19,855 bases of DNA from Candidatus Latescibacterota bacterium. Lineage in GTDB: Bacteria; Latescibacterota; UBA2968. The position numbers and the translations under genes are program-made. Where the stretch lies: NCBI GenBank assembly GCA_038279365.1, contig JAYODI010000020.1, positions 1 through 19,855 of the forward strand, read 5' to 3'. Positions within the stretch are counted from its first letter, which is position 1. The number at the start of each line of letters is the position of its first letter. The notes under the pieces were generated by a model. That model did no database searches. It saw only the letters and a program-made list of their open reading frames with translations, and was not told where the DNA came from. This document shows, piece by piece, positions 1 to 19,855 of this stretch.

Positions 1-1260
1 GTGGGTGAAGATTTTATGGCGGCGGGGTATCGCACGGCCTTGGTGGGCAAGGCACATTTTCAGCCGTTGCACGGCACAGATGAATTCCCATCTTTGGAAT
101 CGTATCCGACACTGCAAGATTTGGATTTTTGGCGCAATTATAAAGAGCCGTTTTATGGGTTTGAGCACATTGAGTTGGCGAGAAATCATACGGATGAAGC
201 GCATGTGGGCCAGCATTATGCGATTTGGTTGGAGGAAAAAGGGTGCACGAATTGGAAAGATTATTACCGGCCCCCTACGGGCAACAACAACAGCCAAAAG
301 CGCACGTGGGAAATTCCTGAGGAATTTCATTATGGTACGTGGATAGCCGAGCGGTCGTGTGAATTGTTGGATCAATACAAAGAAAATGATGAGCCGTTCT
401 TTTTGTGGTCGAGCTTTTTTGACCCGCACCCTGCATATTTGGTGCCACGCCCCTGGGATACGATGTATGACCCCAAGTCGTTGACCATTGCACAAGTGAC
501 ACCGGGTGAACACGACAAGAACCCCCCGCACTTTCAACTGACACAAACGGAAAAACCGGACTTTTCGCCGTGGAAATCGAGTGGCAAGGGGTTACATGGG
601 TTTAGCTCACATTTGCACGACAAGGATGAATTGGCCAAAGATGTGGCCATTTATTATGGGATGGTGAGTTTGATGGACAAGCAGATTGGTCAGATTATGG
701 ACAAGCTTGATGCATTGGGTTTGTCGGAAAATACGTTGGTGGTGTTTTCATCGGATCACGGGCATTTTTATGGGCAACACGGGTTAACGGCCAAGGGTGC
801 GTTTCATTATGAAGATATGGTGCGTGTGCCGTTTGTGGTGCGCCAACCCGGCAAAGTGCCTGCGGGTAAACAGTCTGAGTCATTACAATCGTTGGTCGAT
901 TTGGCACCGTCATTTTTGAGTGCGGCGGGCATTGATGTGCCACACGGGATGACGGGTGAAAACCAATCGCCAGTTTGGTATGGTGAAAAGGACACGGTGC
1001 GCGATCATGTGATTGTGGAAAATCACCACGACCCGTTGACGTTACATGTGAAGACGTATGTGGAAGATCGCTATAAGTTGACGGTGTATTATGGGCAAGA
1101 TTATGGCGAGTTGTTTGACTTGCAAGAAGACCCTGGCGAGGTGAACAATTTGTGGAATGATGCGGGGAGCCAAACCTTAAAGATGGAACTGACGCGCAAA
1201 TTGCTTCACGCTGAAATGTATAAAGAATCGTTGCCTATGCCACGTGTTTGGGGTGCGTAG
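1..1260 (+). CDS. Sulfatase-like hydrolase, 5'-truncated by window edge
   Basis: Motifs GYRTALVGKAHF, SFFDPHP, YYGMVSLMDKQIG, VFSSDHG, KG, VRVPF and ELFDLQEDPGEVNNL are typical of sulfatases. The catalytic CxPxR lies upstream of the window. Confidence 0.93.
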   Translation: MGEDFMAAGYRTALVGKAHFQPLHGTDEFPSLESYPTLQDLDFWRNYKEPFYGFEHIELARNHTDEAHVGQHYAIWLEEKGCTNWKDYYRPPTGNNNSQKRTWEIPEEFHYGTWIAERSCELLDQYKENDEPFFLWSSFFDPHPAYLVPRPWDTMYDPKSLTIAQVTPGEHDKNPPHFQLTQTEKPDFSPWKSSGKGLHGFSSHLHDKDELAKDVAIYYGMVSLMDKQIGQIMDKLDALGLSENTLVVFSSDHGHFYGQHGLTAKGAFHYEDMVRVPFVVRQPGKVPAGKQSESLQSLVDLAPSFLSAAGIDVPHGMTGENQSPVWYGEKDTVRDHVIVENHHDPLTLHVKTYVEDRYKLTVYYGQDYGELFDLQEDPGEVNNLWNDAGSQTLKMELTRKLLHAEMYKESLPMPRVWGA

Positions 1261-1281
1261 GGTGTGGTGGACAGGAAAAAG

Positions 1282-1313
1282 AAAACCCAAGGCTATGATT
1301 GCCTTGGGTTTTT
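1282..1313 (+). terminator. Intrinsic terminator after sulfatase (potentially bidirectional)
   Basis: aaaacccaaggc-tatgatt-gccttgggtttt, a perfect 12-bp inverted repeat with T and A runs, starting 21 nt after the stop. Confidence 0.8.
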
Positions 1314-1339
1314 AATTTGGAGTAGGCGTATCTATTTAC

Positions 1340-1680
1340 CCAGGGCTTTGGCTTGACTAAAAATGTGGTGCCTTGTTTGGGTTGGTAGGTTATTTCTATG
1401 ACGCCTTCACATTTTTTTACGGTATTGTATGCGTTTGCCAACGCCAAACCCGTTCCGATGTCTGCTTGGGGCGCAAAAAATGTTCAAACACACGTTTTTA
1501 GGTTTTGGCGTCCATACTGATGTTCTGTATCTTGAATGGTGAGCCAAACTTGGTTGTTGTCCACTTGTTTTGTGCCGATATGTATTTCTTCTCTATTGGG
1601 GAGCGCATCTATGGCGTTGAATATGCAACGGATGACCATATCCAATCAACCTACGGGTATGCTTTGTATCAGAGGAATGG
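1340..1680 (-). pseudogene. Degraded sensor histidine kinase, HATPase_c domain remnant
   Basis: Across frames the minus strand reads LDMVIRCIFNAIDALPNREEIHIGTKQVDNNQVWLTIQDT / ISMDAKT*KRVFEHF / ADIGTGLALANAYNTVKKCEGVIEITYQPKQGTTFLV, i.e. N, G1, F and G2 boxes in order. Stops at 1646-1648 and 1498-1500 and two frameshifts. Boundaries approximate. Confidence 0.8.
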
Positions 1681-1776
1681 TTTTGATGGCTCTATAAAAG
1701 CATTTTGGTACGTTGGGGGTAAGACCCTATATTGTAACTGTTGGCAGTTTTAAAACCCAACAACCAGGTCATAACT

Positions 1777-2156
1777 GAGGCATTGGATACGTTCCCCAAT
1801 TTTATCTTTAAAGCGTTTACAAAATTTGCATCTCCGCTTTTGGGTGGTATATTGGCGGTGTGCCTGACGGTGATCGCAAATTTGCGGGGGCTACACGTGG
1901 GTTTTTAATTGTGGCCCTTGATCCTGGGCAGGTGAATGATACTGGGGAATTTAAAAGAGAAGTGTCACGCAATGTTTTTAAGACGCGGTCTTTAAAACCG
2001 ATGCCAGGATTGAAGCGTGCAGAATTGTTAGGTGGTTTGGAATGGGAATGAGTAAAGGCGTGGCGTGTGGCTGGTATTCCTATTTTAGATGACCATAAAG
2101 TTTTGCTACAATCGTTGGCCGATGGGTTGAATTGATCCCTACCTTTGGAGGCATAA
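1777..2156 (+). pseudogene. 3' remnant of Ldh_2-family (malate/L-lactate/sulfolactate dehydrogenase type) oxidoreductase
   Basis: Reads FPNFIFKAF..LLGGILA / GVPDGDRKFAGATRGFLIVALDPGQVNDTGEFKREV...KPMPGLKRAELLGGLEWE*VKAWRVAGIPILDDHKVLLQSLADGLN*SLPLEA*. This matches the family C-terminus (iaiDP..F....pG...lPG..E.....GIP). Frameshift near 1857; in-frame TGA at 2049 and 2133. Confidence 0.72.
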
Positions 2157-2581
2157 TGCCAGATGAGCAATTGATAAATGGTCTTGCGACTGATGGGCGA
2201 AAGGTCGTGGCACAGACACAACGCATTTTAATGCACATTGGTCAATCGACCGAAACGGCGTGGGGGGAGTTGTTTGAGGCACTCAATGTGTCACTTACAG
2301 ATCAAAAGATATCCCAACCGACCAAAGATGCGCTGCACAATATGATGAATGCGTTGCAATTTCATGATGTGGTTGCACAACAATTGGCAGCGGCCAAAAC
2401 GATACTTACCACTTTTGATGAACAACTCTCACCATTTGCCAACGCGCCTGATGAAGCCGATTTGGAAGTGTCTGTGGCAGGTGCTTTTGATGCAACGGCC
2501 AGTTTTGATCGTGAACGGGTAGATGTCGATGATTTGGATGCGTGGATTCAGAAAGCAAAAGATGAAAGCGATAAATCGTAA
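2156..2581 (+). CDS. CheZ-like protein phosphatase (putative)
   Basis: ATG 2156 follows GGAGG and overlaps the upstream stop (TAATG). Helical protein with ALQFHDVVAQ (DxxxQ motif), an acidic linker and C-terminal VDVDDLDAWI resembling the CheY-binding helix. Confidence 0.6.
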   Translation: MPDEQLINGLATDGRKVVAQTQRILMHIGQSTETAWGELFEALNVSLTDQKISQPTKDALHNMMNALQFHDVVAQQLAAAKTILTTFDEQLSPFANAPDEADLEVSVAGAFDATASFDRERVDVDDLDAWIQKAKDESDKS

Positions 2582-2603
2582 AGCTTTGCACTTGTATATG
2601 TGA

Positions 2604-2638
2604 AAAAAAAGCAGCACACTCTGTGTGCTGCTTTTTTT
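2604..2638. terminator. Bidirectional intrinsic terminator between convergent genes
   Basis: A-run, gcagcacac-tct-gtgtgctgc, then T7. Confidence 0.88.
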
Positions 2639-2694
2639 ATTTTGTGATGTCGAAAATGACTCTTACGCTGTGTGAAAAGGTGCGTATGATGCGT

Positions 2695-4122
2695 TTAATC
2701 CTGATTGGATGTTACTTGGGCCGTTTTTTCGGCACGGTAAAGCTCTATGCCCTGTTCATCATAAAATATCAAAGACGCAGTTGCACTGCCATTTTTATGG
2801 GCTTTGATGTCTACCATGATAAAGCCCCCCGTGGGTTTATCGTATGTGTATTTTTGATTGATCAATCGGTTGGGATCTGTAGACATATGATTACCCGGAT
2901 GAATGCCATTGATTGCGTTGGCATCTATGAGGGTGCCACATCCAAATTCTTCAAATCCTGTTGGGTGAACATTGTGATATTGCCAGTTGCGATCACCACA
3001 AATGATGTAAAAATTTTTGTCATAAAATGCATTGCGGTACAACCAAGTAACAAAGGCATCTCCTTCGTGCCGAAAGCCTTTCAAGTTTGCATGGTTGTCT
3101 TTTCTGCGTACGTCATCTGGGCCCACGATGGGTGTTGGTGAGATGAGAAATTTGAAGGTGGCATCGCTTTCTAAGAGTGTTCGTTTGAGCCATTCTTTTT
3201 GTTTGTTGCCCCACAGTGTTTTATTGGGTTCATCGGGCATATCATTGGCACTGCGATAATCGCGGTTTTCGGTGAGCCAAATTTGTACAAGTTTTCCTAA
3301 CCGATGGGTTCGATAGGTGACGGCATCTTTTCGGAAGGGGGTGGTGATGGGGACTTGTTCTTTAAAAATGGCAATACCATTTTCGTGGGAAGGAAAACGT
3401 GTTCCTGTTGGGTCGGCATCGCCAAAGCGATAATCGCGGTCGTTTTTTTGCCAATAGGCAGGAATATGTTGCGCGAGTTGGTCAAAGTGGGGTTGCGCAA
3501 AGAGTTCATGCCATTTTTGACGCATTTGTTTTACGGTCTGCGTGATGGGTTTGCTGGGGTAATCGTAATAAACATTGTTGCCTGTTGAAATGAAAAAATC
3601 GGGTTTGAGTTGTGTGATGGCGGCAAAGGCTGGGTAGCCTTGGGTTTTGTCTTCGCTTTGATCTGTGTGTAGAAATTTGTGATAATTCATGCTGGCAACC
3701 ACAACAAAACGCATTGGTTTTATGACCTGGTCTTTGGGCAAAGTGTGAAAGGTGCCTGTGTGACTGCGTTTCACATTTTGCGTGGTTGATCCATAGACGA
3801 GTCGATAATAATATTGTGTGTCGGGTTCCAACAAGTCTACTTGGGCTTTAATGATGTGGTCATCGCGCGCAAATGCTTCTTGCCAACCTGTGGTGAAAGG
3901 GGCATTAAAATCTTCGCTTTGTGAAATTTCAAACTGTGCCCACCCCGTTTGACCCAATAAGTCGCCATTGACAAGTTGACTCCCCTTGGTAAGTCGTGAC
4001 TGAAGCAGGGCACTGGTTTGTGTGACTTCACCAGACATGATGCCTTGTCCAAGCGATGGTTGGGCATGTATTTGAGGAACAAAGCATAAAAAACCAACGA
4101 TGGTTAAAATGAATTTCAGCAT
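2695..4122 (-). CDS. Alkaline phosphatase D (PhoD) family protein, secreted, with substituted active site
   Basis: Signal peptide, then MSGEVTQTSALLQSRL, LEPDTQYYYR, GNNVYYD, ENRDYRS, LWGNKQKEWLKRTL and ICGDRNWQY, all PhoD-family segments. Confidence 0.85.
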   Translation of the reverse strand: MLKFILTIVGFLCFVPQIHAQPSLGQGIMSGEVTQTSALLQSRLTKGSQLVNGDLLGQTGWAQFEISQSEDFNAPFTTGWQEAFARDDHIIKAQVDLLEPDTQYYYRLVYGSTTQNVKRSHTGTFHTLPKDQVIKPMRFVVVASMNYHKFLHTDQSEDKTQGYPAFAAITQLKPDFFISTGNNVYYDYPSKPITQTVKQMRQKWHELFAQPHFDQLAQHIPAYWQKNDRDYRFGDADPTGTRFPSHENGIAIFKEQVPITTPFRKDAVTYRTHRLGKLVQIWLTENRDYRSANDMPDEPNKTLWGNKQKEWLKRTLLESDATFKFLISPTPIVGPDDVRRKDNHANLKGFRHEGDAFVTWLYRNAFYDKNFYIICGDRNWQYHNVHPTGFEEFGCGTLIDANAINGIHPGNHMSTDPNRLINQKYTYDKPTGGFIMVDIKAHKNGSATASLIFYDEQGIELYRAEKTAQVTSNQD

Positions 4123-4161
4123 GCAACATGCATCCTCTCTGCTTGTTAATGGGGTTGGTGT

Positions 4162-5385
4162 TTATTCAATGATTGTACCTTCTTTTTGAACGCGTTTTGA
4201 CATTGTTTTGAAGGTTTCAGATCCGTCATCAACCCAGCGTTCATAGTGAATGCCTTGCACAGCTCCTTCTTCAAAGCCTGTGATGGTTTCAACTTTGGGG
4301 TCGCCTTGGGTATAGATTTTGTGTCCACTGGGCAAATGAATGACACCTAAGGCATTGATTTGAGCAATGTGCGCGCGTTTGGCCGCTTGTTGGAGCTTTT
4401 TTTCATCAATGTCTAAGCCAATGCCAGGGGCTTCGGGCACACGCGAAAAACCGTCGATAACGTCAATGGTCGATGTGGTAATGTCGTCTTCATACTGATC
4501 GTCTAAGGTGATGAGGTGCGCTGTTGCGGTGGGCAAAACGGCGGCTTGGTGTAGCGAAAAAGCTTTCATGAGGGCATTGCCAGATTGTTGAATCAGCACC
4601 TGTATGTTTGCTTTGCCATACGCGTAACCGGCTTCGAGTGTTTTGCCTATGCCCCCACCGGTCATATAAATATCGGCCACGCCGTGAATGACCTCTTGCA
4701 TCCCACCCAGTTGCGCATTGTGCATGACGATTGGAAGCTGTGTTTTGCCGCGTAGTGTGCGCCAACCATCAATGTCTGTCCAGGGAAGCGGATCTTCAAT
4801 GAAGGCCACAACGGGATAGTTGCGTTCAAGGGTAGCCACAATGGGAAGAACGGTGGCCATGGTGCGGTTGTGATTAAAATCCCAATGTAGCTTGAATCCG
4901 TCGGGGGCCACATCGGCGGCGGCTTTGGTTTGTTCTATCACGTCCCATTTGGCATCGGAATGCATTTTAAAAATACGATAACCTTGATCGACGGCACGTT
5001 GAATTTCGTTGGCAAAAATTTCGGGTGCACACGGGCGCGTCCATGCCGCCACTGGAGCGGCATCGCGTAGTTTTTGCCCCATGAGTTTGTAGGCAGGTAC
5101 TTCGAGATATTTGCCCATAACGTCGTAAAGGGCCATGCCAATGGCCATGTTAAAGTTGTTGCCAATAAAGTCGAATGGGTTGCGATCTATGAGGGGTTCA
5201 ATTTCTGAAGGTGCAATGTTGGTGCGGTCTTCATAATCGCCATAGCCAATGATGCCGTTGTCGGTTGTGATTTTGACGACCACGTGTTGGTCAATGTCAT
5301 ACATTCGTGTTTTGCCGTGATGGTTGTCATATCGGTTGGCAAGTGGGAGGGCAATGGGAATGATTTCGATGTTGGTGATTTTCAT
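4162..5385 (-). CDS. Mandelate racemase/muconate lactonizing enzyme family protein (enolase superfamily)
   Basis: MKITNIEI start after AGGAG, VVKITTDNGIIGYG, MALYDVMGKYLEVPAYKLMG, WDFN, IEDP and VPEAPGIGLDIDE. Confidence 0.9.
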   Translation of the reverse strand: MKITNIEIIPIALPLANRYDNHHGKTRMYDIDQHVVVKITTDNGIIGYGDYEDRTNIAPSEIEPLIDRNPFDFIGNNFNMAIGMALYDVMGKYLEVPAYKLMGQKLRDAAPVAAWTRPCAPEIFANEIQRAVDQGYRIFKMHSDAKWDVIEQTKAAADVAPDGFKLHWDFNHNRTMATVLPIVATLERNYPVVAFIEDPLPWTDIDGWRTLRGKTQLPIVMHNAQLGGMQEVIHGVADIYMTGGGIGKTLEAGYAYGKANIQVLIQQSGNALMKAFSLHQAAVLPTATAHLITLDDQYEDDITTSTIDVIDGFSRVPEAPGIGLDIDEKKLQQAAKRAHIAQINALGVIHLPSGHKIYTQGDPKVETITGFEEGAVQGIHYERWVDDGSETFKTMSKRVQKEGTIIE

Positions 5386-5686
5386 AGCCAACTCCTAATA
5401 GGCTTGTGGGGTGTGATGTGTTCGTTCATGATGTATGATGACATAAAAAAGGTCAAGCCACATTTGTGTGGGAGATTTTATATTTGTAGTCTTATTGGAG
5501 AGTGCCATCAAACGCATTTTTCTGCAACCAATAAAACGTGACCGACACGGTGCAGATATTCTTATGTGTGATCATTTGTGTTATCCAACAATCGTCTTTG
5601 GTTATCATCGGCCATTTGGCTGAAGTTGGTCTCTCTCAAAATATAAAAAAGTGGTAGATGTTGTTGATAGCAACTTGATGATAGCA

Positions 5687-6757
5687 TCAACAGACCTCTG
5701 GCACACCGTCTTCACGGCGTTTATGTGGGGTTTTGTGATTGCCTGCCAGGATGTCGGCGGCCGTCCAGCCCATGTTGCCATGTCTTACGGCACCATAACG
5801 AACGCTTCCTTCGTCGGCAAATGGACGCACATTGGGCAGATCGAGCCAAATGCGCAAGAGCACGCGTTTTTTATCTTCATCTTCAATGGGTTCATAGCCT
5901 TCTTTTCCGTGGAACACCGTGTAGTTATTGAAAAAGGCAATGTCACCAGTATGCAATGGAAAAGCGAAGCTATTTTTTATGGCTGTTTCGGCAATAAAAT
6001 CGAAAATTTCAGTTTCTTGATCTGTGAGTTCTTGTTCAGCTTTTTTCATGCCACCGCGAATCCAACCCGGGTGAAAACGACAGGTGACCACACCTTCTGC
6101 GGCGCTAAATGCAGGTATTTTAAAATTGGAGAATGTTGTTTCGTTTGGATAATTGTCGACTCTGTTCCAGATAAAACCTTCATAGAGTCTGGGCAGGTAT
6201 TCGGGGTGTTGGCGGAGGATTTCGTTGTATACGGTCATTGAACTGGCGGCCAAGCTTTTTGGATCATCGGGTGCTTGGCGAACACAGAAAAGACCCACGC
6301 AATCTGAGAGATCTACGTGCAGTGCGCTGGGAGTGGGTTTGCCAAGAATGCGTGCGCCGTTTTGAGGAGCCAACTTTCCATCTGTGATATAATGAATCAG
6401 ACCGGCTTCTTTGTTTTGGGTGACACCGATCCCAAGGTGCGTACAAAGGCCCCAATACATTTTTTCTAAGTCTTCAAAATTATATCCTTCTGTTGGGAAG
6501 TTGGAAAGTAAAGTGAGCCCTCTGCCATTGCGAAGTTGGTGTAAAAGGTCTTTGAGGGTCTCTTTTAAACTGGGAAGTGGAAAGTCTTTTTGTGTGATTT
6601 CGGGAAATTTTAAGCCACGTTTATTGACTTGCTGAAGGGCTTGATCCAATTCGTCTTGTTGTTGTGTTGTAAGGCTAAATTTCCAAGAGGAGTCGTGTTC
6701 TAAGTCTTCACCGGTCCAAGCACTTGCATCTTGTATGGGTTTCATATGTGGGGACAT
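5687..6757 (-). CDS. TauD/TfdA-family Fe(II)/2-oxoglutarate dioxygenase
   Basis: AWTGEDL N-terminus, HVD...H facial triad (LHVDLSD; GDIAFFNNYTVFHGK), RVLLRIWL, and an AGGAG RBS. Confidence 0.9.
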   Translation of the reverse strand: MSPHMKPIQDASAWTGEDLEHDSSWKFSLTTQQQDELDQALQQVNKRGLKFPEITQKDFPLPSLKETLKDLLHQLRNGRGLTLLSNFPTEGYNFEDLEKMYWGLCTHLGIGVTQNKEAGLIHYITDGKLAPQNGARILGKPTPSALHVDLSDCVGLFCVRQAPDDPKSLAASSMTVYNEILRQHPEYLPRLYEGFIWNRVDNYPNETTFSNFKIPAFSAAEGVVTCRFHPGWIRGGMKKAEQELTDQETEIFDFIAETAIKNSFAFPLHTGDIAFFNNYTVFHGKEGYEPIEDEDKKRVLLRIWLDLPNVRPFADEGSVRYGAVRHGNMGWTAADILAGNHKTPHKRREDGVPEVC

Positions 6758-6791
6758 GATTGTTTCTCCTTGTTATGAGCGATACATGTAT

Positions 6792-8810
6792 TTACCGTTC
6801 TTCTATACCGTGATACCGGTTGGGGCGTCCACCATAAACGGGTGCCCGGCCGTCCCAAAATTCAGGTATCGTGTTGATTTTGCCTCTCCATGCTCCTCTT
6901 GGTGGCAGCATGTGGGCAGTAAAAGATTGGTTTTGCGAACCGGGCGATGTGGCTGTCTGTGTTGCTGTTTCAGAATGGTAGTGATAGCCATAAATACCAT
7001 GCCTGTGCCCTCCCCAAGCATCAAGGGGTTCTGTAGCCCCTTCGCTGCTGGTGTCATTGGGTATATATTTTCCATAGCCTGCAATACCGTCAAAACCCAA
7101 GCTGATAATGGGAGGATGGGTTTGACCAGCGTAATCTGGTGTGTTGTATAAGTTAAATCCTCGCCCTGTTGCACTGTGTCCATCGGCGTGGTAGTGCGCT
7201 CCTAAACCGCGGCCTGAGTGAATGCCCGTGCTGGTGATTTCACCTACTTCTTGTGCAAATGCGAGTGTGTTGTTGAGGCTGGGATAAACAACAACACCAT
7301 CAATAGCGATGCCGGTTGCAGAGACACTGGCATAGTTGAGATGGTTGAAGGTTGAAACGTTTTCATCTGTGGCGAGGTTGTCTGTTAACGTATTTTCTGT
7401 AAGCGTTTCTACTTCGCCGTAATCTTTCATGGCAATTTTGGCCATATATCCCATGCGAGCGGCATTGCGTGTTACTTTTTGCTCTGGGTATTGGGTTCCT
7501 GGTGCGCCATCTCCTGGGGGGCGTGGTACATCCCACAAGTGGGTCATGCCTTCAGGAACACCATAACTGGCAATGACCATAAATGGATGATGTATGCCAT
7601 TGGCATCTGCTTCATTGGTAAAGTAAACATAAGGAATGGTGTTTTCGCCAATCTGCATGTCATACATGTCTGATACTTGTACGATTCTTGAGAGCATGTT
7701 TTGGCGAACTGTTTTGTAAAATGTGATGGGATAGCGGAGTTTTGATCCTTCCGCAGTTAGGGTAGAGTCGATGGTCGCAAGCATGGTTTCTGCGGCTTTT
7801 GTGGTTGCATCATTTAATCCTTTTGCGGTTACTTGGGCTTTGTAAGGCCCTAAAATATCTTTGATGGATCCTGCCAGCCGATCTGTACCGTTGGAGGTAG
7901 CTCGAAATTCTTCATTGCTCACACGTGCGACATTTGTTGGGTTAAAGTCAATGGGTATGTCTTGTTCTAAAGGGGCTTGATACAATATGAATGGTGTGCC
8001 TGTTTGGGGGCTAAGAACAACTGCCGAACCGTTGATGGCAACATGCATCGCGGCCCAAGTGCTATCTGCTACAAAATCACTTGTTGCTGCATTGTAGGTA
8101 TAATGCCTGTTGGCAGTGATTTGTGTGGTTCCATTTGATGTTGTGAAGGTAAATGTGAGGAAGGCTGCCGATGTGGTGTTTAAGAAATAGCTTCGTATAT
8201 CTCGCATTACGAGTGTGGGCGTCCCTGCGATGGTGGCGTAGTCAACGGCATAATTGGCATGTTTGGGCGAGATAATCATATAGGTATTGGAAGATATTTC
8301 GATGAGTTTAAACATCGATTTGAGCAGTGTGTTTTGAGGCAGTGTGGTTGATGTGGCCAATCCACTTTCTATGGTAAAGGTGGCAGCATATGAGGTGCTG
8401 TTGTCATTTATGGCAATCAGGTCTTGCGTGTTTGCAACACCGAGTGAAATGCGTGTGAGATTGCCGAGCGATTGGGTGTGTGGTGTCCAGGAGATGGTTT
8501 GGTTGGTGGCAAGGATTTCAGCAAAGGTTTGAGGCGCATAAAAGCGTGTGGGTGTCGCATTGTCATTTCCCGTTGTGCCAAAGTTGCTGGCAAAGGTGAC
8601 AAAGTCTGAAAAATCCACTTTGTTGTCGCAGTTGAAATCTCCAACGAGCGATCCACACTCTGCATTGGGTTCTCCTGTTTTACCGAAGTTTGTTGCAAAG
8701 ATAAGGAAGTCGGAAAAGTCTACTTTGTTGTCGCTGTTTAAATCACCCGTTTGGGCATGTAAGGGGCCGATGTAAAAAAAGGAAAAGAGAAAGAACCAAT
8801 ATATTTTCAT
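6792..8810 (-). CDS. Secreted protein with N-terminal dockerin-like EF-hand repeats and C-terminal YHYH-type domain
   Basis: Signal peptide (..PLHA/Q), two DxNxDxxVDFxDF repeats, and C-terminal GIAIDGVVVY, AHYH, GFDGIAGYG, LDAWGGH, YHYH motifs. Confidence 0.8.
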   Translation of the reverse strand: MKIYWFFLFSFFYIGPLHAQTGDLNSDNKVDFSDFLIFATNFGKTGEPNAECGSLVGDFNCDNKVDFSDFVTFASNFGTTGNDNATPTRFYAPQTFAEILATNQTISWTPHTQSLGNLTRISLGVANTQDLIAINDNSTSYAATFTIESGLATSTTLPQNTLLKSMFKLIEISSNTYMIISPKHANYAVDYATIAGTPTLVMRDIRSYFLNTTSAAFLTFTFTTSNGTTQITANRHYTYNAATSDFVADSTWAAMHVAINGSAVVLSPQTGTPFILYQAPLEQDIPIDFNPTNVARVSNEEFRATSNGTDRLAGSIKDILGPYKAQVTAKGLNDATTKAAETMLATIDSTLTAEGSKLRYPITFYKTVRQNMLSRIVQVSDMYDMQIGENTIPYVYFTNEADANGIHHPFMVIASYGVPEGMTHLWDVPRPPGDGAPGTQYPEQKVTRNAARMGYMAKIAMKDYGEVETLTENTLTDNLATDENVSTFNHLNYASVSATGIAIDGVVVYPSLNNTLAFAQEVGEITSTGIHSGRGLGAHYHADGHSATGRGFNLYNTPDYAGQTHPPIISLGFDGIAGYGKYIPNDTSSEGATEPLDAWGGHRHGIYGYHYHSETATQTATSPGSQNQSFTAHMLPPRGAWRGKINTIPEFWDGRAPVYGGRPNRYHGIEER
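8577..8747 (-). repeat. Duplicated dockerin-like Ca-binding repeat (protein level)
   Basis: GDLNSDNKVDFSDFLIFATNFG and GDFNCDNKVDFSDFVTFASNFG. Confidence 0.85.
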
Positions 8811-8896
8811 GGGGCTGTTTCCTTGAGCGTCTGGTACCGTTTTGGGTGCTCGGAGTCTTTGGGTTAAGTGGGTTGCACAGGTAGGTTTACCAATGC

Positions 8897-9712
8897 TTAT
8901 GGGGTGGCTTTGTAAAGCCGTGAACCTTTGTCTTCTTTGCGGTAATGAGGGGCTGAGATGACGGCTTTTTGTTTTTCGGTGAGATCATCATAAAAGGGTG
9001 GTGGTGTGTAGGTGCCCATCAATCGCTCGGCTGTAACGCCCGTGTTGTAGCGCATGATCACAGAGCGCCGTTGGTGTTTGGCCACCCAAGGGAGTGAGCC
9101 GTGCATCAAGCATTCAACGAATAGAATGGCATCGCCTGCTTGGGCGGGAATTTGAACCATGCGCTCTTGGTGGGTTTGGTAGAGGCGGATGTCGTCGGGG
9201 CAAGGGTAATTGGCCTTGTGACTGCCGGGCAAACAAGCAAAACCGCCATCGTGAGGCCCCACATCACTGAGTTGTACGGCAATATTGGTCATGCCACAAA
9301 ACATGCGCCCATTGTGATAGCGATAGGTGCGCGAGCGGTCTAAAGGTTCACCGCCTTCATGAAACCAAAACCCTTCTGCACCTTCGTCCATGGTGATGAT
9401 GCTCATGGCTTCTAGGCGAAAACCTGGGCCGAGTAAATTTTCCAAATAGGGGGTGAGCTTTTCATGCACCATCATGTCGCGAAAAATATGGCAATGAGGT
9501 TTGTCCCAGGTGAGCATGCCACTCAAGTCACCACGTCCAATACGACCTTTTAGGGATGTAGATTCTCGGGCCAAATCGTTTGGGCGAATTTGAACTTTGT
9601 GGGCATGGTGATCGATGGCTGCATTGGCGAAAGCAATTTCTTCAGTTGATAAGACATTTTTGATAACCAAATAGCCATGTACGTCAAAAAGATATTTGTC
9701 TGTGTCGGTCAT
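8897..9712 (-). CDS. Phytanoyl-CoA dioxygenase (PhyH) family protein
   Basis: YLFDVHGYLVIKNVLS, DGGFACLPGSHK, AGDAILFVECLMHGSLPW and RRSV. Confidence 0.9.
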   Translation of the reverse strand: MTDTDKYLFDVHGYLVIKNVLSTEEIAFANAAIDHHAHKVQIRPNDLARESTSLKGRIGRGDLSGMLTWDKPHCHIFRDMMVHEKLTPYLENLLGPGFRLEAMSIITMDEGAEGFWFHEGGEPLDRSRTYRYHNGRMFCGMTNIAVQLSDVGPHDGGFACLPGSHKANYPCPDDIRLYQTHQERMVQIPAQAGDAILFVECLMHGSLPWVAKHQRRSVIMRYNTGVTAERLMGTYTPPPFYDDLTEKQKAVISAPHYRKEDKGSRLYKATP

Positions 9713-9809
9713 TTTGAGATTCTGGGTGAAGGTTTATAGGTGGTGATACACATTTCATGATTTGTGTAGAACAAAGGAAAGATGATCCGATTCTTTTATT
9801 CGTGTTATC

Positions 9810-9839
9810 AAGGTAGCACTGTTTACAAGCGAAAATCAA
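9810..9839 (-). promoter_or_regulatory. Putative sigma70 promoter for the PhyH-family gene
   Basis: TTGATT-N18-TACCTT with extended -10 TG, about 100 nt upstream of the ATG. Confidence 0.4.
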
Positions 9840-9950
9840 GTTGTTTGTGGGGTGTTTCTGTGTGATTTAGGAAGTGTTGTTCTCTGTCTTGTTCGGGGTG
9901 TGATGAGGGAGGTGTATAAAGAGGTTTTTAGGTGGTTTCCAAATTTTTTC

Positions 9951-9979
9951 TTGACGCACGGTTTTTGATTCTCTATATT
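9951..9979 (+). promoter_or_regulatory. Near-consensus sigma70 promoter
   Basis: TTGACG-N17-TATATT with an AT-rich tract upstream. Confidence 0.7.
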
Positions 9980-9985
9980 TTTCCC

Positions 9986-10118
9986 GACTGGCCTATGAAA
10001 AAAACAATAGTTTGAAACTCATTGAGTTTCAGCAGGATAGCCACTCCAGTCCTTGAGGCGCCTGCTCGTTCCTTCACTTTTTTGGTGATTTGGTGGATGA
10101 ACGAGTAGGCGTTTTTTT
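9986..10118 (+). ncRNA. Candidate structured small RNA (about 133 nt), family not recognised
   Basis: Begins 7 nt after the -10 box. 5' GACTGG pairs with CCAGTC (10046-10051), there is an inner hairpin tgaaactc-att-gagtttca, and it ends in a terminator. Confidence 0.55.
10058..10118 (+). terminator. Intrinsic terminator closing the sRNA candidate
   Basis: gcgcctgctcgttc ... gaacgagtaggcgt, a 14-bp stem with two G-U pairs, followed by a T-run. Confidence 0.75.
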
Positions 10119-10206
10119 ATTTTAAATTTGAATAAGTTTTTGAAATAAAATGATTAACGTATTTTGGGGGATTTGAGAGACAACCATCGGATGATGGCCC
10201 ATTTTT

Positions 10207-10382
10207 GCGCGAGTTCTTGGCGGGACGGCGCAGTCAATCGGTCACAAGTCTCAGGTCTTAAAGTCACAGGTTTAAACCATTACAAGTTTTTGGATTTTGA
10301 CTTGTGACCTGTTGACCTACGACTTGCAACCGATTTTTTGGGGTACATGAGAAAGGCCCTCGCGCGAGTTCTTGGCGGGACG
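10207..10382. repeat. 21-bp perfect direct repeat (two REP-like hairpins)
   Basis: gcgcgagttcttggcgggacg at 10207-10227 and 10362-10382. Confidence 0.9.
10236..10335. repeat. Long imperfect inverted repeat built from 7-8-nt tandem units
   Basis: Left arm aatcggtc-acaagtc-tcaggtc-ttaaagtc-acaggtt; right arm gacttgt-gacctgtt-gacctac-gacttgc-aaccgatt. Confidence 0.8.
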
Positions 10383-10801
10383 ACGCGAGGACCCCAAATC
10401 ACACCGACAGGTACATCCGGTGCGTTGTTTCTCTTTATTTTATGTTGTGACACAGCGGTTAAGCGTTGTGTTTCAAAAGTATACCGTAATTTTCTTTTTT
10501 GTGTATGTCATGAATGTGACGTGAATTTAACATTTTCATGATAGAAGAGAGGTTTTATGCCTATTTTTGAGAATAAAATTCTGATTTTAATGTGTTTATG
10601 TTAAAATGGTCTCGGTGCACATATATGCGCAGGTTTATACATATCCGAGATAAAAAATCCTCGGTATGATCTCTGACCAAGCCAGAAGCGCTGGAAAAAC
10701 GGTTTGTTAGAAAATATCTCGACGCAGGAATACCATTTGGTCTTAAGAGAGTGGATGAATGGCATCAAAAAACGCACAGCGAAAGACATCGAAGAGATGC
10801 T

Positions 10802-11764
10802 TTAAGTGAGATAACCAAGCTGTTGCAGGTACAGCATTTGAATATTGGGATCTTTGATCTGGTTCAGGATGTGGAAAAAGGCATAGCTGACTTTAATTGC
10901 GTGATCGGCACCACCGAGTTGTAATGCACTTGGCGATTCGATCTTTGGGTCGTAAGTATTCCAATAATTGGCTGTGAGGGGGCTAAATTCTGCAGGTTGA
11001 AAATGAAGCAGATCCCCTTGTTCATCATCGGGTGGGAGGCTTCGGAGTAAGAGGATGTGTGTTTGGTGCGCCAGATACCCTTTTTGTGACAGGTCTATAT
11101 AACCCATCTCTGCCAATTCAAGGAGCGCACAGGTGTGGGTGATCAGATGAACCTGGCCACCATACCCTTTTCGTTTGATTCTATCAGACGCAGTGAGTTC
11201 TTGAAACGCTGCTTGGATGACGGTTTCAATGTTTTGGTAGGGGGCAAAGTGTTTTTCGGGTTCTACAGGAATGCCAGACATCCATCCTTTTTCTTTTCCA
11301 TAATATCCTCTGCCTGGCGAATCGTTGAATTTTTCAATGAGCTTGCAAATGCCTTCCACGATGGTTGGTGTGATCATATGTGGCATTTGCCGAAGTCCTT
11401 TTAAGGCCAACGAGGCAAAAATGGTGCAGTGACCACTTTGGCGAAGCATCGCGATTTTTTGATCTAAGGCTGAGACAATTTGTGTGAGTAAGTTTGGGTT
11501 GTTTTGTTCGTTTGGATGAGGTGCAAAAAGGGAGTCTTGTTTTTCTGCGGCTTTGGTTTGTGGATCCCAAAATTGTCCGTTTTCTTCAATTAAGGTATCC
11601 ACCAAATTTTGGAATGGTTTTTGAGCGGATGCTTCCAAGTCGTTTTCTTTGCAAAAATAATATGCTGCAATAATGGCGGCGCCAGTATGCCCTTGCATCG
11701 CACTTTTGGTCCAGGCACGACTGAGTGCCGTAAGCCCTTTTTTTAAATAGTCGTCGCTTAACAT
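10802..11764 (-). CDS. Hypothetical helical His-rich protein (possible metalloenzyme)
   Basis: Long ORF (open to 11824); ATG 11764 has GGAG upstream. Motifs GHTGAA, SGHCTIFA, VHLITH and DHAIK. Confidence 0.7.
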   Translation of the reverse strand: MLSDDYLKKGLTALSRAWTKSAMQGHTGAAIIAAYYFCKENDLEASAQKPFQNLVDTLIEENGQFWDPQTKAAEKQDSLFAPHPNEQNNPNLLTQIVSALDQKIAMLRQSGHCTIFASLALKGLRQMPHMITPTIVEGICKLIEKFNDSPGRGYYGKEKGWMSGIPVEPEKHFAPYQNIETVIQAAFQELTASDRIKRKGYGGQVHLITHTCALLELAEMGYIDLSQKGYLAHQTHILLLRSLPPDDEQGDLLHFQPAEFSPLTANYWNTYDPKIESPSALQLGGADHAIKVSYAFFHILNQIKDPNIQMLYLQQLGYLT

Positions 11765-11891
11765 TGGGGGCATCTCCAAGATATATCCAGGATTTTCTTG
11801 TTTGGATGAAAACGCAATATACATAAAGAAAAATTTTGCACATCAGATTATCGTTCGGTATGCTCTCTGTACTTTTGGACAGGGTGAGATG

Positions 11892-11955
11892 AAAAAAAAA
11901 GCCACACGTCTCTGATTGTTTGCTTTATGGGCAAACAAATGGGAAACGTGTGGCT
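11892..11955 (-). terminator. Intrinsic terminator of the ATP-grasp/decarboxylase operon
   Basis: aagccacacgt...acgtgtggctt outer stem with inner ttgtttgc/gcaaacaa stem; the A9 run gives a U-tract on the minus strand about 20 nt past the decarboxylase stop. Confidence 0.85.
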
Positions 11956-11976
11956 TGGATACCTACTCGTGAGCGT

Positions 11977-13380
11977 TTAGACCATGAGTAGGTTATTTTT
12001 TTGCTGAAATTCGGGGTAACGGTCTTCAAATTGCTCGGTGTGGGTGACCCGTGTTGTTTCACCATCTGTGCTGTGATAGAGGGTTTGGCAAACAGGTTTG
12101 ATAAAGCGTTGTGACAAGGTTTGTACGTAAGAACCTTGTGCGGGCAAGATGAGGATGTCGTCTATTTCCATTTTTTCGGCATAACATGTGAAACCCCACA
12201 AATCGTGTGGGGTACACAAACTGCCATAAACGCGAATTTTGTGTTGTGTTTTTGATGGATGGGTGAGGTTGATGAGTGGGCAATGTTCCGATTCGAGCTT
12301 TTCCCAGCCCAACAAATTGGTGCCCCCATCGGTAATGGCCACATCGTCACCTTTGATGTCGCGCACTTGCAAAAAGATGTGAACCGCGGCGTTTACGATA
12401 TAGCGCCCTGGTTCGAGCCAAATTTGTGGGTTGCCCAATGGCGCAAGATGTTGATCTACGGCTTTGAGAATGTCTTGGGCCATGTCTTCGATGGGTTGTA
12501 CGGGGTGCAAAAGATATTGCATATCCCAATCGGCGGGTGGCTGATTGGGGTCTTTGCCTTCCAAAAGGGCACGCAAGCGATTTTGGGGTGTCATCCAAGG
12601 GTAAATAGCTTCGTCATCTTCAGGATAATACCCACCGCCAATGTCAATGAACTTCCAACCCTTTTGAGGGGCATTGGCCTTGAGCACGGGGCCTAATTCG
12701 GCCAATGTGTTTTGGTAGCCTTTGGATTGGCGATTCCAACTGAGGTGAAATTGAACGCCTTGTAATTCTATGTTTTCAAAAGCAGAAGTGGTGCGCACAA
12801 ATTCGGGCAATGCACTAAGTGGAATGCCAAACTTGGTCCACAGACCGTGAGCTCCAATGTTGAGACGAATGCCTGCGCGTATGGTCACGCCATTTTCAGA
12901 TGCGAGGGTATTGAGTCGTTCGCGTTCTTGAAAGCTGTCTAAGTGCACCGTGACACGATCGGCATTGTCTACGGCCAATCGCAATTCGTCATCGGTTTTG
13001 GCAGGGCCACTAAATACGATGTGTTGAAAGCCCAATTGCAATGCCAATTCGAGCTCCAAACCACTGGAAGCATCGGCGCTTAAGCCTGCTTTTTGAATGG
13101 CTTGTACGATGGAAAAAGTCGGATTGGCCTTAAAAGCATAATGAATGCGTATGGCATGCTTTTGTTGTGCAAATGCGCGTTGAAAGCGGTGAATTTGCCG
13201 CAACAGACGTTTTTCATCCACCACATAGGCAGGTGTGCCAAAGGTTTGGGCCATGTCGAGTAAGGTGTCGCGTTCTGCAAGAACGTCACTGACCAAACCT
13301 GTGAGTTCCCCTTTGTAAAGCGGGGTGTGATCTTTGTCTAAGAATGTATCAAGAGCTTCATGGAGGTCTTTATTTTTCAT
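11977..13380 (-). CDS. Fold-type III PLP-dependent decarboxylase (diaminopimelate/ornithine decarboxylase family), substrate uncertain
   Basis: FGTPAYVVD, YAFKAN (PLP lysine), ASSGLEL, SGPAKT, KFGI, DIGGG, EPGRYIV, GSLCTPHD and GSY. ATG 13380 chosen because it avoids overlap with the upstream gene. Confidence 0.9.
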   Translation of the reverse strand: MKNKDLHEALDTFLDKDHTPLYKGELTGLVSDVLAERDTLLDMAQTFGTPAYVVDEKRLLRQIHRFQRAFAQQKHAIRIHYAFKANPTFSIVQAIQKAGLSADASSGLELELALQLGFQHIVFSGPAKTDDELRLAVDNADRVTVHLDSFQERERLNTLASENGVTIRAGIRLNIGAHGLWTKFGIPLSALPEFVRTTSAFENIELQGVQFHLSWNRQSKGYQNTLAELGPVLKANAPQKGWKFIDIGGGYYPEDDEAIYPWMTPQNRLRALLEGKDPNQPPADWDMQYLLHPVQPIEDMAQDILKAVDQHLAPLGNPQIWLEPGRYIVNAAVHIFLQVRDIKGDDVAITDGGTNLLGWEKLESEHCPLINLTHPSKTQHKIRVYGSLCTPHDLWGFTCYAEKMEIDDILILPAQGSYVQTLSQRFIKPVCQTLYHSTDGETTRVTHTEQFEDRYPEFQQKNNLLMV

Positions 13381-13414
13381 GGTTCTTTCTATTTGGCTAA
13401 ATAAGTGATGGTAT

Positions 13415-14653
13415 TTACGCGCTTTTTTTAATTTTTTCTTTGCGCTTGGCAACGGATTTGAGCTTGATATCTATGCGCTTGGTAAGCATTTCGACCAAGA
13501 TCGGTAAGTCATCAGATTTGACACATTGGACGATACACGATGCCAAGATGCTGTCGTCATAACTGCCTGCCCAAGATCGCAACTCGTCCCCTTTGAGATG
13601 ATAAGGGTCTACGTGCAAAACAACAGGATGTTGTTTTAATCGGTCAAAATTAATGTCTTCAATAATGCCATTTTGATCGGTAATAAGATGCAGTGCTGCC
13701 ACGGGCTTGGGGCGATCTATGCTGGGTAAGTCGGGCGTTTTGCCCAAGGCCACTTCACAAGCAATGCGAATGGGGTCATACCCTGTGGCATGTAGACACA
13801 AATCTGGCAGACAGTCACCACCTGGGCGCAAGGCCATTTCGAGTAAATAAAGTTTGTTGCGCATCCAAATGGCGTCTACCATCACAATGCCACTTTTGAC
13901 ACCCAAGGCCATCACACCCCGTAAAAAGGTGGTGTGAATGGTATCGCGCATGCTACCTGTTATATTGGCAGGGTAATAGGCACCTACCAAACCTGCACGG
14001 CCTTGACAGGGCAAAAGATATTTTTCTGTTAGGCGTAAAATGTGAACATTGCCCCGTTCGACATATAAGTCTGCACTAAATTCACGGCCAGAAACACATT
14101 GTTGGGCAAGGTAGGTCGAATGGCCAATGCCTGCGGTAATGCGTGCATGGGCCTCTATCAGATCCTCTGAATTTTCGACCCGAAGCACCCAAGCACTGCC
14201 TGATCCTTCTGCGGGTTTGAGGATGTATGGGCCATCGGTTTGTGTGGCAAAGTCGAGCAGGTCATTGAGGTCGCGTATTTTTTGTGTTGTGGGTGTTGTG
14301 ACCCCTTCGCGTTGCCAGGCCATGTTCGATTTGTGTTTGTCACGTGTGCGTTGTACGAGCGCATCGGAATGAAAATGCAAATTCAGTGCTTGAGCAAGCG
14401 CTGCTGTTTCGCTCATGGCTTCGCATATAAATGTGGTGATCCCTGCAAACGTGACGTTGTGTTTGCGTGCCCATTCTGCAACGGTTTGATGTGTTTCTGC
14501 TGCGTTTTCCAAATCGACTGCAATGACGTGGGGATGATGTTTGAGTTCCTTGGCACGTTGTTTGGTCGCAACAAAAACGGCATCGGGCACGGTGTTTAAG
14601 ACACGACGCGCATAATCATCGCTGGGTTGCACAACAAGGAGTGTTTCGCTCAT
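13415..14653 (-). CDS. ATP-grasp domain protein (L-amino acid ligase-like) 3
   Basis: RDKHKS, PYILKPAEGSGS, GREFSAD and LLEMALRPGGD; start directly abuts the upstream stop. Confidence 0.88.
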   Translation of the reverse strand: MSETLLVVQPSDDYARRVLNTVPDAVFVATKQRAKELKHHPHVIAVDLENAAETHQTVAEWARKHNVTFAGITTFICEAMSETAALAQALNLHFHSDALVQRTRDKHKSNMAWQREGVTTPTTQKIRDLNDLLDFATQTDGPYILKPAEGSGSAWVLRVENSEDLIEAHARITAGIGHSTYLAQQCVSGREFSADLYVERGNVHILRLTEKYLLPCQGRAGLVGAYYPANITGSMRDTIHTTFLRGVMALGVKSGIVMVDAIWMRNKLYLLEMALRPGGDCLPDLCLHATGYDPIRIACEVALGKTPDLPSIDRPKPVAALHLITDQNGIIEDINFDRLKQHPVVLHVDPYHLKGDELRSWAGSYDDSILASCIVQCVKSDDLPILVEMLTKRIDIKLKSVAKRKEKIKKSA

Positions 14654-16006
14654 TTATGATACACTTTCAGATTGTTCATGTAAAATGGGTTGAGGGTCAA
14701 TGTGAAACTGAATTTGAGCATAGAGTTCTTCAAGTGTGTTGTTTGCTTCTTGAAGTGTGTTGCCAAATACCGATATGTATCCTAAAAATTCATATCCATG
14801 AGGAGGGGCGAGGAGTTTGTCACCCAATGAAAATTCAAAGTGTAGTTCGCTCAGACGAGGGTCTTTTCGAACGGCGTCTTCACCGTGAATGGCAATAAGC
14901 GTACCTGAGACGTCGGGCAAAAAGTAACGCATATGCATGGCCCCTTGGTAGGGATGGTCGGCATAAATGCGCGATTCACCCGTTGCAAGGCGCAAGCCTT
15001 CTTCATAAATGTCGATGTGCATGACACGTTTGAGAAAGTCGGTGATGTTGTCGGCACCGCGGCGGGCAGCAATTTCGATTACAAAGATGCCCTGCTCGTT
15101 GATTTTGAGCTCACAATGGAAACATGAGTTGGTGAGGCCCAAAGCATGCACGGCTTTTTCTACCGTGTCTTTGATGCGGCTTTCAGTGGTTGTTCCCAGT
15201 CGTGTGGGCATCCACTCTTCATATTCGAGAAAATAGTCGGTGTTTTTGATGCGCTCAATTTCAATGACGCCAAAACAAGAGACTTGCCCATTAGAAACAA
15301 TGCCATCTACGCTGATTTGTTGGCCGTGAATAAATCCTTCCAACAAAAAGTCGGTTTCGGGATTCATCACATCTGATGAGGCGATGCCGTGGCCTGCTTC
15401 GGGCAACCAAAATTCAAAAGGGTATTGTGGGTATTGCTCTTTATAGGTGCGAATATATGTTTGCACAGCATCTAAGTGCGCTTCAATTTCTTCTTGAGAG
15501 TCGGTTGGGTCTATGCGAATGACCCCGTAACTTGATGAGCCACTAAGAGGCTTAAGCACCATAGGTGCTTGGCGCTTTTGCACATGTTGATGAATGGCTT
15601 TTGCGTTGTGAACCAAGTGAAATTCTGGTACCGATAACTGGGCTTCTTTTAATGCTTTGCGCATGAGATATTTGTTGCGTGCCCGCAAGGCTGCACGTGG
15701 ATGGTTGCTGGGCAGGCCCAATTCTTGGGCCAAAAAACTGGCCATGAGCACACCTGTTTCTGAAAAACTGGTGATGCCATGAATGGGTTGTTTGGCATGT
15801 AACGTTTGCACTTGGGCAAGTGCTTGGTCAAAGTTTGTCTCAAAGTCGCAAGCGATGATGTTGTCAAAGCAGGCCTCATCGTTGATATCGGGCCGTTTTT
15901 TAAGCAGTGAAAAACAAAAACCTTTGCCTGCTTGTGCTTGCGTATAGGGGGTTGGGTCAATGGCTGTGTGAACGATGAGAATATGTTTCAAAAAACAACC
16001 TTTCAT
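14654..16006 (-). CDS. ATP-grasp domain protein (L-amino acid ligase-like) 2
   Basis: RNKYLMR, PMVLKPLSGSSSYGV, LLEGFIHGQQISVDG, FHCELK and IEIAARRG. Start is ATG 16006 or TTG 15991. Confidence 0.9.
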   Translation of the reverse strand: MKGCFLKHILIVHTAIDPTPYTQAQAGKGFCFSLLKKRPDINDEACFDNIIACDFETNFDQALAQVQTLHAKQPIHGITSFSETGVLMASFLAQELGLPSNHPRAALRARNKYLMRKALKEAQLSVPEFHLVHNAKAIHQHVQKRQAPMVLKPLSGSSSYGVIRIDPTDSQEEIEAHLDAVQTYIRTYKEQYPQYPFEFWLPEAGHGIASSDVMNPETDFLLEGFIHGQQISVDGIVSNGQVSCFGVIEIERIKNTDYFLEYEEWMPTRLGTTTESRIKDTVEKAVHALGLTNSCFHCELKINEQGIFVIEIAARRGADNITDFLKRVMHIDIYEEGLRLATGESRIYADHPYQGAMHMRYFLPDVSGTLIAIHGEDAVRKDPRLSELHFEFSLGDKLLAPPHGYEFLGYISVFGNTLQEANNTLEELYAQIQFHIDPQPILHEQSESVS

Positions 16007-16070
16007 AGATGAAAGATGAATGGCGAGAGATTTTTCTTCTTCCTTTTTACGTCTTTCTTCTTGCCGCTTC

Positions 16071-17363
16071 TTAGTCTGCAACATCACCATAAAGAATGGG
16101 TGCATTGGGGTTGATATCAAATGCACGAGAAACGCGATGGGTATGTAAATCCAGGCTGCGTTTGGCGGATGTGTAGTTTTTGCCCCATACGCTTACCCAC
16201 CCCAAGTTGTCGTAGGCTACGGGAGGTACTTCTACGCGGTCACCGTTTTGTTTGGTGTAAACAATTTCGATGAGTTTGTTGTTGCGCTTTGCATAGCGGA
16301 TGGGTTTGATGCGTACTAAACCGGGCTGTTCGGGCACCAAGGTGGTTGAAATACCCCAACCTTTTGGGCGAACAGGTGTGTGAATGGGCATGCCAATGGC
16401 CACACGGATATTTTCTTCGGCCAAATTAATGCCATAAACGCGTTTGACCAAAGGTTGAATGCAGTCGCCACCCATGCGGGCACCAATTTCGACAATGCGT
16501 GGGCCTTCGGGGGTGAGTTTGACTTCGGCATGAATTCCAGAGTGGGTTAAGCCTTGTGCTTTGACGCCACTGACCACCATGTCGCGAATGGCATTTTGAA
16601 CAGTTTGTGGAAAACGAGAGGGTGTGGTTTCGCCACGTTCTATAAATGAACCATCGTCCATTTTGGCTTTGTCAATAATGGCATAGAGGGTCACGTGGCC
16701 ATCTTTAACAACGCCTTCGACACTGACTTCTGGGCCAGACAAAAATTCTTCAAGCACAAACCGAGCGGGCGGATAGGGATATAAGCTATCTTGCACACGG
16801 GCACGGTTGCGATTTTCGCGATAAATTTTAAGGGCATGCTCGGCATTTTCAACGCGGGTAACCCATTCGCTGTCGGCACCCCATTCGGGTTTGAGCACGG
16901 CAGGTAATTTGAGTTCTCGGCAGGCTTGAATGAGTGATTCTTCGCCTGTAATAAGGCGGAAATTGGGAACGGGCACACCGGCATTTTTGAATGCTTCACG
17001 CATGTGATATTTGCTGCGTGCATTCATGGCGGCTTTGGGCGTGTTGCCTGGCAAACCTAAGTGTTGGGCAATTTCGGCACAGGTGGGTACGTCTTCTTCC
17101 CAGAATGTGACCACGCCTGTGAGTTTGACACGTTGATGTAGTTCTTCAACAAGAATGAGAATATCGGCAAGGGTTTTGCCGTGGGTATAAATCGTTTCTT
17201 GGGCATAATCATCTGCCCAGCCGGGGTTGGCATTGAGAAGGTAAATTTCAATACCCATTTCGGCAGCGGTTTCGAAGGTGAGGCGCTTTTTGACGGAGCC
17301 GCTGTGTACAAAAAGCAATTTGGGGCACGTAGGTGCGGGTGTGAGGGGTTGGTTATCTATCAT
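16071..17363 (-). CDS. ATP-grasp domain protein (L-amino acid ligase-like) 1
   Basis: RSKYHMREAF, PAVLKP, LEEFLSGPEVSVEG, IHAEVK and VEIGARMGGD; GGAGG RBS. Confidence 0.92.
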   Translation of the reverse strand: MIDNQPLTPAPTCPKLLFVHSGSVKKRLTFETAAEMGIEIYLLNANPGWADDYAQETIYTHGKTLADILILVEELHQRVKLTGVVTFWEEDVPTCAEIAQHLGLPGNTPKAAMNARSKYHMREAFKNAGVPVPNFRLITGEESLIQACRELKLPAVLKPEWGADSEWVTRVENAEHALKIYRENRNRARVQDSLYPYPPARFVLEEFLSGPEVSVEGVVKDGHVTLYAIIDKAKMDDGSFIERGETTPSRFPQTVQNAIRDMVVSGVKAQGLTHSGIHAEVKLTPEGPRIVEIGARMGGDCIQPLVKRVYGINLAEENIRVAIGMPIHTPVRPKGWGISTTLVPEQPGLVRIKPIRYAKRNNKLIEIVYTKQNGDRVEVPPVAYDNLGWVSVWGKNYTSAKRSLDLHTHRVSRAFDINPNAPILYGDVAD

Positions 17364-17584
17364 AGTACTTAATGACCTCCATAGTCGAGCAGGTAAACGG
17401 TGGAACGCAGAAAATTATGTGAATAATCGGATTTCATGATTGTATCCTTGAGTGCAAGTTGTGATGCTTAAATAGGTAAACAATTTCTGTGCCAAAAGCG
17501 ATAAACCGTGGTTTTGCGTGTCAACGTGTGTCAATGGCGACAAAATTTCGTAGTGAAAGGCCCAATAGGGTCATTTTGTCGCCC

Positions 17585-17614
17585 AAAAAAAAAGCACCGT
17601 TGTTTAACGGTGCT
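17585..17614 (-). terminator. Leader terminator T3
   Basis: AGCACCGUU-AAAC-AACGGUGCU followed by U8. Confidence 0.85.
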
Positions 17615-17656
17615 AAAATAAAAAAGCGCACTGTCAAACAACATTCAACAGTGCGC
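17615..17656 (-). terminator. Leader terminator T2
   Basis: GCGCACUGUU-11 nt-GACAGUGCGC followed by UUUUUUAUUUU. Confidence 0.82.
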
Positions 17657-17682
17657 CATACATAAGCATTGAGCGATTGCAC

Positions 17683-17732
17683 AAAACGCACTGTTGTTGA
17701 AAAGGGCAAAACCTCTGATCTTCAACAGTGCG
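17683..17732 (-). terminator. Leader terminator T1, overlapping the aptamer 3' end
   Basis: CGCACUGUUG...CAACAGUGCG, a 10-bp stem followed by UUUUG. Confidence 0.6.
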
Positions 17733-17820
17733 GCTATCCTAAATGGTGTTACGCCAAGTGAGGACCCGTTCCTTCGCGTCCTGCGTTTTCACGCAGTTTG
17801 CCTTTTCAATTTCGAAGATC
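17717..17820 (-). ncRNA. c-di-GMP-I (GEMM-I)-like riboswitch aptamer, variant
   Basis: GAUCUUCGA...AAAAGGCAAAC-UGCGU-GAAA-ACGCA-GGACGCGAAG..CGGGUCCU...AGGAUAGCCG..UUGAAGAUC: 9-bp P1, GNRA-capped P2 with GGCAAAC/GGACGC, and P3 with the AG bulge. Confidence 0.8.
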
Positions 17821-17827
17821 AAGGGCA

Positions 17828-17856
17828 AGTTTAAAGAAACGGAATCTTATTGTCAA
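17828..17856 (-). promoter_or_regulatory. Sigma70 promoter for riboswitch leader and ATP-grasp operon
   Basis: TTGACA-N17-TAAACT; the predicted start near 17821-17820 coincides with the first P1 base. Confidence 0.8.
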
Positions 17857-17876
17857 CAAAAAAATAAAATATTTTT

Positions 17877-18461
17877 TTATCGGTCTTTCCAAATGAGCAA
17901 ACATTCACGCTGGCGTCGCCATCCTAAGCAGAATCGACGCTTTTTGGTGCTGCTGTCAAACCAATCTTTTTGAATGGCGAGGTTGGGTTGACGGCCATCT
18001 AAACTTTGTAACACACGAACTTGTCCTGCTAATCCTTGTAGGCGTGTTCGGTAATAAGCATCGAAGCAATAAATCCAATTATCTTTGGCATATTGGGCCA
18101 ATATGAAGTGTTCTTCTGCTTTGCTTAAAAGCACATTGCACATTGCCACGCCACCACTGTCGAAACATTGGGTGATTTTGTTAAGGGTGACATTGTCGCC
18201 ATCCAGATACTCGGTGGTGACACTGTAGCGTGGTGTTTTATAAGAAGAAAGAAATTCGGCCAGTAAGCGTAAGGCCAAACGGCTGGTGCCTGCACGCCCC
18301 AATTTATTGCCCCTTCCAACGGTATCGAGACTATACATATAAATGTGTCGTACGATAATAGGGGGAATGTCGCGCCGGTCAAAAAGATATGAAATGGCAT
18401 TTAGCAGCGTTGCCGGTGCACAGTCGTATTCAGAGACTTGATAACTGAGCGGTACTCTCAC
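17877..18461 (-). CDS. Peptidase C39-like (papain-fold cysteine peptidase) protein
   Basis: YQVSEYDCAPATLLNA (Q...C), EHFILA and YCFDAYY give the Cys-His-Asp triad; GTG start after GAGGAGG. Confidence 0.8.
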   Translation of the reverse strand: MRVPLSYQVSEYDCAPATLLNAISYLFDRRDIPPIIVRHIYMYSLDTVGRGNKLGRAGTSRLALRLLAEFLSSYKTPRYSVTTEYLDGDNVTLNKITQCFDSGGVAMCNVLLSKAEEHFILAQYAKDNWIYCFDAYYRTRLQGLAGQVRVLQSLDGRQPNLAIQKDWFDSSTKKRRFCLGWRRQRECLLIWKDR

Positions 18462-18472
18462 CTGTCCTCCTC

Positions 18473-19813
18473 TTAGGGTGTGTTTTGAACGTGTTCGATG
18501 GCTTTACGTAAAATGTAAAGGGCTTCCAAACACTGTTCGTTGGTGATCACAAGTGGTGGCAACAGACGAATGCAGTTGCTGTAGAGACCTGCCCGAATAA
18601 GGAGCAAGCCATTGGCTGTGGCGTGTTTGACAATTTGCAATGTTTGATCAACGGCTGGTGTTTTGGTATTTGGGTCTAAGACAAATTCGATCAATTGCAT
18701 GGCCCCCACACCGCGTGTGTCGCCAATAAGGGGATATTTTTTGCGCCAACTGCCAATTTCGTTGGCAATGAGATCGCCAATTTCATTGGCTCGTTTTAAA
18801 AATGCGGGTTGATTGATTTGGTCGAGGGTGGCCAATGCGGCCACACAGGCAATGGGGCTACCTGAGTAGGTGCCACCCAACCCGCCCGGATGAGCGGCAT
18901 CGAGAATTTCGGCTCGGCCAGTTACGGCACTAATGGGCAAACCCGACCCCAACGATTTGGCGGTGGTGATGAGGTCGGGCACAATGTTGTCGTGTTCAAT
19001 GGCAAAGAGCTTGCCTGTGCGGCCAAAACCCGATTGTACTTCATCGGCAATCATGACAATGTTGTGTTGGGTACAGATGTCGCGAATTTTTTGTAAAAAC
19101 GCTGTGGGCATGGGGATAAAACCCGCTTCACCTTGAATGGGTTCGATAAGGATTGCCGCGATGGCCGATGGATCCACTTGCGATATGAGTGCTTTTTCAA
19201 GTTGGTCACAACAGTGCGCAATATAGGCCTTTTCCGACATTTCGGAAGGGCGACGATATGGATAGGGGTGTGGCAGGCGATAAATTTCGGGTGCAAAAGG
19301 GCCAAAGCCTTTTTTGAAGAGGCCATATTTGCTGGTGAGACTCATGGTAAGATAGGTACGCCCATGATAAGCCCCTTCAAAGACAACAATGGCAGGCTTA
19401 CCTGTGTAGGCGCGTGAAAGCTTAACGGCATTTTCGACGGCTTCGGCACCAGAGTTGCTCAACAATGTTTTTTTGGCAAATGTACCGGGTGTCATTGCGT
19501 TGAGGCGTTCACACAGTTCAATGTAGGGTTCGTAGGTGGCGACCAATGCGCATGTGTGAATGTAGGCGGCTGCTTGTTGTTGAATGGCTTCAACAACGGT
19601 GGGTGGGCAATGCCCCGCGTTGAGCATGCCAATGCCACCGGCCATGTCGATGAGGGTGTTGCCATCTATGTCGTGAACAACAGCACCTTCTGCACTTTTG
19701 ACAACCACATCTGTGGCGCGTGCCAGGCCAGTGGGTACGGCGGTTTGGCGACGGGCCAAAATGGCTTGGCTTTTGGGGCCGGGAATTTCTGTTTTGAGAT
19801 GAATGGTGTTCAC
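18473..19813 (-). CDS. gabT: 4-aminobutyrate--2-oxoglutarate transaminase (class III aminotransferase)
   Basis: DMAGGIG, NSGAEAVENAVK, AYHGRT, EPIQGEAG, IADEVQSGFGRTG, TAKSLG (PLP lysine), GGLGGTY and NCIRLLPPL. Confidence 0.88.
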   Translation of the reverse strand: MNTIHLKTEIPGPKSQAILARRQTAVPTGLARATDVVVKSAEGAVVHDIDGNTLIDMAGGIGMLNAGHCPPTVVEAIQQQAAAYIHTCALVATYEPYIELCERLNAMTPGTFAKKTLLSNSGAEAVENAVKLSRAYTGKPAIVVFEGAYHGRTYLTMSLTSKYGLFKKGFGPFAPEIYRLPHPYPYRRPSEMSEKAYIAHCCDQLEKALISQVDPSAIAAILIEPIQGEAGFIPMPTAFLQKIRDICTQHNIVMIADEVQSGFGRTGKLFAIEHDNIVPDLITTAKSLGSGLPISAVTGRAEILDAAHPGGLGGTYSGSPIACVAALATLDQINQPAFLKRANEIGDLIANEIGSWRKKYPLIGDTRGVGAMQLIEFVLDPNTKTPAVDQTLQIVKHATANGLLLIRAGLYSNCIRLLPPLVITNEQCLEALYILRKAIEHVQNTP

Positions 19814-19855
19814 GTGTTTCTCCTGAAGAAGAGGCGGATTAGCGAATCAGCGAAT

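Follow-up and report, generated by a model that had tools for sequence, protein, structure and literature searches.

A possible relay of three serial terminators behind a single c-di-GMP-I aptamer in a Latescibacterota leader RNA

On the minus strand of a 19,855-nucleotide stretch of DNA from a Candidatus Latescibacterota bacterium (contig JAYODI010000020.1, here called the window), a single c-di-GMP-I (GEMM-I) aptamer is followed by three hairpins with U-tracts, T1, T2 and T3, whose arms can be exchanged for one another. The reading best supported by the comparative anatomy of this leader and by a folding model is that it works as a relay, and we put the probability of this reading at about 0.55. 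The leader would be a transcriptional ON switch for c-di-GMP, with an expression platform built as a seven-segment chain that can take two exclusive registers. Without ligand, arm 2, the 3' strand of the aptamer, would pair with arm 3 to form T1, arms 4 and 5 would form T2 and arms 6 and 7 would form T3, the weak T1 being backed by two strong terminators with very low leak as the outcome. With c-di-GMP bound, the closing helix P1 and the second helix of the aptamer would hold arm 2 and leave arm 3 free to capture arm 4 on its synthesis (AT1); arm 5, freed in turn, would capture arm 6 (AT2), no terminator would form, and the polymerase would read through into a small ORF and an ATP-grasp operon. 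We infer that transcription terminates at T1 to T3 and that AT1 and AT2 persist kinetically. In its most far-reaching form, which we hold only tentatively and at slightly less than even odds, the leader would be a register-shift ('domino') attenuator, in which one binding event is stored as a pairing register, carried over ~130 nt and used to turn off three terminators in succession, so that leak would be close to zero in the absence of ligand and read-through complete in its presence; the design would be conserved together with the operon, even on horizontal transfer.

Table 1. Elements of the leader and the start of the operon, in window coordinates and in order of transcription.
Element	Position	Strand	Details
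Sigma-70-type promoter	17828..17856	(-)	TTGACA-17-TAAACT; 10/12 consensus matches
P1, 5' strand	17814..17820	(-)	GAUCUUC; reverse complement of 17723-17717
c-di-GMP-I (GEMM-I) aptamer	17721..17812	(-)	RF01051, 50.7 bits, E 1.8e-7
P1, 3' strand	17717..17723	(-)	GAAGAUC; inside 5' half of T1
T1 hairpin	17732-17687; with U-tract 17683..17732	(-)	-21.4 kcal/mol, z -3.8, then UUUU
AT1	17646..17696	(-)	arm 3 (17696-17685) with arm 4 (17657-17646); 12 bp, 2 G-U; duplex -19.2/-18.9 kcal/mol
T2 hairpin	17657-17625; with tail 17615..17657	(-)	15 pairs; -20.7 kcal/mol, z -6.5, then U6AU4
AT2	17599..17642	(-)	T2 loop and 3' arm with T3 5' arm, loop and first 3'-arm bases; 10 bp, one mismatch, 4 bp
T3 hairpin	17614-17593; with tail 17585..17614	(-)	9 pairs; -13.3 kcal/mol, z -5.4, then U9
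Interval T3 to first gene	17438..17584	(-)	147 nt; poorly conserved except ~40-nt block and ribosome-binding site
Small ORF	17369..17437	(-)	22 codons, MKSDYSHNFLRSTVYLLDYGGH; first gene behind leader
First ATP-grasp gene	16071..17363	(-)	L-amino-acid-ligase-like; first of three in operon

The transcript start set by the promoter adjoins the P1 5' strand, and the aptamer follows directly behind the promoter as a full-length match (1-87) to RF01051, well above the gathering score of 35. It is the single RF01051 match of the leader, the Rfam search returned no further matches in the window, and in a search of the 6.0-Mb genome it was the sole aptamer of this family. Its first helix, CUGCGU-GAAA-ACGCAG, carries a GAAA (GNRA) cap, the 3' strand of its second helix reads CCGCACU, and the junction letters GGCAAAC and GACGC agree with the RF01051 consensus, and the second helix contains four non-canonical pairs. 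P1 closes the junction and is contained in the minimum free energy structure (MFE) of the aptamer region. The aptamer is almost identical in two further assemblies of the genus, G002 (locus L008) and L014, which together with the window form group g1 (RF01051 scores of 54.8 and 53.1 bits, respectively); L014 has the same promoter site with TTGACA-17-TAATAT, and G002 keeps TTGACA. The three species of a further genus, g26 (L029, L031 and L032), have P1 swapped for GUCUUCG/CGAAGGC, as read directly from their leaders. By analogy with its family, we suggest that the aptamer would bind c-di-GMP and that binding would stabilise P1.

The three hairpins behind the aptamer had been proposed in the initial annotation as hairpin-plus-U-tract elements with like arms on the minus strand, and folding of the leader confirms them (Table 1). 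Every coordinate and pairing listed there proved correct. The 5' arms of T1 to T3 are near copies of each other, as are the 3' arms. In T1, the 5' arm CGCACUGUUG (17732-17723) pairs with the 3' arm CAACAGUGCG (17696-17687), and this 5' arm does double as aptamer sequence, as had been claimed: it is the 3' strand of the second aptamer helix plus the linker, within the RF01051 match that ends at 17721, and the inner T1 stem spans the P1 3' strand. The 12-nt sequence TTCAACAGTGCG indeed occurs at both 17644 and 17721, against a chance expectation of 0.13 matches, and two copies were reached in 2 of 200 shuffles. A terminator scan picked up T2 and T3; T1, with a loop beyond the limit of the scan and a U-tract of just four U, is absent from its list. 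The hairpin family is confined to this leader within the 6-Mb genome, since the three hairpins make up five of the six pattern matches on both strands and the sixth is unrelated (the reversed pattern, used as a control, gave three matches). A REP-like repeat spread through the genome could accordingly be rejected. A bidirectional terminator serving a convergent gene was likewise rejected, as the plus strand has no T-run after the hairpins and no gene ends here.

The property that makes a relay conceivable is that each 3' arm is also able to pair with the 5' arm that follows it. As the initial annotation stated, the T1 3' arm and the T2 5' arm at 17655-17646 are perfectly complementary over 10 nt, and the resulting AT1 helix excludes both T1 and T2. 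The 7-of-8 pairing reported there between the T2 3' arm and the T3 5' arm is also present and turns out to be part of a longer helix, AT2, in which 17642-17633 pairs with 17608-17599 and 17631-17628 with 17613-17610, and which excludes both T2 and T3. Along the chain, the arm-pair duplexes of the window amount to -17.8 (2:3), -19.2 (3:4), -22.7 (4:5), -13.0 (5:6) and -14.7 kcal/mol (6:7). None of 1000 arm shuffles reached the window value for the T1 3' arm with the T2 5' arm (-18.9 kcal/mol), and none of 1000 that for the T2 3' arm with the T3 5' arm (-14.8 kcal/mol); in L008 and in L009, a three-hairpin leader from a genome of another class, the cross-arm duplex values were reached by at most 1 in 1000 shuffles. 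The two registers, {P1, AT1, AT2} and {T1, T2, T3}, are mutually exclusive and close in energy, and the MFE alternates between them as the transcript grows. Successive hairpins share segments and each excludes its neighbours, which is the mark of a chained-hairpin attenuator.

Such complementarity could, however, stem simply from duplication of a hairpin. According to this explanation, the hairpins are recent local copies that act as redundant stops, and their cross-complementarity has no function. The near identity of the arms and the exact 12-nt repeat agree with it, and so does a cross-lineage duplex control, which found no lineage-specific matching of arms and did not discriminate. Local duplication yields like arms without any selection, which speaks against the relay. 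We nevertheless regard a mere by-product of duplication as quite improbable. The layout is kept between leaders whose flanking ATP-grasp proteins share just 57-62% identity and persists in the genome of another class; arm 4 tracks arm 3, and not arm 5, in g26 and L009; and with stops that act unconditionally the operon, for which no other promoter is visible, would be silent.

Among 60 related genomes, the full-length leader was found in one, G002 of the same genus, with 73% identity overall; there the aptamer and T1 are almost unchanged, and T2 and T3 are present in altered form. The first ATP-grasp protein, used as query, had matches in 16 of 168 genomes of the phylum and led to loci on genome contigs (5) and on metagenome contigs (12). 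Three-hairpin leaders stand before the same operon in G002, L014 and L009. The RF01051 threshold is reached by the window, L008, L014 and the g26 leaders (45.7 bits in L029, which is also L012), and different leaders are found in groups g18, g30, g31 and g14. The operon of L009 was present in 1 of 351 genomes of its class, and within its family (five genomes) the leader was found in L009's own genome and had no relatives. Rfam searches detected no aptamer in L009, L010 or L011 with an E cut-off of 1, and none in the L009 leader when the cut-off was raised to 10.

Across these leaders, cross-arm complementarity is retained, which the initial annotation had put forward as a check on its proposal, and at several junctions it surpasses the pairing of the terminator itself. 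In G002 and L014, 5:6 is a perfect 10-bp helix because the T3 5' arm is CCGCACUGUUGG, with a core identical to that of the T1 and T2 5' arms; this helix has -18.0 kcal/mol, as against -12.7 for T3's own stem with its two G-U pairs. In L009, arms 2, 3 and 4 have undergone a concerted change (CACUAU/AUAGUG), and arm 5 keeps its C, which leaves an A.C mismatch in T2 and a perfect 3:4 helix; the pairing of arms 5 and 6 is complete at 13 of 13 positions, G-U included, as read directly. The g26 leaders have two hairpins, of which the first (2:3) lacks a U-tract and the second (4:5) consists of a 6-bp core with a conserved mismatch and U7, a few nucleotides before a FliG-like ORF. Arms 3 and 4 of these leaders form a 10-bp helix, and in all three species this helix surpasses 4:5 in strength. 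The g26 leaders therefore follow the classical logic of anti-antiterminator (2:3), antiterminator (3:4) and terminator (4:5). This suggests that 2:3, 3:4 and 4:5 represent the core design, to which the genus of the window added one unit and a short U-tract on the first hairpin.

Hairpin chains of this kind have well-known counterparts, namely the trp leader with its 1:2, 2:3 and 3:4 pairings and the PyrR-type attenuators with anti-antiterminator, antiterminator and terminator. As in these systems, overlapping exclusive hairpins would relay an upstream decision to a terminator, and g26 is exactly the four-segment version. Unlike them, the leader of the window has an aptamer as its trigger rather than a ribosome or a protein, it comprises seven segments, and all three hairpins of one register carry U-tracts. 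It may be that, as in g26, 2:3, 3:4 and 4:5 do all of the switching, that T1 is no real terminator and that T3 is partly constitutive and sets the maximal output. The first hairpin has no U-tract in g26 and L009, T1 of the window has just four U and escaped the terminator scan, and 5:6 of the window has a central mismatch, all of which would fit a four-segment switch with a bystander. We consider this unlikely, however, as all three g1 assemblies retain the U-tract after T1, UUUUGUGC, none of the four three-hairpin leaders has a 5:6 helix weaker than 6:7, and T3 in the ON register of the folding model described below is occupied at just 0.00-0.10 in the window, L008 and L009.

With the aptamer enforced, AT1 belongs to the MFE of the window transcript until arm 5 emerges, and in an RNA ending at the end of the T2 stem, T2 has an advantage of 2.2-3.5 kcal/mol. 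When arm 6 has emerged (RNA ends from 17600 to 17585), the combination of aptamer, AT1 and AT2 is the MFE at -81.2 kcal/mol, with aptamer, T2 and T3 at -78.6 to -78.9 and aptamer, AT1 and T3 at -76.1 to -76.4 kcal/mol. In RNAs that begin past the P1 3' strand and are cut at the T2 stem end, T2 has an equilibrium probability of 0.99-1.00 in L008, L014 and L009, and overall it is the equilibrium winner in three of the four three-hairpin leaders. Relief of T2, and with it the relay, would therefore have to be wholly kinetic. The barriers estimated with findpath, which are uncalibrated, are 9.5 kcal/mol from AT1 to T2, 11.4 from AT2 to T3 and 17.9 from the aptamer to T1. The two states were not distinguished by pair probabilities computed at equilibrium for truncated RNAs, in which nested alternatives such as 2:5 with 3:4 interfere.

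The kinetics were followed in a coarse, uncalibrated co-transcriptional folding model of our own. It solves a master equation on local minima, with findpath barriers, a k0 of 2e5 per s and 0.02 s allowed per nt, and reads out helix occupancy when the RNA reaches each stem end or U-tract. The ON-like RNA starts just past the P1 3' strand, so that arm 2 is hidden, and the OFF-like RNA starts at arm 2. For the window, the model predicts occupancies of 1.00 for T1, 0.83 for T2 and 0.95-1.00 for T3 in the OFF-like RNA, as compared with 0.09-0.10 for T2 and 0.07-0.10 for T3 in the ON-like RNA, where AT1 reaches 0.45-0.81 and AT2 0.90-0.93. The simulation of co-transcriptional folding that the initial annotation had called for thus bears it out to the extent that hiding arm 2 lowers T2 and T3 from 0.83-1.00 to 0.07-0.10 in the window, although the model is uncalibrated and its results in g26 are mixed. 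At 0.2 s per nt the ON-like result holds (T2 0.16-0.17, T3 0.00). Shuffling of arm 3, the T1 3' arm, abolishes the predicted relief of T2 and T3: in two shuffles the ON-like RNA gave 0.38-0.54 and 0.43-0.44 for T2 (the former value may be too low, as the state list was full) and 1.00 and 0.63 for T3.

In the relatives, the model predicts a similar hand-over for L008, with T2 at 0.08-0.11 and T3 at 0.00 in the ON-like RNA and T1 at 1.00, T2 at 0.85 and T3 at 0.82-0.87 in the OFF-like RNA. The ON-like RNA of L009 gave 0.02-0.05 for T2 and 0.07-0.10 for T3, and that of L014 gave 0.10-0.11 for T2, with T3 at 0.00 at the stem end but 0.78 at +8 nt. In the two-hairpin g26 leaders, the modelled terminator was relieved in L031 alone (0.00-0.14), and relief failed in the other two of the three (ON-like T2 of 0.90-0.95 in L029, and of 0.90-1.00 at +8 in L032). 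A full-length run without ligand gave P1 at 1.00 and T1 at 0.00, which means that the model does not reproduce entry into the OFF register. This is likely because nucleation of T1 would begin at the free linker CACUGUU and create a pseudoknot with P1, an intermediate that a nested model forbids. Taken together, the relay proposed in the initial annotation is plausible and partly supported. In its favour are the exclusive registers, the arm pairing kept in relatives and the modelled hand-over in the window and G002, which the model shows at T2 for L014 and L009 too, but it is weakened by the equilibrium preference for T2 in three of four leaders, the failure of the model in two of three g26 leaders and late in L014, and the missing T1 in the ligand-free run.

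In the usual description, the expression platform of a riboswitch sets one terminator against one aptamer, and the remark in the initial annotation that this is the typical arrangement is a fair one. A published exception, however, is Bc1 of Bacillus thuringiensis: in this c-di-GMP-I riboswitch a single expression platform contains two terminators separated by 28 bp, and the authors of that study regard such a dual terminator as rarely seen (Liu et al. 2024, PMC11218506). There, c-di-GMP unfolds T1, and T2 stays active and masks the response. Bc1 is the closest known case, and in the literature covered what has been described is a two-stop version without hand-over. Bc1 and the present leader have in common the aptamer family, a single aptamer with more than one rho-independent terminator, a weak terminator followed by a stronger one, and a first terminator that overlaps the aptamer. 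They differ in that Bc1 has two terminators and the leader three, and in that T2 of Bc1 remains folded and active with c-di-GMP, whereas relief of T2 and T3 is predicted by our model for the leader. In addition, the arms of the leader are interchangeable, with each 3' arm able to capture the next 5' arm, and no such cross-pairing is described for Bc1 in the available portion of the report (PMC11218506).

Given this precedent, the leader might also behave as Bc1 does, with just T1 answering c-di-GMP and T2 and/or T3 stopping transcription regardless. It would then yield mainly short RNAs, and the operon would be transcribed from an unrecognised promoter or by basal read-through. Besides the Bc1 case itself, this explanation can draw on the thermodynamic preference for T2 over AT1 once arm 5 is out and on T3 of the window, which has evolved towards its own stem: a compensatory change from U-A to C-G strengthens that stem and puts a C.A mismatch into 5:6. 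The ~40-nt conserved block between T3 and the small ORF could likewise be accounted for in this manner. A separate promoter in this interval had been named in the initial annotation as something that would speak against its proposal, but the promoter scan found no promoter-like site there in the window or in L014. L009 has one weak site (9/12) overlapping T3, within the range of shuffles, and the distance from the last terminator to the first ORF is just a few to ~45 nt in g26 and L009, which leaves little room for a separate promoter. As cross-arm complementarity is moreover kept, in places better than the terminator stems, and the folding model predicts relief, we regard masking of the Bc1 type as unlikely, and favour the relay.

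Other multi-terminator and single-terminator leaders help to place the relay. Tandem riboswitches, which consist of two aptamer-plus-terminator units, resemble the present leader in having several terminators per leader, but here there is one aptamer, and the later terminators have no sensor of their own. Two c-di-GMP-I leaders from other loci of the genus and family, L064 (G001) and L057 (G007) of the two nearest relatives, resemble it in that the aptamer 3' strand CCGCAC... is the 5' arm of the terminator; unlike it, they have one terminator each and no downstream repeat of the arm. More generally, a repeat of at least 10 nt of the aptamer 3' end was found downstream in none of 25 other c-di-GMP-I loci of the phylum, which were drawn from 55 matches with the operon's own leaders excluded. 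No relay of three terminators following a riboswitch was encountered in our search of the literature, which covered main texts. Bc1 is the only studied two-terminator case, and its second terminator hid the ligand response. If the relay is true, a decision passed along a chain would illustrate how one weak sensor attains a very high dynamic range, and it would offer a simple, copyable design for synthetic RNA switches.

A relay of this kind would also tie c-di-GMP to a peptide/ATP-grasp biosynthetic operon that is so far uncharacterised, in a lineage without cultured members; the literature search found nothing that links GEMM-I with ATP-grasp. The organism occurs in estuary and salt-marsh samples. 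Parts of the leader were recovered as low-depth Logan contigs in three metatranscriptome runs, X17 (17653-18000), X18 (17348-17568) and X19 (17342-17516). X17 crosses T1, X18 and X19 cover the region of the small ORF, and none of the three spans T2 or T3; contigs of a DNA run break at similar places. As for the small ORF, one ending in [YF]GG[HRL] was found at 21 of 21 homologous loci.

The small ORF just upstream of the first ATP-grasp gene, which in the window lies behind the c-di-GMP-I riboswitch, ends at its C-terminus in [YF]GG[HRL] in all loci compared (21/21, the window plus homologous operon loci among L008-L040), and is followed by three ATP-grasp/L-amino-acid-ligase-like genes, a PLP decarboxylase and a 340-aa gene. 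This arrangement resembles that of a gene for a precursor or scaffold peptide encoded together with its tailoring ligases. A literature search pairing the aptamer class with ATP-grasp found no published description of c-di-GMP control of such an operon. In the interval that separates T3 from the small ORF, a block of the form CGGTTT.TC..TTT..GCA......ATTGTTTA.CTA is common to the window and G002, a same-genus genome with a three-hairpin leader, while the rest of the interval has diverged.

Features of the operon and of its leaders
Feature	Location	Strand	Remarks
Small ORF	window 17369-17437	-	directly 5' of the first ATP-grasp gene
PLP decarboxylase	window 13452-11977	-	operon gene behind the small ORF
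340-aa gene			uncharacterised operon member downstream of the small ORF
Block of about 40 nt	window 17455-17500	-	between T3 and small ORF
FliG-like ORF, 344 aa	L012 2862-3896		between riboswitch and small ORF; likeness read from translation
Spacer CUCCUUCGCGCG	leader positions about 135-150		between the two hairpins of L029/L031/L032
Different structured leader	about 250-300 nt 5' of ATP-grasp gene		L016, L017, L021, L035, L036 (another genus)
Three-hairpin leader	L009 3520-3830		arm family as in the window

In one genus (L012, which is the same locus as L029, and L031, L032 and L020), the putative FliG-like ORF separates the riboswitch from the small ORF. If this reading of its translation is true, a flagellar-switch-like protein would be co-produced with the peptide operon at high c-di-GMP. 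Three of these loci (L029/L031/L032) also have a spacer complementary to the aptamer core CGCGAAGGA, with which it is paired in the MFE structure. The spacer may act as an additional clamp, opening up the aptamer when no ligand is bound. A weak alternative pairing can join the same spacer to arm 3, the 3' arm of the first hairpin, and it is because of this second option that our coarse co-transcriptional folding model fails in two of the three leaders (L029 and L032).

The leader found in a further genus was not matched in the RF01051 search. It has a promoter of similar type (GACGCGGAGGAU...AUCGCGUCC) and shares the motif GACGCG(A/G)AGGA with the c-di-GMP-I core, and may represent a diverged variant. 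Of the 25 genomes of the phylum in which RF01051 was matched, one (G067) carries 22 matches and the remaining 24 carry 1-5 each.

In L009, a locus from a genome of another class, the three-hairpin leader matched none of the Rfam aptamers even with the E-value limit at 10, and the whole genome gave zero RF01051 matches. Its operon is the sole case in its class (1/351 genomes), and was probably acquired horizontally together with a sensor that is probably degenerate or altered.

Elsewhere in the window, about 1.1 kb of the minus strand (9713-10801) is free of ORFs of 120 aa or more, and within it GTCCCGCCAAGAACTCGCGC, about 20 nt long, occurs as a direct repeat on that strand near 10390 and 10225.

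Follow-up and report, generated by a model that had tools for sequence, protein, structure and literature searches.

A stretch of 19,855 nucleotides (hereafter the window) carries on its minus strand a leader resembling a GEMM-I (c-di-GMP-I) riboswitch in which two ligand-contact bases appear to be altered. The question raised by this locus is whether such an aptamer is a decaying c-di-GMP sensor, a retuned one, or a member of a conserved variant class with another ligand. A sequence-only reading of the window had proposed a G-G-U variant, after the bases at positions 20, 47 and 92 (Vc2 numbering), the canonical set being G-A-C, and this proposal was followed up here.

Aptamer fold and ligand pocket

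Rfam cmscan of the whole window returned c-di-GMP-I (RF01051) as the sole family above its gathering score (minus strand 17812-17721; score 50.7 bits, cut-off 35; E 1.8e-07). Within the 6.03 Mb assembly that contains the window, RF01051 matched this locus alone among the 150 of 651 first-look candidates that were scored. The limits proposed beforehand, 17717-17820, turned out to be exactly the outer ends of P1, and the accompanying description held: P1 and P2 are intact, with eight P1 pairs and a whole GAAA hairpin, and J1/2 is long (10 nt versus 5 in Vc2). The parts of the aptamer are listed in Table 1 together with the rest of the leader and the genes behind it. Shared with RF01051 and Vc2 are the three-helix fold, the GNRA hairpin, the GC/GC clamp, G20, A48 and A49, a bulged AG and a terminator-based platform. 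The GNRA loop of the window is GAAA and that of two metagenomic relatives (L188 and L191) is GAGA; on the side of the tetraloop receptor, relatives from a second bacterial family carry a CCUAAG-like stretch and the window AUUUAGG, docking itself lying beyond a reading of the sequence. As judged by these alignments, the locus is a real riboswitch aptamer with the GEMM-I fold.

Table 1. Features of the riboswitch leader and of the downstream genes in the window.
Feature	Position	Strand	Description
GEMM-I-fold aptamer, complete	17717..17820	minus	Rfam alignments and pair counts in 11 sequences
P1	17820-17813 with 17724-17717	minus	8 pairs, G.U at top
J1/2	17812-17803	minus	10 nt from last P1 pair to G20; 5 in Vc2
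G20	17802	minus	precedes the GC/GC two-pair clamp
Two-pair GC/GC clamp	17801-17800 with 17777-17776	minus	
Tetraloop hairpin	17796-17781	minus	GAAA loop 17790-17787
G47	17775	minus	near-universal A replaced
A48, A49	17774, 17773	minus	
Second helix	17773-17761 with 17740-17727	minus	non-standard G.A 17771/17729 and A.C 17770/17730
Distal hairpin	17756-17744	minus	small
U92	17725	minus	C replaced
Position 93 (U)	17724	minus	G.U pair topping P1
Sigma-70-type promoter match	17828..17856	minus	TTGACA 17856-17851, 17-nt spacer, TAAACT 17833-17828
Putative switching segment	17687..17713	minus	complementarity, free-leader fold, duplex energies
Predicted intrinsic terminator T1	17615..17657	minus	15-pair stem 17657-17625, then U run
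Predicted intrinsic terminator T2	17584..17614	minus	9-pair stem 17614-17593, then U9
Small ORF	17369..17437	minus	22 codons, ends ...LLDYGGH; first gene after leader
ATP-grasp L-amino-acid-ligase-like gene 1	17363-16071	minus	NCBIfam, below cut-off
ATP-grasp L-amino-acid-ligase-like gene 2	16126-14654	minus	NCBIfam, below cut-off
ATP-grasp L-amino-acid-ligase-like gene 3	14653-13415	minus	NCBIfam, below cut-off
PLP-dependent Orn/DAP-type decarboxylase gene	13452-11977	minus	NCBIfam, below cut-off

In the available text of PMC6140456 and PMC5888326, G20 reads G-alpha of the ligand and C92 forms a Watson-Crick pair with G-beta; A47 is described there, and in the available text of PMC3764141, as stacking between both ligand bases. 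Conservation of A47 in all c-di-GMP-I riboswitches, and a requirement for it in binding, are stated in passages of PMC3764141 and of PMC9049102, the latter a secondary source. At the window locus two of these three pocket features of RF01051 are changed, G20 being present and A47 and C92 absent. The RF01051 and RF03167 alignments agree that the consensus GACGC-A-AAG reads GACGC-G-AAG and that the consensus U-G-C-C-G-A reads U-G-U-U-G-A, both C92 and C93 having become U. The three pocket assignments of the sequence-only reading (G20 retained at 17802, A47 to G at 17775 and C92 to U at 17725) were thus returned by both Rfam alignments, neither of which placed a canonical A or C at the altered positions. 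U17725 was taken as position 92 because RF03167 assigns the first C of the motif to the junction and starts P1 pairing at the second, and also because in the available part of PMC3764141 the apex of P1 in c-di-GMP-I is G14-C93, with C92 in J3-1.

None of the neighbouring Rfam models describes this combination of bases. The best-scoring model for the locus was RF03167 (c-di-GMP-I-GGC), with 52.6 bits against a cut-off of 59; other G-G-U sequences scored 53.3-58.7. RF03167, which we take to originate from Weinberg et al. 2017 (PNAS 114:E2077), resembles the locus in having G47 with G20 kept, but its consensus has C92 and a Watson-Crick helix base where the locus has U92 and the G.A and A.C pairs. 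Since 52.6 bits falls below its cut-off, the locus is neither a canonical nor a GGC member, even if that cut-off separates pockets poorly: the three loci above it in the phylum sample all had A47 and C92. RF03168 (c-di-GMP-I-UAU) scored 42.8 bits against 65.9, and only U92 is common to its U20-A47-U92 pocket and the locus. The c-AMP-GMP (GEMM-Ib) type is defined by A20, and the base at 17802 is G. On this evidence the locus is best described as a member of a conserved GEMM-I sub-class, unnamed in Rfam, with a G20-G47-U92 pocket instead of G-A-C. Public annotation would label it a plain c-di-GMP riboswitch. The literature searched, which left out Weinberg 2017 and its supplements, gave no account of a G47 and U92 class; the class may have been mentioned elsewhere.

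Recurrence and conservation of the G-G-U pocket

Relatives were collected by exact-pattern matches and by covariance models in 132 genomes of the same bacterial class and 151 genomes of the phylum. Matches to RF03167 were found in 4 of the 31 genomes searched in the family and in 27 of the 151 sampled from the phylum. Twenty of the matched sequences, with a structure derived from Rfam, were used to build our own covariance model, to which every locus was aligned; a consensus calculated with RNAalifold from the mixed alignment was wrong, and the Rfam-derived structure was imposed by hand instead. A pattern for the G47-type core gave 13 matches in 12 of the 132 class genomes. Seven of these, in six genomes, proved to be aptamers, with scores of 78.6-86.3 bits against our model (G000, G003, G156, G119, G130 and, twice, G077), and the other six scored at most 15.7 bits or had no match. 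The exact-pattern scan of metagenome contigs yielded 53 loci, 22 with a model match and five of them G-G-U (L174, L181, L188, L191 and L194), the L181 aptamer being the same as that of G119. The check on homologues proposed with the sequence-only reading therefore had a clear outcome: G/G/U recurs in 11 distinct sequences, seven from six class genomes belonging to two families and four from metagenome contigs. In the scan of genome contigs, 6 of the 80 loci fetched fitted our model among the matches listed; most were chance matches, and no overall frequency is derivable from them.

The pockets of 55 distinct aligned GEMM-I sequences were G-A-C in 24, G-G-U in 12, G-G-C in 11 and G-G-A in three, with one each of A-A-C, A-A-U, C-A-C, G-G-G and a truncated G-G-?; this sample was G47-enriched by design, so these counts are not frequencies. 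The twelfth G-G-U sequence among them (L029) was a weak 28.7-bit match and was discounted. The five G-G-U genomes of the phylum scan held no GEMM-I copies other than G-G-U, and canonical G-A-C relatives elsewhere in the class keep both A47 and C92. One unrelated genome had 21 copies of GEMM-I, and two with G-A-U, three with A20 and one with G-G-C stood there among ordinary ones.

G20, G47 and U92 are present in all 11 G-G-U sequences (alignment A5). Between the AAAA that precedes G20 and position 92 the core is almost invariant, and variation lies in the linker, in the P3 hairpin and in the flanks; position 93 is U in four sequences and C in seven. Over 27 pairs, 91.2% of the cells are paired, compared with 29-43% when the partners are slid by 1-3 columns, a comparison that is flattering because the structure was derived from the same sequences. 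The covariation score was reached by none of 500 shuffles, and five pairs were changed on both sides. Covariation is found in P1 (U-A to C-G in two sequences, G-C to A-U in four), in the tetraloop hairpin and in P3, whose hairpins have, by eye, unrelated sequences of 3 to 8 pairs with pairing retained. For P1 the distal register was adopted, in which 97.4% of cells pair; the AAAA-adjacent register of RF03167 fits 3 of the 11. J1/2 measures 9-14 nt in these sequences and 5 in Vc2, and its extra linker of 5 to 10 nt varies in length as a bulge would.

Compared with RF01051 and Vc2, the sub-class is set apart by G47, U92, a J1/2 of 9-14 nt and, where the second helix begins, fixed G.A and A.C pairs. 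The mismatches that the sequence-only reading had placed at the base of P3 are real (G17771/A17729 and A17770/C17730). They occur in 11 of 11 G-G-U sequences, and since canonical G-A-C relatives of the class share them, they are a lineage trait. This bears directly on whether the aptamer is a decaying c-di-GMP sensor that has lost the binding of anything, as two of three pocket bases and two helix-base pairs off the consensus could suggest. Identical "defects" in 11 distinct sequences with covarying stems, and the presence of the same mismatches in canonical relatives, make decay highly improbable. A genuine remnant looks different: upstream of the corresponding operon in genome G071 (see below) lies a degenerate aptamer that scores 21 bits. 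Furthermore, the downstream ATP-grasp proteins of the two families are only 56-61% identical, a divergence that should erode an unconstrained leader, which points to a constrained core. The claim that the locus is not a product of simple decay was therefore upheld, and the alignments indicate that the G-G-U pocket is fixed by selection.

Downstream genes and candidate ligands

Behind the leader in the window, in G003 and in L188 come a small ORF, three ATP-grasp genes and the gene for a PLP-dependent decarboxylase. The nearest NCBIfam names for the products of the downstream genes were BacD, DdaF, LysX and RimK, all under their respective cut-offs. All 14 loci inspected have an ORF ending in [YF]GG[HLR] immediately ahead of the ATP-grasp gene. 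For 9 of the 11 G-G-U aptamers the next gene is in, or leads into, this operon of a peptide of about 22 aa ending in YGG, three ATP-grasp proteins and a PLP decarboxylase; L191, whose contig stops before the genes, was counted among the nine by the likeness of its leader to that of the window, and the G156 aptamer contig stops in the small ORF. In four of the nine (G119, G130, G077 copy b and L174) the first gene codes for a full, three-domain FliG paralogue (TIGR00207, 343.5 bits vs 226.7), and the genomes of this type have 4-8 FliG_C matches each. In G119, G130 and G077 the genes behind FliG are the small ORF, those of the ATP-grasp type, and ones for a sodium:solute symporter and a GNAT protein; the L174 contig stops within the FliG gene. 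The other two of the 11 aptamers (G077 copy a and L194) lie ahead of a gene for a SAM methyltransferase.

The ATP-grasp operon was found in 16 of the 132 class genomes. Six of these have a G-G-U aptamer, five at the same locus and one (G156) on a separate contig; the remnant-bearing G071 is a seventh operon genome. No aptamer was found within the upstream flank of at most 1.5 kb in the other nine, of which L238 is uninformative because its upstream sequence is absent. Other genes lie behind the canonical G-A-C aptamers of the class and behind the G-G-C aptamers found elsewhere; by eye, their translations were recognized as efflux, secreted, response-regulator and CheW-like proteins. Seven of the eight G-G-C aptamers collected (L075, L094, L173, L176, L179, L180 and L192) precede secreted or membrane-type genes and the eighth (L027) a PhyH-like gene; the ATP-grasp operon lies behind none of the eight. 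Whereas the genes known behind RF01051 and Vc2-type aptamers are membrane, motility and secreted ones, those behind the G-G-U aptamers belong to the peptide and ATP-grasp operon or are methyltransferases. Joint changes in the pocket and a distinct operon are the signature by which riboswitch variants with altered ligands are picked. The G-G-U class is accordingly a good candidate, as far as comparative data go, for a sensor that has been retuned or re-targeted.

Among possible ligands a cyclic dinucleotide is the most likely kind; the unchanged scaffold, G20, A48 and A49 and clamp argue for a dinucleotide. Our best single guess, held at somewhat less than even odds, is that the aptamer would read c-di-GMP with altered affinity or selectivity. 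Genome G000 contains five GGDEF domains, two of them with an intact GG[DE]EF motif and Asp at the base-specifying site (Pfam search). All five carry Asp; this residue was checked in G000 only. Hypr GGDEF enzymes have Ser or Thr at that site. No SMODS/CD-NTase cyclase was found in the five G-G-U genomes searched, with completeness of 84-98.5%; DAC cyclases were present in all five, so that c-di-AMP should be available too. A retuned c-di-GMP sensor would be equally fitted by the retention of G20, the GGDEF cyclases, the finding of no cGAMP synthase and the occurrence of U92 among ordinary copies. If the class proved to be a low-affinity c-di-GMP sensor, it would offer an example of natural tuning, of use in biosensors.

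A switch to an adenine-containing cyclic dinucleotide such as 3'3'-cGAMP is less likely and ranks second, after c-di-GMP. G20 would read the Hoogsteen edge of guanine as in Vc2 and U92 would form a Watson-Crick pair with adenine, the reverse of the A20/C92 arrangement in Geobacter. The roles of C92 in pairing with G-beta and of G20 in reading G-alpha, as given above from PMC6140456 and PMC5888326, are in line with such a change at position 92, and engineered G20A/C92U Vc2 binds c-di-AMP, with a loss of affinity for c-di-GMP, according to PMC9049102 and PMC7288161. There is also a natural precedent, since in the available passages of PMC7266159 and PMC6140456 one pocket change (G20 to A) re-targets the scaffold in the Geobacter c-AMP-GMP (GEMM-Ib) riboswitches, which control a different regulon; these have A20, A47 and C92, in contrast to the G-G-U class with G20 and changes at 47 and 92. 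The fixation of both changes together, U92 in 11 of 11 sequences while canonical class relatives retain C, and regulated genes unlike those of the G-A-C and G-G-C copies all favour re-targeting. Against it stand the failure to find SMODS/CD-NTase in the five genomes, the Asp rather than Hypr-type Ser or Thr of the G000 GGDEF domains, and the G-A-U pocket in 2 of the 21 copies of one genome, which suggests that c-di-GMP sensors tolerate U92; moreover, it leaves the change of A47 to G unexplained. The engineered C92U and G20A/C92U forms of Vc2 (Smith et al. 2010, as quoted in parts of PMC9049102, PMC7288161 and PMC6140456) have U92 in common with the natural class but keep A47; in the natural class U92 comes with G47 and a longer J1/2. 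The drop in affinity for c-di-GMP quoted from that work in PMC9049102 and PMC7288161 (4900 nM vs 0.011 nM) is that of the G20A/C92U double mutant and not of a G20/U92 form.

A ligand beyond the known cyclic dinucleotides, either another dinucleotide, cyclic or linear, or a nucleotide-like product or intermediate of the peptide and ATP-grasp pathway, seems quite improbable. It would account for the tight link of the aptamer with a single operon of biosynthetic appearance and with a methyltransferase, in place of the broad "GEMM" gene set, and for two pocket changes that come with an enlarged J1/2 of 9-14 nt; the reported need for A47 in c-di-GMP binding (PMC9049102 and PMC3764141, in the parts available) points the same way. 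Nevertheless, the unchanged GEMM-I architecture, G20, A48 and A49 and clamp argue for a dinucleotide-shaped ligand, and the genes suggest no compound that could be named. It is also unlikely, on the present comparison, that G-G-U represents a third natural GEMM-I specificity, for a novel dinucleotide-type signal or for 3'3'-cGAMP made by an unrecognised synthase, which would switch on an undescribed pathway for the YGG peptide of about 22 aa. If this were true, the three ATP-grasp ligases and the decarboxylase would act on, or build upon, a ribosomal YGG peptide. With either ligand outcome, the aptamer would provide a regulatory handle on an uncharacterised peptide and ATP-grasp pathway in a poorly studied uncultured lineage.

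Leader architecture and proposed switching mechanism

The promoter announced by the sequence-only reading is present as TTGACA-17-TAAACT at 17856-17828. It agrees with the sigma-70-type hexamers at 10 of 12 positions, a match which taken alone is weak and no better than chance (one site vs 0.8 expected in shuffled sequences). It places the predicted start at about 17821-17820, the first base of P1, and equivalent elements (TTGACA-17-TAGTAT and TTGACA-17-TAATAT) were located by eye in G003 and L188. Downstream of the aptamer, 17696-17687 has two complements, the 3' strand of the aptamer (17732-17723) and the T1 5' arm, and 17712-17698 is complementary to the stretch of J1/2, G20 and the clamp at 17808-17796. 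The leader can therefore be described as six alternating segments: the aptamer 3' strand (1), its complement at 17696-17687 (2), the 5' and 3' arms of T1 (3 and 4) and the 5' and 3' arms of T2 (5 and 6). The calculated duplex energies in the window were -17.5 kcal/mol for 1:2, -18.6 for 2:3, -19.6 for 3:4, -10.2 for 4:5 and -14.8 for 5:6. The free leader folds with 1:2, 3:4 and 5:6 paired (-89.7 kcal/mol, z = -5.4). T2 lies at the same place, with a different sequence, in G003 and L188, where 4:5 reaches -18.0 kcal/mol vs -13.2 for 5:6; L191 has T1 only. The second family has one terminator, placed right against the start codon, and shares the three-segment logic.

These elements suggest the following mechanism. 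Transcription would begin at the first base of P1. With no ligand bound, the aptamer 3' strand (CGCACUGUUG) would pair with its downstream complement, and T1 (and T2) would form and stop transcription, the OFF state. With ligand, the 3' strand would be locked in the aptamer and the complement would pair instead with the T1 5' arm, which is identical to that strand; the T1 3' arm, left without its partner, could then take the 5' arm of T2, removing both terminators, and the polymerase would read into the YGG peptide, ATP-grasp and decarboxylase operon, the ON state. When the aptamer was blocked in thermodynamic folding, the remaining leader still folded T1, antitermination being a process beyond such folding. 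While the fold, the pocket bases with their conservation, the link to the genes and the complementarities are seen directly in the data, ligand binding and the direction of switching are inferred, the latter from a co-transcriptional argument only, in which segment 2 can pair with segment 3 before segment 4 has been synthesised. Overall, we consider a functional, conserved variant ON-switch, whatever its ligand, to be probable, at roughly three chances in four.

The main doubt concerns T2 of the window. Two tandem intrinsic terminators behind one GEMM-I aptamer are also described in the available text on Bc1 of the Bacillus cereus group, a dual-terminator c-di-GMP-I riboswitch in which T2 stays intact upon ligand addition (PMC11218506); unlike Bc1, the six alternating complementary segments of the window could open both terminators. 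Since 4:5 (-10.2 kcal/mol) is weaker than T2 itself (-14.8), T2 in the window may nevertheless act whatever the ligand does, as in Bc1 according to the same text. In its extreme form, this would mean that in the window only the switch is uncoupled from the operon, with riboswitch transcripts ending at T1 or T2 as a short leader RNA and the genes started from behind T2. We regard such uncoupling as unlikely. A T2 stronger than its would-be antiterminator, the distance of about 150 nt between T2 and the small ORF and the part of the Bc1 account available (PMC11218506) speak for it, as do contigs from RNA libraries that cover 17348-17568 and 17342-17516, which show presence in RNA libraries only. 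On the other hand, the T2 relay is strong in G003 and L188, L191 lacks T2 altogether and the single terminator of the second family abuts the start codon. Likewise, a sigma-54-like motif in this region (TGGCAC-N5-TTGT, 17494-17480) has lost its GG in G003 and was dropped. A variant ON-switch coupled to the operon is our preferred reading.

RNA-library contigs, for which DNA carry-over is possible, were placed on this part of the window from the sequencing runs X15 (17653-18000), X16 (17348-17568), X18 (17342-17516) and X17 (17080-17397). The X15 contig extends upstream of the predicted start. The X16 and X18 contigs, which come from two studies, are identical in sequence to the window. Positions 17569-17652 are covered by no RNA-library contig, a gap that proves nothing. 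A contig of 254 nt from run X17 contains a G-G-U aptamer of the second family, of which 32 nt match the window.

A small ORF and the ligase operon

An ORF of about 22–24 codons, whose product ends in [YF]GG[HLR], directly precedes the first of the three ATP-grasp ligase genes in all 14 loci examined, and the C-terminal half of its peptide is conserved while the N-terminal half is variable. Taken with a PLP decarboxylase gene, the arrangement looks like an undescribed pathway modifying, or building on, a ribosomal peptide. It recalls the LysW/LysX amino-group carriers or scaffold-peptide pathways (PMC13622209).

Additional genes behind the ligases (see table) may be part of the same biosynthetic cluster. 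They code for PhyH- and TauD-family dioxygenases, an enolase-superfamily enzyme, and two proteins of 340 and 672 aa that showed no match in Pfam or NCBIfam searches. The position of the 340-aa gene is occupied in the related genome G003 by a sodium:solute symporter gene instead.

Features of the operon, its leader and related loci
Feature	Location	Strand	Occurrence or basis
Additional genes behind ligases	4162-11824	-	Window; Pfam/NCBIfam searches
Small ORF	17437-17369	-	Window; equivalents directly upstream of the ATP-grasp A (first ligase) orthologue in L231-L244
TGGCAC-N5-TTGT, sigma-54-promoter-like	17494-17480	-	Window; between T2 (second terminator) and small ORF
Six alternating complementary segments, aptamer to two tandem terminators	17732-17584	-	Window; likewise L171, L188
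Degenerate GEMM-I-like remnant	L241 931-1049	+	Genome G071; 21.3 bits
Complete FliG paralogue	L166, L167, L169, L174		Located behind the aptamer and ahead of the ATP-grasp genes; has all three FliG domains (N, M, C) and scores above the TIGR00207 cut-off

Leader architecture and its possible origin

Because the alternating complementarity of the six leader segments links the aptamer to both terminators, a single ligand-dependent choice could spread domino-like along the series and open both of them. The second link is weak in the window and strong in G003 and L188. The sigma-54-like stretch was retained in the related locus L191, and its GG was lost in G003; because of this loss, it is probably not significant.

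The remnant in G071 has C at position 92 and lies upstream of the same ATP-grasp operon as that of the window, which suggests that the leader of this operon descends from a canonical aptamer.

Other pockets and a FliG paralogue

The same phylum also has the pockets A20-A47-U92, A20-A47-C92 and G-G-C, at loci L024 (G071), L023 (G105) and L027 (G032), respectively. The first corresponds, in nature, to the engineered double mutant that binds c-di-AMP, and the second is of the cGAMP type. One G-G-C copy sits upstream of a gene for a PhyH-like dioxygenase resembling that of the window cluster.

In one genus (G077, G119 and G130) and one metagenome contig, the operon under riboswitch control begins with the gene for the FliG paralogue, which is remote from all flagellar genes. 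Each of the G-G-U genomes searched contained 4–8 FliG_C matches.
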